DNA of 64,000 bases, from positions 640,001-704,000 of the forward strand of contig CAVUAK010000001.1 in NCBI GenBank assembly GCA_963739455.1, in the 5' to 3' direction. This DNA comes from an uncultured Gemmatimonadales bacterium (GTDB lineage: Bacteria; Gemmatimonadota; Gemmatimonadetes; Gemmatimonadales; GWC2-71-9). How positions within the stretch are numbered: position 1 is the stretch's first letter; each line of letters starts with the position of its first letter. This document shows positions 1 to 64,000 of this stretch, one piece after another. The notes under the pieces are model-generated. The model was given only the letters and a program-made list of their open reading frames with translations. It was not told where the DNA came from and did not search any database. Position numbers and translations under genes: made by a program.

Positions 1-651
1 CCACCACCAATCGCGCCATGACCAGCGATGCCTCGCGCGTGCTGGCGGAGGTGCAGTCGGCGGTGTTCGACAGCTGTGGCGAGCGAGGTGAACCGGCGCA
101 GCCTCAACCCGGGGGCGGAACTGCTGCTGCAGTGGGCAGCCGGTCGGGGAGACAGCGCCTCGGCGCGGCTCACGGCGCACGTGGCGTCGGTTACCGGCAT
201 GCCCGACGCCGTGCATCTCGTGGATGGAAGTGGATTGTCCTACGATAACCGCATGACGCCGCACGCCTTCATCAACTACCTGGCGCGCTACCCGCTGACG
301 CCCTCGGGTCGCGCGCTCCCCATGCTGCTCCCGGCCAACGGAACAGGAACGCTGCACAAGCTCTCCTCCGGGCTACCCGCCACCGGCGTTGTGCGCGCCA
401 AGACCGGGACGCTCGCGGAGGTATCCAATGTTGTCGGCTACCTCGGCCGGCCGAACGGCGTGCTGCTCATTGCGCTCATGTATGAGGGTCCCCGGCCGGC
501 GTCCGCCCGGCAGGCGGAGTGGCGGCTCTTCCGGATTCTCGGTGCCGACGGCGTGCTCATCCCATCGGACAGCTTCATCATGGATGACCCGCAACTGGGC
601 GGCGAAAGCGACAGCCTTGGCGCGGTCGTGGACGATACGACCGGGCCCTGA
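1..651 (+). CDS. dacB: D-alanyl-D-alanine carboxypeptidase/endopeptidase (PBP4, S13 family), 5'-partial; apparent frameshift near 75
   Basis: SxN (RRSLN), DGSGLS..NRMTP and KTGTL motifs. Confidence 0.85.
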
Positions 652-653
652 GT

Positions 654-1187
654 TCAGTCGTGGTCCCGCTCGTGCTCGTGTTCGTGCCGGCCGGTGCTGG
701 CGGAGTCGAGCATCACTGACTTGGTGACATCGGGAGGAGCCCAGAGCGGGCCAGTCGCTTCCGGGTGACGGATCTCGCCGCCCAGCCAGGCGGTCCGCGC
801 GATGACGCTCGTCGAGAAGAGCAGCGCGACCATCGTCGCCGTTCCCGCCCAGCGTGGCACGTCGCGGTCCTTCCTGCTCGACCAGAGACCGAGTGCCGCG
901 ATCGCTGCCGTTCCCAGCATGGTCCAGAGGGCCCAGTCGGCCGCTTCCTCGTGCTCGTGGATCAGGTCATGGTCAAAGCCCTGGACATCCTCGAGCTGTT
1001 CATGCGCCTCGTCGCCGGTGAAGAACGCCGGATAGGCCGACAGCCCCGCCAGCATCGTCACCACGAGGGCAAGACGGATGAAGTCGCGGCGACGGGTCAT
1101 CAGTGCCCAGAAGAGGAGCAGGAGCGCCACGACCGCCCCGATGACTGGCGCGTGGTTGATCATCAGGTGCAGGTGCGGATAGTTCAT
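654..1187 (-). CDS. DUF2231-like membrane protein with His-rich C-tail
   Basis: H..INHAP start, 4 hydrophobic segments, HEHEE, GGEIRH; AGGAG RBS before ATG 1187. Confidence 0.6.
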   Translation of the reverse strand: MNYPHLHLMINHAPVIGAVVALLLLFWALMTRRRDFIRLALVVTMLAGLSAYPAFFTGDEAHEQLEDVQGFDHDLIHEHEEAADWALWTMLGTAAIAALGLWSSRKDRDVPRWAGTATMVALLFSTSVIARTAWLGGEIRHPEATGPLWAPPDVTKSVMLDSASTGRHEHEHERDHD

Positions 1188-1371
1188 GGTCGAGCTCCTG
1201 AAAGATCCTGCGAGTCCGCGCGCCCCCTGGGGACAATGCTGCACGGAAGATCATTCGAATGGCGTGAAGCAACAATGAAGGGTGGCGGTATGCTGGACGC
1301 CCCCCGTTCGGCCCCGTAGCTTTGGGTCCGGGCCCTGCCCAGCACCACCTCACCATCCGAGAAACTGACCC

Positions 1372-3603
1372 ATGGCTATCGCCGCACCACCGATGGTCTC
1401 GCCCTCGAGCGAGGATGCCGCCGGGTTCACGCCATTCGTTCCCGCCTCGTCGAGCCCGGCCGAGCTGACCGTCAGGGCGCTGCTGCTGGGTGCCGTTCTC
1501 GGGGTGGTCTTCGCTGCGTCGAGCGTCTACCTCGCACTCAAGATCGGTCTCACGGTTTCGGCGTCGATTCCCATCGCGGTGCTGGCCGTGGCGTTCTTCC
1601 GGACCCTGGGTCGCTCCACCATCCTCGAGAACAACATCGTGCAGACCACCGGCTCGGCCGGTGAGTCGATCGCCGCCGGTGTGGTCTTCACCCTGCCGGC
1701 GATCCTGCTCATGGGCTACGACCTGAGCATCGCCAAGGTCGGCATCATCGCGGCGGTGGGTGGCATTCTTGGCATCCTGCTGATGATTCCGCTGCGGCGA
1801 GCGCTCATCGTCAAGGAGCACAAGACCCTCACCTATCCCGAGGGCACCGCCTGCGCCGAGGTACTCATCGCCGGCGAGAAGGGCGGGCTGCAGGCGAGGC
1901 TGCTGTTCCAGGCATTCGGCCTCGCCTTCGTCTACAAGTTCCTCATGGCGGGGCTCAAGCTCTGGAAGGAAGTCGCTACCAGGAGCTTCGTCTTCTTCAA
2001 GGGCGGTACGGTGTCCGCCGAGGTGTCGCCGGAACTGCTGGGCGTGGGTTACATCATCGGGCCACGCATCGCGGGCTACCTCTTCGCCGGCGGAACCCTC
2101 GCGTACCTGATGCTGGTGCCGGCCATCAAGTTCTTCGGCGAGGGCCTGACGTCACCACTCTTCCCGGCCACCATGCTCATCAAGGACATGAGCGCTGGCC
2201 AGGTGCGATCGAACTACATCTTCTACATCGGTGCAGGCGCAGTGGCCTCGGCGGGCATCATCGCACTGCTGCGCGCGCTGCCGACCATCGTGAGCGCCTT
2301 CCGCTCGGGCTTCCAGGACCTCAAGGGCAGCGTCGGCACCGCCACCACCCGGCTCCGCACCGACCTCGACCTGCCGATCTGGATCACCATCGTCGGCTCG
2401 CTCGCGCTGGCGCTGCTGCTCACCGTGCTCCCGCAGATCGGTGTCAACCTGCTGGGCGCGCTGCTCATCGTCGTCTTCGGGTTCTTCTTCGTGACGGTGT
2501 CCTCGCGGATCACCGGCGAGATCGGCACGAGTGCCAACCCGATCTCGGGCATGACGATCGCCGCGCTCATCGGGACCACCACAATTTTCCTGCTGCTTGG
2601 ATGGACCGGGGTGGACTACCGGGTGGGCGCACTCTCCATTGCGGGCGTGATTGCGGTCGCGTCCGGCAACGCCGGCGCCACCAGCCAGGACCTCAAGACA
2701 GGCTTCCTCGTTGGCGCTACCCCATGGCGACAGCAGGTGGCAATTGTGGTGGGGGCGGTCACCTCCGCAGTCGCCATCGGCTGGACGCTCACGCTGCTCA
2801 ACAACACCTACACGAATATCGTACCCGAGACGCACCCGGGCGTCGTGCTGGAGGCGGCGGCGCCCGGCGAGCACCTTCGCTCGGTGACGAGCACCGGCGA
2901 GACGCTGGAGCACGACGGCCGCTCGTGGGCGGTGTACCGGGTGAATATCGCGACCCAGGGCGTGCTTCCAGGGAAGTACCTCGTGGACCCGGCGACCAGG
3001 GAGATCGCGTTCCTGGTGGACCCCGGCATCGGGGGGCGGGTGCATGAGATCAACGGTGCCGCGGTGACGAAGCTCGACTCGCCCAAGGCGACGATCATGG
3101 CGCTCGTCACCGATGGCATCCTGACACAGAAGCTGCCGTGGGGACTCGTGCTGCTCGGCGTCTTCATCACCCTCGGCATCGAGCTGATGGGTGTGCAGTC
3201 GCTGCCGGTGGCGGTGGGCGTGTACCTCCCGATCTCCACCTCATCCGCGATGTTTGCCGGCGGGCTGGTGCGCTGGCTGGTGGAGCGACGCCTCCGGAAT
3301 GCGAGCCAGTCCATTGCCGACGTCGAGTCGGGTCCGGGCGTGCTCTTCTCGAGCGGGCTCATCGCCGGTGGCGCGATCGCCGGCATCGCGGTGGCCGGGC
3401 TGGCGACGTTCGTTGCGTCGGCGGCCGAGAGGGCCGGCGTGCCAGCGGCGGACTATGTCGCGCACCGCGCCGGTACCGAGGCGTTGATCGGAAGGTTCGT
3501 CACCGGTGGCTGGCAGGATGTCCTGGCGCTGGGCCTGTTCCTGCTGCTTGGGGCGCTGCTGTTCCGGGTCGCGAGCCGCACACAGGCCGGCGCCGGACGC
3601 TAG
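1372..3603 (+). CDS. OPT family oligopeptide transporter
   Basis: ELT.RA, YLALKIGLTVSASIP, ENNIVQT, YPEGTACAEVL, SQDLKTG motifs. Confidence 0.92.
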   Translation: MAIAAPPMVSPSSEDAAGFTPFVPASSSPAELTVRALLLGAVLGVVFAASSVYLALKIGLTVSASIPIAVLAVAFFRTLGRSTILENNIVQTTGSAGESIAAGVVFTLPAILLMGYDLSIAKVGIIAAVGGILGILLMIPLRRALIVKEHKTLTYPEGTACAEVLIAGEKGGLQARLLFQAFGLAFVYKFLMAGLKLWKEVATRSFVFFKGGTVSAEVSPELLGVGYIIGPRIAGYLFAGGTLAYLMLVPAIKFFGEGLTSPLFPATMLIKDMSAGQVRSNYIFYIGAGAVASAGIIALLRALPTIVSAFRSGFQDLKGSVGTATTRLRTDLDLPIWITIVGSLALALLLTVLPQIGVNLLGALLIVVFGFFFVTVSSRITGEIGTSANPISGMTIAALIGTTTIFLLLGWTGVDYRVGALSIAGVIAVASGNAGATSQDLKTGFLVGATPWRQQVAIVVGAVTSAVAIGWTLTLLNNTYTNIVPETHPGVVLEAAAPGEHLRSVTSTGETLEHDGRSWAVYRVNIATQGVLPGKYLVDPATREIAFLVDPGIGGRVHEINGAAVTKLDSPKATIMALVTDGILTQKLPWGLVLLGVFITLGIELMGVQSLPVAVGVYLPISTSSAMFAGGLVRWLVERRLRNASQSIADVESGPGVLFSSGLIAGGAIAGIAVAGLATFVASAAERAGVPAADYVAHRAGTEALIGRFVTGGWQDVLALGLFLLLGALLFRVASRTQAGAGR

Positions 3604-3607
3604 CTGC

Positions 3608-5212
3608 ATGAGCACCACGCAGTCGGTCCTGCAGCTGGTTGTGCTGCTCCTGTCGCTCGTGCTCACGCTGGGCGCGTTCGCCCGTCGCTTGCCCATTCCC
3701 TACCCTATCGTGCTCGTGCTGGGCGGACTGGCCATGAGCTTCGTGCCGGGCCTGCCCGAGGCGCCGCTCGGACCGGAACTGATCTTCACCATCTTCCTGC
3801 CGCCGGTACTGTGGGCTGCCGCGTTCGAGAGCGACCTGCGGCAACTCCGGCGCGGGGCCATGCCGATCGCGCTGCTGGCAATTGGCCTCGTGGTCGCGAC
3901 CACGGTCGCCGTGGCGTGGGTAGCGCACGTCACGATGCCCGGCATTGCCTGGTCGTCGGCGTACATCCTTGGCGCGGTTGTATCCTCGACCGACGCCGTC
4001 GCCGCCACCGCGGTGGCACGACGTCTCGGCATCCCGCGACCGCTCATTGCCCAGCTCGAGGGCGAGAGCCTTCTTAATGACGCCAGCGCCCTGGTGCTCT
4101 ACACCGCCGCCGTCACGGCGCGCGTCAGCGGAGAGTTCTCCGTCAGGGGCGCCCTCGGGGATTTCGTCTACGACGCGCTGGGCGGCATCACCGTCGGCAT
4201 CGCGGTGGCATTCGCGCTGCATCTCGTGTCGCGCCTCACGCGCGACAGCGTGAGCAACGTCGCCCTGACGGTGCTGGCGGCATACATCTCCTGGATCCTG
4301 GGGGAAAAGGTCGGTGCCTCCGCCGTGCTTGCGTGTGTGGCCTGTGGCCTCACCATGCGACGCCATTTCCTGACCACCGGGTCGTCGGCCACCCGGGTGC
4401 AGACCGCCGAGGTGTGGGGGCTGCTCGTCTTCGTCCTTAACGGCTTCATCTTCGTGCTGCTGGGGCTCGAGTGGCCCAAGCTGGCAGTGGACCTGCCGCC
4501 GGGCGGGCTGCGCGCCTTCGCGATGCCCATGGCGGCTGTGTGTGCCACAGTCATCCTGGTGCGCCTGGCCTGGTTGCCGATCATGACGTATGGTGCGCGC
4601 GCGCTCATTCCGAGCAAGCGCAAGGGACCACTTCCGCCTCGGGGGTGGATGCTCCTTGCCGGCTGGACCGGGATGCGTGGCATCGTGACACTCGCCGCGG
4701 CGCTGGCCGTTCCCACGGTGTCGCTCACGGGGGAAGCGCTTCCGTATCGTGGGCGCATCGTCATCATCTCCTTCGCCGTCATCCTCGTCACGCTCGTGCT
4801 CCAGGGGCTCACCCTGGCCCCGCTCATCCGATGGCTGGGGCTCAAGGACGATGGTGAGGGGGCGCGGGAGCTGCACCTGGCCCGCCGAACCGCGCTCGAC
4901 GCCTCGGTAGCGCGCCTCGACGCAATCAAGCAGGCCGGTCCGTCCGACCCGCAGCTGGTCGAGATGAACCGGGCCTTCTATTCCGCGCGCCAGGAACGCG
5001 CGCAGAGCCTCGAAGGCCTCGACCCGGAAGTTGCGCACGCATCGCGCGAGGCCCTGGCGGCGCAACGCAGCGAGCTCATCGAGGCACAGCGGCAGGCGGT
5101 GATTGCACTCTGGCGAGCCGGCACCATCACCGACCAGACGCTGGCGGACGCCGAGCGGGAAATCGACCTGGAAGACCTCATGTTCGACGCCCGAAGGGAC
5201 GGCAGCACGTGA
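3608..5212 (+). CDS. CPA1 family Na+/H+ antiporter (copy 1)
   Basis: FLPPVL, STDAVA, EGESLLND, GMRGIVTLA, LVLQGLT motifs. Confidence 0.9.
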   Translation: MSTTQSVLQLVVLLLSLVLTLGAFARRLPIPYPIVLVLGGLAMSFVPGLPEAPLGPELIFTIFLPPVLWAAAFESDLRQLRRGAMPIALLAIGLVVATTVAVAWVAHVTMPGIAWSSAYILGAVVSSTDAVAATAVARRLGIPRPLIAQLEGESLLNDASALVLYTAAVTARVSGEFSVRGALGDFVYDALGGITVGIAVAFALHLVSRLTRDSVSNVALTVLAAYISWILGEKVGASAVLACVACGLTMRRHFLTTGSSATRVQTAEVWGLLVFVLNGFIFVLLGLEWPKLAVDLPPGGLRAFAMPMAAVCATVILVRLAWLPIMTYGARALIPSKRKGPLPPRGWMLLAGWTGMRGIVTLAAALAVPTVSLTGEALPYRGRIVIISFAVILVTLVLQGLTLAPLIRWLGLKDDGEGARELHLARRTALDASVARLDAIKQAGPSDPQLVEMNRAFYSARQERAQSLEGLDPEVAHASREALAAQRSELIEAQRQAVIALWRAGTITDQTLADAEREIDLEDLMFDARRDGST

Positions 5213-6834
5213 ACGAGACGTTTGCCCGAGCCGAGCTGTTCGTGGTCCTGCTGGCGGCCATGCTTGCGCTCACCGCATTCGCGCGCCGCCTGATGGTGCC
5301 GTACCCGATCCTGCTGGTGCTGGGCGGGCTCGCGCTGGCGTTCATTCCCGGTGTTCCGGAGGTCGCCCTCCAGCCCGACCTGGTGTTCGTCCTGTTCCTG
5401 CCGCCGATCCTCTGGGGTGCCGCATACTTCACGTCACTGCGCGACTTCAAGCGCAACCTCCGATCGATTACCGGACTCGCTCTTGGCCTGGTCCTGCTCA
5501 CCACCCTCGTGGTGGGATGGGTCGCGCACGAGCTCATCCCCGGCATGAGCTGGGCCGTTGCGCTCTGCCTGGGAGCGATCGTATCGCCACCCGACGCGGT
5601 CGCCGCCACAGCCGTGATGAGCCGCATCGGTGTCCCGCGCCAGGTGATCGCCGTGCTCGAGGGCGAGAGCCTGGTGAACGACGCAAGCGCCCTGGTGCTT
5701 TATCGCGCCGCGGTCGTGGCCATCGTGTCGGGAGTATTCTCGATTGGCGCCACCATCGGCAGCTTCTTTGTGGTGGCGACGGTGGGGATCCTGGTCGGGT
5801 TCGCCGCCGGCTGGTTGACTCGCTGGGCCGTCCGTCACATGGCCGAGGGGTATGGCCAGATCGCGCTCACCCTGCTGGGGCCGTACGTGGCGTGGATCAC
5901 CGCCGAACGACTGCATGGGTCCGCCGTGCTCGCATGCGTTGTGGGCGGTATCTACGTCCGGCAGTACTTCAGCGCCGAGGTATCACCGGTGGTACGGCTG
6001 CAGTCGCGCAGTGTGTGGGAGCTGCTGATCTTCCTCCTCAACGGCGTCATCTTCATCCTCATCGGGTTGCAGCTTGGCCCCCTGCGGCGAACCCTACCCG
6101 AGGGCAGCATGGGCCAGGTGCTGCGGTGGGGCGTGATCATCACGCTCACCGCCATCATTGTCCGGCTGGCATGGCTGCCGGTGGGCGCGCGACTGGTACG
6201 GATCGACCGGAAGTACCGGGAGAAGAATCCACTGCCGCCCGCCCGCGCCATTTTCATCGTGGGCTGGACCGGCATGCGCGGCATCGTGTCGCTTGCCACG
6301 GCGCTGGCGCTGCCGCTGGCCATCTCCGACGGCACGCCGATGCCGTACCGGTCCGAGATCATCCTCATCACCTTTGTCGTGATCCTGGGTACGCTCGTCG
6401 TGCAGGGACTTACGGTGGCGCCGCTGGCGCGCCTGCTTGGCCTCTCGGCGGTCGACGACACCTTCGAGCGTGAACAGCGGCTCGCGCGGGAGCAGGCAGC
6501 GCAGGCCGCCATCGTCCGCGTGGACGAGGTCGCACAGGAGGACTGGGTGCCACCCTCGATCGCCACGCAGGTCCGCGCCCACTACGAGCACCGGCTCCAG
6601 CGCTTTCATCCCGATGCGGCGCTGGACCCGGCTTGCAGCGCGGAGCAGGCGGATGCCCAGCGTCGATTGCGACACGAGGCACTGACAGCGGAGCGTCGCA
6701 CCTTGATCAAGCTCCGCAACGAGGGCGAGATCAGCGACGACGTCATGCACCACATCGAGCGCGAACTCGACCTGGAGGCCCTGCGACAAGGCCTCGGCGA
6801 CCTCACCCTCAACGCGTCGGCCGCGTCGGCCTGA
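5209..6834 (+). CDS. CPA1 family Na+/H+ antiporter (copy 2)
   Basis: FLPPIL, PPDAVA, EGESLVND, GMRGIVSLA; GTGA overlap with copy 1. Confidence 0.9.
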   Translation: MNETFARAELFVVLLAAMLALTAFARRLMVPYPILLVLGGLALAFIPGVPEVALQPDLVFVLFLPPILWGAAYFTSLRDFKRNLRSITGLALGLVLLTTLVVGWVAHELIPGMSWAVALCLGAIVSPPDAVAATAVMSRIGVPRQVIAVLEGESLVNDASALVLYRAAVVAIVSGVFSIGATIGSFFVVATVGILVGFAAGWLTRWAVRHMAEGYGQIALTLLGPYVAWITAERLHGSAVLACVVGGIYVRQYFSAEVSPVVRLQSRSVWELLIFLLNGVIFILIGLQLGPLRRTLPEGSMGQVLRWGVIITLTAIIVRLAWLPVGARLVRIDRKYREKNPLPPARAIFIVGWTGMRGIVSLATALALPLAISDGTPMPYRSEIILITFVVILGTLVVQGLTVAPLARLLGLSAVDDTFEREQRLAREQAAQAAIVRVDEVAQEDWVPPSIATQVRAHYEHRLQRFHPDAALDPACSAEQADAQRRLRHEALTAERRTLIKLRNEGEISDDVMHHIERELDLEALRQGLGDLTLNASAASA

Positions 6835-6867
6835 CGCGCGGCGCCGATCGGGATATCTTTGCCCGCC

Positions 6868-7938
6868 ATGGACGACTCCTCCCTGAAGTTCCTCAAGACT
6901 TTGCTCGGCACCCCCGGGCCATCTTCATACGAAATTGCGCCGGCGCGGCTGTGGCGAACGGAAGCCGGGAAGGTGACCAGCGCGGTGCGCGGCGACGTGG
7001 CCGGCAACTCCTACGCGACCCTGGCCGGCAGCGGCGGGCCGGCGGTCATGCTCGCGGGTCATATCGACGAGATCGGCGTCATCATTACCCACATCGACGA
7101 GCAGGGATACCTGAGCTTCGATGGCATCGGCGGATGGGATGCGCAGGTGTTCGTGGGCCAGCGGGTGACGCTGCTGGGGCGCGCCGGGCAGGTGACGGGT
7201 GTGGTCGGCAAGAAGGCGATCCACCTGATGGACAAGGACGAGCGCGAGAAGGTCTCCAAGATCGAGGATCTCTGGATCGACATCGGCGCCACGACCAGGG
7301 CCGAGGCCGAGACCCACGTGCGAATGGGCGACGCCGGTGTCCTCGCGGCCGGTCCGCTGGAACTGCCCAATGGGCGCCTGGTGAGCCGCAGCCTCGACAA
7401 CCGCGTTGGGGCCTTCGTGGTCCTCGAGGCGCTTCGCCTGCTCAAGGCCGGAGGACCGGCGGCGGCCACGGTCACGGCGGTCGCGACAACGCGGGAAGAG
7501 ATTTCCTACACCGGCGGCGGCGCGCGCACTTCCGCGGCCGACCTGCAGGCCGTGGCGGCACTGGTGGTGGACGTAACGCATGCCACCGACTATCCCGGAC
7601 TCGATAAGCGAAAGCACGGCGAGTACAAGCTCGGCGGCGGCCCGGCAATCGGTCGGGGCGCGTCCCTCAGCACCATGGTGTCGGATCAGCTGATCGAGGC
7701 GGCGGAGGCGGAGAAGATCCCGTACTCAATCGAGGCGGCATCGCGCGACACGCACACCGACGCCGAGGCGATCTTCAACAGCCATCGGGGCGTGGCTACG
7801 GGGCTGGTATCGGTGCCGCTGCGCTACATGCACAGCCCGAACGAGATGGTGTTGCTGGAAGACATCGCGAACACGGCGAAGCTGCTGGCGGCATTCTGTC
7901 GACGGGTCAAGCCGGAAATGGATTTTGTGCCCAGATAG
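6868..7938 (+). CDS. M42 family metallopeptidase
   Basis: GHIDEIG, LDNR, REEI, VDVTH, YMHSP motifs. Confidence 0.9.
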   Translation: MDDSSLKFLKTLLGTPGPSSYEIAPARLWRTEAGKVTSAVRGDVAGNSYATLAGSGGPAVMLAGHIDEIGVIITHIDEQGYLSFDGIGGWDAQVFVGQRVTLLGRAGQVTGVVGKKAIHLMDKDEREKVSKIEDLWIDIGATTRAEAETHVRMGDAGVLAAGPLELPNGRLVSRSLDNRVGAFVVLEALRLLKAGGPAAATVTAVATTREEISYTGGGARTSAADLQAVAALVVDVTHATDYPGLDKRKHGEYKLGGGPAIGRGASLSTMVSDQLIEAAEAEKIPYSIEAASRDTHTDAEAIFNSHRGVATGLVSVPLRYMHSPNEMVLLEDIANTAKLLAAFCRRVKPEMDFVPR

Positions 7939-8006
7939 CTAGCGGCGGAAAAACCGGCAGCGAAAGAACCGACGGCAGAGAGACCAGGAGCGTGAGGTGG
8001 ACTACC

Positions 8007-9518
8007 TCACGCTCTTTTCATTCCTGCCAGCGCTTCCTGCGCGGCATCCCGAACGCTCTGTTCGTCATCGCCCAGCAGGCCCTGGAGCGCCGTCGCCGCC
8101 GGCGCACTGCCTGCGACGCGAAGGCCGGCGATCGCCGCAAGGCGGGTGGCGAGCGGCCGCCGATTGAAGAGGCGGCGCCCGGGGGCCGCGGCGCGCGACA
8201 GTGCCTGGACCGCGTCGGGTGTACCGATGCGGCCGAGAGCCAGCAGGAGCTCCTTCAGCACGTCAGGGTTGGTCTCTTCCTCGAGCGCCAGTGCCAGCGA
8301 CATGGCCAGGCCGCGCGAGCGGGTGCCATCGAGTCCCTGCACTGCCTGGAGCCGCACCTGGGGCGACGCGTCGTGGAGCAACTGCCGGAGGGGCTCGACG
8401 GCGAGCGCGGTACCAATCTTGGCCAGCGCCCCCGCTACCGCGCGGCGCACACGCTCATCGGCATGATTGACGTGCCGCGCCAGCTGCGGCACGGTGTCCT
8501 CGGCACGCAGGTCGCCACAGAGCTCCGCGACGTTGCGCACCACGAACCATTCATCGTGCAGGAGCAGGCGGCCCAGCAGCGGCGATGCCGTGTTCACCTG
8601 CCGGAGCGCGTTGTAGAGCGCGCGACGCTGCTCCATCGACTCCGACTCGACCAGCTCGTGCAGCAGCGTCTCCGATGCGTCAGCGCCGGCGTGCTTGAGC
8701 ACCTCGAGTGCGTCCTGCCGCCTCGGCCCGGCGGTGAGCTTGGCGATCTGCTCGACGGCCTTTGACGGCAGCATGCGGCGAATGGCAATCTGGTACGCGC
8801 GCTTGAGTTCGCCTTCGGGAAGGTCGCGCTCGAGGCGCGCGACCGCAGCCGCAGTCGTCACGAGCGAATCGTAGTCCCGCTCCCGCAGCGCCGAGTCCAC
8901 TCCCGCCACGACCGACTCCAGTCGGCCGGGCGCATCGGGACCAGTCGGGTCGGCCTCGAGCTGGCGCAGTGCCTCCACCCGCTCTTCCCCCGGGACGCGG
9001 CCCAGGTGCCGATAGGCATGCGCCTCGCCGAGTTCGGTGGGGAGCGCCGAGCCGTGCATGATTTCATCACCGGCAATGAAGCCAGTCGCCTGGTTCACCT
9101 GCTCAGTGTCCCCCGCTTCCTCGCCGAGCGCACCAATGCGCACCAGTTGCCTGATGTCCGGATCGATGTCGGCCACGAGATGCTCGACCGATTCGAAGCG
9201 GCCCACCGGCGACGACATGGCCCGCAGCACCGACAGCACCGCGGCCGGCGGCAGTCCGCCGGGCAGGCGCACGGAGGCAATGCCATGCCCCCGCAGGTGG
9301 TCGACAAGTTCGCCCACGCCAGGGAGCTCGGTGGTGACTTGCCCGCCGGAGAGGTCGACGCCGGACTCCGAGACCCGGAGCTCAAGCGGCCCGTCACCCA
9401 GGGCCACGAGGAACGCCTTGAAGGCCCTCGCCTGATCCTCACGGCGGGGTGGCTGGGCGCGCAGCAGCGTGAGCACCGAGCTCATCGTAGCCGCGATCGC
9501 CGCCGCAGGTTGACTCAT
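8007..9518 (-). CDS. HEAT-repeat domain protein
   Basis: C-terminal PBS-lyase/HEAT repeats (WFVVRNVAELCG, DERVRRAVAGAL, SPQVRLQAV). Confidence 0.75.
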   Translation of the reverse strand: MSQPAAAIAATMSSVLTLLRAQPPRREDQARAFKAFLVALGDGPLELRVSESGVDLSGGQVTTELPGVGELVDHLRGHGIASVRLPGGLPPAAVLSVLRAMSSPVGRFESVEHLVADIDPDIRQLVRIGALGEEAGDTEQVNQATGFIAGDEIMHGSALPTELGEAHAYRHLGRVPGEERVEALRQLEADPTGPDAPGRLESVVAGVDSALRERDYDSLVTTAAAVARLERDLPEGELKRAYQIAIRRMLPSKAVEQIAKLTAGPRRQDALEVLKHAGADASETLLHELVESESMEQRRALYNALRQVNTASPLLGRLLLHDEWFVVRNVAELCGDLRAEDTVPQLARHVNHADERVRRAVAGALAKIGTALAVEPLRQLLHDASPQVRLQAVQGLDGTRSRGLAMSLALALEEETNPDVLKELLLALGRIGTPDAVQALSRAAAPGRRLFNRRPLATRLAAIAGLRVAGSAPAATALQGLLGDDEQSVRDAAQEALAGMKRA

Positions 9519-9730
9519 CAGCGTTCCGGTCACCACAGGCTGCTTTCCTTGACGACGCTTTGTGACATCGCAGCAAAAGATCACTTAAAGCAATGCGATA
9601 CAACATGTTACGAATGCCAGCCGCCCCTCGGTTCCCCTGAGTTGGCGAGAAGCGGATGTGCAAGGCGCTTGCCATCCGTGGAAACCCGGTTGAGGCCGGG
9701 CCCGGCGCGGCCTAACATTGGTGCCTCTCA

Positions 9731-11014
9731 TTGAAAGGCAGCCAGGTGCGCCAATCGCTTGTTCGCAGTCTTTTCGTCCTCGCCGTGCTGCCCTCAGTGG
9801 CGCTCGCACAGAGCGCCGCCGTGGACCAACCCCGGATACTCGACGACATCAAGTTTCTCGCGGACGACCGCCTGGACGGCCGGCTCACCGGCACGCCCGA
9901 CGCCGATACCGCGGCGGCCTACATCCAGCAGCGCTTCAAGCAGGCAGGGTTGCAGGCACCGGCAGGCGGATGGTTCCAGGAGTTCAAGGTGGAGGGCGGT
10001 GCGGCCCAGCGGGTGGCTTCGGCTGGCACGACTGGGCGAAACGTCATCGGCCTGCTGCCCGGCTCCGACCCGGTGTTGCGGGAGCAGGTCATCGTGGTGG
10101 GCGCGCACTACGACCACCTGGGCGGTGGGGCCTTTGGTGCGCTCGACCCCGACAGCACCGGCAAGCCGCACAACGGGGCCGACGACAATGCATCAGGCGT
10201 CGCCGCGATCATCAACCTCGCCCAGCGCATGGCGGCTGATCCGCCAGGGCGCACGATCGTGTTCGTGGCCTTCAGCGGCGAGGAGCTCGGCCTGCTCGGC
10301 TCGGCGTACTACGTGCGCCAGCCGGTGGTTCCCCTCGCCAAGACGACGGCGATGATCAACTTCGACATGGTGGGCCGGCTGCGGAATGACAAGCTCATCA
10401 TCTACGGAACGGAGACAGCGACACAGTTCACGCCGCTGCTCGACTCGATCAACAAGATGTACGGGTTCGACCTCAAGATGCGCGGCGACGGCTATGGTCC
10501 CAGCGACCAGTCGGCGTTCTATGCCGTGAAGAAGCCGGTGCTGCACTTCTTCACCGACCTGCACGAGGACTATCACCGCACCACCGATGACTGGCAGAAG
10601 ATCAACGTCGCCGGGATGCTCAAGGTGACGGACTTCGCCGCGGCGCTCCTGCGTGAGCTGGGTGACCGGACGACGCCCCTCACCTTCGTGGACCAGCCCT
10701 CGCCGCATGCCCAGGCGCCGGCCGCGGGACAGGTGCAGACGCCAGGCTATGGCGCCTATCTCGGTACGGTGCCCGACATGGCAGGCGAGGGCGGCGGCGT
10801 GAAGCTCAGCGGCGTGCGCGCGGGGAGTCCCGCCGAGAAGGCGGGGCTGCAGCGTGACGACGTCATCACCCGGATTGGTGACATGCCGATTCCCGACCTG
10901 CAGGCCATGACCGACGCGTTGCGGTCGCACAGGCCGGGCGACGTGGTGCCCGTCACCGTGCAGCGCGATGGCAAGCCGCTCACCGTGACCGTCACGCTGG
11001 GCACGAGGACCTGA
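9731..11014 (+). CDS. Secreted M28 family peptidase with C-terminal PDZ domain
   Basis: Signal peptide; GAHYDH, GADDNASG, GEELGLLGS, DYH; YLGTVP..GSPAEKAGL PDZ. Start may be GTG 9746. Confidence 0.9.
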   Translation: MKGSQVRQSLVRSLFVLAVLPSVALAQSAAVDQPRILDDIKFLADDRLDGRLTGTPDADTAAAYIQQRFKQAGLQAPAGGWFQEFKVEGGAAQRVASAGTTGRNVIGLLPGSDPVLREQVIVVGAHYDHLGGGAFGALDPDSTGKPHNGADDNASGVAAIINLAQRMAADPPGRTIVFVAFSGEELGLLGSAYYVRQPVVPLAKTTAMINFDMVGRLRNDKLIIYGTETATQFTPLLDSINKMYGFDLKMRGDGYGPSDQSAFYAVKKPVLHFFTDLHEDYHRTTDDWQKINVAGMLKVTDFAAALLRELGDRTTPLTFVDQPSPHAQAPAAGQVQTPGYGAYLGTVPDMAGEGGGVKLSGVRAGSPAEKAGLQRDDVITRIGDMPIPDLQAMTDALRSHRPGDVVPVTVQRDGKPLTVTVTLGTRT

Positions 11015-11469
11015 TGACGGTGCTCAAGCCGGACCCCATTGTCGCGGCCCTGCGGGGAGCGTTCACCCGGGAGGTCGACCGCGAGGCGATGCTGCGCCTC
11101 GCGGCGGAGCGGATCCAGCAGGCAGGCAGCCCGTACACCTCGGTGTACATGTACATGCTGCACGGGGAGGAACTGGTGCTCGAGGCGTTCGCCGGCCGTG
11201 ATACCGAGCACACGCGCATCGCCGTGGGCCAGGGCGTGTGCGGTACCGCAGTGGCAACGGGTACCGACCAGAACGTGCCCGACGTGCGCGCGAGAGAGAA
11301 CTACATCGCGTGCAATGTGTGGACACGCTCCGAACTCGTGGTGCTGATTCGTCGCGGCAGCGTGATTCTTGGCCAGATCGACGTGGACAGTGATGCGCCC
11401 GATCCGTTCACGCCCGATGAGCAGGCAGCCGTGAAACAGGTGGCCGACGCGCTGGCCGTGCTGCTCTGA
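11014..11469 (+). CDS. GAF domain protein, free Met-(R)-sulfoxide reductase (MsrC)-like
   Basis: GQGVCGTA, YIAC, SELVV, IDVDS motifs. Confidence 0.75.
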   Translation: MTVLKPDPIVAALRGAFTREVDREAMLRLAAERIQQAGSPYTSVYMYMLHGEELVLEAFAGRDTEHTRIAVGQGVCGTAVATGTDQNVPDVRARENYIACNVWTRSELVVLIRRGSVILGQIDVDSDAPDPFTPDEQAAVKQVADALAVLL

Positions 11470-12284
11470 CCACTCGTCTCGTTCGCAGCGTCTCCCTGTT
11501 CGAGCGCCGCGTTGGTGAAGGCCCACCGGTCGTCATGCTGCACGGCGGCCCCGGCGCGAGTCATGATTACCTCCGGCCGGGCTTCGACCTCCTCGCTCCC
11601 GGGCGCACCCTCATCTACTACGACCAGCGCGGCGGCGGGCAGTCCCCGGTGCCGACGGGCACTCCCGTCGGCTGGCGCGAGCAGGTCGCCGATCTCGATG
11701 CCCTCAGGGAAGTGTGGGGCCTCGACCAGCTCACGATCTGCGGCTACTCCTGGGGCGGCCTGCTCGCGATGCTGTACGCCACGGAGCATCCCGACCGGGT
11801 CGCTCGGCTGGCCCTCGTGTCCCCGGCCCCGGCGTGGCGTGCCGCGCGTCTCGAGTTTGAGCAGACATTCTCGGCCCGCAACATGAGCCCGGCGCTGCAG
11901 GCCGAGCGAGCGGCGTTGCGCCAGGGCGGTCTTCGTGAGAGCGATCCCGATGCCTACCAGCGCCGCCTGTTCGAGCTTTCGGTGGTGCCGTATTTCGTCG
12001 ACCCGTCACTGGTGCGGCAGCTCACCTCGTTTCGTGTCGTCGCCCGGACGCAGCAGGAAGTCTGGTCAAGCCTGGGCGACTATGACCTTCGACCACGGCT
12101 GGCGGAGCTCGCCGTGCCGTCGCTGGTGCTGCATGGCAAGGAGGACGTGATCCCCGCGTGGGCCGCCGAGGAGGCAGCGAGACTGCTACGCGCCGAGTGG
12201 CACCTCTTGTCGCCCTGCGGGCACTGTCCGCACGTGGAACAGCCAGAGGCCTTTGTCCGTGCGCTCGACGGCTTCCTTTCCTGA
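11466..12284 (+). CDS. Alpha/beta hydrolase (proline iminopeptidase-like); probable CTG start, first ATG at 11535
   Basis: HGGPG, YDQRGGG, GYSWGG nucleophile elbow, GH.PH.EQP. Confidence 0.8.
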   Translation: MTTRLVRSVSLFERRVGEGPPVVMLHGGPGASHDYLRPGFDLLAPGRTLIYYDQRGGGQSPVPTGTPVGWREQVADLDALREVWGLDQLTICGYSWGGLLAMLYATEHPDRVARLALVSPAPAWRAARLEFEQTFSARNMSPALQAERAALRQGGLRESDPDAYQRRLFELSVVPYFVDPSLVRQLTSFRVVARTQQEVWSSLGDYDLRPRLAELAVPSLVLHGKEDVIPAWAAEEAARLLRAEWHLLSPCGHCPHVEQPEAFVRALDGFLS

Positions 12285-12316
12285 CGCCCTCGCCCCTTCA
12301 CGTCTATTTTCCATCC

Positions 12317-12985
12317 GTGCCCCGGCCCACCCCGTTCGACCTCGTTTTCGACCCCCTCGCCGACGACCGTTTCCCGGCCATCCGCGATGCGCTCGCACTG
12401 AACGGCCGCGACCCGCGCGACCGCGACGCGTTCCTCATGGTGAAGGCGAGCGTATCGCTGGTCCGCGAGCTGCGGCCCGACCACGGCGTCGGCGACGGCA
12501 TGGACCAGCTCGTGGCACTGGTTCACCATGCGTACCTGTTCTGGGCTGGCGATCGTTGGGTGCGGTCGCTCGACCGGGCGGGCCTCGATGCGCTGCTGAA
12601 CGCGGAGCTGCCGCCCGACCTGAGCGACGACACGATTTCCTGGTACCTGCAACTGCCCGAGCGACGGATGTGGGCGCAGGCACTCGAGGGCTCGGCCCAT
12701 GAGCCGCTCGACGGGATCTTCGTGCATCATGCGCCCGACGGAACCCTGCGTGTGCTCGGGGTGCTGGGCGTGCATGACGACCGCGATGGGTTCACGGTGG
12801 TGGAGGCGACTGGCGCCCGTCTTCCCGGCGTGATGCGGCCCGATTCCGCGGCGTTCAGCAGCGTGCTTCCCGGCGGTGGTGCGGCGGGACTCTACTCCAT
12901 CGCAGGCGCGCATGAGTTGATCGAACTCGGCTGGCGTTCGCAGGCGCTCGAGTACCATCCCGGTACTACCACCACGGCGCACTGA
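12317..12985 (+). CDS. Hypothetical protein
   Basis: Coding-like ORF, GTG start after TATTTT box, 2 nt upstream of polX; YLQLPERRMW motif. Confidence 0.65.
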   Translation: MPRPTPFDLVFDPLADDRFPAIRDALALNGRDPRDRDAFLMVKASVSLVRELRPDHGVGDGMDQLVALVHHAYLFWAGDRWVRSLDRAGLDALLNAELPPDLSDDTISWYLQLPERRMWAQALEGSAHEPLDGIFVHHAPDGTLRVLGVLGVHDDRDGFTVVEATGARLPGVMRPDSAAFSSVLPGGGAAGLYSIAGAHELIELGWRSQALEYHPGTTTTAH

Positions 12986-12987
12986 GC

Positions 12988-14736
12988 ATGACTACACCGG
13001 GCCCCCTTTCCCACGTCGACAAGAAGAGCGCTGCCCAGGTGCTGGAGCAGATCGCGTCCTTCCTCGAGCTCAAGGGCGAGAATCCCTTCCGGATCCGGGC
13101 CTTCCGCACCGCATCCAAGACGGTGGCCGGCCTGCCGGGTGAGCTCGCGCCGGCACTGGCTGACGGCACCCTTGCGGCCACCAAGGGTATCGGTCCCGCC
13201 ACCCTGCAGATCGTGCAGGAGGTGGTGACCACGGGTCGCGCGTCGGTGCTCGAGGAATTGCGGGACCAGGTGCCACCGGGCCTGGTCGACATGCTGCAGA
13301 TCCCCGGGCTCGGCGTAGCCAAGATCCGGCAGATCCACGACACGCTCAAGGTCGACTCGATTGCCGAGCTCGAGGAGGCCGCCGTCGACGGCAGCCTGGC
13401 AAAACTGCCGCGCTTCGGCCAGAAGACCGCGGAGAACATCCTCAAGGGGATCCGCTTCCTGCGCCAGGCGAGCGCGTGGCGCCTGTCGCACCATGCGGTT
13501 GAGGAGGCGGAGGCGCTGCGCGCCGCCCTGAGCCAGCTCAAGGGCGTGCGACAGGCCGTCATCGCGGGAGACGTGCGGCGCCGCGCCGAAGTGGTGCGCG
13601 ATGTCGTGATCGTGCTCACATGCGATGCCCCGCCGGCGCAGATCTTCGCGCATCTCAGCGAGCTGCCCGGCGTAAGCGAGTTCGCGGGCCAGGACGAACG
13701 CCGCGTCACGCTCCGGTTCGCCGGCGGCAGCACGGCGCAGGTCATCGTCACGACGCCCGTCAATCTCGGGGCGGTGCTGGTGCAGGCAACCGGTAGTGAC
13801 GCGCACCTGCGGCTGCTGACCGCGCACGCGGCGAGTGCGGGTTACGCCCTCAGCGGGGCCGCACTCTGGCGTGGCAGCGAGTTCGTGGCGACCCCGGACG
13901 AAGCGACGCTCTACGGCGCGCTCGGGCTTCCGGTCATTCCGCCGGAACTGCGCGAGGGCCGGGATGAACTGGCGCTGGCCGCGCGTGGCGCGCTCCCGCG
14001 GTTGTTGGAGCGCGAGGACCTGCTCGGGTTCCTGCACTGCCACACGAACTACAGTGACGGCACGAACACGGTGGAGCAGCTGGCAATAGCCTGCCGGGAG
14101 CATGGGTATCGCTATATCGGCATCACCGACCACAGTCAGTCGGCGGCGTACGCCGGAGGCTTGCGGGAAGACGACCTCGAGCGCCAGTGGGCGGAGATCG
14201 ATTCGGTCAACGCACGGATCGAGGGCATTCGCGTGCTCAAGGGCGTCGAGGCGGACATCCTCCAGGATGGTGCGCTCGACTATCCAGCGGAGGTACTCGC
14301 GCAGCTCGACTTCGTCATCGGGTCGGTGCACAGCCGGTTCAACATGAATGCGCAGGAGATGACGACAAGGGTGCTCCGCGCGCTCGACGACCCGCGCCTC
14401 ACGATCCTCGGTCACCCGACCGGGCGGCTGCTGCTCTCGCGCGACCCCTACCCGCTCGACATGGACGCGATCATCGAGCGAGCGGCGACGCGCGGCGTGG
14501 CGCTCGAGATCAATGCCGACCCGCACCGGCTCGACCTCGACTGGCGCGTCCTACCTGCCGTGAAGGCCGCCGGAGCACAGGTATCGATCGGCGCGGATGC
14601 CCACAATATCGCGGGCATCGACTACGTGGATTTCGGCGTCGGCATTGCGCGCAAGGGTGGGCTCGGCCCGGATGACGTACTGAACGCGCGCGACCTCGCT
14701 GGCTTCACCGCTTTCGCGTCGAAAGAACGCGGCTGA
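12988..14736 (+). CDS. polX: PolX-PHP (X-family DNA polymerase/3'-5' exonuclease) with degenerate polymerase site
   Basis: ENPFRIRA, HhH motifs, IPPELRE, PHP motifs HCHT.YSDG, TDHS, GHP, DAH. Confidence 0.9.
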   Translation: MTTPGPLSHVDKKSAAQVLEQIASFLELKGENPFRIRAFRTASKTVAGLPGELAPALADGTLAATKGIGPATLQIVQEVVTTGRASVLEELRDQVPPGLVDMLQIPGLGVAKIRQIHDTLKVDSIAELEEAAVDGSLAKLPRFGQKTAENILKGIRFLRQASAWRLSHHAVEEAEALRAALSQLKGVRQAVIAGDVRRRAEVVRDVVIVLTCDAPPAQIFAHLSELPGVSEFAGQDERRVTLRFAGGSTAQVIVTTPVNLGAVLVQATGSDAHLRLLTAHAASAGYALSGAALWRGSEFVATPDEATLYGALGLPVIPPELREGRDELALAARGALPRLLEREDLLGFLHCHTNYSDGTNTVEQLAIACREHGYRYIGITDHSQSAAYAGGLREDDLERQWAEIDSVNARIEGIRVLKGVEADILQDGALDYPAEVLAQLDFVIGSVHSRFNMNAQEMTTRVLRALDDPRLTILGHPTGRLLLSRDPYPLDMDAIIERAATRGVALEINADPHRLDLDWRVLPAVKAAGAQVSIGADAHNIAGIDYVDFGVGIARKGGLGPDDVLNARDLAGFTAFASKERG

Positions 14737-15407
14737 TGCCGGCGGCAGCCCGGCCGCGGGGCCGCGAATCAGCGGAGGCACTCAAGGCGCGCGCGAAGGA
14801 AATCTTCAAGCGGCTCAAGAAGCGCTATCCCGACGCGCACTGCGAACTCGACCACCGGAACCCGTTCGAGCTGTTATGTGCCACGATCCTGTCGGCGCAG
14901 TGCACCGACGCCCGCGTGAACCTGGTGACCCCGGAGTTGTTCCGTCGCTATCCCGATGCGGCGTCGCTCGCGATGGCCCGCCCCGATGATGTCGAGGCGA
15001 TCATCCGGTCCACCGGGTTCTTCCGCAACAAGACGAAAAGCCTCATCGGCATGGCGAATGCTGTGATGGACAGGCACGCGGGGCACATTCCCGACTCGAT
15101 GGAGGCGCTACGGGTGCTGCCGGGGGTCGGACGAAAGACGGCTAACGTCATTCTCGGCAACGCCTTCGGGATCAACGCGGGCGTCACCGTGGACACGCAT
15201 GTCAGCCGCCTGTCCCAGCTGCTCCGCCTGTCGCGAAACACCGACCCGGAGCGCATCGAGCGCGACCTGATGGAGTTGTTCCCGCAGCGCGACTGGGCCC
15301 TGCTGTCGCACCTGCTGATATTCCACGGACGGCGCACCTGCATCGCCCGGAGGCCCAGGTGCGGCGAGTGCGTCCTCGCAGACCTCTGTCCCTCGGCGCA
15401 GTTCTGA
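14736..15407 (+). CDS. nth: Endonuclease III
   Basis: LSAQCTD, LPGVGRKTANV, VDTHV, C-x6-C-x2-C-x5-C Fe-S motif. Confidence 0.95.
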   Translation: MPAAARPRGRESAEALKARAKEIFKRLKKRYPDAHCELDHRNPFELLCATILSAQCTDARVNLVTPELFRRYPDAASLAMARPDDVEAIIRSTGFFRNKTKSLIGMANAVMDRHAGHIPDSMEALRVLPGVGRKTANVILGNAFGINAGVTVDTHVSRLSQLLRLSRNTDPERIERDLMELFPQRDWALLSHLLIFHGRRTCIARRPRCGECVLADLCPSAQF

Positions 15408-15438
15408 TGCGCCGGGTCACGCGGCAAGGAGAGATGAC

Positions 15439-16242
15439 ATGAGTGCACAGGTGCGCGTGCGGGGCTGGCTGCTCGTCGCCGCGTTGGTGGTCGCGGCACC
15501 GGTAGCGGCACAGCAGAACGCCAGCGTGCAGGCCGCGCAGAATTTCCGCTTCTCGGCGGCGGAGATCGAGGCGGTGGTGCACGCGCGGAACAGCCTTGCC
15601 CGGGCCATCGCCACCACGCCCGGGCTCGGCGACCAGATCGTCGCGGCATCGCAAGGCAACCCGACGGTGGACCAGGTCATCGAGCGCCTCCGCGCGATTC
15701 CGCAGGTCAAGAAGGCGTACAACAACGCGGGCCTCACGACGCGGCAGGGCGTGCTGAGCGAACTGGCGCTGCTGCTCACCGCGAAGGCCTACCAGAACTC
15801 GCAGCAGAATCCCGGCGCGCCGGCGATCACCCCTGCGATGGCGGCCAACCTGGCGCTGTACCAGCAGTACACCGGGCAGCTCATGGCGTGGCAGTCGGAG
15901 ATCACCGGCCAGGGGCCGGTGGTCGATCCCGACATGGTCGGCGTCGCCGGTGCGTATCCCGATAACATGCAGCTACAGAACAACCTCGATGTGCAGCAGC
16001 CGGGCAACATCAACACGGCGCAGGACCCGGACATGAAGCAGCCGGGGAACGTGAACGTGGCGAAGGATCCCGACATGCGACCGGCGGGCAACGTGAACGT
16101 CGCGCAAGATCCCGACTTCAAGCAGCCGGGCAACGTGAACGTGGCCACCGACCCCGACATGCGTCCACCAGGCAATGAGTCGCCGGCCGACCCCGACATG
16201 GTGAACCCGATCGCCACCGACCCGGACAACGTCTCGCCGTAG
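15439..16242 (+). CDS. Secreted hypothetical protein with C-terminal 14-aa tandem repeats
   Basis: AGGAG RBS, signal peptide ending VAA-QQ, repeats of [KR]QPGNVNVAxDPDM. Confidence 0.75.
   Translation: MSAQVRVRGWLLVAALVVAAPVAAQQNASVQAAQNFRFSAAEIEAVVHARNSLARAIATTPGLGDQIVAASQGNPTVDQVIERLRAIPQVKKAYNNAGLTTRQGVLSELALLLTAKAYQNSQQNPGAPAITPAMAANLALYQQYTGQLMAWQSEITGQGPVVDPDMVGVAGAYPDNMQLQNNLDVQQPGNINTAQDPDMKQPGNVNVAKDPDMRPAGNVNVAQDPDFKQPGNVNVATDPDMRPPGNESPADPDMVNPIATDPDNVSP
15994..16239 (+). repeat. 42-nt / 14-aa intragenic tandem repeat (4 good copies plus degenerate copies)
   Basis: QQPGNINTAQDPDM, KQPGNVNVAKDPDM, RPAGNVNVAQDPDF, KQPGNVNVATDPDM, RPPGNESPADPDM. Confidence 0.85.
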
Positions 16243-16282
16243 ACCGGCTTAGATTCCCGGCCACACTTTTCCGGAAGGCAAC

Positions 16283-16732
16283 GTGGCCAAGACCGCTACC
16301 ATCGTGACCAGCAAGGGCACTATCGTCGCCGAGCTCTTCGATGACGAGGTGCCGAACACCGTCGCCAACTTCGAGAAGCTCGCCAACAGCGACTTCTATG
16401 ACGGCACCCGCTTTCACCGCGTCATCTCCGACTTCATGATCCAGGGCGGCGACCCGCTCTCGAAGAAGGCGGGCGACCCGCGCGCCGGCACCGGCGGCCC
16501 CGGCTACAAGATCAAGTGCGAGACCGAGAAGAACACGCACCGGCACGTGGCCGGGACGCTCTCGATGGCGCATGCCGGCAAGGACACCGGCGGGAGCCAG
16601 TTCTTCATCTGCCATTCGCCGCAACCGCACCTCGACAGGAAGCACACCGTGTTCGGGCAGGTCTCGACGGGCATGGACGTGGTGAACGCAATCCGCCAGG
16701 GCGACGAGGTCACGTCGATCAGGGTGAGCTGA
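16283..16732 (+). CDS. Cyclophilin-type peptidyl-prolyl cis-trans isomerase
   Basis: [38 protein letters not shown]. Confidence 0.95.
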
Positions 16733-16733
16733 C

Positions 16734-17144
16734 CTGCTCGTCGACTTCGCGGTCCTTGCCGACTACGCCCTCTTCGACCAGCAGGGCAAGCTGTCGGTGC
16801 TCGGCATCTTCCGTCACGTGTGGGTGGGCGGGTTTCCAGCGGTGCACCCGCGCACCCACCTGGTGATCCGGCTGCGCGCGCAACGCACTGAAATCGGCGT
16901 GCACGCGCTCCGGATCAGGTTCCTCGACGACCGCGACAACGAGCTGCTGGGCGGCGAGGGCACGGTGCAGTTCGGCGAACCACCCGCCGGCGTGACCGAT
17001 GTGGAGGCGGCGGCGGTGCTCGCGTTTGACGTGCCGCTGCCGCGTCCCGGCCAGTACCGGTTTGCCCTCAGCATCAACGGCATCCCCGCCGCCGAGGTTC
17101 CGCTCTCCGCCAGCGCAGCCCCTGCATCAGGCCAGCAACACTAG
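16734..17144 (+). CDS. Hypothetical protein (DUF6941-like); probable CTG start
   Basis: LADYA..DQQGKLSVLGIF N-terminus, PGQYRF C-terminus; in-frame stop at 16725. Confidence 0.65.
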   Translation: MLVDFAVLADYALFDQQGKLSVLGIFRHVWVGGFPAVHPRTHLVIRLRAQRTEIGVHALRIRFLDDRDNELLGGEGTVQFGEPPAGVTDVEAAAVLAFDVPLPRPGQYRFALSINGIPAAEVPLSASAAPASGQQH

Positions 17145-17147
17145 TCT

Positions 17148-17176
17148 TTGACAGCGGCACCAATGAGCGCTACCGT
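17148..17176 (+). promoter_or_regulatory. Sigma70-type promoter for the fadL-like gene
   Basis: TTGACA-N17-TACCGT. Confidence 0.55.
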
Positions 17177-17250
17177 ACGGCTCAACAGGCCGGCGCGACC
17201 GGGTCCTGCCCCAGACCTACACAACCGATCCCATCACTCGGAGTTCGCTT

Positions 17251-18642
17251 ATGCGGCGTGCCGAAGTGTGCTTCGCCCTGGTGACCGCGCTGATGCTGGC
17301 GCGACCCGCCGTTTCGCGCGCCCAGGGATACGGTGTCTACGAGCAGAGCGCCTGTACCATGGGGCGCGGTGGCACCGCCGCAGCCGAACCATGTGCCGAT
17401 GGTTCCGGCATGTACTTCAATCCGGCGGGCATTGCCGGCCTTCCGCTGACTGGATCGCTCGGCGGCACGCTCATCTGGCCATCCACGACCTGGGCCAATG
17501 ACAATACCGGGATCCGGAGCGAGTTCCTGAGCAAGACGTACGCAGTTCCCAATCTCTATTTCGTGGCACCCGTGGCCCAGCGCTTTGCGCTGGGCTTCGG
17601 TGTTTTCGTGCCCTATGGCCTGACGACAGAGTGGGACAAGGACACGTTCGAGGGTCGTTTCCTCGGATACAAGACCTCACTGAAGGCGATCTACCTCCAG
17701 CCCACGGTGGCCGCGAAGTTCGGCAGGCTGAAGATCGGCGCCGGCCTCGACATCACCAGCCTGAGCGTGGATTTGCAACGCAAGATCGACCTGTCGCAGC
17801 AACTCCTGCCGCCAGGCGCCGGGGCTCCTCCCGGCGCCACGTTCGGCAGTCTCGGTGTCCCGTTCGGCACCGACTTCGCGGACGCGACGATCACGGGTAG
17901 CGCCTGGGGCGTCGGGTACAACCTTGGCGCCACGTTCGAGGTGGCGCCGCAGCTCACGGTCGGCGTCCGCTACCTCGCGCGGCAGAAGATCACCGCCAGC
18001 GACGCCACGGCGGAGTTCACCCAGGACCCGACTGGCCTGGTCCTTACCGGCGGCAACCCGCTCGGGCTCCCGGCTGGCACGCCCGTCGACGCCCTGGTGG
18101 CGCCGCAATTCGCGCCGGGCGGCCCGCTGGTGACGCAGGGAGTGTCAACGACGATCCGGTTGCCGAACCAGTTGGTCATGGGCGTCTCCGTGACACCCGT
18201 CAAGCCGCTCAAGATCATGTTCGATGCGCAGTACACCTGGTGGGAAGTGCTCGACGAGATCCCGCTCGACTTCGAGATCCTGCCGACTTCGAGCCTGGTA
18301 CTCAACGACGAGAGCGTCTGGACGTGGCGCTTCGGTGCCGAACTCCTGCTGAACCAGGAGCGTGACTTGAAGTTCCGGCTGGGATACATCTTCCACGAGG
18401 CGGCGGCACCCGCGCAGTCGGTCGTCCCGAACCTCCCCGAAGCAGCCCGCAATGACTACTCGGTGGGCGTCGGGATGCGGATCACGAAGGCGATCAATAT
18501 CGACGTCGCATACATGCTCGTCGACGCGGTGAACCGCCGGGGACGCACGATCGATCTCGCGCCCGGCGGCCCCATCACCAACGGCTTGTACTTCGACGCC
18601 GGTGCCGACCTGCTCAGCCTCACCCTGACCGCCAACTTCTGA
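17251..18642 (+). CDS. OmpP1/FadL family outer-membrane transporter
   Basis: Signal peptide, EQSA..MGRG, YFNPAG, PYGL.TEW, C-terminal Phe. Confidence 0.88.
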   Translation: MRRAEVCFALVTALMLARPAVSRAQGYGVYEQSACTMGRGGTAAAEPCADGSGMYFNPAGIAGLPLTGSLGGTLIWPSTTWANDNTGIRSEFLSKTYAVPNLYFVAPVAQRFALGFGVFVPYGLTTEWDKDTFEGRFLGYKTSLKAIYLQPTVAAKFGRLKIGAGLDITSLSVDLQRKIDLSQQLLPPGAGAPPGATFGSLGVPFGTDFADATITGSAWGVGYNLGATFEVAPQLTVGVRYLARQKITASDATAEFTQDPTGLVLTGGNPLGLPAGTPVDALVAPQFAPGGPLVTQGVSTTIRLPNQLVMGVSVTPVKPLKIMFDAQYTWWEVLDEIPLDFEILPTSSLVLNDESVWTWRFGAELLLNQERDLKFRLGYIFHEAAAPAQSVVPNLPEAARNDYSVGVGMRITKAINIDVAYMLVDAVNRRGRTIDLAPGGPITNGLYFDAGADLLSLTLTANF

Positions 18643-18659
18643 CCGGGAGAACCGAGCTC

Positions 18660-19895
18660 ATGTTCCGTCGCTTCCGGCTCATCGCACTCGCCCTGCCTGT
18701 CCTGGCGGGCTGCTTCACCAGCGAGACGCTGAATTCGCCCGACCTCTCGAACAACAACGGGTTGTTCACCCGGTTCGTGTCGATCGGCACCAGCATTTCC
18801 GCCGGCTTCCAGTCCGCCGGCATCAACGACAGCACCCAGCAGCGCTCGTTCCAGGTCCTGGTGGCGCAACAGGCCGGTGCCAGCTTCTCCTGGCCCGGCC
18901 TGAACAAGCCGGGCTGTCCCGCGCCGTTCACCAACAACGTCACCCAGGCCCGGGTGGGTGGCCCCGCGGCACCCCAATGTTCCCTGCGGCAAACACCGAT
19001 TCCCCACAACCTGGGGAACTTGGCGGTGCCGGGACTCACTGCGCCCGACCTGTTCACGAACACGGGATCGCCGACCAGCACCTACGAGCGGCTGCAGACC
19101 TTCTTTCTCGGTGGCCAGACACCGTGGAACGCGGTGAAGGCGGCCCAACCCACGCTGCTCAGCATCGAGATCGGCTCGGCCGACGTCATCGGCGCCGTGT
19201 CGTCGCTTCCCAACCCCGGTGATCCCGACTCCATCACGCCGTTTCCGGTGTTCGCGGCGAACTACATCCGGTTCGCAGACAGCGTCGACGCGATCGGCAC
19301 CAGGGTGGTGGCGCTCACCGTTCCCGATATCACGCAGATCCCTTACAGCTCTCGTGGCAGCACCTACTGGTGCCTCAAGAACGGATGCCCCGGTGTCCCG
19401 GTGTCTTTCCCGCCCAACTACACGGTGGACAACAACTGCGCATCGCCACTCACCGGGATTCCCGGCGCGAATGGCGACTCGGTCCTCGTCCCGTGGACCA
19501 TCGGTGTAGCCGGGCTCCTGCGGGCCTCGTCGCCGCCGTTCACGGCGTTCAACCTGGATTGCAGCAGTACGCTGCAAGTGGTCACGCCGGCGGAATACAA
19601 GAACATCCGGACCACCACAGACGAGATGAACCAGCTCATCCGCGAGCAGGCAACCACGCGCGGCTGGGCGCTCGTCGAGGCCGGACCGATCTTCGCACAG
19701 CTCCAGGTGCAGGATGGCGGTATCCCGCTTTTCCCGGGGTTGGGTGCCGTCCCGGCCGGCGGCTCCGTCGACTTCGGCCACTGGTTCTCGCTCGACGGGT
19801 TCCACCCGAGCTCGGCGACGCACCGCGTGGTTGCCGATTCGGTGATCGCGGTGGTGAACCGGAAGTTTGACACGCAGATCCCGGCGGTACCTTAG
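18660..19895 (+). CDS. SGNH/GDSL-like hydrolase lipoprotein
   Basis: Lipobox LAGC, FVSIGTSISAG block I, NLAVPG, DGFHP block V. Confidence 0.75.
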   Translation: MFRRFRLIALALPVLAGCFTSETLNSPDLSNNNGLFTRFVSIGTSISAGFQSAGINDSTQQRSFQVLVAQQAGASFSWPGLNKPGCPAPFTNNVTQARVGGPAAPQCSLRQTPIPHNLGNLAVPGLTAPDLFTNTGSPTSTYERLQTFFLGGQTPWNAVKAAQPTLLSIEIGSADVIGAVSSLPNPGDPDSITPFPVFAANYIRFADSVDAIGTRVVALTVPDITQIPYSSRGSTYWCLKNGCPGVPVSFPPNYTVDNNCASPLTGIPGANGDSVLVPWTIGVAGLLRASSPPFTAFNLDCSSTLQVVTPAEYKNIRTTTDEMNQLIREQATTRGWALVEAGPIFAQLQVQDGGIPLFPGLGAVPAGGSVDFGHWFSLDGFHPSSATHRVVADSVIAVVNRKFDTQIPAVP

Positions 19896-19907
19896 GCTTG
19901 AAGGCTT

Positions 19908-20014
19908 CAGGACGTGAGGGCTTGAAGTGACCGACGGGCGGAAGGCAGTGGCTTTCCGTCCGTCGTCCCTTTCCACCACCTCAAGTCCTCACGTCTTCAA
20001 GTCCTCACGTCCTG
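19908..20014. repeat. Nested inverted repeat / structured intergenic element
   Basis: Outer arms 19908-19927 / 19995-20014; inner stem 19932-19946 / 19951-19965; direct repeat TCAAGTCCTCACGTC x2. Confidence 0.7.
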
Positions 20015-20029
20015 GGCTAACTTCTCCCC

Positions 20030-20611
20030 ATGCCATTGACCCGCGACCAGGCCCTCGCCCTCGTTCACGAGTACACCCAGTCGGAGCCTCTCCGCCGGCA
20101 CATGTACGCGGTGGAGCTGTCGATGCGGGCGCTCGCCGAGCAGTATGGCGAGAATGCCGACGACTGGGGTCTCGTGGGGCTGCTGCACGACTTCGATTAC
20201 GAACGGTTTCCCAACGCGCAGCACTCGGCGACGGATGAGCATCCTGCGGAGGGCGTGCGCATCCTTGCGGCGCGCGGCCTGACCGACACGATGCAGCGGG
20301 CGATCCTGGGACACGCCACCTATACCGGCGTGCCTCGGGACACATTGATGGCGCGAGCCCTCTTTGCGGCGGACGAACTCTCGGGGTTCCTGGTGGCGTG
20401 CGCCATGGTACGGCCCAACAGGAGCCTTGCCGATCTCGAGGCGCCAAGTGTTCGCAAGAAGCTCAAGGACAAGGCATTTGCCCGCGGGGTAAGCCGGGAG
20501 GATGTTCAACTCGGTGCCGAGGAGCTGGGGGTGCCGCTGGACGACCTGATCGGGAAGCTGATCGGCGCGCTCCGACCCCACGAGCGATTGCTCGGGCTCG
20601 GCGCTCCCTGA
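20030..20611 (+). CDS. HD domain phosphohydrolase (HDIG-like)
   Basis: RRHMYAVE, GLLHDFD, AADELSG, KAFARGV. Confidence 0.85.
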   Translation: MPLTRDQALALVHEYTQSEPLRRHMYAVELSMRALAEQYGENADDWGLVGLLHDFDYERFPNAQHSATDEHPAEGVRILAARGLTDTMQRAILGHATYTGVPRDTLMARALFAADELSGFLVACAMVRPNRSLADLEAPSVRKKLKDKAFARGVSREDVQLGAEELGVPLDDLIGKLIGALRPHERLLGLGAP

Positions 20612-20680
20612 CCTGCGCCATCACGGGTACGGCGGGGCCCCGGCGTGAACCGGGGCCCCGCTCAACGTTTGAGGAGGCTG

Positions 20681-21238
20681 GTGCGTAATAGGGACGCAGG
20701 TGACGGCGAGCTGGCTCGCCAGGCGGCGGCAGGAGACCAGGAGGCCTATGGCCTCCTGGTGGAACGCCACGGCGAGACCGCCAGGCGGGTCGCTCTCTCG
20801 ATACTCCGTGACGAGCACGATGCCGACGACGCGGCCCAGGATGGCCTCGTCGCGGCCTGGCGGTCGCTCGAGCGCTTCGACCTGGCGCGCCCGTTCCGGC
20901 CCTGGCTCATGCGCATCGTCGTGAATGCCGCGCGCGACCTGGCACGCCGGCGGGTGGTGCGGCAGGCGGAGGCCATCAGTCCCGACGTGCCGGCCGCCGG
21001 GGCCAGCCCGGAGCAGGACACCGAACGCTCCCTGCTCCGTGCTCGCCTTCGGGCGTCACTGGCAACGTTGCCGGAGCGACAGCGGCTCGTGGTAACTCTG
21101 TTCGACGCGGAAGGCTTTTCGCACGCCGAGATCGCCGACCTGGTGGGAGCGCCGGAAGGCACAGTGCGCTCTGAGTTGTTTCATGCACGACGCGCGCTCC
21201 GGGAAGACCTGGGCGCGGTGCGGGAGGAGCTGCAATGA
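20681..21238 (+). CDS. ECF RNA polymerase sigma factor
   Basis: DADDAAQD, F.PWL.RI, region 4 EIA..VG.PEGTVRS.L; GAGGAGG RBS before GTG 20681. Confidence 0.9.
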   Translation: MRNRDAGDGELARQAAAGDQEAYGLLVERHGETARRVALSILRDEHDADDAAQDGLVAAWRSLERFDLARPFRPWLMRIVVNAARDLARRRVVRQAEAISPDVPAAGASPEQDTERSLLRARLRASLATLPERQRLVVTLFDAEGFSHAEIADLVGAPEGTVRSELFHARRALREDLGAVREELQ

Positions 21239-21576
21239 GCGGAATAAATCCCTTCGACCCCGAGCGTGACCCGGCGCTGGGCGCGATGCTGCGCGACGCG
21301 CTGACCGGCGCCGATCACGCCGGCTTCATCGCGCGGGTACGCGCGTCGGTGGGGCTGACACGGCAGGAGCGCACGTTCGACGTGCTCGCCCGGTGGCTGC
21401 GCCCGAATGTCGCCGCTGCGGCAGCTGCCGTCATGATCCTGGGTGCTGCCCTCTGGTGGTATCAGGCGGCGCACGCACGCGGCGCCGACGGCACTGCAAC
21501 GGTGGCAGAGCTCCTGGTGTCCGATTCGGTCCCGGCGCAGGAAATCCTGATCGCCGGCCTCCTGGAGGCCCGATGA
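21235..21576 (+). CDS. Putative anti-sigma membrane protein
   Basis: Coupled to the sigma gene by ATGA overlap; single TM helix. Confidence 0.6.
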   Translation: MSGINPFDPERDPALGAMLRDALTGADHAGFIARVRASVGLTRQERTFDVLARWLRPNVAAAAAAVMILGAALWWYQAAHARGADGTATVAELLVSDSVPAQEILIAGLLEAR

Positions 21577-21956
21577 TCTCTTCCACCCGGCGAGCGACCG
21601 TCCTCCTCATCGCCACCTTCGCGCTGGGTGCGGCCGCGGGTGCCGGGGCAACGGCGTACCGTGCGCGCACCCCCGAGCCACCACCGGGCGGACGCTCAGC
21701 GTGGTATCTCGATCGCCTGAAGCGCAACCTCGACCTCACGCCGGTGCAACAGGACAGCGTGAAGGCGGTGCTCGATCGCTACACCCCGGCGATGGACTCG
21801 CTCATGAGCGAAATCCGGCCCCGGCTCGACACAGTCCGAACTCAGATGCGTGCGGAGATCGCGCGGTTCCTCGACCCAAGGCAGCAGAAGGAGTACGAAG
21901 AGATGCGGTTGAAGCATGAACGAGAGCGCCAGGCCGGAGGGTCGAATGGGCGCTAG
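21573..21956 (+). CDS. Periplasmic helical protein (Spy/CpxP/LTXXQ-like)
   Basis: N-terminal TM, LDLTPVQQ and LDPRQQKEY motifs. Confidence 0.6.
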   Translation: MISSTRRATVLLIATFALGAAAGAGATAYRARTPEPPPGGRSAWYLDRLKRNLDLTPVQQDSVKAVLDRYTPAMDSLMSEIRPRLDTVRTQMRAEIARFLDPRQQKEYEEMRLKHERERQAGGSNGR

Positions 21957-23266
21957 CAGGCTTGCGATGATGCTGTTGCTCTTGCCCGCGCTGGCGCAGG
22001 CGCAGCAGGCCACCGCGACACTGGTGGTGCCCGGCACCGCCCCCGAGATCACGCTGCAGGAGGCGATTGCCCTGGCCGGCCGGGTGCAGCCGTCGGTGGT
22101 GCAGGCGCAGGCCGCGATCCGGAACGCTGAGGCGCAGCGCCTGGTAACGGTGGGTGCCTGGCTACCGACCCTGAACGCCTCCTCTGGCTTCGGCTACTTC
22201 TTTGCCGAGGGCGTGCGAGTGGACCCCAACACCAACCAGCTGCTCAACGGTGAGTCGCAGACGCTGAACGTTGGCGTGAGCACGAGCTGGGACATTTTCA
22301 CCGGCTTCCGCCGAGGCAACGACAGCCGGGCCGCGAAGGCAGGCGTGTCAGCGGCCCAGGCCAGCTTTGCGAATGCATCATACCAGCAGCGCTTCAACAC
22401 CACGCTGCAGTTCTTCACCGCCCTCGCCGGGCGGGAGATCGTCTCGGTGCGCGAACAGAGCGTGAAGCGCGCCGAAGAGCAGCTCAAGGCGGCTGTCGCA
22501 CGGCTGCACGCCGGCACGGCGACGCGTTCCGACTCGCTCCGCTCCGTGGTGACACTCGGCAACACGCAGGTGGCGCTGTCGCAGGCACAGGCCAACCTGA
22601 TCGCCGCCGAGGCGGCGCTGGCGCGCCTCGTCGGGTACGACGGTCGCGTACGCGCGGCTGATGACTCGGCGTTCTACCACCCGGTGACCGCGGTGGACAC
22701 GACAGCCCTGATGGACGAGGCGATGCGCCGGTCACCGGCAGTGCAGAGCACCGTCGGCGACGCTGTCACAGGCGCAGTCGCAGCTCAAGGCATCGAAGTC
22801 CACCTGGTGGCCGCAGCTCGCGCTCGGCGGCAGCTGGGGGTACAACGGCAACAATTCGAATGGCTTCGGCCTGCAGAACCAGCGGCAGGCCAACCTCACG
22901 TTCAACTGGGCGGTATTCAACCGCTTCACGCGGGAGCGGAACATCCAGCTGCAGATCAGCAACGTGGAGGTGGCCGAGGCCAATGCCGCCGACGCCGAGC
23001 ACCAGGTGCAGTCGGTGATGCTGGGCCAGTTCGCGCAGGTTGACGCGGCCAGGCTCCAGATCGACATCTCGCACCAGAGTTACGAGGCGTCGGCCGAGGA
23101 CCTCCGGGTTGTGGCGGAGCGGTACCGGCTGGGCGTGGCCACGATCGTGGACCTCCTGGTATCGCAGGAGAGCCTGACGCAGGCCGAGCTGGAGGTGGTG
23201 AACGCGCGCTTCACGTACCTGCAGGCGCTGGCCCAGATCGAAGCCACCGTGGGGAGGCCGCTGTGA
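21946..23266 (+). CDS. TolC family outer-membrane efflux protein; frameshift near 22753
   Basis: [25 protein letters not shown]; frames join at [14 protein letters not shown]. Confidence 0.85.
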
Positions 23267-24018
23267 GCCGGGACATGCTCGACACCGCCGAACGGATGGC
23301 GCAACTGCCGGCCGACACGCCGCGGGATGCGGTGATCGTGACGCGCAACCTCGAGCGCGACTACGTCATGGGCACCGAGACGGTGCGCGCGCTGCGTGGT
23401 GTGGACCTCGTCATCCGCCGCAACGAGTACGTGGCGATCATGGGCCCGTCCGGCTCCGGCAAGTCCACGCTGATGAACATGATCGGCTGCCTCGACACGC
23501 CATCGGCCGGCGAGTACTGGCTCAACGGTCACCGGGTGTCGGAACTGGGCGATGACGAGCTCGCGCGCATCAGGAACCGCGAGATCGGCTTCGTGTTCCA
23601 GACGTTCAACCTGCTTCCGCGCGCCACGGCACTGCACAACGTGGAGCTGCCGCTCGTGTACGCCGGCAAGCCGTCGAAGCAGCGCAAGGAACTCGCGACG
23701 GAGGCGCTGCGCCGGGTGCAGCTCGCCGACCGGATGCACCACCGCCCGAACGAGCTGTCGGGCGGCCAGCGGCAGCGCGTCGCGATTGCGCGAGCGCTGG
23801 TGAACGAGCCGAGCATCCTGCTGGCCGACGAGCCGACCGGCAACCTCGACTCGACCACGAGCGAGGAGATCATGGCCCTCTTTGCGGGACTCCATGCCCA
23901 GGGCCAGACGGTCGTCCTCGTGACCCATGAACATGACATTGCCATGCACGCCAACCGACAGATCCACCTGAAGGATGGTCGCGTCGAGCGCGACTTCCTG
24001 ACCGAGAGGACCAGCTGA
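23263..24018 (+). CDS. ABC transporter ATP-binding protein (MacB/LolD-like)
   Basis: [30 protein letters not shown]. Confidence 0.95.
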
Positions 24019-25533
24019 TGCGCATCCGTTTCCTGTCCGTCGTGCTCCTTGCCGCCGCCTGCTCCAAGCCGGCCCCGAAGCCGGTCTACCAGGCACTGGC
24101 GGTCGAGAAGCGCGACATCGTCGTCTCGGCACAGGCCTCGGGCGCGATCCAGCCGGACACCACCGTCGAGGTGAAGACGCGGGCCTCGGGCGAGGTGCTG
24201 CAGATCCTCGCCGAGACGGGCCAGCTCGTGAAGCGTGGCCAGCTCCTCATCCGGATCGACCCGCGCCAGGCGAAGAACGCAGTGGACCAGTCGAAGGCCC
24301 AGCTCACCCTGGCGCAGGCGCAGCTGGACAACGCGAAGACGCAGCTGGACCGGTCGAAGACGCTGCGTCGAGGCGCAGACGATCACGCAGCAGGAGTACG
24401 AGACGGCACAGCTGGCCTATGCGAGCGCCAGCGCCTCGGTGGTCCAGCGGCGCATCGAGATGGAGAACAACCAGATCTCGCTCGAAGACACCGACGTGAA
24501 GGCGCCGATCACCGGCGTCATCATCCAGAAGGGCGTGGAGCGCGGGCAGGTCGTGGCATCCGCCACCTTCAATGCCGGCGGCGGCACGGTGCTGATGAAG
24601 ATGGCCGACCTCAACCTGGTGCAGGTGCGCACGCTGGTGGACGAGACGGACATCGGCAAGATCAAGGCGGGGCAGGCCACGACGGTGACCGTGGATGCCT
24701 ATCCGAACCGGCCGTTCAATGGTGAAGTGCTGAAGATCGAGCCGCTGGCGGAGGTCCAGCAGAACGTGACGATGTTCCCGGTGCTGGTGCGCATCGACAA
24801 CCGCGAGGGGCTGCTCCGCCCCGGCATGAACTCCGAGGTGGAGATTCACGTCGGGCGGCGCGACAGCGTGCTGGCGGTGCCGAACTCGGCGTTGCGCACG
24901 CAGAAGGACGTCGCCTCCGCCGCGGGTGTGCTTGGCCTGACGATGGACCAGGTCACGGCACAGCTCGCCGCATCGAAGCCGGCACCTCCCACGGGGGACA
25001 CGGCGGCGCGCCAGGTGCCGGTTGGCGCCGGCGCCGCTCCCGCGGCCACCGAAAAGGCTGCCAATACGATGACGACGCCCGACGGGCGGGTGGTCAAGCT
25101 GCCCGACGGCGCCACCGAGACACAGATGCGCGCCATCTTCGCCAAGTTCCGGAACGGCGAGCAGCCCACGGCGGAAGAGCGCCAGCTCCTCCAGAAGATG
25201 CGGCAGTTGAATGGTGGTGGCGCCGGCGGGCGCCAGCGCCCGCAGGGCAGTGACTACCAGTCGGGCGGGAGCTACGTCGTCTTCAAGACCGATTCGTCAG
25301 GCCCCGTGGCAATCGCCGTGCGCACCGGCCTCACGGACCTCGACTACAGCGAAGTGATCTCGGGACTCAAGGAGGGTGACTCGGTGCTGGTGCTTCCGAG
25401 TGCCAGCCTGATCAACTCGCAGCAGGAGTTCAAGAACCGTATCCAGTCGATGACGGGTGGCGGCATGCCCGGAATGAAGGCGGCCACCCCCGCGGCGGGC
25501 GCTGCCCGGCCTGCGGCGCCGGCGGGGCGATAG
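24018..25533 (+). CDS. MacA-like periplasmic adaptor; frameshift near 24366
   Basis: Lipobox LAAAC, VEVKTRASG, APITG, VDETDIG, LRPGM. Confidence 0.85.
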
Positions 25534-25535
25534 CA

Positions 25536-26747
25536 ATGCAGATCGGCGAGACGGTGGCAGTCGCGTTCCAGTCCATCCGGGCCAACAAGCTCCGGGCGGC
25601 GCTGACGATGCTCGGCATCGTCATCGGCGTCGGGGCGGTCATCACCATGGTGGCACTCGGAAGCGGCGCGCAGAAGGCGGTAGAGGACCGTATCAACGCG
25701 CTCGGCGCCAACCTGCTCAACGTCTACGCCGGCCAGATGAACGTGCGCGGCGTCGCGACCGACCAGCGCGTCAGCCTGACGGTGGACGATGCCGACGCGC
25801 TCAAGCGTGACGCCCGGCTGATCAGCAATGTGGTGCCGGAGCTGTCGAAGCAGGTGCAGGTGAAGTACGGCAACCAGAACATCAACATCAACGTGGTGGG
25901 CTCGACGGCGAACTATTCCACCGTGCGAAACTACACGGTGCCGTATGGTCGCATGTTCACGCAGGGAGATGACGAGGGACGCGAACGCTACGCGGTTCTT
26001 GGGTCGCAGGTGCCGGAGATGCTGGGCGCCAACCCGGCGGCGATGATCGGCCAGACGCTCGCGATCAGCGGCATTCCATTCGAGATCATCGGGATCCTGA
26101 GCGAGAAGGGCTCGCAGGGGTTCCAGAATCCCGACGAGCAGATCCTGATTCCGCTGCAGACGGCCCGGTTCCGGGTCTTCGGCACCGACCGGCTGCGCAC
26201 CATCACCATCGAGGTGGCCAAGGGCGTCCCGCTGGAACAGGGGATGGTGGACATGGAGCGGATCCTGCGCCGGGAGCACAAGATCCGCCCCGGGGCCGAC
26301 AACGATTTCCAGGTGCGCAACCAGCGCGAGTTCCTCGCGACGCAGCAGGCCGCAACCCAGGTGTTCACGGCGCTCCTGGCTTCGATCGCGGCGGTGAGCC
26401 TGATCGTCGGCGGCATCGGCATCATGAACATCATGCTCGTGTCGGTGACCGAGCGCACTCGCGAGATCGGCGTGCGGAAGGCCCTCGGCGCCACCAAGCT
26501 CAACATCCTGCTCCAGTTCCTCATCGAGGCGCTGGTGCTGTGCATCAGCGGCGGCACGATCGGCATCATTCTCGGCGTAAGCGCCGCGATCGGGTTGTCA
26601 AAGCTGATGCACTGGAACACGCTGATATCGCCGGCATCGATTGCGGTGGCATTCGCCTTCAGTGCCGGCGTCGGGCTCTTCTTCGGCATCTGGCCTGCGC
26701 GGAAGGCGGCCTCCCTGGACCCGATCACTGCCCTGCGGTACGAGTAG
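25536..26747 (+). CDS. MacB-like ABC permease
   Basis: LTMLGIVIG, GGIGIMNIMLVSVTERTREIG, LDPITALRYE. Confidence 0.95.
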   Translation: MQIGETVAVAFQSIRANKLRAALTMLGIVIGVGAVITMVALGSGAQKAVEDRINALGANLLNVYAGQMNVRGVATDQRVSLTVDDADALKRDARLISNVVPELSKQVQVKYGNQNININVVGSTANYSTVRNYTVPYGRMFTQGDDEGRERYAVLGSQVPEMLGANPAAMIGQTLAISGIPFEIIGILSEKGSQGFQNPDEQILIPLQTARFRVFGTDRLRTITIEVAKGVPLEQGMVDMERILRREHKIRPGADNDFQVRNQREFLATQQAATQVFTALLASIAAVSLIVGGIGIMNIMLVSVTERTREIGVRKALGATKLNILLQFLIEALVLCISGGTIGIILGVSAAIGLSKLMHWNTLISPASIAVAFAFSAGVGLFFGIWPARKAASLDPITALRYE

Positions 26748-26755
26748 CGGCAACC

Positions 26756-26977
26756 CTACTCGTCGGCCGCGTCTGCCCACACGTGGACGCGGCCGTCGGC
26801 GTCGACCTCGACGTGCACCTGCCATGGCTGGCAGCACACGGGACAATCCTCCACATACTCCTGCTGGGCCCCCCCGGTCGGGTCCACCGTGATCTCCACG
26901 GTTTCCCCGCAGTAGGGGCAGGAGAGTTCCTGTTCCGTCTCCGCCCGGTCTTCACCATCCCGTTCGTCCTCGTCCAT
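26756..26977 (-). CDS. CPXCG motif cysteine-rich protein
   Basis: CPYCGE...YVEDCPVCC. Confidence 0.85.
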   Translation of the reverse strand: MDEDERDGEDRAETEQELSCPYCGETVEITVDPTGGAQQEYVEDCPVCCQPWQVHVEVDADGRVHVWADAADE

Positions 26978-27077
26978 GCCCTGTCCCCTCATGAGTCGTC
27001 AGTGACAACCGCTCTTGCGAATCGGTGACCCGGCGGGCAACATCTTCCCGCGCGCCCACCCCCACCACCGGCACCGC

Positions 27078-28074
27078 ATGACACGAAGCCTCATCCTCGG
27101 CACCGGCATGGCCGTGCCCGATCGCATCGTCACCAATGACGACCTTGCGGCGGTCATGGATACCACCGACGAGTGGATCGCGCAGCGCACCGGCATCCGG
27201 CAGCGCCACTGGGTGCGCGAAGGGGAGACCGGTGTCGACCTTGCGGAACAGGCCAGTCGACGTGCCGTGCGAGGCGTCGGGGCTGGCCCTCGGGGACATC
27301 GACGCCATCGTGCTCGCCACGTCCACACCAGATCACTTCGCACCCGGCAACGGTGTGCTGCTGCAGCACCGACTCGGCCTCGGCCCCATTCCGGCGCTCG
27401 ACCTCAGGGCGCAGTGCAGCGGCTTCGTCTACGCCTTGGCGACGGCGGACGCGTACATCCGCTCAGGCCTCTTCCGGCACGTACTGGTGGTGGGCCAGGA
27501 GGTGCAGTCTACCGGCATGGACGTCAGCACGCGCGGTCGGGCCACGGCGGTGATCTTCGCGGACGGGGCCGGCGCGGTCGTGCTTGGCCCCTCAACAACA
27601 GATGCCCGAGGCATCCTGGGCTTCGACCTGCACTCCGACGGCGCCTTCTGCGACAAGCTCTGGGTGGATGCACCCGGTTCGATGTATCACCCCCGAATCA
27701 GCGCGGCGCTTCTGGACGAGGGCCGGCAGTTCCTCGACATGGACGGCAAGGAGGTCTTCCGTCATGCAGTGGTGCGGATGCCCGAGTCGGTGCTCGCGGT
27801 GCTGGCGAAGGTGGGCGAACCGCTGGAGGGAGTGAAGCTGCTGCTGCCGCACCAGGCCAACCTCCGCATCTCCGAGATGGTGCAGAAGACGCTCGGCCTG
27901 CGGGACGACCAGGTCTACAACAACATCATGTCGTATGGCAATACCACCGCGGCCACCATTCCGATTGCGCTCGATGAGTGCGTACGCGCCGCCCGCCTGC
28001 AGGCGGGCGACCTCGTGGTCGGAACGGCGTTCGGGTCGGGCTTCATGTGGGGAAGCGTGGCCTTCCGCTGGTAG
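27078..28074 (+). CDS. fabH: 3-oxoacyl-ACP synthase III; frameshift near 27265
   Basis: DTTDEWI..RTGI, AQCSGF, PHQANLRI, GNTTAA, FGSG. Confidence 0.9.
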
Positions 28075-28083
28075 CGCGGAAGG

Positions 28084-28512
28084 TCAGGGATACTTCGCGG
28101 CGTAGTACTCCTTCGTGCGGCGGGCCCGAAGCCGGAAGAGCTCCTCGTCGTGGTCGGCATGCTCGACCCGAAGGTACAGGTCGCCGGGCCACATGACGCA
28201 GCGCAGCGACCAGGGCGCGCCCGACGCTTCCATCATCCACTCGAGTGCCCCGCCACCGGCATCAGTTCGCTCGATCTCGCTGTCACGCTCCAGCCGCACC
28301 ACGGCGGGGACACCCATGACCGATGCGCGCTCCTCGTCCAGGCGCAGTTCCGCCTCGTCCCAGGAATTGAACGCGAGCTCGCCGGGCACCCGGTCGTTGC
28401 GCTCGAGGAGTTCGAGGTCGACCTCCCAGGGGCCAAGGATGTCCCATGCGTGGTCCATGCTGCCCACGTCGGGGATGGTGACCAGCGGATGCTTGCTGCC
28501 CATGCGGTCCAT
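28084..28512 (-). CDS. Hypothetical protein
   Basis: Acidic, Trp-rich coding-like ORF; start 28512 or 28503. Confidence 0.6.
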   Translation of the reverse strand: MDRMGSKHPLVTIPDVGSMDHAWDILGPWEVDLELLERNDRVPGELAFNSWDEAELRLDEERASVMGVPAVVRLERDSEIERTDAGGGALEWMMEASGAPWSLRCVMWPGDLYLRVEHADHDEELFRLRARRTKEYYAAKYP

Positions 28513-28639
28513 TCTCCCGGTGTAGCTAAGTGGGGAATACTGGCGGTGTTGTCGACAAAGCGACATGCATGAAACTCGCCGGGTGGTTGTTCCGTACTGA
28601 AACGCGAACATGGACTCAACAGGTAAACCGGGATTTCAC

Positions 28640-28942
28640 ATGGTAGGCAAGCTCATGGCACTCACTTCCCTGCTCATCTTCGCCGCATCGGCGCTGGGCA
28701 GCTATTTCTTCGCGCGCAGCTTCGTGCAGCGTCGGTTGCGGTTCGTCGATGCGATGCGGTCTCCGTTCGCCCCCCTCATTGCCGGGGCCGCGGCGTTCCT
28801 GATCGCCTGGCCCCTGTCGGCGCTTCCGCTCGTGAGCCTGGGCACCGCCCTCGTGTTCGGCGTCGGCACCGGCATGGGGACCGCCGCCGGAGTCCGGGCA
28901 CTTGGCCGGTCGGACGTATCACGCGGGAGGCTTTACCCATGA
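28640..28942 (+). CDS. Small membrane protein
   Basis: Three hydrophobic segments, FVQRRLRFVD; start uncertain (28610, 28640 or 28654 region). Confidence 0.55.
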   Translation: MVGKLMALTSLLIFAASALGSYFFARSFVQRRLRFVDAMRSPFAPLIAGAAAFLIAWPLSALPLVSLGTALVFGVGTGMGTAAGVRALGRSDVSRGRLYP

Positions 28943-29013
28943 ACGCAGGATGGAACAACATGCGCTGGGAGAGGCGCCTCGCCACCAGTGCACGGGCACG
29001 CTACTTTTTCGTC

Positions 29014-29262
29014 ATGTCTCACATCACGTGTACCCGATGCGGCCAGACGCGCGACCAGATGGCCTTCCAGCCTTTCCAGAATGAGCTGGGGCGGAAGCTC
29101 TACGCCGAGATCTGTGCCCCCTGCTGGGCGGAGTGGCTCAAGGCGCAGCAGCAGATGATCAACCATTACGGCCTCAACGTGCGCGATCCCAAGGCGAAGG
29201 AGATGCTCCTCAAGAGCATGGAGCAGTTCCTCTTTGCCGGAGGCCAGATCCAACTGTCGTGA
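29014..29262 (+). CDS. Fe(II)-trafficking/oxidative damage protection protein (YggX-like)
   Basis: P..ELG..IY..I...W.EWL..Q...IN...L.......L...M..FLF pattern. Confidence 0.85.
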   Translation: MSHITCTRCGQTRDQMAFQPFQNELGRKLYAEICAPCWAEWLKAQQQMINHYGLNVRDPKAKEMLLKSMEQFLFAGGQIQLS

Positions 29263-29268
29263 GGTGAC

Positions 29269-31650
29269 GTGGTTCGACAAGCACTGCGCCTCCTCCCCGC
29301 GGCCTGGGCACTCATGTGCTCCGGGCCGTTGGTGCTTCTTGCCCAGGATGCTCCCTACCGGACACAACTGAAGGACCTGTGTGAGGCGCTCGACAGTCGC
29401 GACGAGCGCCGCGCGGGTGGAGCTGATCAAGGCACGCTGGGATGCCCCGACAGGCAACCCGGTGGAACGGCTGGGCGACGCCTATGCGGAGCTCCGACTG
29501 GGCGCGCTCACGAACGAGCGTGAAGACGTGATCACGGCGTGGGATCACTTTGACCAGGCGGTGCGGGAGCACCCGGACTGGCCCTATGCGCGCCTGGGAC
29601 TCGCCAAGGCCGCGCTCGAGATCTACAGCCGGGGATATCTCCTTCCCGCCAGTTACGACGACGTCGTCGGTGGCACGCACTACGACGGGTACGTCATCGA
29701 GATGAAGCGGCTCCTGAAGGAGGAACCGACCTTCGAGCCCGCCATCACCTGGCTCGCGCAAACCCTGGTTGCGGAAGGCGACCGGGAGCAGCCCGGGGCG
29801 GTCCTGGGGCTGCTGCAGTACGCTGGCCGACTCGACGGGCAACGACGACCCGGAGGTCCAGCTCGTCCTGGCCCGCGCCGAGCGTCTCGAGGGGAGAACG
29901 GCGCAGTCGGTGCGCCGTATCGACGCGTACCTGCGTGAGGGTGGCGACTCCGGCATCGGTGACCTCGAGATGGCGCGTTCGCTCGCCTGGATGGGTGAAC
30001 TCGAGAACGCCGCGATCGAGTACGTGGCCGGGGCGCGGGTTCAGACCATCGAGGCACGGGCCGACTACCGCCGGGACCTGTCATGGGTCGCCACGCCGCC
30101 CGAGCTGGCGCGGTATGACAGCCTGCCGACGGATTCGGTCGGTGCATGGATTGGCCACTTCTGGAGCAAGCGCGACGTGCAGGAACTGCAGGCCCGACGG
30201 CAGCAGGCTACCCGAACACCTGCGACGGTGGGTGTACGTCAACCAGCACTTTCGCGTTGTCGATCCGGAGCGGCGCACCGCGTGGAAGACCGCGTACATG
30301 CCATGGACCGGCCCTGGGAGCCGCCCGCAGTGCATGGAGGACGGCGCCAACACGCTCGATGACTCGACTACACTGAGCCGGCCCGGCAGGGCGGCTTCCG
30401 CGCGCCGGAACGGGTATTCGATCATCGCGCCATCGTGTACATGCGCCACGGCGAGCCAATGTTCAAGTTCGGTGGTCCGCGCGACTCATTGAGCTACGGG
30501 CCACCAGCGCCGACGCAGATGGGCGGATCGGAGTCGTCACTCAAGGACATCTTCTGGCAGCCGGATGCCACCCGCAGCGTGACGTGGGTGTACCTCATGG
30601 GCGGCCAGTTCCGCGTCTTTACCTTCATGGGGGATCTCGCGCTGGGACGGGACAGCCCAACCACCATGATCCTCTACCAGCCGCCCAGCCTCTACGTCTT
30701 GCAAGAACTGGCGGTGTTGTCGTCGTCGTACGCCCGGCTTGCCGGCTCCACCCAGGTGAATGCATTCAGCGGCAACCGGATGCTGTCGGGCGACTGTGAC
30801 CGCTGGCAACAGGACGTTGTCCGCCAGCAGCGAACCGACGCCGTGCTGGCGGTCAGCACAGATACCTACACGCGCCGCTTCTCGAAGCCGCTCACCACCG
30901 CGTACCAGCTTTCGGCGCTGGGCCAGCCGACGGCGGGCACGGCGGAATTGCTTGCGGTGCTTGCCGTCCGCCCGAGCGAACTCGCGGTCGAGCCGATGGA
31001 CGACGACACCAGCAACGTGCGGTTCAGGCTGCGTCTCCAGATGGCCGCCATCGACAGCTTGACTGGCGAATCGGTGCAAGCAGATACCGTGCGACGCTTC
31101 GTGACCTCGCGAGAGATGATACGAACCGACGGCTGGATCTCGTTCGCGGAGACACTGGCGCTCAGGCCGGGACTGCGGGCGAGTACGACTCTCCGTAGAA
31201 CAGGATGACGACCGCGGCAGCGTCATCGGCGCACCCATCGTGCCCGCGGGCGCGGACTTCTCGGCCAGCGACATCGTGCTGGGCGGCGAGCGCCGGTCGT
31301 TGCCGGTACAGCGCCACGGGACGACCGTGATGGCCAGTGCGTTCAGTTTGTACACCGTCGGCCAGGCGGTGCAGCTCTACTACGAACTGTATGGCCTGAC
31401 GACCGGGGGTTCATACCGCACGAAGGTGTCCCTCCGGCGCGCTGGCGACACCAGGTTCGCCAGCTCGCTGTCGTTCACCGATCATGCATCCGGTTCCACA
31501 ATGGCATCCAGCAGGTCGCTCACACTCAACAACGTGAAGCCGGGCGAGTACGACCTGATCGTGGCCGTGGATGAGGTTTCCACGAGGCGCCAAGTGGTGC
31601 GTCAGCGCACAATCACGGTGGAAAAGGCCTCGGTCCCTGAGACCCGGTGA
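29269..31650 (+). CDS. Secreted GWxTD-like domain protein, paralog 1; about 5 frameshifts (near 29398, 29822, 30190, 30364, 31180)
   Basis: Collinear with intact paralogs 3 and 4: AQDAPYR, HPDWPYA, FWSKRD, EHLRRW, DHRAIVYMRHGEP, VKPGEYDL. Confidence 0.75.
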
Positions 31651-34034
31651 GCGCCTCCGAAAGGGCCTGGCCCTGCTCACGACCTGGGTACTCATGTGCT
31701 CCGGGCCGGTGGTGCATGCCCAGGATGCTCCCTACCGGATACAGCTGAAGGACCTGTGCGAGGCGCTCGACAGTACGACGAGCGTGCCGCGCGTGGAGCA
31801 GATCAAGGCGCGCTGGGATGCCCCGAAAGACAACCCGGTTGAACGCCTGGGCGACGCCTACGCGGAGCTCCGCCTTGGCGCGCTCACGAATGAGCGTGAC
31901 ATCGTGATCACTGCGTGGGAGCACTTTGACCAGGTCGTGCGGGTACATCCGGACTGGCCCTATGCACGCCTCGGACTCGCGAAGGCGGCGCTCGAGATTT
32001 ACAGCCGGCGGTACCCTCTTCCCGCCATGTATGACGACGTCCCTGGCGGCACGCACTACGACGGATACGTCATCGAAATGAAGCGGCTCCTGACGGAGGA
32101 ACCGACCTTCGAGCCGGCCATCACCTGGCTGGCTGAAATGCTGAGCGCGGAGGCCGACCGCGAGCAGCCGAAGGCGGTCCTGGAACTCCTGCAGTACGCG
32201 GCCGATTCCGCGGGCAATCACGACCCGGAAATCCAGCTCATCCTGGCCCGCGCCGAGCGGCTCGACGGGGACGTGCCCCAGTCGGTGCGCCGTATCGATG
32301 CCTACGTGCGGGAGGGCGGCGACTCCGGCATCGGTGACCTCGAGATGGCGCACTCGCTCGCCTGGATCGGTGAACTCGAGAATGCCGCGATCGAGTACAT
32401 GGCGGGCGCCCACGTACCGACCATCGAGGCGCGGGCCGACTACCGCCGGGACCTGTCGTGGGTGGCCAAGCCTCGCGAGCTGGAGCAATACGACAGCCTG
32501 CCGGCGGATTCAATTGGCGCGTGGATTGACCACTTCTGGACCAAGCGTGACGCGCAGGAGTTGCGCCCGGACGGCAGCCGACTGCAGGAGCACCTGCGGC
32601 GCTGGGTGTACGTCAGCCTGAACTATCGCGTGCCTGATCCCGGGCGCCGCACGGCGCTTCGCAAGGTGTCCGTCTACTATGTTGGTGGCACGCCATGCCA
32701 AGAGAGCGGTGCCAACTCACTCGATGACTATGACTACACTGAACCGGCGCGAGAGGGTGGCTTTCGTACCTGGGAGCGCGTGTTCAACCACCGCGCCATC
32801 GTCTACATGCGGCATGGTGAACCGACATACCGACTGGGAGGCGACTACGCCAAGCTGAGCTACGGCTCCAACGACCGGACCAATCCGGCACTGGAGAATT
32901 CTCCCCTCCTGGCCACGGGACCGCGCGGACCGGTCAAAGCCGATGTGCCCGTACAGGTCGGGTTCGAGCACGACGTCACCTGGGTCTACTTCATTGGTGG
33001 AGAGCTTCGCGTCTTCAACTTCGGCGGCAGTGACGCGCTTGGGTCCAACACCGCCGGCACGCTCTACGTCAGCTCACCTCCACGCCTCGGCATGTTGCAG
33101 CAACTCGCGCCGCTGTCCCCCATGTACGCGCGCCTGTATCAGGAGGCCGAGTTCGCCACGCTTCAGAAGCCCGATCATCCCGCTCGAATGCCAACGGGGA
33201 TACCTCGCGGCCATCAAGCACCAGCGAGAGGACGCCGCAGTCGCGCTGAAGACGGACAGCTATCTCCGAAAGTTCGCGCAACCGATGCAGGCGGCGATGC
33301 AGCTGGCGGCGATGGGCCAGCCCGAACGTGGCACCGGCGAACTGGTTGCCGTGCTCGCCGTGCGCACCGGCGAGCTGGCCGCCGAGCCCGTGCCGGGAGA
33401 CAGCAGTAAGGTGCATCTCCGCGGTGCGACTGCAGACTGGCCGCCATCGACAGCCTCACCGGCGAGGCTGTCCGCCTGGATACGGTTCGGCAATTCGTGA
33501 GCACGAAGGAGATGGTGCAGCAAAACGCGTGGCTCTCGTTCATAACAAAAGTGCCGCTCCGGCCCGGGCTGCGCGAAGTACGGCTGTCGGTGGAGGAGGA
33601 CGACCGTGGCAGCGTGTTCGACGCGGCGATCGACCCCGCGGGCGCCGACTTCTCGGTAAGCGACCTCGTGCTGGGGAGCGACCGCGGGGCCGTGGCGTGG
33701 CGGCGGGACGACGCAACCGTGGGAGTGAGCCCGTTCATGGCCTACCTGGTCGGGGATCCGGTGCCCCATCTACTACGAACTGTACGGGCTGCAGGGCGGC
33801 GGCACCTATCGCACGACCGTGGGGCTTCGCCGCTTCGGCGATACGAAGCTGGCGAGCAGCCTGTCCTTTACCGACAACGCAAGCGCTCCCACGGCGACGT
33901 CGAACCGGGCACTCACCCTGAACGACGTGAAACCGGGGCCGTACGAACTGGTCGTCACGGTGGACGAGATGGCGACCGGCCGGCGCGTGGTGCGCCAGCG
34001 GGCGATCTCGGTCGAGGCACGCCCCCGCCCTTGA
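31647..34034 (+). CDS. Secreted GWxTD-like domain protein, paralog 2; about 4 internal frameshifts (near 33170, 33420, 33437, 33765) and an unclear start
   Basis: Same motif series; 5' half nearly identical to paralog 1. Confidence 0.75.
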
Positions 34035-34059
34035 CACCCGCCGTTCCCGGGACGAAACT
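34031..34059 (+). promoter_or_regulatory. Sigma70-type promoter of the aromatic leader/attenuator
   Basis: TTGACA-N17-GAAACT, 7 nt before ATG 34067. Confidence 0.6.
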
Positions 34060-34066
34060 CTCCTGC

Positions 34067-34147
34067 ATGAATATCCGCTCGTGGGACTTCTATTTCTTTA
34101 CCAGCGCCGGCGCGGCTCGAGCTGCGTCCGGTTCCGGTAGCGTGTAG
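34067..34147 (+). CDS. Aromatic amino acid leader peptide MNIRSWDFYFFTSAGAARAASGSGSV
   Basis: W/F/Y/F/F cluster upstream of pheA-aroF, followed by antiterminator and terminator. Confidence 0.85.
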   Translation: MNIRSWDFYFFTSAGAARAASGSGSV

Positions 34148-34170
34148 TCGCGCAACCAGAACGGACCCTC

Positions 34171-34208
34171 GACGCCCCGCCGGCAGCAGCCGGCGGGGCG
34201 TTTTCGTT
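34171..34208 (+). terminator. Attenuator terminator
   Basis: GACGCCCCGCCGGC-AGCA-GCCGGCGGGGCGTT then TTCGTT. Confidence 0.85.
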
Positions 34209-34244
34209 GTCAGCACATATCGACACTCGGCACAACACAGGAGC

Positions 34245-35966
34245 ATGACCCCAATGCGCGTAGCAATCCAGGGAACCCACGGCGCCTTCAGTGAAGCAGC
34301 TGCACGGCGCCGATGGCCCGAGCTCGAGGCGGTTCCCTGCCGTGAGGTCGCCGACGCAGTGGCCGCGGTGCGCGAGGGACGCGCCGATGCCGGTTGCCTC
34401 CCTATCGAGAACTCGCTGATCGGTTCCGTCACCGCCACGTACGACCTGCTGCACGAAGCCTTCGGCGACGGCACGCTGGCACTGACACACGAGACGCTGC
34501 TGCCGGTGCATCACACGATCATGGCGGTGCCCGGTGCCCGGGTGGAGGACATCAAGCGGGTCTACTCGCACCCGGTGGCCCTGGGCCAGTGCCGCCGCTG
34601 GCTCTCGAAGCACCTGCCAAACGCAGAGCTGGTCAGTGCGTGGGATACGGCCGGAAGCGCAGAGATGGTGGCGGCACACGGCGACCTGACCGAGGCCGCG
34701 ATCGCGGCGCTGCCGGCCGCGGCGGCTCATGGCCTGGTGCCGCTGGCGGAGCGGATCGAGGATGATCCCACCAACCAGACGCGCTTCCTCATCTTCAGCC
34801 GACAGGGTGCACCGGTCGTGCCCGCTGGCGCCGGGCCCTACAAGACCTCGCTCATCGTGTCGCTGGACCACCGGCCCGGCATGCTGGCGCATACGCTGCT
34901 CGCCTTCAGTGCGCGCGGCGTCAACCTCACTGCACTGCAGTCGCGGCCCGAGCCATCGGCGCCGTGGACATACCGGTTCTATGTAGACGTGGAAGGTGCC
35001 GCGACCGAGCCACGGGTCGCAGAGGCGCTGGAGGAGGTCGAGGCGCTGGCGGCGCAATTGATCGTCGTCGGCAGTTACGAGGCGTGGACCGAGGGCGTTC
35101 CCGGTTTCCGGATTTTCCACCCGACGCCGGCGCACCACGTGAAGAAGCCGGATATCCCGCTCATCGACCGGCGTCGTGCGCCGTCGGGCTCGATCGTGAA
35201 GGTGCGTCACCTCGAGTTCGGGGGCGAGAGGCCAGTGCTGATCGCCGGACCATGCTCGGTAGAGAGCCGGGAAATGATCCTGGAGACCGCCGAGGCGGTG
35301 GCCGCGGCGGGCGGCGACATGCTGCGGGGCGGCGCGTTCAAGCCGAGAACGTCGCCGTACGACTTCCAGGGACTGGGCGTGAAGGGCCTGCGCTATCTCG
35401 CAGAAGCGCGCGAACGCACGGGGCTCCCGATCGTCACCGAGGTATTGAGCTGGGAAGAGGTTCCGCTGGTGGCGCAGTTCGCCGACATGCTGCAGATCGG
35501 TGCCCGTAACATGCAGAACTTCTCCCTGCTCAGGGCGGCGGCACGGAGCGGCGTGCCCGTGCTGCTCAAGCGCGGGGCAGGCGCCACGATCGAGGAGTGG
35601 CTGATGGCGGCGGAGTATGTGCTGGCGGAGGGCAACCCGAACGTGGTGCTGTGCGAGCGCGGCATCCGCACCTTCGAGCGGGCAACGCGACACACGCTCG
35701 ACCTGAATGCGGTGGTGCTGGTGCGCGAACGGTCACATTTGCCCGTTGTGGTAGACCCGAGTCACGCGGCGGGTGTGGCGAGCCTGGTTACCCCACTCGC
35801 CGAAGCATCACTTGCGGCCGGAGCGGCGGGGCTCATTGTTGAGGTACACCCGAACCCGAAGCAGGCAATGAGTGACGGGCCACAGAGTCTCGACATCCCG
35901 ATGTTCGAGGAACTCGCGCGACGGGTGCACCCGCACCTCGCGCAGAGCACACTACTGCGAGCGTAG
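34245..35966 (+). CDS. pheA-aroF: Fusion: prephenate dehydratase-ACT + type I-beta DAHP synthase
   Basis: G..GAFSE, PIENS..GSV, SHPVALGQC, NQTRF, LQSRP (ACT); then IAGPCSVE, GGAFKPRTSPY, QIGARNMQN, CERGIRTF, DPSH. Confidence 0.92.
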   Translation: MTPMRVAIQGTHGAFSEAAARRRWPELEAVPCREVADAVAAVREGRADAGCLPIENSLIGSVTATYDLLHEAFGDGTLALTHETLLPVHHTIMAVPGARVEDIKRVYSHPVALGQCRRWLSKHLPNAELVSAWDTAGSAEMVAAHGDLTEAAIAALPAAAAHGLVPLAERIEDDPTNQTRFLIFSRQGAPVVPAGAGPYKTSLIVSLDHRPGMLAHTLLAFSARGVNLTALQSRPEPSAPWTYRFYVDVEGAATEPRVAEALEEVEALAAQLIVVGSYEAWTEGVPGFRIFHPTPAHHVKKPDIPLIDRRRAPSGSIVKVRHLEFGGERPVLIAGPCSVESREMILETAEAVAAAGGDMLRGGAFKPRTSPYDFQGLGVKGLRYLAEARERTGLPIVTEVLSWEEVPLVAQFADMLQIGARNMQNFSLLRAAARSGVPVLLKRGAGATIEEWLMAAEYVLAEGNPNVVLCERGIRTFERATRHTLDLNAVVLVRERSHLPVVVDPSHAAGVASLVTPLAEASLAAGAAGLIVEVHPNPKQAMSDGPQSLDIPMFEELARRVHPHLAQSTLLRA

Positions 35967-35982
35967 GTCAATCGTCCCATGG

Positions 35983-36019
35983 CAGGGGGCCCGGTGCGCT
36001 GTGCGTGCCGGGCCCCCTG
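35983..36019 (+). terminator. Strong hairpin after pheA-aroF (terminator or REP-like)
   Basis: 17-bp stem with G-U pairs, 3-nt loop, no U tract. Confidence 0.5.
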
Positions 36020-36062
36020 GCGCGTCATAGCCCCAAGGCCGCAGCAGAAACCAGGGGGATGC

Positions 36063-38489
36063 ATGTCCCACCGCGCCACGACGGGAAGGCGGTTCACTTC
36101 CTTCCGCGTGATTGTCGCAATATTTGCGTTCGCGCTGCCCCTGCACGCCCAGGATGCGCCCTACCGTCCCGCACTCGCGTCGCTGCGAGCCGCCCTCGAC
36201 AGCGAGGGCACTCCCCTCGGAATTGATCGCATTGCCGCCCATTGGGATTCCACGGCGGCATCGCCAACCAGGCGCCTTGGCAAGGCCTACATCGAGTTAC
36301 GCCGCGGCATCGTCGAGAACGACAAGGGCATTCTTCAGTCCGCCTGGGACGGATTCGACCAAGTGGTCAACGTGCATCCGGATTGGCCCTACGCCGTCCT
36401 GGGGCTCGCGATTTCGGCCCTCGAGATCGATATGCGCGGGTACAAGGTGCCCGGCATCTACGACGGGAGCCCCGGCCTCACGCACTACGAGGGAGCGGCG
36501 AAGCAGTTTGCGCGGCTCCTCGCCGAGGAACCCGATTTCCAGCCGGCGCTGGATTGGATCGCGAGCAGCCTGCTGACCGACGAAGGGGATCGGCTGCAGC
36601 CAGAGGCGTTCATGCAGGCGCTGGGCAAGGCGATCGACAAGGATTCATCCGCCGACCCCCGGCTCCAGCTCATGGTGGCGCGATCCCTCCGGCAGCAGGG
36701 GAATGGGCCTGAGTCAGTGCGACGCATTGAACTGTACCTGCGCCAGGGCGGAGACAGTGGCGTCGGCGAGTTCGAGCTGGCCCGGTCGCTCGCCAGCATG
36801 GATTCGCTGGCCCAGGGCGCGCGGGCGTACCTGGCAGGCGCGCAAGTCAGGACCTCGCCCACGCGTGCCATCTACCGGCTGGATCTCTCCTGGGTGGCCG
36901 CACCTCTCGAACTTGCCATTTTCGACAGCCTGCCCGCCGATTCCGTGGGCGCGTACGTGGCCCGGTTCTGGGACCAGCGTGACGCGCGCGAGTTCCGGGA
37001 CCCGGGGAGCAGGCTGCAGGAACACCTGCGTCGCTGGGCGTACATCAACCAGCACTTTCGGATCGCCGATCCCGGCGCGGTATCGGTGATGCAAAAGGTC
37101 CTGATTCCCAACCCGAACGAGAAGTGTGCGCTCGGGGGCACCATGACGATGGAAGACTACCAGTTCGTGCATCCCGCCTCGCCGACGGACTATCGGGCCG
37201 GCGAGAGGATCTTCGACCACCGTGCAGTCGTCTACATGCGACATGGCGAGCCGCTGTACAAGTTCGGTGGTGACACGCTCTCGCTGGCGGTCAATGCGAC
37301 GCAGCGGCAGGGTGGAGGCGGGAACCTCAGCGGGGGCGCGACGATGGACCAGTATGACCCGGTGATTGCACGAAACGGCGCGACCTCGATGGGCCTCGCC
37401 GAGATTCCGCTATCGCGCGTGACGCAGCCCTTCCTCGATCGCAACGTCACCTGGGTGTACATGATGGAAGGGCAGCTGCGGGCCTTCACCTTCATGGGCC
37501 ACGTTGCGCTGGGCACGGCGCATCCCACGACCTTGATCGTCTACATGCCGCCAAACCTGGACGTGCTTCTCCGGCTTTCGCAGGTCAGTTCGTCCTATGC
37601 CCAGCTCGCCGGCATGACGCAGTCGTACCAGGCCACCGGCGGTGGAATGATTCCCTTGACCTGCCAGCCAGAGTATCGCGACGTCGTGGCGGAGCAGCAG
37701 CATGGCGCCGATGTCGCGCTGCACACCGACAGCTACCTGGAGCTGTTTGCGCATCCGATCGGCGCGTCGATCCAGCTCGCAGCAGTGGGACAGCCGGCGC
37801 TCGGCACGGGCGAGCTCGTCGCTGCCATCGGGTTGCGTGTTCAGGATCTTCAGGAGGTCGAGGGGGTGGGCGACGCGAGCCGGGCGGCATACGCCGTACG
37901 CGTACGCATCGCGGCCATCGACAGCGTGACGGGTGAGGTGGCAAGGACTGACACGGTGCGGCGGTTTGCGGCTCCCAGAGCTGACAGCGGCTGGCTGCCG
38001 TTCATCGTGACGCTTCCGATCAGGAAGGGCTTCAAGGAGGTGCGGGTATCGCTGCAACAGGGGGACGATCGTGGCGCCACCCTGGCTTCCACCATCCAGC
38101 CCGCCGGCGCGGCATTCGCCGCAAGCGACCTGGTCCTGGGCGCCGAGGCGGGAGCGGCATCCTGGCGTCGCGATGGGGGCGTGGTACCGATGACCCCGTT
38201 CAGCACCTATCCCACGAGCGGTGCGGTGCTCATCTACCAGGAGCTGTACGGCCTCAAGCCCGGCGCGAAGTACCGCACGATGATCTCGCTGCGGAAGGCG
38301 GGGGACCCGAAGGCCAAGAGCGCCATTTCCTTCGAGGATGGTGCTTCCGGATCGACCATGGCGTCTTCTCGTCGACTGACGCTCGACCAGGTGAAGCCGG
38401 GAACGTATGACCTTGTGGTGGAGGTGCAGGAGCAGTCGACCGGCCGGAGCCTGCGGCGCACCCGCACCATCACGGTCACGGCGCACTAG
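36063..38489 (+). CDS. Secreted GWxTD-like domain protein, paralog 3 (intact)
   Basis: Signal peptide LHA-QDAPYR; FWDQRD, RLQEHLRRW, DHRAVVYMRHGEP; C-terminal Ig-like beta domains. Confidence 0.8.
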   Translation: MSHRATTGRRFTSFRVIVAIFAFALPLHAQDAPYRPALASLRAALDSEGTPLGIDRIAAHWDSTAASPTRRLGKAYIELRRGIVENDKGILQSAWDGFDQVVNVHPDWPYAVLGLAISALEIDMRGYKVPGIYDGSPGLTHYEGAAKQFARLLAEEPDFQPALDWIASSLLTDEGDRLQPEAFMQALGKAIDKDSSADPRLQLMVARSLRQQGNGPESVRRIELYLRQGGDSGVGEFELARSLASMDSLAQGARAYLAGAQVRTSPTRAIYRLDLSWVAAPLELAIFDSLPADSVGAYVARFWDQRDAREFRDPGSRLQEHLRRWAYINQHFRIADPGAVSVMQKVLIPNPNEKCALGGTMTMEDYQFVHPASPTDYRAGERIFDHRAVVYMRHGEPLYKFGGDTLSLAVNATQRQGGGGNLSGGATMDQYDPVIARNGATSMGLAEIPLSRVTQPFLDRNVTWVYMMEGQLRAFTFMGHVALGTAHPTTLIVYMPPNLDVLLRLSQVSSSYAQLAGMTQSYQATGGGMIPLTCQPEYRDVVAEQQHGADVALHTDSYLELFAHPIGASIQLAAVGQPALGTGELVAAIGLRVQDLQEVEGVGDASRAAYAVRVRIAAIDSVTGEVARTDTVRRFAAPRADSGWLPFIVTLPIRKGFKEVRVSLQQGDDRGATLASTIQPAGAAFAASDLVLGAEAGAASWRRDGGVVPMTPFSTYPTSGAVLIYQELYGLKPGAKYRTMISLRKAGDPKAKSAISFEDGASGSTMASSRRLTLDQVKPGTYDLVVEVQEQSTGRSLRRTRTITVTAH

Positions 38490-38546
38490 CTCGCCGCTGT
38501 GTGCGGGCCCGCTCGTGTCGCGCGTCCTCCTTGATCATTCCATGAT

Positions 38547-41084
38547 ATGGTCGAGGGCCGGATGCGCGAGCAGCACATGCGCAGGGCGAGCTATTTCCTG
38601 CTGACACTGGCATGTGGCGCATTGTGCCCCGCAGGGGCGCAGGCCCAGGACGCGCCTTATCGCCCCGCTCTGGCCCAGCTTCGCGCCGCACTCGACAGTA
38701 CACGGAGCGAACTCGACGTCGATCGTGTCGCCGCCGAGTGGGCCGTCGCGGGAAACGGCCCGACCCGCCGTCTCGGTCAGGCCTACATCCAGTTGCGAAG
38801 AGGAACGCTCGACCAGGAGCGCACCACGCTGGTTGCGGCGTGGGACGAGTTCGAGCAGGTGGTAACGGGTCATCCCGACTGGCCATATGCCCGTTTCGGG
38901 CTGGCGATGGCAGGGTTCCAGTTGTACAACCGGCACTACTCCGCGCCGGCCCTGTACGATGGCATGGCTGGCGGCACTCACTACGATGGCGTCGCGATCC
39001 AGCTGAGCCGGATGCTTCAGGACGAGCCCGGCTTTCAGCCCGGCGTGGACTGGGTTGCTTCCACGCTCGCGAGCGAGGGCGATCGTGCGCAGCGAGCCCC
39101 GGTGGTCGCAGTCCTGCGCTTCATCGCCGACTCGACGGCATCCACCAATCCCGGCATCCAGCTGATCCTCGCGCGCGCAGACCGTCTCGACGGCGATACG
39201 CAGCGATCGCTCGACCGGATCGACTCCTACCTGCGCGAGGGTGGTGATTCGGGGATAGCGGCGCTTGAGCGCGCGCGCTCGCTCGCCGCCCTGGACTCGC
39301 TCTCCTCCGCTGCCAGCAGCTACATGTCCGGCACCGCCATCCAGACTGCCGCGGCACGCGACATCTACCGACTCGACCTGTCGTGGGTCGCAACGGAGCT
39401 GGAGCTCAGCCAGTACGATCGTCTTGCCGCCGATTCTGTCACGGTGTTCGTGCAGCGGTTCTGGGCAAAGCGCGACGCGCGCGAGCTTCGTCCCGCTGGC
39501 AGCAGGCTTCAGGAACACCTGCGCCGGTGGGTGTATGTCAGCCAGAATTTCCGGGTGGATGATCCCGGGCGGCGTACCATGCTGAGCCAGGTACGCATCC
39601 CGAACCCGAATGAATCATGCGCGAGCGGGAAGCGCACGCTGGATGACTACAGCTATGTCGAGCCCACATTCCACGACTATCGAAGCCCGGAGCGTGTCTT
39701 CGATCATCGCGCGACGGTTTATATGCGACACGGCGAACCGCTCTACCAGTTCAGTGGCGACACGACGTCGACAGCGCTGATCGCCACCACTCGCGGCAAC
39801 ACGCGGACGAATGGTTACGACGAGGCCTTCTCTCGCGTTGCACAGCCGGGAATGGCCGCGAGCTCGGATCCCATCGCGGCGATCGCAAGCCAGTATCCGG
39901 GCGCAGGGACAACCAGTCCGGCCAGCGCGTTCAGGGCAACACAGTCGCAGAACAGAGTCATGAACACCCCGACAACAGACCCCCGCGTGCCAACCGCGCC
40001 GTATACCGCCGCCTATGCCGATCGCAACGTGACCTGGGTCTACAACCTCGGTGGCCAGATCCGTGCGTTCACCTTCCAGGGGCACGAAGCGCTGGGCACA
40101 AGTCATCCGTCCACGCTGATCGTGGGTCGGGCACCCAACCTCGACGTGCTCCTGCAGGTCGGCTCGTACTCCGAGTCGTACATCAAGCTGGCCAACGCCG
40201 TCGAACAGCGCCTGTTGCATGACAACATGATCCCGCTGAGTTGTACCCGGGCATACCGTGATGTCATTCGAGAGCAGCAGGAGGGAGCGGCCGTGGCGGT
40301 GCGCACCGACAGTTACGAGCGCCGCTTCAAGAAGCCGATATCCTCGATGATCCAGGTTGCCGCGATGGGTCAGCCCTCATCCGGCACCGGTGAGGTGCTG
40401 GTGGCCGTGGGCGTCAAGATGAATGAACTCGAGGAGGTGGCCGGAACGAGCAATGGTGGAAAGGCGGGTTACATAGTCCGGGTGGAGCTGGCTGCGATTG
40501 ACAGCATCCGCGGCGAGGTGATCTCCGTGGACACGGTTCGTCGTTTCCTGGCTCGGCGCGAACAGTCGGGCTGGCTGTCATTCGTCACGACAATGCCACT
40601 GCGCCCCGGGCTGGCCGAGTTCCACATGTCGGTGTCACAGGGCGATGAGCGGGGAGTCGTGCAGGCCGTCATACTCGATCCTGCGTCGGGGGGATTCTCG
40701 GCGAGCGACATCGTACTCGGAACGGCCTCCGGCCCCGCGTCCTGGCTGCGCGATGGGGCGACGGTCTCGGTGAACCCCTACAATGCCTACCGCACCGACG
40801 ATGCATTGAGCATGTACCAGGAGCTCTATGGACTGACGCCGGGAATGACCTATCGCACGATGGTGTCGCTCCGGGAGGTCAAGAAGGGAAAGAAGGCGAA
40901 GGGAATGAAGGTGGCGCTCAACTTCGAGGAGACAGCCGCCACCCCGACACTTGCCACATCAAGGGAGCTGGCGCTCGACAACGTAAAGCCGGGGCTCTAC
41001 GACCTGCTCATTGATGTGGAGGAGGTGTCCACCGGCCGCACCGTACACCGCGAGCGCTCGATCGCGGTGTACGCCAAGCCATAG
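38547..41084 (+). CDS. Secreted GWxTD-like domain protein, paralog 4 (intact)
   Basis: AQA-QDAPYR; FWAKRD, RLQEHLRRW, DHRATVYMRHGEP; start could be 38562 or 38577. Confidence 0.8.
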   Translation: MVEGRMREQHMRRASYFLLTLACGALCPAGAQAQDAPYRPALAQLRAALDSTRSELDVDRVAAEWAVAGNGPTRRLGQAYIQLRRGTLDQERTTLVAAWDEFEQVVTGHPDWPYARFGLAMAGFQLYNRHYSAPALYDGMAGGTHYDGVAIQLSRMLQDEPGFQPGVDWVASTLASEGDRAQRAPVVAVLRFIADSTASTNPGIQLILARADRLDGDTQRSLDRIDSYLREGGDSGIAALERARSLAALDSLSSAASSYMSGTAIQTAAARDIYRLDLSWVATELELSQYDRLAADSVTVFVQRFWAKRDARELRPAGSRLQEHLRRWVYVSQNFRVDDPGRRTMLSQVRIPNPNESCASGKRTLDDYSYVEPTFHDYRSPERVFDHRATVYMRHGEPLYQFSGDTTSTALIATTRGNTRTNGYDEAFSRVAQPGMAASSDPIAAIASQYPGAGTTSPASAFRATQSQNRVMNTPTTDPRVPTAPYTAAYADRNVTWVYNLGGQIRAFTFQGHEALGTSHPSTLIVGRAPNLDVLLQVGSYSESYIKLANAVEQRLLHDNMIPLSCTRAYRDVIREQQEGAAVAVRTDSYERRFKKPISSMIQVAAMGQPSSGTGEVLVAVGVKMNELEEVAGTSNGGKAGYIVRVELAAIDSIRGEVISVDTVRRFLARREQSGWLSFVTTMPLRPGLAEFHMSVSQGDERGVVQAVILDPASGGFSASDIVLGTASGPASWLRDGATVSVNPYNAYRTDDALSMYQELYGLTPGMTYRTMVSLREVKKGKKAKGMKVALNFEETAATPTLATSRELALDNVKPGLYDLLIDVEEVSTGRTVHRERSIAVYAKP

Positions 41085-41092
41085 GAGGCGAA

Positions 41093-42106
41093 CTACGCCG
41101 GCTGTTTCGCGGCTGAGCTGTCGCGCGTCCGCCACTTCATCTCCGGTGCCTTGGGAATGGTGCCCGACACGGTCACCGTCTTCTTGTTGCGCAGGATCTC
41201 GAACTTCACCGCATTCCCCGGATCGTAGGACCGGAGGATGCGGTGCATCTGCGCCGTGTTGGCCGGCTTCCGGCCATCGATCATCAGCACCACGTCGCCA
41301 CCCTTCAGGCCGAGCGTCGATCCCTGCGGCACGTTTATCACGAGCACGCCGTCGGTCGCACCGAAGTACGGGGCCAGGTCAGGGTTGAGCGGCACGAGCT
41401 CCAGCTCCTCGAGTTCCGACGATACGAACACCCGGAACGGCATGTCACCGCCATCCATCGGCATCCGCATCCTCATGCCCGGCTCCATTGGCATGCGCAT
41501 GCCCATGCCCGGCATCAACCCGCCTTCAAAGCCATCGGGGCCCTGGCCGTTGAAATTGAAGGTGAACTCCCGGTTCCCGTCAGGCGTCATGACGAAGACG
41601 TTGTCCGGGTCCTCCTGCGTCACCAGCTTCGTCGTGCGCGCCGCTTTCCCGCGACGGTACTCCACCAGGATCGTGTCGTTGGCGGGCAGGCGAGCCGCAA
41701 GTTCGATGAGGCGCATGCCGGGCAGCGAGCGCTCTCCATTGTCCGGCTTTGCCGGCAGCGGCTTCCCGTCGACGATGGTGACGCTGACAAGTGGCGTGCC
41801 GTCGATCCGCGTGAGGATGTCACCCGACTCGAGACCGGCCTTCGCTGCTGGTCCGCCCGGCGTCACGCCCGCGATGTAGGCTCCGATCGAGTCGCTGGTA
41901 CGCGCCTGCAGGTTGACCTTGATGCCAAGCCGTGCACGCCGGGTCATCATCATGTTTTCCATGTCGCCAGTCATGCTCCGCATCGGGCTGTCGTCGCGCT
42001 CGATGAACACCTGCGACCTCGGCGGCCCCGGCTGCGGGTCCTGTGCTGCGAGCGGCGCGGCGGCGGCCACCAGCGCGAGTGCGATCACCAGGTTCATGCG
42101 GTACAT
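41093..42106 (-). CDS. Secreted tandem PDZ domain protein
   Basis: Signal peptide; two PDZ (GPAAKAGLESGD, LGLKGGDVV); Met-rich linker; no protease domain seen. Confidence 0.8.
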   Translation of the reverse strand: MYRMNLVIALALVAAAAPLAAQDPQPGPPRSQVFIERDDSPMRSMTGDMENMMMTRRARLGIKVNLQARTSDSIGAYIAGVTPGGPAAKAGLESGDILTRIDGTPLVSVTIVDGKPLPAKPDNGERSLPGMRLIELAARLPANDTILVEYRRGKAARTTKLVTQEDPDNVFVMTPDGNREFTFNFNGQGPDGFEGGLMPGMGMRMPMEPGMRMRMPMDGGDMPFRVFVSSELEELELVPLNPDLAPYFGATDGVLVINVPQGSTLGLKGGDVVLMIDGRKPANTAQMHRILRSYDPGNAVKFEILRNKKTVTVSGTIPKAPEMKWRTRDSSAAKQPA

Positions 42107-42122
42107 GCCATCTCCTCCGGGC

Positions 42123-42731
42123 TCAAAGCCCGACGTTGCTCGCGCGAGTGACGTGCACATCCACCAGCGCATCAAGAAGTCCCACTCGTTCCTGCCAAAG
42201 CTGCGTCAGGTCGGGGCCACCGATTCCGGGTGGCGCCGCGAGCTCGGTGCGTTCCATCCGGCGGTCCACGTCGGCGATGCGATCCTCGAGATCCGCAGCG
42301 ACCCGGCTGGTGCGTCCATCGAGCACGCGCGTCTCGGGACCATAGGCACCGATCGCGGCTTCCAGTGCCCGTGAGCGCTGCTGCAGCGATGACAACTCGC
42401 GTGCCGAAGACGCCGCGGCGGCCGCTGGCATCGGCCGCTTCACCAATAGCGCCAGGGCAAGCGAGGCGGCGAGCGCCATGGCGCCCGCCGTCATCCAGCG
42501 AATCCGCCGCTGCCGGCGCACCGTGTTGACCCTCGCGGCCACGCGGGGCCACTGGTCCCGCGCCGGCCGCAGGGTGGGCAGGGCCCGCAGGCGCGCCGAG
42601 CGCTGCTCAAGGCGATCCTGTTCAAGCCGGCAGGTCTCGCACTGTTCCAGGTGCTCCCGCTGGGCCGTCGTTCCGGGCTCGACGCCCGGCTCACGCAGTG
42701 CCAGCAGTTGTTCCATCGTCAGGTGTGTCAT
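42123..42731 (-). CDS. Anti-sigma factor with zf-HC2-like motif
   Basis: HLEQCETC, TM helix, coupled to the ECF sigma gene. Confidence 0.8.
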   Translation of the reverse strand: MTHLTMEQLLALREPGVEPGTTAQREHLEQCETCRLEQDRLEQRSARLRALPTLRPARDQWPRVAARVNTVRRQRRIRWMTAGAMALAASLALALLVKRPMPAAAAASSARELSSLQQRSRALEAAIGAYGPETRVLDGRTSRVAADLEDRIADVDRRMERTELAAPPGIGGPDLTQLWQERVGLLDALVDVHVTRASNVGL

Positions 42732-43282
42732 CCGAACGCCTCCTCTCCCAGCCAGACCCGCAAGCGCGTATGCGCGCGGGCGAGCTGGGACTTCGAAAAA
42801 CTTGCGGTCTTCCCCATCATCGCGGCGATTTCTTCGTGGGTGTATCCCTCGACATCGTGCAGCCACACCACCGCGCGCGACGTCTCACCCAGCCGCTCGA
42901 GCGCCGCTTCGAGATCCATGCGAAGCGCGGTGTCCTCGCGCTTGTGCTCCATCACGTCATCGTGCAGCTCATCGGCGTCGCGATACTTGTTCCGCCGGAG
43001 GCGCATGAGCGCCTTGCTCGCCGCGATCGTCCTGACCCATCCCCAGAGGCTGCCGTCCTGGCGATACCGCCCGATACTGCGGCAGACCTCGAAGAAGGTC
43101 TCCTGCAGCACGTCCTCAGCGTCCTCGGTGGTGCGGCAGATCCGGCGGGCGAGGTTGTACACGGGGACCTCGAAGGCTCGATAGAGAGCCTCGAGGGCAG
43201 CCGCATCACCCTGGCGGGCCTGGGCCACCACCGATTCGGCATTGGCGATCGGGTACAAGTCCATTGGCAGCGCTCTGGTCAT
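42728..43282 (-). CDS. ECF RNA polymerase sigma factor
   Basis: DAEDVLQETF, GWVRTIA, HDVEGYTHEEIA. Confidence 0.92.
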   Translation of the reverse strand: MTRALPMDLYPIANAESVVAQARQGDAAALEALYRAFEVPVYNLARRICRTTEDAEDVLQETFFEVCRSIGRYRQDGSLWGWVRTIAASKALMRLRRNKYRDADELHDDVMEHKREDTALRMDLEAALERLGETSRAVVWLHDVEGYTHEEIAAMMGKTASFSKSQLARAHTRLRVWLGEEAFG

Positions 43283-43293
43283 GGCACAGGTAA

Positions 43294-43321
43294 AGATGCC
43301 GGAGGGGGGAGGAGGGTTGCA
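43294..43321 (-). promoter_or_regulatory. Candidate autoregulatory ECF promoter
   Basis: TGCAAC-N17-CATCT on the minus strand just upstream of the sigma gene. Confidence 0.4.
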
Positions 43322-43375
43322 GGGAGGGCGGGGAGGGCGGGGAGGGCGGGGAGGGCGGGGAGGGCGGGGAGGGCG
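43322..43375. repeat. Perfect 9-bp tandem repeat (GGGAGGGCG)x6
   Basis: Directly visible in the divergent intergenic region. Confidence 0.95.
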
Positions 43376-43424
43376 GGGCCAAGGTGCTGCGAAAGAACAT
43401 GATGAGATGCCCTATATTTCGCCC

Positions 43425-44558
43425 ATGGCGTCATCCCCGCCTTCCCCGCCCTCCCCGCCTTCCGATTGGCTGCACCACCTCGCTGACGAGGCTGATGCGG
43501 CATTCCTCTATCGCGAGCTGGCCCAGGCCGAAAGTGACCCCGGCCGATCGAAGATCTACGGCCAGCTCGCCGAGGTCGAGGACCGGCATGTCGAAGCGTG
43601 GCAGAAGCTGCTCACCGAGCAGGGGCACGTGGTGACGGTACCAGCACCGTCGCGGGACGCCCGGCTCCGCGCGTGGGTAGCGCGCCGTATCGGGCCGGGC
43701 GTGGTGCTGCCACTGCTGCTCGAGGAAGAGGGCCGCGAGGTCAAGAGTTACCTCTCGATGTATCGCGATGAGCCCCAGGGCGCGGCCGGTCCGACGGCCC
43801 TCAAGCTCGCGCGCGAGTCGAAGGAACACGCCGAGCGTCTCGCCTCGATGGGCGGCGGTGCCGCGGAACCGTGGCACAAGACCGGGGCGGGTGGTTTCCT
43901 CCGGAACGTCGTTTACGGCTTCAATGACGGACTCACCGCCAATTTCGGCCTCGTGGCCGGCATGATCGGCGCACAGGGCGCCAACCTTGGCGGTCACGCG
44001 GTGCTGGTGGCTGGCGTCGCAGGCATGGTGGCCGACGCATTGTCGATGGCGTCGTCGGGCTATCTCGCCGCGAAGAGCGAGCGCGAGGTGTTCGAGCACG
44101 AAATCGCGATGGAGCGGGACGAGATCAAGCTCATGCCCGAGCTCGAGGGCGAAGAGCTGAGCCTCATCTACCAGGCGAAGGGCATTCCCGCAGCACAGGC
44201 CGACGCACTTGCCGCCGAGGTGATGAAGGACCCCGAGCGCGCGCTCGCCGAAAAGGTGCGCGAGGAACTGGGCATCGGTGAGGCCACGAGCACGCCGATG
44301 CGTGAGGCATGGATTACCGGGACGGCCACGGCACTCGGCGCGCTTATCCCGGTAGCGCCCTTCTTCTTCGGCCGCGGACCGCTCGTCATCTGGACGTCGT
44401 TCGCGCTCGCAATGCTGAGCCACTTTGCCGTCGGCGCGGCGCGCAGTTTCTTCACCGGCCGCGGCGTGATCCGAAGTGGCATGGACATGTTCCTGGTGGG
44501 GCTTGGCGTGGCCGGCATCGGCTATGTAGTGGGCGACTGGATCGTACGACTCCTCTAG
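43425..44558 (+). CDS. VIT1/CCC1 transporter with N-terminal rubrerythrin/ferritin-like domain
   Basis: E...Y, E..H motifs; LRNVVYGFNDGL, ALSMASSGYL. Confidence 0.88.
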   Translation: MASSPPSPPSPPSDWLHHLADEADAAFLYRELAQAESDPGRSKIYGQLAEVEDRHVEAWQKLLTEQGHVVTVPAPSRDARLRAWVARRIGPGVVLPLLLEEEGREVKSYLSMYRDEPQGAAGPTALKLARESKEHAERLASMGGGAAEPWHKTGAGGFLRNVVYGFNDGLTANFGLVAGMIGAQGANLGGHAVLVAGVAGMVADALSMASSGYLAAKSEREVFEHEIAMERDEIKLMPELEGEELSLIYQAKGIPAAQADALAAEVMKDPERALAEKVREELGIGEATSTPMREAWITGTATALGALIPVAPFFFGRGPLVIWTSFALAMLSHFAVGAARSFFTGRGVIRSGMDMFLVGLGVAGIGYVVGDWIVRLL

Positions 44559-44563
44559 ATCGC

Positions 44564-46495
44564 GTGGACTCACCCGGCGCGATCACCCTTCCGCCGCGGT
44601 TCCGGCTCGATCGCGAGATCGGGCGCGGCGGCATGGCAGTCGTTTATCGCGCGCACGACCACCACCTCGACCGTTTCGTCGCCATCAAGGTGCTGTCCGC
44701 CGACTGGTCGCGCGGGGTCGGGAGTGATCGCTTCCAGCGCGAGATCGGGTTGATGGCCCGACTGGTTCATCCCGGCATCGTGGCACTGTTCGATTCCGGC
44801 GAAGTGGATGGACGGCTCTTCTATGTCATGCCGTTCGTCGCAGGCGAGACCCTCCGCGATCGCCTGACCCGCACCGGCCGCATGCCTGTCGAGGAGGCCG
44901 CAGCGCTCGGTGCAGACATCGCCGAGGCACTCGCCTATGCACACGGCCTTGGCATCGTGCACCGGGACGTCAAGCCGGAGAACATCTTCTCGGTCAGCGG
45001 GCGCGCCGTGCTGGCTGACTTCGGCATCGCCCGCGTCAACGACCAGGCTGATCGAAGTGCCCTGACAACGGCGGGAGTCGTCGTGGGGACGCTGTCGTAC
45101 ATGAGCCCGGAACAGGCATCGGCCGATGCGGGCCTGGACGGTCGCTCGGACCTCTATAGCCTGGGCTGTGTGCTCTATGAGTTGCTGACGGGCCGGGCGC
45201 CATTCGTTGCGACCACGCCCCTCGCCATCATGGCGAAGCACATGACGGAGACACCGCGTCCCCCCGGCACGCAGGGCGTGGAAGTGCCTGCCGCAATGGA
45301 TGCGATCATCATGCAACTGCTCGCCAAGGACGCTGGTGAGCGACCGAGACATGCCGGTGACGTGGCGCTGGCCCTGCGCGCGATGGCACAGCGACCCACC
45401 GCCGTCTCACCTCCGACCCCGGCGCCCGAACACTCTCCTGTACCGCGAAGCGATAGCGGGGCCAGCGCGGCGAGCGAGGTGAACCGCCTCATTGCCGAGG
45501 GGAAGCGGGCGTTCCGGTTGTATAGCCCCGGAGAGGGGGCCAAGGCGCGGACACGTCTCGATGAGGCGAAGACCTACCTGGACCGCGCGCTCGCACTGGA
45601 TCCCCGGAACGCACACGGTCTCTCCATGATGGGCAACTGGCACTTCGTGGCCGGCATCAGCGGAATCATGGATCGCGAGGAGGCCTTTGCACGGGGACGC
45701 GAGCTCATCATGGCGGCGCTCGCCGCCGATGACCAGGTCGCCGAAGTGCAGTGTTCCATGGCCAAGCTTGCGCTCTACTATGACGACGATTTCCACGCCG
45801 CCGCGCGCCACGTGGAGCGCGCCATCCAGCTGGACCCATTCGACCGCGAGGCACTGCGGCTGCAGAGCATCGTGTTCAAGATCCTGGGTCGCACCGATGA
45901 CGCGGTGCGCGCCGCCCAGGCCGCGACCGAGCGAGCACCCCGGGAGCCGGTGACGTGGAATTCACTGGGCGATGCGCTGCTGGCGGCCGGCCGGAATGCC
46001 GAGGCGGTCGATGCCCTGAAGCGGGCCATCAGCCTGCAGTCCGGGTACGGCCCCGCCCTCGAGCGCCTCGAGATCGCCCGCGGGCGACTCGGGGAGCATG
46101 AACTTGCGCTCGAGATCCGGAGTTCACGAATTCGCCTTTCGGGCGATCGCGAGCGTGCTGACCTGCTGGACCGCGAGGGGCTGGAGGCGGGCGCGGCAAC
46201 CGCGCTGCAACGCGACCTGCGCCGCGAGCTGAGCGCCCTGCTCTCGGAGGCGGCGCGAACGGACGCATTCGCAGAGTATTTCACCACCCGGACGACCGCC
46301 GACCGAATCGTCATGGTCTGTATCGAACTGGGTGATTGGCAGACCGCGATGGACTGGGTGGAACAGTCCTACCAGCGACGACCGGGACGGCTCCGGCGGC
46401 TGCTCACCGAGCTTCCCTTCGATCGCCGTGCGCTCGCCGTCGACCCACGGTATGCTCGCCTGCTTCGCGTGGCCGGCCTGGAAGAGCTGATCTGA
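44564..46495 (+). CDS. Ser/Thr protein kinase with TPR repeats
   Basis: GRGGMA, VAIK, HRDVKPEN, DFG, YMSPEQ, DLYSLG; C-terminal TPRs. Confidence 0.9.
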   Translation: MDSPGAITLPPRFRLDREIGRGGMAVVYRAHDHHLDRFVAIKVLSADWSRGVGSDRFQREIGLMARLVHPGIVALFDSGEVDGRLFYVMPFVAGETLRDRLTRTGRMPVEEAAALGADIAEALAYAHGLGIVHRDVKPENIFSVSGRAVLADFGIARVNDQADRSALTTAGVVVGTLSYMSPEQASADAGLDGRSDLYSLGCVLYELLTGRAPFVATTPLAIMAKHMTETPRPPGTQGVEVPAAMDAIIMQLLAKDAGERPRHAGDVALALRAMAQRPTAVSPPTPAPEHSPVPRSDSGASAASEVNRLIAEGKRAFRLYSPGEGAKARTRLDEAKTYLDRALALDPRNAHGLSMMGNWHFVAGISGIMDREEAFARGRELIMAALAADDQVAEVQCSMAKLALYYDDDFHAAARHVERAIQLDPFDREALRLQSIVFKILGRTDDAVRAAQAATERAPREPVTWNSLGDALLAAGRNAEAVDALKRAISLQSGYGPALERLEIARGRLGEHELALEIRSSRIRLSGDRERADLLDREGLEAGAATALQRDLRRELSALLSEAARTDAFAEYFTTRTTADRIVMVCIELGDWQTAMDWVEQSYQRRPGRLRRLLTELPFDRRALAVDPRYARLLRVAGLEELI

Positions 46496-46502
46496 CCCGC
46501 GC

Positions 46503-46531
46503 TTGACACCACCGCTGGTTTCGCGTATCTC
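46503..46531 (+). promoter_or_regulatory. Sigma70-type promoter of the sulfur operon
   Basis: TTGACA-N17-TATCTC. Confidence 0.6.
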
Positions 46532-46548
46532 TGGATACGACAATTGAT

Positions 46549-46600
46549 TCGTGGTCATTTGCCGCGTATTGCAGCCACGTTAAACAAATGCTAAAAAGCG
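46549..46600 (+). ncRNA. SAM-II (SAM_alpha-like) riboswitch aptamer
   Basis: P1 CGTGGT/GCCACG, ATTT loop, GTATTGCA, TTAAACAA, GCTAAAAA-GCG tail; matches the SAM-II pseudoknot pattern and precedes sulfur amino acid genes. Confidence 0.82.
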
Positions 46601-46603
46601 AGA

Positions 46604-46636
46604 CGTCCGCGCCTCGTTGCCGCGGGCGCTTTTTTT
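46604..46636 (+). terminator. Riboswitch expression-platform terminator
   Basis: CGTCCGCG/CGCGGGCG stem followed by C and T7. Confidence 0.7.
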
Positions 46637-46669
46637 CGTCGCCAGTTCCTGGGCGACAGGGATGCCTGC

Positions 46670-47933
46670 ATGACCGCAGCCGCTGTTTCTCCGAAGGTGC
46701 GTGCGCTTCCGCTCCGGTGCCGCAATTGTGGCGTGGAGACCGAGCCGGCGCCCAAGGCCATCTGCGAAGAGTGCCTGGGACCGCTCGAGCCACTCTATGA
46801 TCCTGCGCGGCACTTGCCGACGCGTGCCGAGATTGGCGCGCGGGCAGCGTCGCTCTGGCGCTACCACGAGTGGCTGCCGCTCGAGGGCACCCCGCCCTAC
46901 TCCCTCGATACCGGGTTCACCCCGCTGGTAGAAGTGCCCCGCCTGGCACCACTGCTCGGCGTGGCGCGGGTGTGGGTGAAGAACGACGCGGTGTCACACC
47001 CGAGCCTGTCGTTCAAGGATCGCGTCGTTGCCGCCGCGATCAATGCGGCCGCGGCGTTCGGCATCGATACCGTCGGCTGCGCCTCCACCGGCAACCTGGC
47101 CAATGCCGTCGCCGCGCAGGCTGCCCGCGCCGGGCTGCCTGCCTGGATCTTCATCCCCGACAACCTCGAGCTGGGCAAGGTCGTGGGTACCTCCGTGTAC
47201 GCACCGAACCTCGTGCGCATCCGGGGCACCTATGACGACGTGAACCGGCTCTGTGCCCAGGTGGCCGATCGCTATGGCTGGGGCATCGTCAACGTGAACC
47301 TGCGCTCGTACTACGGCGAGGGATCGAAGACGGTCGCGTTCGAGATCGCGGAACAGCTCGGCTGGCGCCTGCCGACCGCGGTCGTGGCGCCGATGGCAGG
47401 CGGGTCGCTGGTGTCGAAGCTGGGGAAGGGATTCCGCGAGTTCATCTCGCGCGGGACTGGTGAACGGCGAATCGCCGCGGCTCTACGGGGCGCAGGCCAC
47501 GGGGTGCGCGCCGATCGTGCGGCTGGTCGAGCGCGGCGATGGCCAGCTCATTCCCGAGATCCCGGACACGATTGCGCGCTCGATCGCCATCGGCAACCCG
47601 GCGGATGGCGCGTACGCCGCCGAGTCGATCCGGAAGTCAGGTGGCTGGGCGGCGAGCGTGAGCGATGCCGAACTGGTGAAGGGGATCAAGCTGCTCGCCG
47701 AGACGTCGGGGATCTTCACCGAGACGGCTGGTGGGGTGACACTCGCAAGTGCGCTCGAACTGGCGCGCACCGGTCACTTCCGCGCGGACGACGAGGTAGT
47801 GCTCTGCATTACGGGGAACGGCCTCAAGACGGTCGAGGCCCTGAGCGGTTCATTGGATGAGGCACCGGTGCTGGCACCCCGCCTCCGTGACGTCGCGGAT
47901 CTCGTGGCGCGCACGTCGCAGAATTCACGCTGA
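46670..47933 (+). CDS. Threonine synthase-like fold-type II PLP enzyme; frameshift near 47456
   Basis: CxxC...CxxC N-terminus, G.TPL, SFKDR (PLP Lys), ASTGN, EGSKT, ITGNGLK. Confidence 0.85.
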
Positions 47934-47946
47934 GGAGGGATTCATC

Positions 47947-48222
47947 ATGTCCGTAACGCTTTCCCTGCCCGCTGTCCTGACCCGCCTCACCGATGGTGCC
48001 CGTACGCTCGAGGCGACCGGGGCCACGGTGGGCGATGTGGTACAGGATGTGGCCGGCCGGTTTCCGCAGCTCGCGCCGCGCCTGCGCGACGAGCAGGGCA
48101 ACCCATACTCCTTCGTGACGTTCTACCTGAACGACGAGGACATTCGCTTCACCGGTGGCTTTGCCACCGTCGTGCGGGACGGCGATGAGCTGATCATCGT
48201 GCCCGCCATTGCAGGAGGCTGA
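47947..48222 (+). CDS. MoaD/ThiS/CysO family ubiquitin-like sulfur carrier
   Basis: [23 protein letters not shown]-terminal diglycine; GAGGAGG RBS. Confidence 0.92.
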
Positions 48223-48226
48223 CTCC

Positions 48227-49397
48227 ATGACCACATCAATTGCCGCGGAGCCGCTGCCCGAGCTGGGCAACGACGAGATCCTCCGCTACAGCCGCCACCT
48301 GATCCTGCCCGAGTTCGGGCTCGAGGCCCAGCGCAAGCTCAAGGCATCGAGCGTGCTCGTCGTCGGGAGCCGGCGGGCTCGGCTCGCCGCTGGGCCTCTA
48401 CCTGGCTGCCGCCGGTGTCGGCCGGCTTGGCATCGTGGACTTCGACGTCGTTGATGCCACCAACCTGCAGCGGCAGATCATTCACGGTACCGCTGACGTC
48501 GGTCGCCCGAAGCTCGACTCGGCGCGCGACCGCATCCAGGGGCTTAACCCGCACGTGGATGTGCAGACCTACGAGGGGCGCTTCACGTCGGCCAACGCGC
48601 TCGAGATTGCGCGCGACTACGACCTCGTCATCGACGGCACGGACAACTTCCCGACGCGCTACCTGGTGAACGACGCGTGCGTGCTGCTGGGCAAGCCCAA
48701 CGTGTATGGCAGCATTTTCCGCTTTGAGGGGCAGGCCTCCGTGCTCGCGACGGACAGCGGGCCTTGCTATCGCTGCCTGTTCCGTGAGCCGCCACCCCCG
48801 GGCATGGTGCCGAGCTGCGCTGAAGGCGGCGTGCTCGGCGTGCTGCCAGGGCTCATTGGCGTGATCCAGGCCACGGAGGCGATCAAGCTGCTCACCGGCA
48901 TCGGCGAGCCGCTCATCGGCCGGCTGCTCCTGGTGGACGCACTGCGCATGCAGTTCCGCACGCTGAAGTTGCACCGTGACCCACTGTGCCCCGCGTGCGG
49001 CACGCGCGAGATCCAGTCGCTGATCGACTACGAGCAGTTCTGCGGGTTGAACGACGTGGACAGCAGCGTGGATGCCACCATTCCGGAGCTGACACCGAAG
49101 CAGCTCGCCGCGCGCATCGAGCGGGGCGATGACTTCGACCTGATCGACGTCCGCGAGCCGCAGGAGTGGGCGATCGCCCAGCTTCCCGGCGCGCGGCTCA
49201 TTCCGCTGGGCACACTCCCCGCGGCGCTGGGTTCGCTGGACAGCGCTCGCGAGGTGGTGATCTACTGCAAGGGTGGTGTGCGGAGCCTTCGCGCGGCGAC
49301 GCAACTGCGCGCTGCCGGGTTCCGCAAGGTGTCGAACCTCACTGGCGGCATCCTGCGCTGGAGCAGCGATGTCGACCCCAGCGTGCCGACCTACTGA
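48227..49397 (+). CDS. moeB: MoeB/MoeZ adenylyltransferase-rhodanese fusion; frameshift near 48368
   Basis: RYSRH, GAGGLG (split by the shift), [22 protein letters not shown], rhodanese CKGGVRS. Confidence 0.9.
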
Positions 49398-49489
49398 TGA
49401 CGTACCTGCCGAGCATGCCCATGCCCTGTTGTTGTGACCGTTGCATGCGACGGTCGGGGCTGGGGCATGTCCGGTGGTCACCGCCATAG
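49397..49489 (+). CDS. Cys-rich leader peptide [30 protein letters not shown]
   Basis: TGATG-coupled to moeB; TGT TGT TGT GAC CGT TGC; followed by antiterminator and terminator. Confidence 0.78.
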   Translation: MTYLPSMPMPCCCDRCMRRSGLGHVRWSPP

Positions 49490-49519
49490 CGGCGCAACGA
49501 CCAGTGCATGCATCACCCC

Positions 49520-49551
49520 GACCCACCGACACCCGGTGGGTCTCTTTTTTT
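49520..49551 (+). terminator. Attenuator terminator upstream of the sulfurtransferase
   Basis: GACCCACCG-ACACC-CGGTGGGTC then TC and T7. Confidence 0.85.
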
Positions 49552-49586
49552 CACCAAGGCCCGATTCACACTGAGGAGAATGAACG

Positions 49587-50486
49587 ATGACTGCCACTCG
49601 CCCCGCGCCAACCACCGCCACGGCCCCCATCGAGGAGCGTGGATATGCCCGCCCCGACGTGCTCGTGTCTACCACCTGGCTGGCTGACAACCTCGATGAC
49701 CCGAAGCTCCGCCTGCTGGAGAGCGATGAGGACGTGCTGCTCTATGACCTGGGGCACATTCGCGGCGCACAGAAGATCGACTGGCACGACGACCTGAATG
49801 ACCCGGTGGTTCGTGACTACATCAACGACGCGGGCTTCGAGCGCCTGCTTCGGCGGCTGGGCATCGACCAGACCACAACGGTGGTGCTCTACGGCGACCG
49901 GAACAACTGGTGGGCCACATATGCGTTCTGGGTGTTCCGGCTCTTTGGTTTTCCCGAGTCGCAGCTGCGCCTGCTCGACGGTGGGCGCGCCGCGTGGGAG
50001 GCAGAGGGCCGGCCCCTCGTCACCTCGCTCAAGTCCTTCACCGCAAGCCGGTATCGCGGTCCCAGGCGCGACGACAGCGGCATTCGCGCATTCCGGGAGG
50101 AAGTACTGGAGCATTCAGCGCGGGGCCGTCCACTGATCGACGTACGGTCGCCCGACGAGTTCACCGGCCGCAAGCTGCACCTGGTGGAGTATCCGCAGGA
50201 GGGAGTGCTGCGCGGCGGCCATGTGCCGGGGGCGAGCAACGTGCCGTGGGCGCGCGCGGCCAGCACCAACGGGACCTTCAAGGACGCTGAGACACTGCGT
50301 GACATCTACGAGGGCGAGGCCGGCCTCAGGAAGGGCGACAGTGTCATCACCTACTGCCGCATTGGCGAGCGGTCGAGCCATACCTGGTTCGTGCTGACGT
50401 ACTTGCTGGGCTATTCGAAGGTGCGGAACTACGACGGCAGCTGGACAGAGTGGGGCAACGCGGTAGGACTGCCGATCGAGAAGTAG
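49587..50486 (+). CDS. Tandem-domain rhodanese/thiosulfate sulfurtransferase (CysA2/SseA-like)
   Basis: [40 protein letters not shown]. Confidence 0.93.
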
Positions 50487-50549
50487 GCCCATGCATCACG
50501 CCCACCAGGGGCCCGAGAGAGGAATCCCCTGGTGGAAGCGCAATGCGAG

Positions 50550-51026
50550 CTACTTGTTGAAGACCGCCGAGAACTTCTGGGCCGCGTCCGGACCGGACTT
50601 CGCGCTCACGATGTCGGTCATCGCGGGCACCATCTTCTGGAACTGGTCCTGCGAAACCCCGGCGTTCTTCAGCGAGCCCGACAGGCTCGTCAGCCCCACC
50701 ATCTCGCTGGGCATGCCCAGCTTGGAGCCTTGCCTGATGAGGTTGTCGCTTCCGGGAAAGGCGCTTGCCACCTGCCTGAAATCGGCTGGTTGCATTTGGC
50801 TCTGCGCATAGAAGAGTATGCCGCCCATGGCGTTGGCAGTCTGCAGCTGGGTCAGTTCCGGCACGGACTTCTGCACCTGGCTGACCACCTCGTTGGAGGC
50901 GCCGAGCGGATTCGGCAGGGGCTCCGTGCCGGCCGATGACTGGGGGTGGCTGCACGCTCCCACCACGGCCACGCACGCGAGTGTCGAACCGAAGACCCTG
51001 ACCGACTTCATTGCAAGCGATACCAT
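50550..51026 (-). CDS. DUF2780-like lipoprotein, copy 1
   Basis: Lipobox VGAC; MGGILFYAQ..MQPADF....AFPGSD. Confidence 0.6.
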   Translation of the reverse strand: MVSLAMKSVRVFGSTLACVAVVGACSHPQSSAGTEPLPNPLGASNEVVSQVQKSVPELTQLQTANAMGGILFYAQSQMQPADFRQVASAFPGSDNLIRQGSKLGMPSEMVGLTSLSGSLKNAGVSQDQFQKMVPAMTDIVSAKSGPDAAQKFSAVFNK

Positions 51027-51166
51027 ACGAACCTCCGTTGATGGCGTAAGCAGGCTCAGTGAAGCCGTCGGGCTACACTGGCACCTGTACCTTCGCATCA
51101 TACGGTCGGCAGGAAGGTCCCACTAGGGAGGGTCGAACGGCCTATGCCTGGTCGGGCGCGCCTCGC

Positions 51167-51190
51167 GCCGCCAGGGGAGCCCCTGGCGGC
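51167..51190. terminator. Perfect palindrome between the two lipoprotein genes
   Basis: GCCGCCAGGGG-AG-CCCCTGGCGGC. Confidence 0.45.
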
Positions 51191-51201
51191 ACGGGTTGGG
51201 C

Positions 51202-51693
51202 CTAGCTCCTGAACACCGCCGCGAACTTGTCGGCGACCTCAGCTCCCTCCTTCTCCTTCACGACCTCTGTCATGGCGGGAACGAGCTGGTTGAACTGATC
51301 CCGGGAAATCCCGATGTTCTTGAGCGAGCCCGACAAGCTCGTGAGCCCATACATCTCGCTGGGCATGCCGAGCCTGGTGCCTTGATTGATCATCGCATCA
51401 CTTCCCGGAAACGAGTTCTTCACCTTCCTGAAATCGGCCGGCTGCATCGAACGCTGTGCATAGTACAGGATGCCGCCCATGCCCTGTGCTATCTGCGTCG
51501 GGGTCAGCCCGGGCACCGCACCCTGAACCTCGTTGACCACCGGCGCGGAGGAATGGAGCGGGTACTGCAGCGCAGCAGGCGCGCCGGGCGCCTGCGTGGC
51601 GCCATTCCCACTACAGGCAGCCGCGAGCGCGAGCACCGCGCATGCGAGGGTGGAGCCGACAAACCTCCCTGGTCGAGCCGCAATCATTGCCAT
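51202..51693 (-). CDS. DUF2780-like lipoprotein, copy 2
   Basis: Lipobox AAAC; clearly homologous to copy 1. Confidence 0.6.
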   Translation of the reverse strand: MAMIAARPGRFVGSTLACAVLALAAACSGNGATQAPGAPAALQYPLHSSAPVVNEVQGAVPGLTPTQIAQGMGGILYYAQRSMQPADFRKVKNSFPGSDAMINQGTRLGMPSEMYGLTSLSGSLKNIGISRDQFNQLVPAMTEVVKEKEGAEVADKFAAVFRS

Positions 51694-51784
51694 GGACCCT
51701 CCGCGGACAGCGTGGGCGGAAGCAGCGCACCTGGCGGTGCTATGGAACCTGTCTTCCCACTACGAACTGGATCGCGGCAGAGTG

Positions 51785-52255
51785 TCAGGCGGCGAGCGGC
51801 AACCTTGCGGACTGTTCGGGAAGGGGCGCGCGGGGCGCGGTCCGTCGCCAGTCGAGCCAGGCGAGGATGAGGCAGGCGGTGATCGACACCGTGGAGACGA
51901 AGCACCAGGGGCAGAAAACCTTGAGCACCACCCACTCGCCGTACTTGAGGCGCAGGGTGAAGAGGAAGGCGGGAATGATCAGCACCAGCAAGGCGCCACT
52001 CATGCGGCGCGCGTTGATGTTCGGTGGCTGGATGCCCACCAGTGCCACGACCAGCAGGACGGCATAGAACACGGCGCCGATGAGTGCCACATCGACGCCG
52101 AGGAAGGAGCCATACTGGCTGAACTGGGCCGTTTCGCAGCCGCCGCTCGCCGTACACACCAGGGTGCCCACGCGCCCCGTCTTCCAGAGGTGCAGGTAGG
52201 TGGCCACCAGCGTATTGACGAGCGCCAGGAGCGCGATCGTCATGCGGTATATCAC
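51785..52255 (-). CDS. Vitamin K epoxide reductase (VKOR) family protein
   Basis: Loop C-x5-C (CTASGGC), S.Y..FLG, active-site CPWC, 4 TMs. Confidence 0.88.
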   Translation of the reverse strand: MIYRMTIALLALVNTLVATYLHLWKTGRVGTLVCTASGGCETAQFSQYGSFLGVDVALIGAVFYAVLLVVALVGIQPPNINARRMSGALLVLIIPAFLFTLRLKYGEWVVLKVFCPWCFVSTVSITACLILAWLDWRRTAPRAPLPEQSARLPLAA

Positions 52256-52257
52256 GG

Positions 52258-54750
52258 TCAGCCCACGACCAGGTTGAGGAGCCGGTTCGGCACGTACACA
52301 ATTTTCTGCAGTGACTTGCCCTCAAGGAACTTGGCGATCTGCGGTTCCGCGCGAGCCGCGGCGACAACAACGTCCTGGGTCGCGTTGCGCTCAACCGTGA
52401 CCCGACCGCGGGTCTTGCCGCCCACCTGTACCGCGACCTCGGCGGTGTCGTCCACCAGCATGGTGGGATCGAACCCGGGCCAGCGCGCATCGAACACCGA
52501 CGTGCCGTGTCCCAGCCGCTCCCAGCACTCCTCGGCGAAGTGGGGCGCGAACGGGGCAAGCATGACCACGAACTCCTCGACCATCTCATGCTCGCAACTG
52601 CCGCTCTCGCGGATGGTGTTCAGCATCTCCATCATCGCGGCGATGGCGGTGTTGTAGCTCAGCGTCTCGAGGTCATCGGTGACCTTCCTCTTGGTGCGGT
52701 GCCACTTGGCCAGCACCGGGCGCAGCAGTTCCCCGCCCCGTTCGCCCTCCGCCAGGCTTTCGCCGACCAGGTGCCACACCTTGTCGAGGAAGCGCCGGAT
52801 GCCATTGATGCCGGCGTCGCGGAAATCGCCGCCTTCCTGGAAGGGGCCCAGGAACATGAGGTACATCCGGAAGCTGTCGGCACCCCAGCGGTCGATGTAC
52901 TGGTCGGGGATCACCACGTTCCCCTTCGACTTCGACATCTTCGCGCCGTCCTTCACGATCAGCCCGTGCGCGCGGAACTTCCGGAATGGCTCCTCGAAAT
53001 CGAGGTGTCCGAGTTCGTTCAGCACCATCGCGAGGAAGCGCGAGTACAGCAGGTGCAGCACCGCGTGCTCGTTGCCACCGATGTAGGTGGTGACGGGGCA
53101 CCACTTCGCGGTGCGCCCCTTGTCGAACGGGCGGTCATCGAACTCACTGCTCGGGTAGCGCAGGTAGTACCACGCCGAGTCGAGGAAGGTGTCGGAGACG
53201 TCGGTTTCACGCCGGGCGCGCTTGCCGCACGTGGGGCAAGGGACGAAGTACCACTCCTCGTGCCGCGCGAGCGGCGATATGCCGGTGTCATCGGGACGGA
53301 AGTCATCGATGGCGGGCAGGACCACGGGCAGGTCCTTCTCGGGCACCGGCACGGCACCGCAGTCATCGCAGTAGATGATGGGGATCGGCGGCCCCCAGTA
53401 GCGCTGGCGCGAGATGCACCAGTCGTACAGCCGGTACTGCACCCGCAGCTTCCCGAGGCCGCGCTGCTCGAGCCACTCGGTGATGGCGCGCTTCGCCTGT
53501 TCCGGGGGCATGCCGTCGAACTCCCCCGAGTTGACGAGCTGTGCACCAGCGGTCTCGACATAGGCCTGCTCGAGCGGGGCCGACGCGTCATCACCCGGCG
53601 CCGCGATGACGCGCTCGATATCGAGGTCGTATTTCGTCGCGAACTCGAAGTCACGCTCGTCGTGGGCCGGCACCGCCATGATGGCGCCGGTGCCGTAATC
53701 CATGAGGACGTAGTCGGCGATCCAGATGGGGATGCGCTGGCCGGACGCGGGGTTCTCGGCGTACGTGCCGGTGAAGACGCCGGTCTTCTCCTTCTCGCCC
53801 ACCTTGCGGGCAACGAGATCCTTGGCCGCGGCGGCCTTCCGATAGGCGTCGACTGCCTTCTTCTGGTCACCCGTCGTCAGCTGCTCCACCAGCGGATGCT
53901 CCGGAGCGAGCACCAGGAACGTGGCGCCGAACACGGTGTCGGGCCGCGTGGTGAAGACGGTGATGTTCTCCTCCGGCGCCCAGTCCACCTCGAAGGTCAG
54001 CTCAGCGCCTTCCGAGCGGCCGATCCAGTTCCGCTGCGCCTGGGTAGTGGTATCCGACCAGTCCATCTTCGACTTGTCATCGAGGTTGGCGAGCAGGCGG
54101 CCGGCGTAGTCGGTGATGCGGAAGAACCACTGCTCGAGGAAGCGCTGCTCCACGGCAGCACCGCAGCGCTCGCAATGACCGTTGACGACCTGCTCGTTGG
54201 CCAGCACGGTCTTGTCATTGGGACACCAGTTGACCGCCGCCTTCTTCTTGTAGGCCTTGCCGGCCTTGAAGAGCTGGAGGAACAGCCACTGGGTCCACTT
54301 GTAGTACGAGGGGTCGGTGGTGGAGAGTTCGTGGCGCCAGTCGAACATCCCGCCCACGCGCGTCAGCTGCCGCCGGAAGTTCGCGATGTTGCGCGGTATG
54401 AGATCGGCGGGGTTGATGCCCAGCTTGATCGCGTAGTTCTCGCTGTGGATGCCGAAGGCGTCATAGCCGATGGGCTCGAAGACATCGAACCCGCGCAGGC
54501 GCTGGAAACGCCCGAAGACGTCACTGCCGGTAAAGGCGAACATGTTCCCGACGTGCAGGCCTTCGGCCGACGGATAGGGGAACATCATGAGGTTGTAGAA
54601 GGGCCGCCTCGCGCCGTCGAGATCCGGCTCGTTGGTGTGCCGCTCAACCCAGCGCGCCTGCCACTTGGCCTCGACGAGGTCGGGGCGGTAGCCGTCGCTG
54701 CCTTCGGGATGGATCGCGGCGGAGGGGGAAATGCTGTCGCTGGGGTTCAT
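52258..54750 (-). CDS. leuS: Leucine--tRNA ligase
   Basis: MFPYPS..LHVGN, FTTRPDT, GTGAIMAVPAHD, KMSKS. Confidence 0.97.
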   Translation of the reverse strand: MNPSDSISPSAAIHPEGSDGYRPDLVEAKWQARWVERHTNEPDLDGARRPFYNLMMFPYPSAEGLHVGNMFAFTGSDVFGRFQRLRGFDVFEPIGYDAFGIHSENYAIKLGINPADLIPRNIANFRRQLTRVGGMFDWRHELSTTDPSYYKWTQWLFLQLFKAGKAYKKKAAVNWCPNDKTVLANEQVVNGHCERCGAAVEQRFLEQWFFRITDYAGRLLANLDDKSKMDWSDTTTQAQRNWIGRSEGAELTFEVDWAPEENITVFTTRPDTVFGATFLVLAPEHPLVEQLTTGDQKKAVDAYRKAAAAKDLVARKVGEKEKTGVFTGTYAENPASGQRIPIWIADYVLMDYGTGAIMAVPAHDERDFEFATKYDLDIERVIAAPGDDASAPLEQAYVETAGAQLVNSGEFDGMPPEQAKRAITEWLEQRGLGKLRVQYRLYDWCISRQRYWGPPIPIIYCDDCGAVPVPEKDLPVVLPAIDDFRPDDTGISPLARHEEWYFVPCPTCGKRARRETDVSDTFLDSAWYYLRYPSSEFDDRPFDKGRTAKWCPVTTYIGGNEHAVLHLLYSRFLAMVLNELGHLDFEEPFRKFRAHGLIVKDGAKMSKSKGNVVIPDQYIDRWGADSFRMYLMFLGPFQEGGDFRDAGINGIRRFLDKVWHLVGESLAEGERGGELLRPVLAKWHRTKRKVTDDLETLSYNTAIAAMMEMLNTIRESGSCEHEMVEEFVVMLAPFAPHFAEECWERLGHGTSVFDARWPGFDPTMLVDDTAEVAVQVGGKTRGRVTVERNATQDVVVAAARAEPQIAKFLEGKSLQKIVYVPNRLLNLVVG

Positions 54751-54915
54751 AGGACCCGCAAATCTAGGGGCCGTAGGAGGTTGGCGCCAACCGCCCGGAC
54801 CGCACCCCCTGTGCGTAACGACAGCGGCGGATCAGGTCAAGCGGTCTTGCGGTGATCGGATGCGCGCGGTACATCATCATGTTCCTGCAACTGATCATCC
54901 TGGAAAGAGCATGAC

Positions 54916-55548
54916 ATGAGCACTCGCAGCACTCGAAATACTCCACGACCCAAGCGCGCACCGCGGTCCAAGGCCCCCGAGCCCACGCCGGTGCCCGTTC
55001 CTGCGCCAGCGCCGGCAAAGCCCCCGTACGCCCGGGGCAATCCGCTGACCCATTCCGTGACCTTCATCGACATGAGCGGCACCTGCTGGCTGGTCTATGT
55101 CGAGCCGGCACCGCCCGAACCGGCGCTGTGGCCGAATGCGGCCGTAATCCCCGGCCGACGACTCCGCTTCGACTCGGTGGACCGGTCCGTCACGGTATCG
55201 CCGTTTCCGGCAGGAGCACCGTTCCTGCAGGAGCGCACGCTCCAGATCCTGCTGGACCAGTCCCAGCCCCGGACAATCGTGGCTGCGAGCACGACGGTGT
55301 CCACGCCGGCCGAGCGGGCCCCGGCACCGGTGGCCCCCGCGCGACCGGTGGCAACGGCGCCGCGCCGGACCCTTACTCCCAGGGCCATTGCGCCGGTAGA
55401 ACCGCCCGCGGAGCCGATGCGCGACCAGCTGGCGAGCGTGGTCAGCTCCCGGAGCGGAGTCACCTACCAGTTTTCCCGGCTGGTGCAGCCATTTGCCCTG
55501 GTGCTCATGGTGATCAAGGACATGATCCTCCCAAGGGGCCGGGGCTGA
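54916..55548 (+). CDS. Pro-rich hypothetical protein
   Basis: FIDMSGTCWLVY...LRFDS small domain, C-terminal hydrophobic segment. Confidence 0.55.
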   Translation: MSTRSTRNTPRPKRAPRSKAPEPTPVPVPAPAPAKPPYARGNPLTHSVTFIDMSGTCWLVYVEPAPPEPALWPNAAVIPGRRLRFDSVDRSVTVSPFPAGAPFLQERTLQILLDQSQPRTIVAASTTVSTPAERAPAPVAPARPVATAPRRTLTPRAIAPVEPPAEPMRDQLASVVSSRSGVTYQFSRLVQPFALVLMVIKDMILPRGRG

Positions 55549-55572
55549 CGCCGGTCGCCCTCAGGTAGGCCA

Positions 55573-56400
55573 GTGCACCTGCCCCGCTGGCTTCGTTTCA
55601 TCCTGATCGCCATCGCGACCACTGTCGCGGTGGCGATCATTGTTGTGTACGGCGGCTCGGAGTACATGCTCCGCCAGCGGCATCCCCTCGCCGGCAAGGC
55701 GGTTCCCCTCCCGACCGACTCGGCGTCCCTGGCCGTGGGCCAGCACCTCGTGACCCTGCGCGGGTGCCTCGGTTGTCATGGGCACCGTGGCGAGGGCGAG
55801 ATCTTCTTCAGCGAGCCGAAGATCGCGACGCTGGTGGCCCCGAACCTTACCCGCGCCTTCGCGACGTACAGCGACACCGAGCTCGATGGCATCATTCGCC
55901 ACGGGATCCGCCCCAACGGCCGGACCCTGCTGGGCATGCCGAGCGTGGCCTTTGCGCGGCTGCGCGATGATGACCTCGCGCACATGCTGGCCTTCCTCCA
56001 CGGCCTGCCACCGGTTGACGGACCTGGCCCGGAGATCTCCGTAGGTCCACTGGGACGACTTGGCCTGCTCACCGGCCAGTTCAGCGTGAGCACGAAGCTG
56101 GTGGCGGAGGTAGCGAACACGCCGCCGGTGGCGGACTCGGTTGCCGAGGGGAGCTACCTCGCGCGCACCATCTGCACGGAGTGCCACGGCCCGAACCTCG
56201 AGGGTGACCCCGGGTTCAGCGTTCCGCCACTGGCCATTGCGGCGACCTACAGCTGGCCCGAGTTCGAGACCTTGATGCGCACCGGGAAGGCGCGAGGCAA
56301 CCGCGAACTCCAGCTCATGTCCGAGGTGGCGAGGGGACGCTTCTCCCAGTTCACGCCGGAGGAAATGCAGGCGCTCTACGCCTACCTGAAGACGCTCTGA
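55573..56400 (+). CDS. Membrane-anchored diheme cytochrome c
   Basis: CLGCH and CTECH, APNLT, MP distal ligand. Confidence 0.9.
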   Translation: MHLPRWLRFILIAIATTVAVAIIVVYGGSEYMLRQRHPLAGKAVPLPTDSASLAVGQHLVTLRGCLGCHGHRGEGEIFFSEPKIATLVAPNLTRAFATYSDTELDGIIRHGIRPNGRTLLGMPSVAFARLRDDDLAHMLAFLHGLPPVDGPGPEISVGPLGRLGLLTGQFSVSTKLVAEVANTPPVADSVAEGSYLARTICTECHGPNLEGDPGFSVPPLAIAATYSWPEFETLMRTGKARGNRELQLMSEVARGRFSQFTPEEMQALYAYLKTL

Positions 56401-56482
56401 ACGGGAGACGTTGCGCCTGCCGTCCCCCGTGTCCCGCGAGTAGCTTCCCCTGCACCTCATTCCGGACCCCAGACACCAGACC

Positions 56483-57775
56483 ATGGCAGACTCACGCCAC
56501 AGCTTCACCCGCAACCTCTACGTAGCCGCCTTCACGGGTGCCGGGCTCGTCGTGGTGCTGCACCTGGTCGCGACCTTCCTCCTCTTACGCGCGGTTGGGG
56601 TGACCCTCAACCCCCGGACGCTGGTGACGGGGCTCCTGCTCGTGGCGGGCGGCGCCAGCATCATCACTTGGCTCCTCGTGCGCCGGTTCATCAACGACGT
56701 GCTCAAGCCGGCCGGCCGTGCGGCCGCAATTGCCCAGCGGGTGTCACAGGGTGACCTGCGCTCGATCAGTGAGTCGGAATCGCGCAGTGACGGCAAGGAC
56801 ATGCTGACCCAGAGCATCTTCGCGATGGTGCGACAGCTCCGCGTCCTGGTGGAGACGATCCATGGCACCGCAGCCGAGGCGGCGGCGATGGCGCAGGAGA
56901 TCGCGGCCTCCACCGAGGAAATGACGGCGTCCACCCAGGAGGTGGCCGGCACGACGGGCGATCTCACCGAGCGGGCGGCGCAACAGGCCATCATCGTCCG
57001 CGCGGCTGCCGACGACGCGAGCAAGATCCTCGAGATCGCCAAGGTACTTGCCAGCGGGGCCGGTGAGGCCGCAACACGCAACGCGGCCCTCGCCGTGGCG
57101 GCGCGCTCGCACCGGGACCGGCTGGATACCAGCACCGCGGAGCTGGCGCGACTCGCCGACGAAGTGGACAAGGGATCGGCTGAGGCCGATGCCCTGGCGC
57201 TCGCGTCGAGCGAGATCAGCAAGTTCGTCACCCAGACCAAGGCAATCGCCAAGCAGACCCACATGCTGGCCCTCAACGCGTCGATCGAGGCGGCCCGCGC
57301 GGGTGACGAGGGCAAGGGATTCAGCGTCGTCGCCGAGGAAGTGCGGAAGCTCGCGGCGCAGGCGGCGCAAGCCGCCACCAGCACGAGCGATACGGTGCAG
57401 ATGGTACTGGAGCGGGTGCAGACGGCTCGCGAGCGGTTGCTGCGCCTCGGGCGCGGCGGCATGGCGGCGCGTGATGCGGCGCATGCTGCCGCGGAAGGCC
57501 TCATCAACGTCGCCAATGATGCCGATGCCAACGACCAGTGGACGCGGGGCATCTCGACCTCGGCCGACCAGGTTCGTGGGTTGATCGAGCAGATCGCCGG
57601 GCGGATGAAGGAGGTTTCGGCAGGGACGGAAGACTACGCGGCAGCGGCAGAAGAGATTGCCGCCGCCGCCCAGCAACTCAACGCTTCCACCGAGGAGATC
57701 TCTTCCTCGGCCAATACCCTGGCGGGCGCGGCCGAGAAGCTGACCAAGGCCACGGGTGGAATCCGGCTGACGTAG
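56483..57775 (+). CDS. Methyl-accepting chemotaxis protein
   Basis: 2 TMs, [39 protein letters not shown]. Confidence 0.92.
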
Positions 57776-57776
57776 C

Positions 57777-59627
57777 GTGGCCGACACGCTCCGCTCGGAG
57801 GTCCAGGAGGCGCTTGGCGGCAGTTACGCCATCGAGCGCGAACTGGGGCGGGGCGGCATGGGCGCCGTCTACCTCGCCCGCGACCTGGCCCTGGACCGGC
57901 TGGTGGCGATCAAGGTGCTCCCGCCAGAACTCGCCGTTCGACATGAACTGCGCGAGCGCTTCCTTCGCGAGTCCCGCACCACCGCAGCGTTTTCCCACCC
58001 GAACATCGTGCCGGTGCATGCGATCGTCGAGCAGCCCCAGCTGCTGGGCTTTGTCATGGGCTATGTGGAAGGAGAATCCGTGACGGCGTGGGTAGCGCGC
58101 ACTGGGCCGCTCTCGGCACGGGACGCGCTGCGCCTGCTGCGCGAGGTGGCCTGGGGCCTGTCGTATGCGCACGGTCGCGGCATCATCCACCGGGACGTGA
58201 AGCCCGACAACATCCTGATCGAGCGCGCGACGGGGCGGGCACTCGTTACCGACTTCGGGATCGCGCGCTCCAGTGCAGCCGAGGGGCTGACCGCAGTGGG
58301 CGAGGTGGTGGGCACGCCGCAGTTCATGAGCCCGGAGCAGGCGGCGGGTGACGTCCTCGACGGGCGCAGCGACCTCTACTCACTCGGCGTCGTCGCGTGG
58401 TACGCGTTGACCGGAAGACCCCCGTTCGAGGCCACCAGCGCCGGTGCCGTGATGGCGATGCACCTCACCCAGCCGCTCCCGCCGCTCGGCCCGCTCCGCC
58501 CCGACCTTCCCAAGGTGCTGGTGGACGTCGTGGAGCAGTCGCTCGCGAAGGACCCGGCGCGTCGTTTCCAGACGGGCGAGGAACTGGTGACCGCCCTCGA
58601 TGCCATGCAGGCGACGCAGCGCGAGGTGCCCCCCGCGATACGGCTGTTTCACCAGCGCCTCGGCATCGTCGCGATCGCCTCGTTCTTCCTGCTCCTGTTC
58701 GGCGGCAACATCGTGCGACGCACCCTGGGCAACGGGAGCGACCTCGACGCGCTGATCTTCGGCACTTTCGTCCTGGCGGTGATCCTCGGGCTTGTCGCCA
58801 CCCTCGTGCGTGATGCGCGACAGCTGCTGCTGCGCGGCTTCCAGGCCGATGAGGTGCGGGACGCGTTGCGCGCCATCACCGCGGAAGAGGACGACAATCG
58901 CGCGCAGCTTCGCGCGAACGCCGCCTACGTGAAGCGCCTGCGCGTTCGGCGATCGATGTCGGTGGCGTTCCTCGTGTTCGCAGTGGCGGCCTTCGCCTTT
59001 GCGCTCTCCACCCAGCGCTCGCTCCTCTCCCCGGGTGTGTACGGGATGTCGCGTCCAGGCGTGTTGATGGGGGTCGCCGCCACCGTGATGTTCGGCACGG
59101 CGCTGGTGACCTTCATGACAAGTTCGCTGCGGGGCCCGCCGCTCGGACGGCTGCTCACCCGGCTGTGGAGCGGGGCAGCGGGACGGCTGCTGTTCCGGAT
59201 TGCCGGATGGAAGCTGCCCGCGACCGGCCTTCCGGTTGCGGTCACCGGTCCGCAGCGCGGACGGGGCCCGGGCGCGGTGCTGCAGTCGATGACGGCGGCG
59301 ATGCGGCGGGAATTCACCGATGTCGCAGCCGGGATCACGAAGCTCGAGGCGGAATCAGCGGGACTCGATGCGAGGGTGGCCCAACTCCAGCAGGCGCTGC
59401 AGGAAGCGCGCGCCGGTGTGACTCCAGGCTCCGAGTCATCGGGGGAAGTTCCCCGCGCCGCGTTCGCCGCCGAGGCCGACGGAGCGCTGGCGCTGTCACG
59501 CGGACGGCACCAGGCGATTGCCGCGGGTCTCGAGTCAGTGCGGATGCAGTTGCTGCGATTCAAGGGCGGGCTCGGCAGCGCCGATGACGTGCGACGCGCG
59601 CTGCGCGAGGCCACCCGACCCGACTAG
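57777..59627 (+). CDS. Membrane Ser/Thr protein kinase
   Basis: GRGGMG, HRDVKPDN, DFG, FMSPEQ; 4 TMs and coiled C-terminus. Confidence 0.9.
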   Translation: MADTLRSEVQEALGGSYAIERELGRGGMGAVYLARDLALDRLVAIKVLPPELAVRHELRERFLRESRTTAAFSHPNIVPVHAIVEQPQLLGFVMGYVEGESVTAWVARTGPLSARDALRLLREVAWGLSYAHGRGIIHRDVKPDNILIERATGRALVTDFGIARSSAAEGLTAVGEVVGTPQFMSPEQAAGDVLDGRSDLYSLGVVAWYALTGRPPFEATSAGAVMAMHLTQPLPPLGPLRPDLPKVLVDVVEQSLAKDPARRFQTGEELVTALDAMQATQREVPPAIRLFHQRLGIVAIASFFLLLFGGNIVRRTLGNGSDLDALIFGTFVLAVILGLVATLVRDARQLLLRGFQADEVRDALRAITAEEDDNRAQLRANAAYVKRLRVRRSMSVAFLVFAVAAFAFALSTQRSLLSPGVYGMSRPGVLMGVAATVMFGTALVTFMTSSLRGPPLGRLLTRLWSGAAGRLLFRIAGWKLPATGLPVAVTGPQRGRGPGAVLQSMTAAMRREFTDVAAGITKLEAESAGLDARVAQLQQALQEARAGVTPGSESSGEVPRAAFAAEADGALALSRGRHQAIAAGLESVRMQLLRFKGGLGSADDVRRALREATRPD

Positions 59628-60064
59628 GTGCAGTCCCGCCGGAACATCTCCAGCACATCCAGCCGGTTTTCCATGCCGCCCGCCTGCGCAGAAATTCGCA
59701 GTGAGTATTCGCGCCGCAGTGAATCGGCATCTACGCCGCGCAGCACGACGATGTGCCACTGGGCGCAGTAGGCCGGGATCTCCGCCTCGATGACCTTCCG
59801 GGCGCTGCCAAGGCTGGCGACCCACGCCTCGCATGAGGGAAAGACGGCGGCCTGCGCCCGGTGCACCTGCTCGTGCGCGAGGACCTCTTCGGCCTGGGGT
59901 GTGCCGACGATGTCGGCCCGGACCCAGCTCTCGGCCAGGCCGTTGCGGCAGAAGGTGTAGCCGAGGAATCCCTGGGGAGGTGACGCCGGGGCCGCACCCT
60001 GCGCCAGCACAGCCGTAGGGGTGTACAAGAGGACGACAGCGAGTGACAGGGCGAGGCGATTCAT
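59624..60064 (-). CDS. Small secreted protein with HEXXH motif
   Basis: Signal peptide, AHEQVH, downstream E..AY, 4 Cys. Confidence 0.65.
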   Translation of the reverse strand: MNRLALSLAVVLLYTPTAVLAQGAAPASPPQGFLGYTFCRNGLAESWVRADIVGTPQAEEVLAHEQVHRAQAAVFPSCEAWVASLGSARKVIEAEIPAYCAQWHIVVLRGVDADSLRREYSLRISAQAGGMENRLDVLEMFRRDCT

Positions 60065-60104
60065 GCCCTTGCATTGTAACCCGGCGTCGTGGAAGCTTTC
60101 GGAT

Positions 60105-61262
60105 ATGCGCATCGCGATCTATTCCGAGATCTACTGGCCGATGGTGAGCGGGGTCGCGCTCACGCTCCGCCGGCTGGTTGATGCGCTGCATGCGCGGGGG
60201 CATTCGGTGCGGGTGTACTCGCCGCACTACGACCTGCCGCCGGGCGCAGTCGAGCGGCCGGAGGTACATCGATCGCCGGGGCGGCCGTTCTTCATCGCAC
60301 CCGATGTGCAGTGGGCCTTCCCGAAAGTGCGCGACCTCGTGGCCGACATGCGGGAGTTCCAGCCGCAGGTGGTTCACCTGGCCACCGAGTTCGCCATGGG
60401 ATACCCGGGACTTCGCGCGTCGAAGCAGCTCGGACTGCCCATCATCGCGAGTTCACACACCGACTACGAGGCGTACGCCCGGCCCTACGGCAAGTGGCTC
60501 GTTCCCGTCGTGCAGCCGGGCTGGATGTACCTGCGCTGGTTCTACCGGCACGCGCACAAGGTGCTCTGCCCCACGAGGGTGCACGAGGCGCATCTCCACG
60601 CCCGAGGCGTGCACCACACCGGCATCTGGACGCGCGGAGTCAACGCGGAGGAGTTCCACCCGCGCTTCCGCTCCGATGCCTGGCGGGCACGATTCGGCAT
60701 CGGGCCCACCGACACGCTGGTGACCTTCGTCGGGCGCATCGCGCCGGAGAAGAACCTCAGCATCCTGCTCGACGCGTGGCAGCAGCTCGCCCCGGTGCGC
60801 GGCAACGCGCAACTCGTTCTTGTCGGCGACGGACTCCTCGTGGAGAACATTCGCGCGCGGCAGATTCCGGGGATTCACATGCTCGGATACCTGCACGGCA
60901 TCGAGCTCGCCACGGCGTACGCCTCGTCGGATGTGTTCGCCTTTCCCTCCGGCACCGAGACCTTCGGCAACGTACTGCTCGAGGCGATGGCCTCGGGCAC
61001 AGCGCCGGTGTGCGTCAACGCGGGCGGCCCGAGCGACTACGGCGTCAACGGCGTGAATGCACTGATGGCGCCGCCGAACGATGTGGGCGCGTTCGCGGAA
61101 CAGCTGGGGCGGGCCCTCGGCGATCCCGCATTGCGGCGGCAGATCGGCGAAGGGGCGCGGCTGACCGCGCTGAGCCGGCGCTGGGACGCGATCTATGACC
61201 AGCTGCTCGACGACTACGCGGAGACGATCGCCGACCGGAGACAGCGCCGCGCCGCCGCTTAA
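60105..61262 (+). CDS. GT4 family glycosyltransferase
   Basis: MRIAI..E.Y.P.VSGV, GRIAPEKN, ETFGNVLLEAMASG. Confidence 0.92.
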   Translation: MRIAIYSEIYWPMVSGVALTLRRLVDALHARGHSVRVYSPHYDLPPGAVERPEVHRSPGRPFFIAPDVQWAFPKVRDLVADMREFQPQVVHLATEFAMGYPGLRASKQLGLPIIASSHTDYEAYARPYGKWLVPVVQPGWMYLRWFYRHAHKVLCPTRVHEAHLHARGVHHTGIWTRGVNAEEFHPRFRSDAWRARFGIGPTDTLVTFVGRIAPEKNLSILLDAWQQLAPVRGNAQLVLVGDGLLVENIRARQIPGIHMLGYLHGIELATAYASSDVFAFPSGTETFGNVLLEAMASGTAPVCVNAGGPSDYGVNGVNALMAPPNDVGAFAEQLGRALGDPALRRQIGEGARLTALSRRWDAIYDQLLDDYAETIADRRQRRAAA

Positions 61263-61280
61263 GTCCATAATGGTCAACAG

Positions 61281-61314
61281 GATAGCCCCCGCCATGCCGC
61301 GGGGGCTATCTTTT
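61281..61314 (+). terminator. Intrinsic terminator after the glycosyltransferase
   Basis: GATAGCCCCCGC-CATGCC-GCGGGGGCTATC then TTTT. Confidence 0.7.
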
Positions 61315-61320
61315 CGTGCT

Positions 61321-62286
61321 ATGTCCCGACCCCGCTTTGCCCCCTACGCGTGGGGGGTGGTGGCCTTCAGCTTCGCCGTGATCGTGTGGGGCGCCTACGT
61401 GCGTGCCAGTGGTTCTGGTGCTGGTTGCGGCGCCCATTGGCCGCTGTGCAATGGCACGGTGCTCCCGCGCGATCCGGCCGCGGAGACGTTGATCGAGCTC
61501 GCCCACCGGGCGACGAGCGGCATGGCACTGCTCCTCGTGGCGGGGCTGGTCATACTGGCCCGGCGGGACTTTCCGTCCGGCCACCTGGTGCGCCGCGCTG
61601 CCTGGGCCAGCCTCTTCTTCATGGTGACCGAAGCCCTGGTCGGGGCCGGGATCGTGCTGCTCCGGCTGGTGGCCGACAACGATTCCACAGCTCGCGCCGT
61701 ATATCTCGGCGTGCACCTGGTCAATACGTTCCTCCTGCTGGCCGCCATGACGCTGACCGCCTGGTGGGGATCGGGATGGCCGATGCCCCGGCAGCCCCTC
61801 GAATGGCGCCGCCTGGCCCCACTTTGGGGGGTGCTGGCGGCACTGCTGCTCGTTGGGGTCACCGGGGCCATCACGGCGCTGGGTGACACGCTCTTTCCCG
61901 CAGGGTCATTGGCGGAGGGGATGCGGCAGGATGCATCTCCCACCGCGCACATCCTGGTGCGCCTTCGGGTGCTGCACCCAATTCTTGCAATTGCAACCGG
62001 CGTGACCCTGCTGACGTACTCGGTGCGCGGAATAGTGCGGGAGACGTCTCCTGCGACGTCCCTCGTGGGGCGCGCCGCCGCCGGCCTGGTCGTGGTTCAA
62101 CTGATGGCCGGTGTCCTCAACCTCCTCCTGCTGGCGCCCATCTGGATGCAGCTCGTTCATCTCCTGCTGGCAGACCTGGTATGGCTCAGCGCCGTGCTCC
62201 TGACGGCGTGTGCCGCGGCCGAGACCGCACCGGATGCCCCCGGCAGCCGGTCACCCGCACTCGATACCGCCGTTGCGCATCGGTAG
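61321..62286 (+). CDS. ctaA: Heme A synthase (COX15/CtaA family)
   Basis: GAYVRASGSGAGC..WPLCNG, E.AHR, conserved His in TM helices. Confidence 0.85.
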   Translation: MSRPRFAPYAWGVVAFSFAVIVWGAYVRASGSGAGCGAHWPLCNGTVLPRDPAAETLIELAHRATSGMALLLVAGLVILARRDFPSGHLVRRAAWASLFFMVTEALVGAGIVLLRLVADNDSTARAVYLGVHLVNTFLLLAAMTLTAWWGSGWPMPRQPLEWRRLAPLWGVLAALLLVGVTGAITALGDTLFPAGSLAEGMRQDASPTAHILVRLRVLHPILAIATGVTLLTYSVRGIVRETSPATSLVGRAAAGLVVVQLMAGVLNLLLLAPIWMQLVHLLLADLVWLSAVLLTACAAAETAPDAPGSRSPALDTAVAHR

Positions 62287-62301
62287 GCTCCTGACACCCT
62301 G

Positions 62302-63172
62302 ATGGCCCGACCGCACCCCAAGCCAGAATTCGAGGCACAGCTTCCGCAGCCGGAGCGAAATCCGCTCGCGCCTTCGGTCAGCACGCTGATGCATGCGGTG
62401 TTGATCCTGGTCATTCTCCTGCTGTCGAAGAGGATGGAGGAACAGCAGGCGCAGCAGCCGAAGGCGGATTCGACCAAGACGCGAGAGGTGGCAATGGTGT
62501 ATGTGCCGCCACCGAAGCAGCCAGCACCCAAGCCGGTGGAGCCTCCACCAGCACCACCGGTGGAGTCGCCGCAGACCACAGGCTATCAACAAGACACCGG
62601 AGCCGGAGCCGAACGCACCTCCCGAGGCACCGCGCACCCAGGGCACGGTTGAACCCGACCAGCCACGCGCCCCCGATCCGGTGGGCGATCCCACTGCACC
62701 ACGGGCGCCGGACAACACGCCTCCGGCGCCCGAGCAGGTGAACAAGGAGGATGCGCTCAACGCCTCGATGGAGATGGAAGCGCAGCGGATATTCGGGAGG
62801 AAGAAGGGGGGCGTGGTGGCCGACGCGGGACCGGTGGCGACGCGCCCGTTCGAGAACGCGAATATCCCCGACAAGGTGTGCCCGGAGATCCCCAAGGATT
62901 CAACCGGGGCGACGCCGGATGGAGTGGTGAAGGGGCGGGTGGTGCAGCAGGAGACGGGGCGACCGCTGTCCAATGCCCACCTTCAGATGGTGGGGCAGAA
63001 GTACGCCACGTTCGCCGATGCCAACGGCGACTTCGAGCTGCACTTCGACCTGAACCTGATGGCGGAGTGCCGGGTGCAGTACGTCACCATCATTGCGCCC
63101 GGCTATCGCTCGCAGATGCTGCCCATCGTGATGGGCGGCGGCATTTCCACGGTGCCGCTCAAGCGGCGCTAG
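62302..63172 (+). CDS. TonB-like Pro-rich membrane-anchored protein with carboxypeptidase-regulatory-like domain; frameshift near 62578
   Basis: S...HA TM anchor, PKP/PEP linker, GRVV..ETG.PL..A.....DANG.F..APGY. Confidence 0.6.
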
Positions 63173-63756
63173 GCGGCCCGCACCGCCTCGACGGAGATGT
63201 CGAGGTCAACGTCATCACCCAGCATGACCCCGCCGGCGTCGAGCACCTTGTTCCAGGCCACGCCGAAGTCCATGCGGTTGATCTTCCCGCTGACATGAAA
63301 ACCGACCCGCTGTCTCGCCCCATCGCCGGTCGTTCCCAGGTATTCGCCGCTCAGCGTCACCGGCTTCGTCACCCCACGGATCGTCAGGTTGCCCACCAGC
63401 GTCACCGCATTGCCGGCCACGACGACACTGGTGCTCCGGAAAGTGATCTCGGGGTGGTTCGCGGCATCGAAGAAATCGGCCGAGCGGAGGTGCGTGTCCC
63501 GCTTTTCCAGGCGCGTATCGATGCTCGTCGCCTGGATGACGATCTCGGTCGAGCCGCCGCTCCATGCCGATGGATTGCCGGTGATCGTTCCTTTCCAGTC
63601 GGTGAACGTCCCGCTGACCCTGCTCATGATGTGGCGAATGCGAAACGTGAGCTCGGAGTGCCCCTTGTCGATGTTGAACGTCGCGGTATCGGCCGCGACC
63701 GGTGGCGCCGCAAGGGCACCGGCAAGGGCGGCGGTGGTGAGCAGCAACGGGAGCAC
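63169..63756 (-). CDS. YceI family protein
   Basis: ID..HS...F.IRH, RDTHLRSADFF, GNLTIRGVTK, INR.DFG. Confidence 0.92.
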   Translation of the reverse strand: MLPLLLTTAALAGALAAPPVAADTATFNIDKGHSELTFRIRHIMSRVSGTFTDWKGTITGNPSAWSGGSTEIVIQATSIDTRLEKRDTHLRSADFFDAANHPEITFRSTSVVVAGNAVTLVGNLTIRGVTKPVTLSGEYLGTTGDGARQRVGFHVSGKINRMDFGVAWNKVLDAGGVMLGDDVDLDISVEAVRAA

Positions 63757-63769
63757 GCGGAAACCTCGA

Positions 63770-64000
63770 TCAGAACGGCTTGTAGATAGCCATGACGACG
63801 GCAATGCCACCGAGCACGGGCAGGAACCAGAAGATGGTGCGCGCCAGCTCGGGCTTCCGGTACGGAATGGCCACGAGCACGGCCAGCACGACCCAGCAGG
63901 CGAGCTTGACGAGAACCCAGCCTGGCAGGTTTCCGTGCATCACGCCCAACCGCGCCAACGCGCCGAAACCGCCAAGCAGGATGATGAAGGTGGCGACGCC
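63770..64000 (-). CDS. Small membrane protein, 5'-partial
   Basis: Hydrophobic ORF ending ..AIYKPF; runs off the window. Confidence 0.6.
   Translation of the reverse strand, partial: GVATFIILLGGFGALARLGVMHGNLPGWVLVKLACWVVLAVLVAIPYRKPELARTIFWFLPVLGGIAVVMAIYKPF

Follow-up and report, generated by a model that had tools for sequence, protein, structure and literature searches.

A thiocarboxylate route from O-phosphohomoserine to homocysteine, involving MetM, MetO, MoeZ and Mec, has been reported for Streptomyces albulus (Hasebe et al. 2024, doi 10.1128/aem.01247-24; outlined via GapMind 2026, PMC12172450, 10.64898/2026.09.15.751699). Related sulfur relays run from Tum1/TtuD through Uba4/TtuC to Urm1/TtuB (PMC8584467), and mycobacterial MoeZR is described as having a dual use, with one MoeZ serving more than one carrier (PMC3227635). 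As for regulation, a SAM-II riboswitch with a terminator precedes metZ in Sinorhizobium meliloti (PMC9373788), while the polycysteine, leaderless small ORFs Ms5788A/Rv0815A precede a mycobacterial operon containing the rhodanese gene cysA2 (Canestrari et al., 10.1101/834739). For actinobacterial Cys leaders, the account of Seliverstov (2005, PMC1262725) reports that no terminators were found. Our literature search found no published Cys leader with an intrinsic terminator, and no published riboswitch combined with an operon-internal attenuator.

Here we describe an operon from a Gemmatimonadales genome (G000), contained in a 64-kb window, which is the whole stretch of DNA that was analysed. 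Like the S. albulus locus, it comprises a ThrC homologue followed by a sulfur carrier, a MoeZ activator and an upstream SAM riboswitch; it differs in that the riboswitch is a SAM-II element with a terminator, moeZ lies inside the operon, no Mec was found and the carrier already ends in GG, an extra rhodanese gene stands behind a Cys leader, and metY-metX is also present. With the S. meliloti metZ leader it shares the Rfam family, a predicted termination platform and a probable homocysteine-forming gene downstream, but phylum and enzyme are different and a second, ribosome-based gate is predicted to follow. As with Ms5788A/Rv0815A, consecutive Cys codons in a short ORF would gate a thiosulfate sulfurtransferase by ribosome stalling; whereas the mycobacterial ORFs are leaderless, come first in the transcript and hide the Shine-Dalgarno sequence, the ORF described here is internal to the operon, apparently coupled to an upstream stop codon, and followed by an intrinsic terminator. 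Its predicted architecture is that of trp/his-type leader attenuators (10.1101/834739), with a run of control codons, a 1:2 hairpin, a 2:3 antiterminator and a 3:4 intrinsic terminator, except that control would be by cysteine, that the attenuator sits 2.8 kb into the operon, behind the riboswitch and the third gene, and that it would gate the last gene only. Finally, as in the Tum1/TtuD relay, a separate rhodanese would feed the E1-like enzyme responsible for thiocarboxylating a GG carrier, and as with MoeZR, one MoeZ would serve more than one carrier; the product here is probably homocysteine, and the link from rhodanese to MoeZ is suggested by position only.

We consider it moderately probable that this SAM-II-led operon makes homocysteine via MetM, MetO and MoeZ, and that an internal Cys attenuator admits transcription into the rhodanese gene only under a joint shortage of SAM and charged Cys-tRNA. 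The enzymes alone are of an ordinary, known kind, and the attenuator is the less ordinary part. The first-pass annotation of this DNA correctly pointed to a MetM/MetO route from Streptomyces, in print since 2024, but overrated the novelty of the enzymes.

Results

Layout of the operon and its SAM-II riboswitch

The operon spans positions 46503-50486 of the window, and all its parts are co-oriented on the + strand in the order SAM-II aptamer and terminator, ThrC-like PLP enzyme, -GG carrier, MoeZ, Cys3 mini-ORF with terminator, and rhodanese (Table 1). This layout agrees in every part with that put forward in the first-pass annotation.

Table 1 Features of the operon, in window coordinates.
Feature	Position	Strand	Basis and details
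Sigma70-like promoter candidate, TTGACA-17-TATCTC	46503-46531	+	Sequence; hexamer pair ahead of aptamer in close sequences
SAM-II aptamer (SAM_alpha, RF00521)	46541-46613	+	Covariance model, 40.8 bits vs gathering score 36
SAM-II terminator	46604-46636	+	Hairpin 46604-46628, T7 at 46630-46636
ThrC-like PLP enzyme, probable MetM homocysteine synthase	46670-47933	+	PALP; +1 base near 47450
MoaD/ThiS-family sulfur carrier, MetO-like, ends AIAGG	47947-48222	+	PF02597
MoeZ-type E1-like adenylyltransferase with rhodanese domain	48227-49397	+	ThiF+Rhodanese; +1 base near 48368
Leader uORF, 30 codons	49397-49489	+	ATG overlaps moeZ stop (TGATG); TGT TGT TGT Cys codons 49427-49435
Predicted antiterminator segment GGTCGGGG	49452-49459	+	Constrained folding; invariant in 6/6
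CCCCGACC (49516-49523), overlapping terminator hairpin 49520-49542, U tract after	49516-49551	+	Terminator scan
Two-domain rhodanese / thiosulfate sulfurtransferase, CRIGERS loop	49587-50486	+	Pfam; PDB matches

The SAM_alpha element is the sole Rfam match in the window and scores above its cut-off, and the expected hairpin and T tract follow it, which upholds the initial call of a SAM-II-like aptamer with a terminator. The promoter hexamer pair is found upstream of the aptamer in 6/6 close sequences checked, while a consensus promoter scanner called 0 promoters, this candidate included. Complementarity between the aptamer loop and the terminator region was seen in 10/10 leaders tested (-7 to -16 kcal/mol, calculated without a null model), and the loop-tail pseudoknot is CGC:GCG in most leaders, with a compensatory GGC:GCC in 2 of 17 (G033 and G041). 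Equilibrium folding kept the SAM-II terminator in both states for most leaders. A SAM-II element lies ahead of the operon in 15 of the 17 genomes having a metM-like gene, and the second SAM-II of G000 heads metF-metH.

The ThrC-like enzyme and the adjacent sulfur carrier

Two genes, encoding the ThrC-like enzyme and MoeZ, are each split by one extra base (Table 1), a point missed in the first-pass annotation. Both extra bases are absent in 6/6 aligned relatives; in short-read contigs of related strains, the first is absent in three of four runs and the second in two of four. In view of these absences, and of frame changes in 26 of 85 orthologous ORFs of the window's assembly (0.36 per kb), the two frameshifts are probably assembly errors.

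An intact orthologue in G001 (420 aa, 90% identical to the window enzyme) scores above the TIGR00260 thrC cut-off (237.6 versus 167.1; the thrB-linked gene scores 273.1). ESM Atlas gave 'threonine synthase' clusters only, a structure search likewise gave threonine synthases only, with no solved MetM structure found, and no MetM model was among the NCBIfam matches. A phylogeny and searches for a second thrC and for metA/X, metB and metY had been suggested as checks at first pass. In the tree, the window enzyme forms a clade separate from the thrB-linked ThrC, to which it is 33% identical, and shares one clade (FastTree 0.91) with a Nonomuraea gene of 47.8% identity, which served as proxy for S. 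albulus MetM in the identity and tree comparison. The Nonomuraea locus has the order SAM-I, thrC-like, carrier-GG, and the same order of SAM-I, thrC-like and carrier is also reported for S. albulus metM. The window gene is not the sole thrC-like gene of G000, in which a thrA-thrB-thrC operon lies separate from the window locus; thrB adjoins a thrC in 5/5 genus genomes, and another ThrC-like gene is present in all 17 of the 61 genomes with a metM-like gene. Genes under the same riboswitch in relatives include hom (G041) and a homoserine-kinase-family gene (G045), and in G035 a 59% homologue adjoins a homoserine-kinase-family gene, with neither SAM-II nor carrier within 7 kb. The search for alternative homocysteine genes found metY-metX in G000, leaving no gap that the carrier route would have to fill; sulfite reductase was not found in 5/5 genus genomes, and a sulfide-free route therefore makes sense. 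The occurrence of metM and metX did not prove to be complementary: outside the genus, a strong MetX is present in 1 of 9 metM genomes, against about 2 expected among 49.

The carrier is 36% identical to the Nonomuraea carrier and scores below the cut-offs of the SAMP1 and moaD_arch models, while the G001 MoeZ orthologue passes PRK08762 MoeB. No ThiF-family gene other than moeZ was found in G000, and MoeZ probably acts on the molybdopterin MoaD, whose gene lies elsewhere, as well. The absence of a Mec/JAB peptidase noted at first pass was confirmed, with Mec (PF14464) over the cut-off in 0/5 genus genomes; however, it is probably no gap because the role of Mec, as published, is MetO maturation, and since the carrier is already encoded with a GG end, Mec trimming may be unnecessary. 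The predicted binding of enzyme and carrier was weakly supported, scoring 0.40 (best control 0.00; contact agreement between runs at least 86%, partner pLDDT at least 83), in a range, at or below 0.60, in which 5 of 78 solved complexes reached the mark, as did each of the 4 mismatches, out of 180, that passed; likeness to CysM-CysO may contribute to this score.

Together, homology and context suggest that the ThrC-like enzyme is likely a MetM-type homocysteine synthase using the known carrier route. The earlier claim that it makes homocysteine and not threonine is thus backed by context (a separate thrABC, SAM-II control and the tree) but stays short of proof, as a Microcystis homologue with 51.6% identity to MetM is reported to be a threonine synthase/deaminase, with threonine made in vitro. 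That precedent, and the score of the intact orthologue against TIGR00260, would also fit a second threonine synthase; alternatively, the enzyme could use another acceptor, making cysteine from O-phosphoserine in a CysM-like manner, with carrier and MoeZ serving molybdopterin or cysteine synthesis. Either possibility gains from moeZ being the sole ThiF-family gene found in G000, where moaD-moaE-moaA lies elsewhere, and from G006, which retains moeZ at the locus without riboswitch, enzyme or carrier. We nevertheless hold both to be distinctly unlikely, given the canonical thrABC operon, SAM-II control in nearly all metM-bearing genomes and the clade shared with the actinomycete SAM-I locus; also, a cysK/M model is absent among the best NCBIfam matches of the window enzyme and its orthologue, placing it outside the CysK/M family, and the cluster has neither a CysK/M-family enzyme nor Mec, whereas CysO/CysM-type clusters of relatives have Mec and a different carrier. 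Were the two frameshifts real, the operon would be decaying in the window strain, where both genes are broken and metY-metX could replace the route; the frequency of frame changes across the assembly, and the extra bases missing from relatives and short-read contigs, make decay very improbable.

A putative cysteine attenuator inside the operon

The leader ORF begins on the moeZ stop codon or shortly after it, and is kept in frame in seven sequences (G000, G001, G003, G009, L110, L111 and L112), with its three TGT codons invariant and a stop codon in a fixed position, either TAG or TGA. Six of the seven retain the frame, the Cys run and the terminator, with the hairpin preserved around variable loops in 6/6, while in G003 the terminator and most of the rhodanese gene are deleted. 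When the 190-nt spacer is base-shuffled, 0.6% of the copies contain three Cys codons in a row, and TGT is the rarer Cys codon, accounting for 89 of 519 in sampled G001 ORFs. The ORF had been described as Cys-rich at first pass, which holds with the correction that four Met stand beside the four Cys; MPMP before CCC is invariant, and every copy has 4-5 Met codons against a background of 1.9%. A Shine-Dalgarno sequence is absent before the leader, so that its translation rests on inferred coupling. No conserved internal promoter or -35 element was seen, and TANNNT is absent from the 60 nt before the end of moeZ in 6/6.

The segment GGTCGGGG is predicted to pair with the Cys-codon region when free, and with 49516-49523 when a ribosome is stalled. 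For naked RNA (5 sequences), the folding model has the base of the terminator formed at 0.98-1.0, and this drops to 0.2-0.4 in 6/6 sequences with a ribosome at Cys 2-3 and all upstream RNA masked, a mask under which opening is confined to a 3-6-codon window around the Cys run; with the ribosome at the Met codons, it stays at 0.8-1.0 in all six. If the mask covers no more than a 30-nt footprint, the opening is deepest one codon past the Cys run in G000, G009 and L111, and G001 opens upstream too; among stalls at Met codons, only one at the last upstream Met with an 18-nt footprint begins to open the terminator, in G001. Equilibrium switching of the leader in the folding models was partial. RNAalifold pair counts showed covariation in 0/51 consensus pairs, and the antiterminator duplex surpassed shuffles at p<0.05 in 1/5 operon leaders only (p range 0.02-0.32). 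The AND gate of low SAM and low Cys-tRNA claimed at first pass thus has the support of conservation, of no conserved internal promoter being seen and of the folding models, but not of covariation.

The cassette is present in 4 of 8 operon-bearing genus genomes, all in one subclade and one of them being G003, and blastn with the leader against 301 genomes of the order gave real matches in G000 and G003 only; short matches in 10 other genomes were at chance level. A 20-nt pattern scan of genome contigs gave 19 loci, 16 of which were dropped as having no match to any operon protein, and a genome-wide scan for CC leaders with terminators gave 10 candidates, one being the operon leader; four of the other nine were examined, and all were chance frames. 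In the same genome, a Cys/Met leader with a terminator precedes metY-metX, and this arrangement was seen in 12/12 readable metY loci of 18 fetched; the Cys-leader pattern was not seen before cysK, CBS-like or cystathionine-lyase-like genes (8 loci).

The absent covariation, the weak shuffle tests and the leader's lack of a Shine-Dalgarno sequence would all fit a hairpin at 49520 that is simply the constitutive end of metM-metO-moeZ, with the rhodanese gene inserted late and expressed through terminator leakage, and with an untranslated or incidental Cys ORF; the restriction of the cassette to one subclade, in a genus whose 12 genomes all have a housekeeping rhodanese, points the same way. Such an end would not account for three rare TGT codons invariant in seven sequences, a stop that switches between TAG and TGA in place, modelled opening only within 3-6 codons around the Cys run under full upstream masking, or the same design ahead of metY, and we regard it as rather unlikely. 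The abundance of Met codons in each copy, the invariant MPMP and the mixture of both residues in the metY leaders could instead mean that the leader senses methionine besides cysteine. To this we give a small chance, as a modelled stall at the Met codons leaves the terminator formed in all six sequences, and opening begins only with the 18-nt footprint in G001.

Proposed mechanism

In the reading that we favour, with homocysteine synthesis under SAM-II control and a cysteine attenuator before the rhodanese gene, bound SAM would let the SAM-II terminator form. MoeZ would adenylate and thiocarboxylate the GG end of the carrier, and the ThrC-like enzyme would use the carrier's sulfur to convert O-phosphohomoserine, from the separate thrA/thrB, to homocysteine for MetH, as homology and context suggest. 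Ribosomes leaving moeZ may re-initiate on the leader, and in the model, stalling at Cys codons 2-3 or immediately beyond them would free GGTCGGGG to capture the 5' arm of the terminator, allowing read-through. When cysteine is scarce, the extra rhodanese could then pass persulfide sulfur to MoeZ, drawing on thiosulfate, mercaptopyruvate or a desulfurase relay.

More tentatively, and with some doubt, we propose that a Cys-specific terminator attenuator and a rhodanese gene were inserted at the moeZ stop and are loaded by translational coupling, so that one mRNA would compute a nested rule over 3 kb: low SAM would yield the homocysteine enzymes, and low SAM with moeZ translated and Cys-tRNA low would add the backup sulfur donor. 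The attenuator may be one of a Gemmatimonadota-wide Cys/Met set for which we found no published description.

If the favoured reading is correct, the thiocarboxylate homocysteine route described in 2024 extends to Gemmatimonadales, where its enzyme is annotated as threonine synthase, and where the route stands alongside MetX/MetY but answers to a different sensor, in genomes that yielded no sulfite reductase. If true, the internal leader would act as a transcription attenuator that senses cysteine and uses an intrinsic terminator, whereas characterised cysteine attenuators act on translation; together with the SAM-II element, it would form a natural riboswitch-plus-ribosome AND gate spread along one operon.

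From its position, the operon rhodanese may feed the operon MoeZ; thiosulfate has been termed probably unphysiological for MoeZR. A paralogue survey and tree identify the operon rhodanese as a second copy beside the genus-wide housekeeping paralogue, and its PDB matches include 1UAR (E 5.7e-114), SseA 3HZU and 3AAX.

A SAM-II-led sulfur-carrier operon

All the parts of the operon that the first-pass annotation had listed were found, each on the plus strand. The SAM-II aptamer is the single Rfam match of the whole window, and terminator-bearing SAM-II riboswitches are already known, as the available text of PMC9373788 indicates. The promoter-like element in front of it was not called by a promoter scanner; the same element was found again in 6/6 close sequences. 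The carrier ends in AIAGG.

Features of the operon (window coordinates) and of the metY-metX leader in the same genome (G000)
Feature	Position	Strand	Basis or description
Promoter-like TTGACA-17-TATCTC	5' of SAM-II aptamer	+	Sequence
SAM_alpha (SAM-II) riboswitch	46541-46613	+	Rfam, 40.8 bits vs 36
GC hairpin + T7	46604-46636	+	3' of SAM-II aptamer
Operon gene order		+	PALP enzyme, ThiS-family carrier, ThiF+rhodanese (MoeZ), 30-codon ORF, terminator, two-domain rhodanese
metY-metX leader (locus L121)	G000:C1 about 2070790-2070990	minus	Cys/Met ORF MKRICMCHQMCTCRS..., strong terminator

A Ser/Thr kinase-TPR gene (44309-46495) lies between VIT1 and the operon promoter; it is present at the same site in the related genome G009 and missing there in G001, G003 and G004. 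Convergent with the rhodanese gene is a tandem pair of paralogous lipoprotein-like genes on the minus strand (50550-51101 and 51202-51693), of which the G001 counterpart matches DUF2780.

The assembly (3.6 Mb, 4 contigs, 83.7% complete, 67% GC), whose stretch G000:C1:640001-704000 is the window, carries a single extra base near 47450 and another near 48368, which break two operon genes. Both are missing from 6/6 relatives, and in contigs from four short-read runs of related strains the first is missing in three and the second in two. Frame changes affect 26 of 85 orthologous ORFs (99 G001 ORFs tried). Across the assembly, coding sequence carries frame-breaking indels at about 0.36 per kb; its broken genes are not to be taken for pseudogenes. 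Both breaks were regarded as assembly errors, and whole-protein analyses were run on the G001 orthologue, which is intact.

Homocysteine or threonine synthase

A route from a ThrC-like enzyme and a carrier to homocysteine, which the first-pass annotation had cited for Streptomyces, is indeed published: GapMind 2026 has entries for MetO, MoeZ, MetM and, for the maturation of MetO, Mec, and it describes MetM as frequently misannotated as threonine synthase (available text of 10.1101/2024.10.14.618325). According to the accessible part of PMC12172450, S. albulus metM has a SAM riboswitch upstream, and a 51.6% identical MetM homologue from Microcystis, which lacks the riboswitch, acts as a threonine synthase/deaminase. 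In our genome, a thrA-thrB-thrC set is present on contig 3, and in 5/5 genus genomes thrB adjoins a thrC 33% identical to the window enzyme. Window-type enzyme genes (at least 59% identity) occur in 17/61 genomes, all 17 of which carry a second ThrC-like gene, and 15 have SAM-II upstream of the window-type gene; the exceptions are G025, whose contig stops within the enzyme gene, and G035, without riboswitch or carrier. The operon's SAM-II riboswitch also leads homoserine dehydrogenase in G041 and a homoserine-kinase-family gene in G045, and a second SAM-II riboswitch of the window genome, with terminator, heads metF-metH just before the window (G000:C1:632546-634581).

In a tree of 35 proteins, with broken or short rows excluded, the enzyme family clusters with a Nonomuraea gene (support 0.91), apart from the thrB-linked ThrC. 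This gene, the only strong actinomycete match available for comparison, is 47.8% identical to the window enzyme and stands in the layout SAM-I, thrC-like, carrier-GG. A predicted enzyme-carrier complex scored 0.40 (best control 0.00), in a range (<=0.60) reached by only 5/78 solved complexes and by all 4 passing mismatches (of 180); contact agreement was at least 86% and partner pLDDT at least 83. Likeness to CysM-CysO may contribute to this score, and the prediction weakly favours the MetM reading. Counting against that reading, the G001 orthologue exceeds the thrC model cut-off and metY-metX is present in the genome. With the enzyme as probable MetM, its route is a known pathway, here in a new lineage.

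In G035 (locus L215, G035:C2:500-7500), a 59% identical enzyme gene adjoins a homoserine-kinase-family gene; this enzyme may have retained or regained a threonine role.

Carrier maturation and MoeZ

The cluster had been noted to lack a Mec release peptidase, and 0/5 genus genomes have a Mec over cut-off; the window carrier probably requires no trimming. Sulfite reductase was not found in 5/5 genus genomes, so a sulfide-independent homocysteine route would be useful. MoeZ is the sole ThiF-family gene found in the window genome, moaD-moaE-moaA lies away from the operon, and G006 keeps moeZ at the operon locus while riboswitch, enzyme and carrier are missing, which suggests that MoeZ probably serves molybdopterin synthesis too, like the dual-use mycobacterial MoeZR (available text of PMC3227635). 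The G006 locus (L248, G006:C7:2838320-2842024) runs from VIT1 through moeZ to a DUF2780-like gene, with an unrelated gene where riboswitch, enzyme and carrier would be.

SAM-II-led operons in G045 (L040) and G055 (L036) have the order carrier-moeZ-enzyme, with a class I/II aminotransferase and a panB-family gene 5' of the carrier, placing panB under SAM control. A cluster in G014 (L232, G014:C296:36000-43500) with an Rrf2 regulator, rhodanese, PALP enzyme, Mec/JAB and carrier-MoeZ is a CysO/CysM-type route; G014 has a metM-like operon too.

A predicted internal cysteine leader

The 30-codon Cys-rich ORF is found in 4/8 operon-bearing genus genomes (G000, G001, G003, G009) and, by pattern scan, in 3/3 metagenome contigs (L110-L112), always immediately 3' of moeZ and 5' of the same rhodanese, an additional copy with a paralogue in 12/12 genus genomes. 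Its start overlaps the moeZ stop in G000, G001, L110 and L112 and lies 1-4 nt downstream elsewhere. The nucleotides that encode the core MPMPCCCDR are invariant and include three TGT codons (89/519 Cys codons are TGT), and the stop, TAG or TGA, keeps its position. In G003 the terminator is gone, along with most of the rhodanese. There is no conserved -35 within the operon and no TANNNT upstream of the leader, so the rhodanese transcript probably starts at the riboswitch promoter.

Folding of the leader-terminator RNA gave a four-segment pattern, in which the Cys codons of free RNA pair with 49452-49459, and a ribosome on these codons leaves 49452-49459 to pair with 49516-49523, overlapping the 5' arm of the terminator. 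With upstream RNA fully masked, a ribosome at Cys 2-3 lowered the terminator probability from about 1.0 to 0.2-0.4 in 6/6 sequences, and at any Met codon the probability was 0.8-1.0. Masking only the footprint moved the minimum one codon later in three sequences, G001 being noisy. Covariation was found in 0/51 pairs, and the antiterminator duplex was better than shuffles in 1/5 leaders. The predicted attenuator is well motivated and would be a new variant of attenuation.

In the mechanism that we propose, low SAM would allow transcription of enzyme, carrier and MoeZ; MoeZ would charge the carrier, and the enzyme would convert O-phosphohomoserine to homocysteine. Ribosomes terminating on moeZ would re-initiate at the leader, where a shortage of Cys-tRNA would stall them, favour the antiterminator and permit rhodanese expression. 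The rhodanese, closest among solved structures to 1UAR and to SseA/CysA-type sulfurtransferases, could then supply persulfide to MoeZ, as Tum1/TtuD feeds Uba4/TtuC (available text of PMC8584467).

Comparison with other leaders

Mycobacterial cysteine attenuation is published, including for an operon with the rhodanese cysA2; as far as the accessible texts describe it, it is leaderless and translational, whereas the leader here has a terminator and lies inside an operon (10.1101/834739; PMC13236596). Actinobacterial Cys leaders are reported without terminators in the available part of PMC1262725. In the searched literature, which mostly excludes subscription papers, we found no account of a Cys leader that has an intrinsic terminator, nor of such a leader within an operon downstream of a riboswitch. 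What would be new, if the model holds, is the operon-internal, coupled position.

By analogy, the metY-metX leader of the same genome supports the internal attenuator. There a promoter-proximal, apparently leaderless Cys/Met ORF precedes a terminator, an arrangement conserved among relatives in 12/12 readable loci (18 fetched); in G013 the leader follows a SAM-II match. Every one of these leaders includes a stretch rich in purines that is complementary to the arm of that leader's terminator, beating shuffles at p<0.01 in 2/12. Cys-containing short upstream ORFs also occur at 3/27 other rhodanese loci (L084 in G045, L106 in G033, L107 in G026), with a clear terminator at L084, whose upstream ORF contains MPCMMGCC.

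Follow-up and report, generated by a model that had tools for sequence, protein, structure and literature searches.

The window analysed here, a stretch of 64,000 nucleotides from a Gemmatimonadales genome, contains a short leader followed by four genes on the same strand, the first of which is thrC-like. The features to which we refer are the following.

46503..46531, + strand: putative sigma70-type promoter (TTGACA, 17 nt, TATCTC; the -10 hexamer is without the sixth T)
46550..46600, + strand: SAM-II aptamer, with P1, the P2 pseudoknot and the AUUUG, UUGC and GCUAAA blocks (RF00521, 40.8 bits)
46597..46618, + strand: predicted antiterminator hairpin (AGCGAG 46597-46602 with CUCGUU 46613-46618, plus 46604-46605 with 46610-46611)
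46604..46636, + strand: intrinsic terminator (8-bp stem of 46604-46611 with 46621-46628, 9-nt loop, one C, U7 at 46630-46636)
46638..46657, + strand: second hairpin with a 6-bp stem and a variable loop, placed after the U-tract and ahead of the Shine-Dalgarno-like AGGGA (46658-46662), which it leaves uncovered
46670..47933, + strand: thrC-like PLP enzyme (probably a homocysteine synthase of the MetM type); one extra base near 47450, likely an assembly error, splits the gene
47947..48222, + strand: ThiS/MoaD-family sulfur carrier (MetO-like, PF02597), ending in IAGG
48227..49397, + strand: MoeZ-like adenylyltransferase/rhodanese, also interrupted by a single additional base (near 48365, likely an assembly error)
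49587..50486, + strand: two-domain rhodanese sulfurtransferase (PF00581)

The initial annotation of the leader had described a close fit to the SAM-II pattern, and an Rfam scan of the whole 64-kb window agrees, its sole match at gathering score being RF00521 (SAM_alpha) at 46541-46613 with 40.8 bits (GA 36, E 9.3e-6). The sequence quoted in that annotation is present and the first base of the aptamer is 46550. P1 has 6 bp (46550-46555 with 46574-46579) and P2 is an H-type pseudoknot in which the P1 loop pairs with the 3' tail (46563-46572 with 46590-46600). In 48 relatives picked for diversity out of 84 copies, 94.5% of the P1 and P2 cells are paired, compared to 29-50% for slid controls. P1 is paired in 99.7% of its cells, with 4 of its 6 pairs invariant, and the 8 pairs of P2 in 90.6%, where 13 of the 48 are unpaired at the last pair in the register used. 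Two-sided changes in P2 occur in 19 cells (0 of 500 shuffles), of which the last P2a pair accounts for 18. The AUUUG, UUGC and GCUAAA blocks, which have a role in the binding pocket of the 2QWY structure, agree with the Rfam consensus; U10, U11, UUGC and GCUAAA are invariant in the 48 relatives, which were themselves collected by a pattern holding these blocks. The SAM-V model (RF01826), the other comparison that had been suggested, has no match in the window or in the genome, and the control genomes gave none either; the P1 of this copy has 6 bp, whereas SAM-V is recognised by a 4-bp P1, a P3 helix and a Shine-Dalgarno sequence in its tail. SAM-I has no match in the host genome. Folding energy by itself is without significance, with z of -0.5 to -1.4 for five leader fragments starting at 46545 or later and +0.28 for 46495-46640. 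By its covariance model the leader is a SAM-II aptamer, and SAM binding is predicted for it.

The layout around the aptamer is that of a transcription unit with an early terminator. The two promoter hexamers and their 17-nt spacing recur, with a varying spacer sequence, in all seven copies from the genus that were inspected, among them that of the window. A stricter promoter pattern is found at 46 of 95 SAM-II copies when 0.53 are expected, and 45 of these 46 end 17-22 nt before P1. A consensus promoter scan did not call the 46503-46531 site and picked up only a weak inner hairpin. From the position of the promoter we infer that transcription starts near 46538. Downstream, the hairpin and T7 expected after the aptamer are there, as an 8-bp stem with an energy of -13.3 kcal/mol, one C and T7 at 46630-46636, and the ATG, at 46670, is indeed 70 nt past the aptamer. 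Behind the Gemmatimonadota SAM-II copies a hairpin at or below -10 with 5 or more U in 9 is found in 64 of 95 cases and at only 2 of 285 downstream control positions. The figure of 64 is probably an undercount, since the first two terminator finders either misjudged where the aptamer ends, in several rows, or absorbed the U-tract; a looser rule makes 89 of the 95 positive, a rate that has no matched control. The stem of the second hairpin is retained despite loop changes in five relatives (L041, L042, L045, L049 and L059). Among sequencing runs, at most 12% of the words were found, and the four runs inspected were contigs of relatives, which carry no information about where the RNA starts or ends or about termination.

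A few SAM-II copies of the metH type (L012, L004 and L033) are without a hairpin and U-tract, and in L012 the metH homology begins about 50 nt past the aptamer. These terminator-less copies may be translational variants.

Two complementarities between aptamer and terminator had been proposed to make up the switch, and both lie where they were placed: AAAAAGCG at 46593-46600 with CGCTTTTT at 46627-46634, and GCGAG at 46598-46602 with CTCGT at 46613-46617. Their comparative support differs. The pairing tests used 84 unique copies with a terminator, 6 terminator-less copies and 5 duplicates having been dropped from the 95. For the aptamer tail with the terminator loop the duplex energy is -8.67 in cognate pairs, -7.50 with permuted partners (0 of 5000) and -5.59 in shuffled sequence (0 of 100), and among 36 representatives below 75% identity 4 of 5000 permutations do as well. 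For the tail with the U-tract the cognate and permuted values are both -6.67 (2461 of 5000 in the 84 copies, 987 of 5000 among representatives). The latter pairing thus reflects composition and not partnership, as expected whenever an A-tract is set opposite a U-tract. A third pairing, of L1 with the 5' arm of the terminator, is also partner-specific (1 of 5000 in the 84 copies, 0 of 5000 in representatives). It shows compensatory change, with GCCGCG opposite CGCGGC 12 times, GCCGCC opposite GGYGGC 9 times and 2 crossed cases; among representatives the two combinations stand at 6 to 4 with none crossed.

When the 84 copies are sorted by thresholds that were fixed after the energies were seen, 37 have the tail-loop pairing, 23 the L1-arm pairing, none both and 24 neither. 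Some complementarity between aptamer and terminator is therefore present in 60 of 84 copies compared to 30.7 on permutation (maximum 41), and such permutation counts overstate the case because kin are not independent. A test on whole folds puts 25 of 84 copies at z<-1.64, with the cognate better than the swap mean in 43 of 84. The GCGAG/CTCGT half of the proposed switch is thus the local case of a partner-specific pattern found across the phylum, while the U-tract half shows no partner specificity.

These classes lead us to a testable proposal, which we regard as the most useful addition of this work. The Gemmatimonadota SAM-II elements would reveal the wiring of transcriptional SAM-II switches, and would come in two mutually exclusive forms, type A, in which the tail pairs with the terminator loop, and type B, in which the L1/P2a 5' strand pairs with the terminator 5' arm; the window's genus, with its type B match lost and a minimal type A hairpin, may record a rewiring. 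We would put the chances of this whole scheme at about even. By threshold the window copy belongs to the 'neither' class. Its L1 still reads GCCGCG, and its 5' arm is without CGCGGC. All five same-genus copies examined, of which the window's is one, retain GCGAG and CUCGU, and the intervening sequence has changed in one of them (L039). TTGCCGCG occurs at both 46559 and 46617, as if the arm had once paired with both.

The predicted antiterminator of this copy is a modest structure. Its energy is -8.0 kcal/mol and becomes +0.3 when the aptamer bases are removed, and in nascent chains ending at 46618-46624 it has a probability of 0.83-0.98, which is lost by 46628. When the window copy is taken alone the hairpin is without significance (dG -5.0, z -1.3, 13% of shuffles equally good). 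The terminator is more stable by 5 kcal/mol and, as soon as 46628 is free, attains a probability of 1.0 in both states. With the antiterminator formed, the UCCG loop still offers an open toehold, and the outer 5' arm increases its pairing only from 0.28 to 0.40. Since the terminator prevails at equilibrium whether SAM is present or not, any control would have to be kinetic and would probably be leaky.

The observed aptamer match, terminator anatomy, complementarities and gene families are best put together as a transcriptional OFF switch for a predicted MetM/MetO homocysteine operon, and we consider this the likely function of the locus. The RNA would begin near 46538 and P1 would fold. At low SAM the pseudoknot tail would be loose, and CUCGUU in the terminator loop (46613-46618) could be captured by AGCGAG (46597-46602) while the 3' arm is still inside the polymerase; with the 5' arm partly tied up, the polymerase would read through. 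With SAM bound, P2 would hold GCUAAAAAGCG and the rival hairpin would lose all its stability, in which case the terminator would form and an RNA of about 100 nt would be released near 46636. The idea that a free tail disables the terminator and a SAM-locked pseudoknot permits it thus fits in its logic; what does not carry over is the pairing of tail and U-tract as the switch.

That pairing would have the free tail, AAAAAGCG, form the antiterminator with CGCUUUUU (46627-46634), which spans the terminator base and its U-tract. In the window it is a perfect 8 bp with a duplex energy of -9.9 kcal/mol, and together with an inner stem it reaches -14.3 compared to -13.3 for the bare terminator. The U-tract, though, sits in the RNA-DNA hybrid and is still inside the polymerase when termination is decided. 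In the full, finished RNA the helix has a probability of only 0.07, it retains 6 of the 8 terminator pairs, and in one relative (L059) the tail has changed from A to U with the U-tract unchanged. Along with the permutation counts given above, this leaves the tail and U-tract pairing very improbable as the switch. A similar predicted helix is apparently drawn for S. meliloti metZ in Fig. S1 of PMC9373788, as far as the scrambled text of that figure can be followed, and would give the idea a precedent at the level of prediction.

It is also possible, if unlikely, that the aptamer binds SAM while the terminator is largely constitutive, SAM then acting on translation, on RNA stability or through a released small RNA. 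The dominance of the terminator at equilibrium in both states and the weakness of the antiterminator fit such an arrangement, as does the second conserved hairpin, which abuts the Shine-Dalgarno sequence. There is precedent in S. meliloti metA, where the accessible text of PMC9373788 does not predict the terminator after the SAM-II aptamer to be SAM-gated. A further point against our main reading is that the part of PMC6061858 available to us argues that long P2a helices may form with or without SAM. Against a constitutive terminator stands the partner-specific complementarity in 60 of 84 relatives, and against translational action that the aptamer tail is without a Shine-Dalgarno-like run and that the second hairpin leaves AGGGA free. 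SAM-gated termination remains our preferred reading of the leader.

The genes behind the switch point to homocysteine synthesis. The thrC-like product has an intact 420-aa relative with about 90% identity to it; this relative is in turn 32% identical to the other ThrC of the genome, encoded in a separate thrA-thrB-thrC operon on contig C3. We looked at whether the breaks in the thrC-like and moeZ genes could make them pseudogenes and rejected this, as both breaks come down to a single additional base that six of six relatives do not have, and other genes in the assembly are also split. A ThiS/MoaD gene is near 63 of 80 homologous loci (22 of 24 close, 41 of 56 distant). By pattern search, SAM-II lies upstream of 20 of the 24 close loci and of no distant one (0 of 56). 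Of 14 non-Gemmatimonadota loci scanned, which were hand-picked from the 56 distant ones for long flanks and spread, 8 have SAM-I ahead of the homolog. The other SAM-II copy of the genome precedes metF-metH. From this analysis of gene content we infer that the operon encodes a MetM/MetO sulfur-carrier route to homocysteine.

The closest model is the S. albulus MetM/MetO/MoeZ/Mec route (Hasebe et al. 2024, as described in the available text of PMC13759103 and PMC12172450), with which the operon has in common a ThrC-like enzyme beside a sulfur carrier, a MoeZ and an upstream SAM riboswitch. It differs in that its carrier ends in GG, in having no Mec over the cut-off and in having a rhodanese in the operon, and the likeness is one of gene content.

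The riboswitch could be as described and the first gene still be an ordinary threonine synthase, or serve some sulfur product other than homocysteine. The intact relative passes TIGR00260 thrC with 231 bits (cut-off 167), the best solved relatives are threonine synthases, and a Microcystis MetM homolog acted mainly as ThrC/deaminase according to the accessible part of PMC12172450. The genome also carries a metY-metX pair, which offers the host another route, and a search for Mec gave one sub-threshold PF14464 match elsewhere (21.9 compared to 25 bits) in a genome that is 84% complete. The separate thr operon speaks against a threonine synthase, as does the presence of SAM riboswitches of two unrelated classes ahead of the homologs, and PMC13759103, in the passages available, notes that ThrC is a frequent misannotation of MetM. 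With a carrier that already ends in GG, Mec should be dispensable. We consider a first gene outside homocysteine synthesis quite unlikely.

Further candidate regulatory or metabolic features were noted. At 49397-49551 a 30-codon Cys/Met-rich mini-ORF starts at the moeZ stop; behind it, and ahead of the rhodanese gene, lie a terminator hairpin of -18.4 kcal/mol and a U-tract. This arrangement is likely a leader-peptide attenuator within the operon. The metY-metX leader (L164; G000:C1, about 2070850-2071000, minus strand) has no riboswitch match and holds a short Met/Cys-rich ORF and then a strong terminator; this is likely a second sulfur-amino-acid attenuator. In relatives, SAM-II operons (L084:4045-8795, L096, L094, L085, L100, L065) add to thrC-like, moaD and moeZ genes a PanB-family gene (PF02548), a homoserine kinase and sometimes a class I/II aminotransferase, and our guess is that these make homoserine from pyruvate and a one-carbon unit. 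Elsewhere in the window, two neighbouring paralogous ORFs of about 840 aa lie at 35979-41084, with what we take to be GWxTD-like features, and a low-complexity GGRGGR repeat at 43242-43330 opens a VIT1/rubrerythrin-like ORF, probably upstream of its true start.

The initial annotation placed this element outside the usual hosts of SAM-II. That holds insofar as Gemmatimonadales lie outside Proteobacteria, but the host is not an unusual one, since SAM-II is found in 111 of 151 genomes drawn from Gemmatimonadota (105 over the cut-off), with a patchy distribution outside the host's order. Gemmatimonadota records account for 23 of the 24 homologs closest to the downstream gene. SAM-II is the main SAM riboswitch detected in Gemmatimonadales, with matches in 53 of 61 relatives compared to 3 of 61 for SAM-I, of which one is over the cut-off. 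In the titles and abstract openings on Gemmatimonad riboswitches and SAM-II we found no description of this, though tables or figures of PMC5473149 and PMC12452182 could list it, and the accessible text of PMC12667848 and PMC12452182 has nothing on SAM-II in Gemmatimonadota. SAM-II is common in this phylum and apparently undocumented in the searchable literature.

Some copies in this collection stand apart. Sub-threshold SAM-I matches occur in two SAM-II-bearing genomes (L161 in G032, L162 in G001), and another genome (G044, L160) has two SAM-I 1.2 kb apart and no SAM-II match; a 2007 survey, in the portion available, reports no species with both classes. SAM-II precedes one common ORF outside the query set in L048 and L072, another gene outside that set in L052 and, as a divergent aptamer, an ORF in L077 that is metK-like as judged by eye.

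None of these findings amounts to a new kind of system. The value of the locus lies elsewhere, in that the many diverged Gemmatimonadota copies offer ready mutation pairs for testing SAM gating of the terminator and that a 'threonine synthase' annotation is flagged as a likely methionine gene. The well-studied SAM-II example is translational though the class is described as mostly transcriptional, and reviews, in the sections available, describe the control mechanism as not established. The premise that SAM-II usually occludes the ribosome binding site, on which the initial annotation relied, was not supported. Three papers tie SAM-II mostly or often to terminators. Most SAM-II are transcriptional according to the available text of Huang and Lilley (PMC6061858), terminators are reported in many representatives in that of Corbino et al. 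2005 (PMC1273637), and tandem SAM-II/SAM-V cases always have a terminator in that of PMC9481103. The occlusion picture derives from the env metX model RNA, going by the passages of PMC10907184 available to us.

Comparison with known systems, each as represented in the accessible parts of the papers cited, places the leader in the window close to several of them. With the metA motif SAM-II (RF00521, PMC1273637) it has in common the 6-bp P1, the H-type pseudoknot, the core blocks, a promoter just upstream, an intrinsic terminator before the ORF and a methionine-pathway target, predicted in our case. It differs in its host phylum, which the searchable papers do not name for this motif, and in having a thrC-like/sulfur-carrier operon in place of metA, metX, metY, metZ or hom. 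S. meliloti metZ (PMC9373788) has near-identical aptamer blocks, a terminator after the aptamer and an expected terminated RNA of about 100 nt, and an RNA of about this size has been seen. In its published SAM-free fold the partner of the tail is seemingly the 3' arm with the U-tract (from scrambled figure text), whereas comparative support here favors the terminator loop or, in relatives, the 5' arm. The beta-proteobacterial metXZ element (PMC4239095; SAM-II per PMC5473149) is likewise a SAM-II with a terminator, for which Leyn et al. speculated that GC-rich aptamer regions pair with the terminator stem (PMC4239095), in passages that give no covariation counts. The env metX SAM-II (PDB 2QWY) and SAM-V (RF01826) have the same pseudoknot fold and binding core; they are translational, with a short P2a that holds the Shine-Dalgarno sequence, whereas the window has its ATG 70 nt away and no SAM-V match. 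The design is thus already known, and what this locus adds to it is confined to a new host, other target genes and a predicted wiring.
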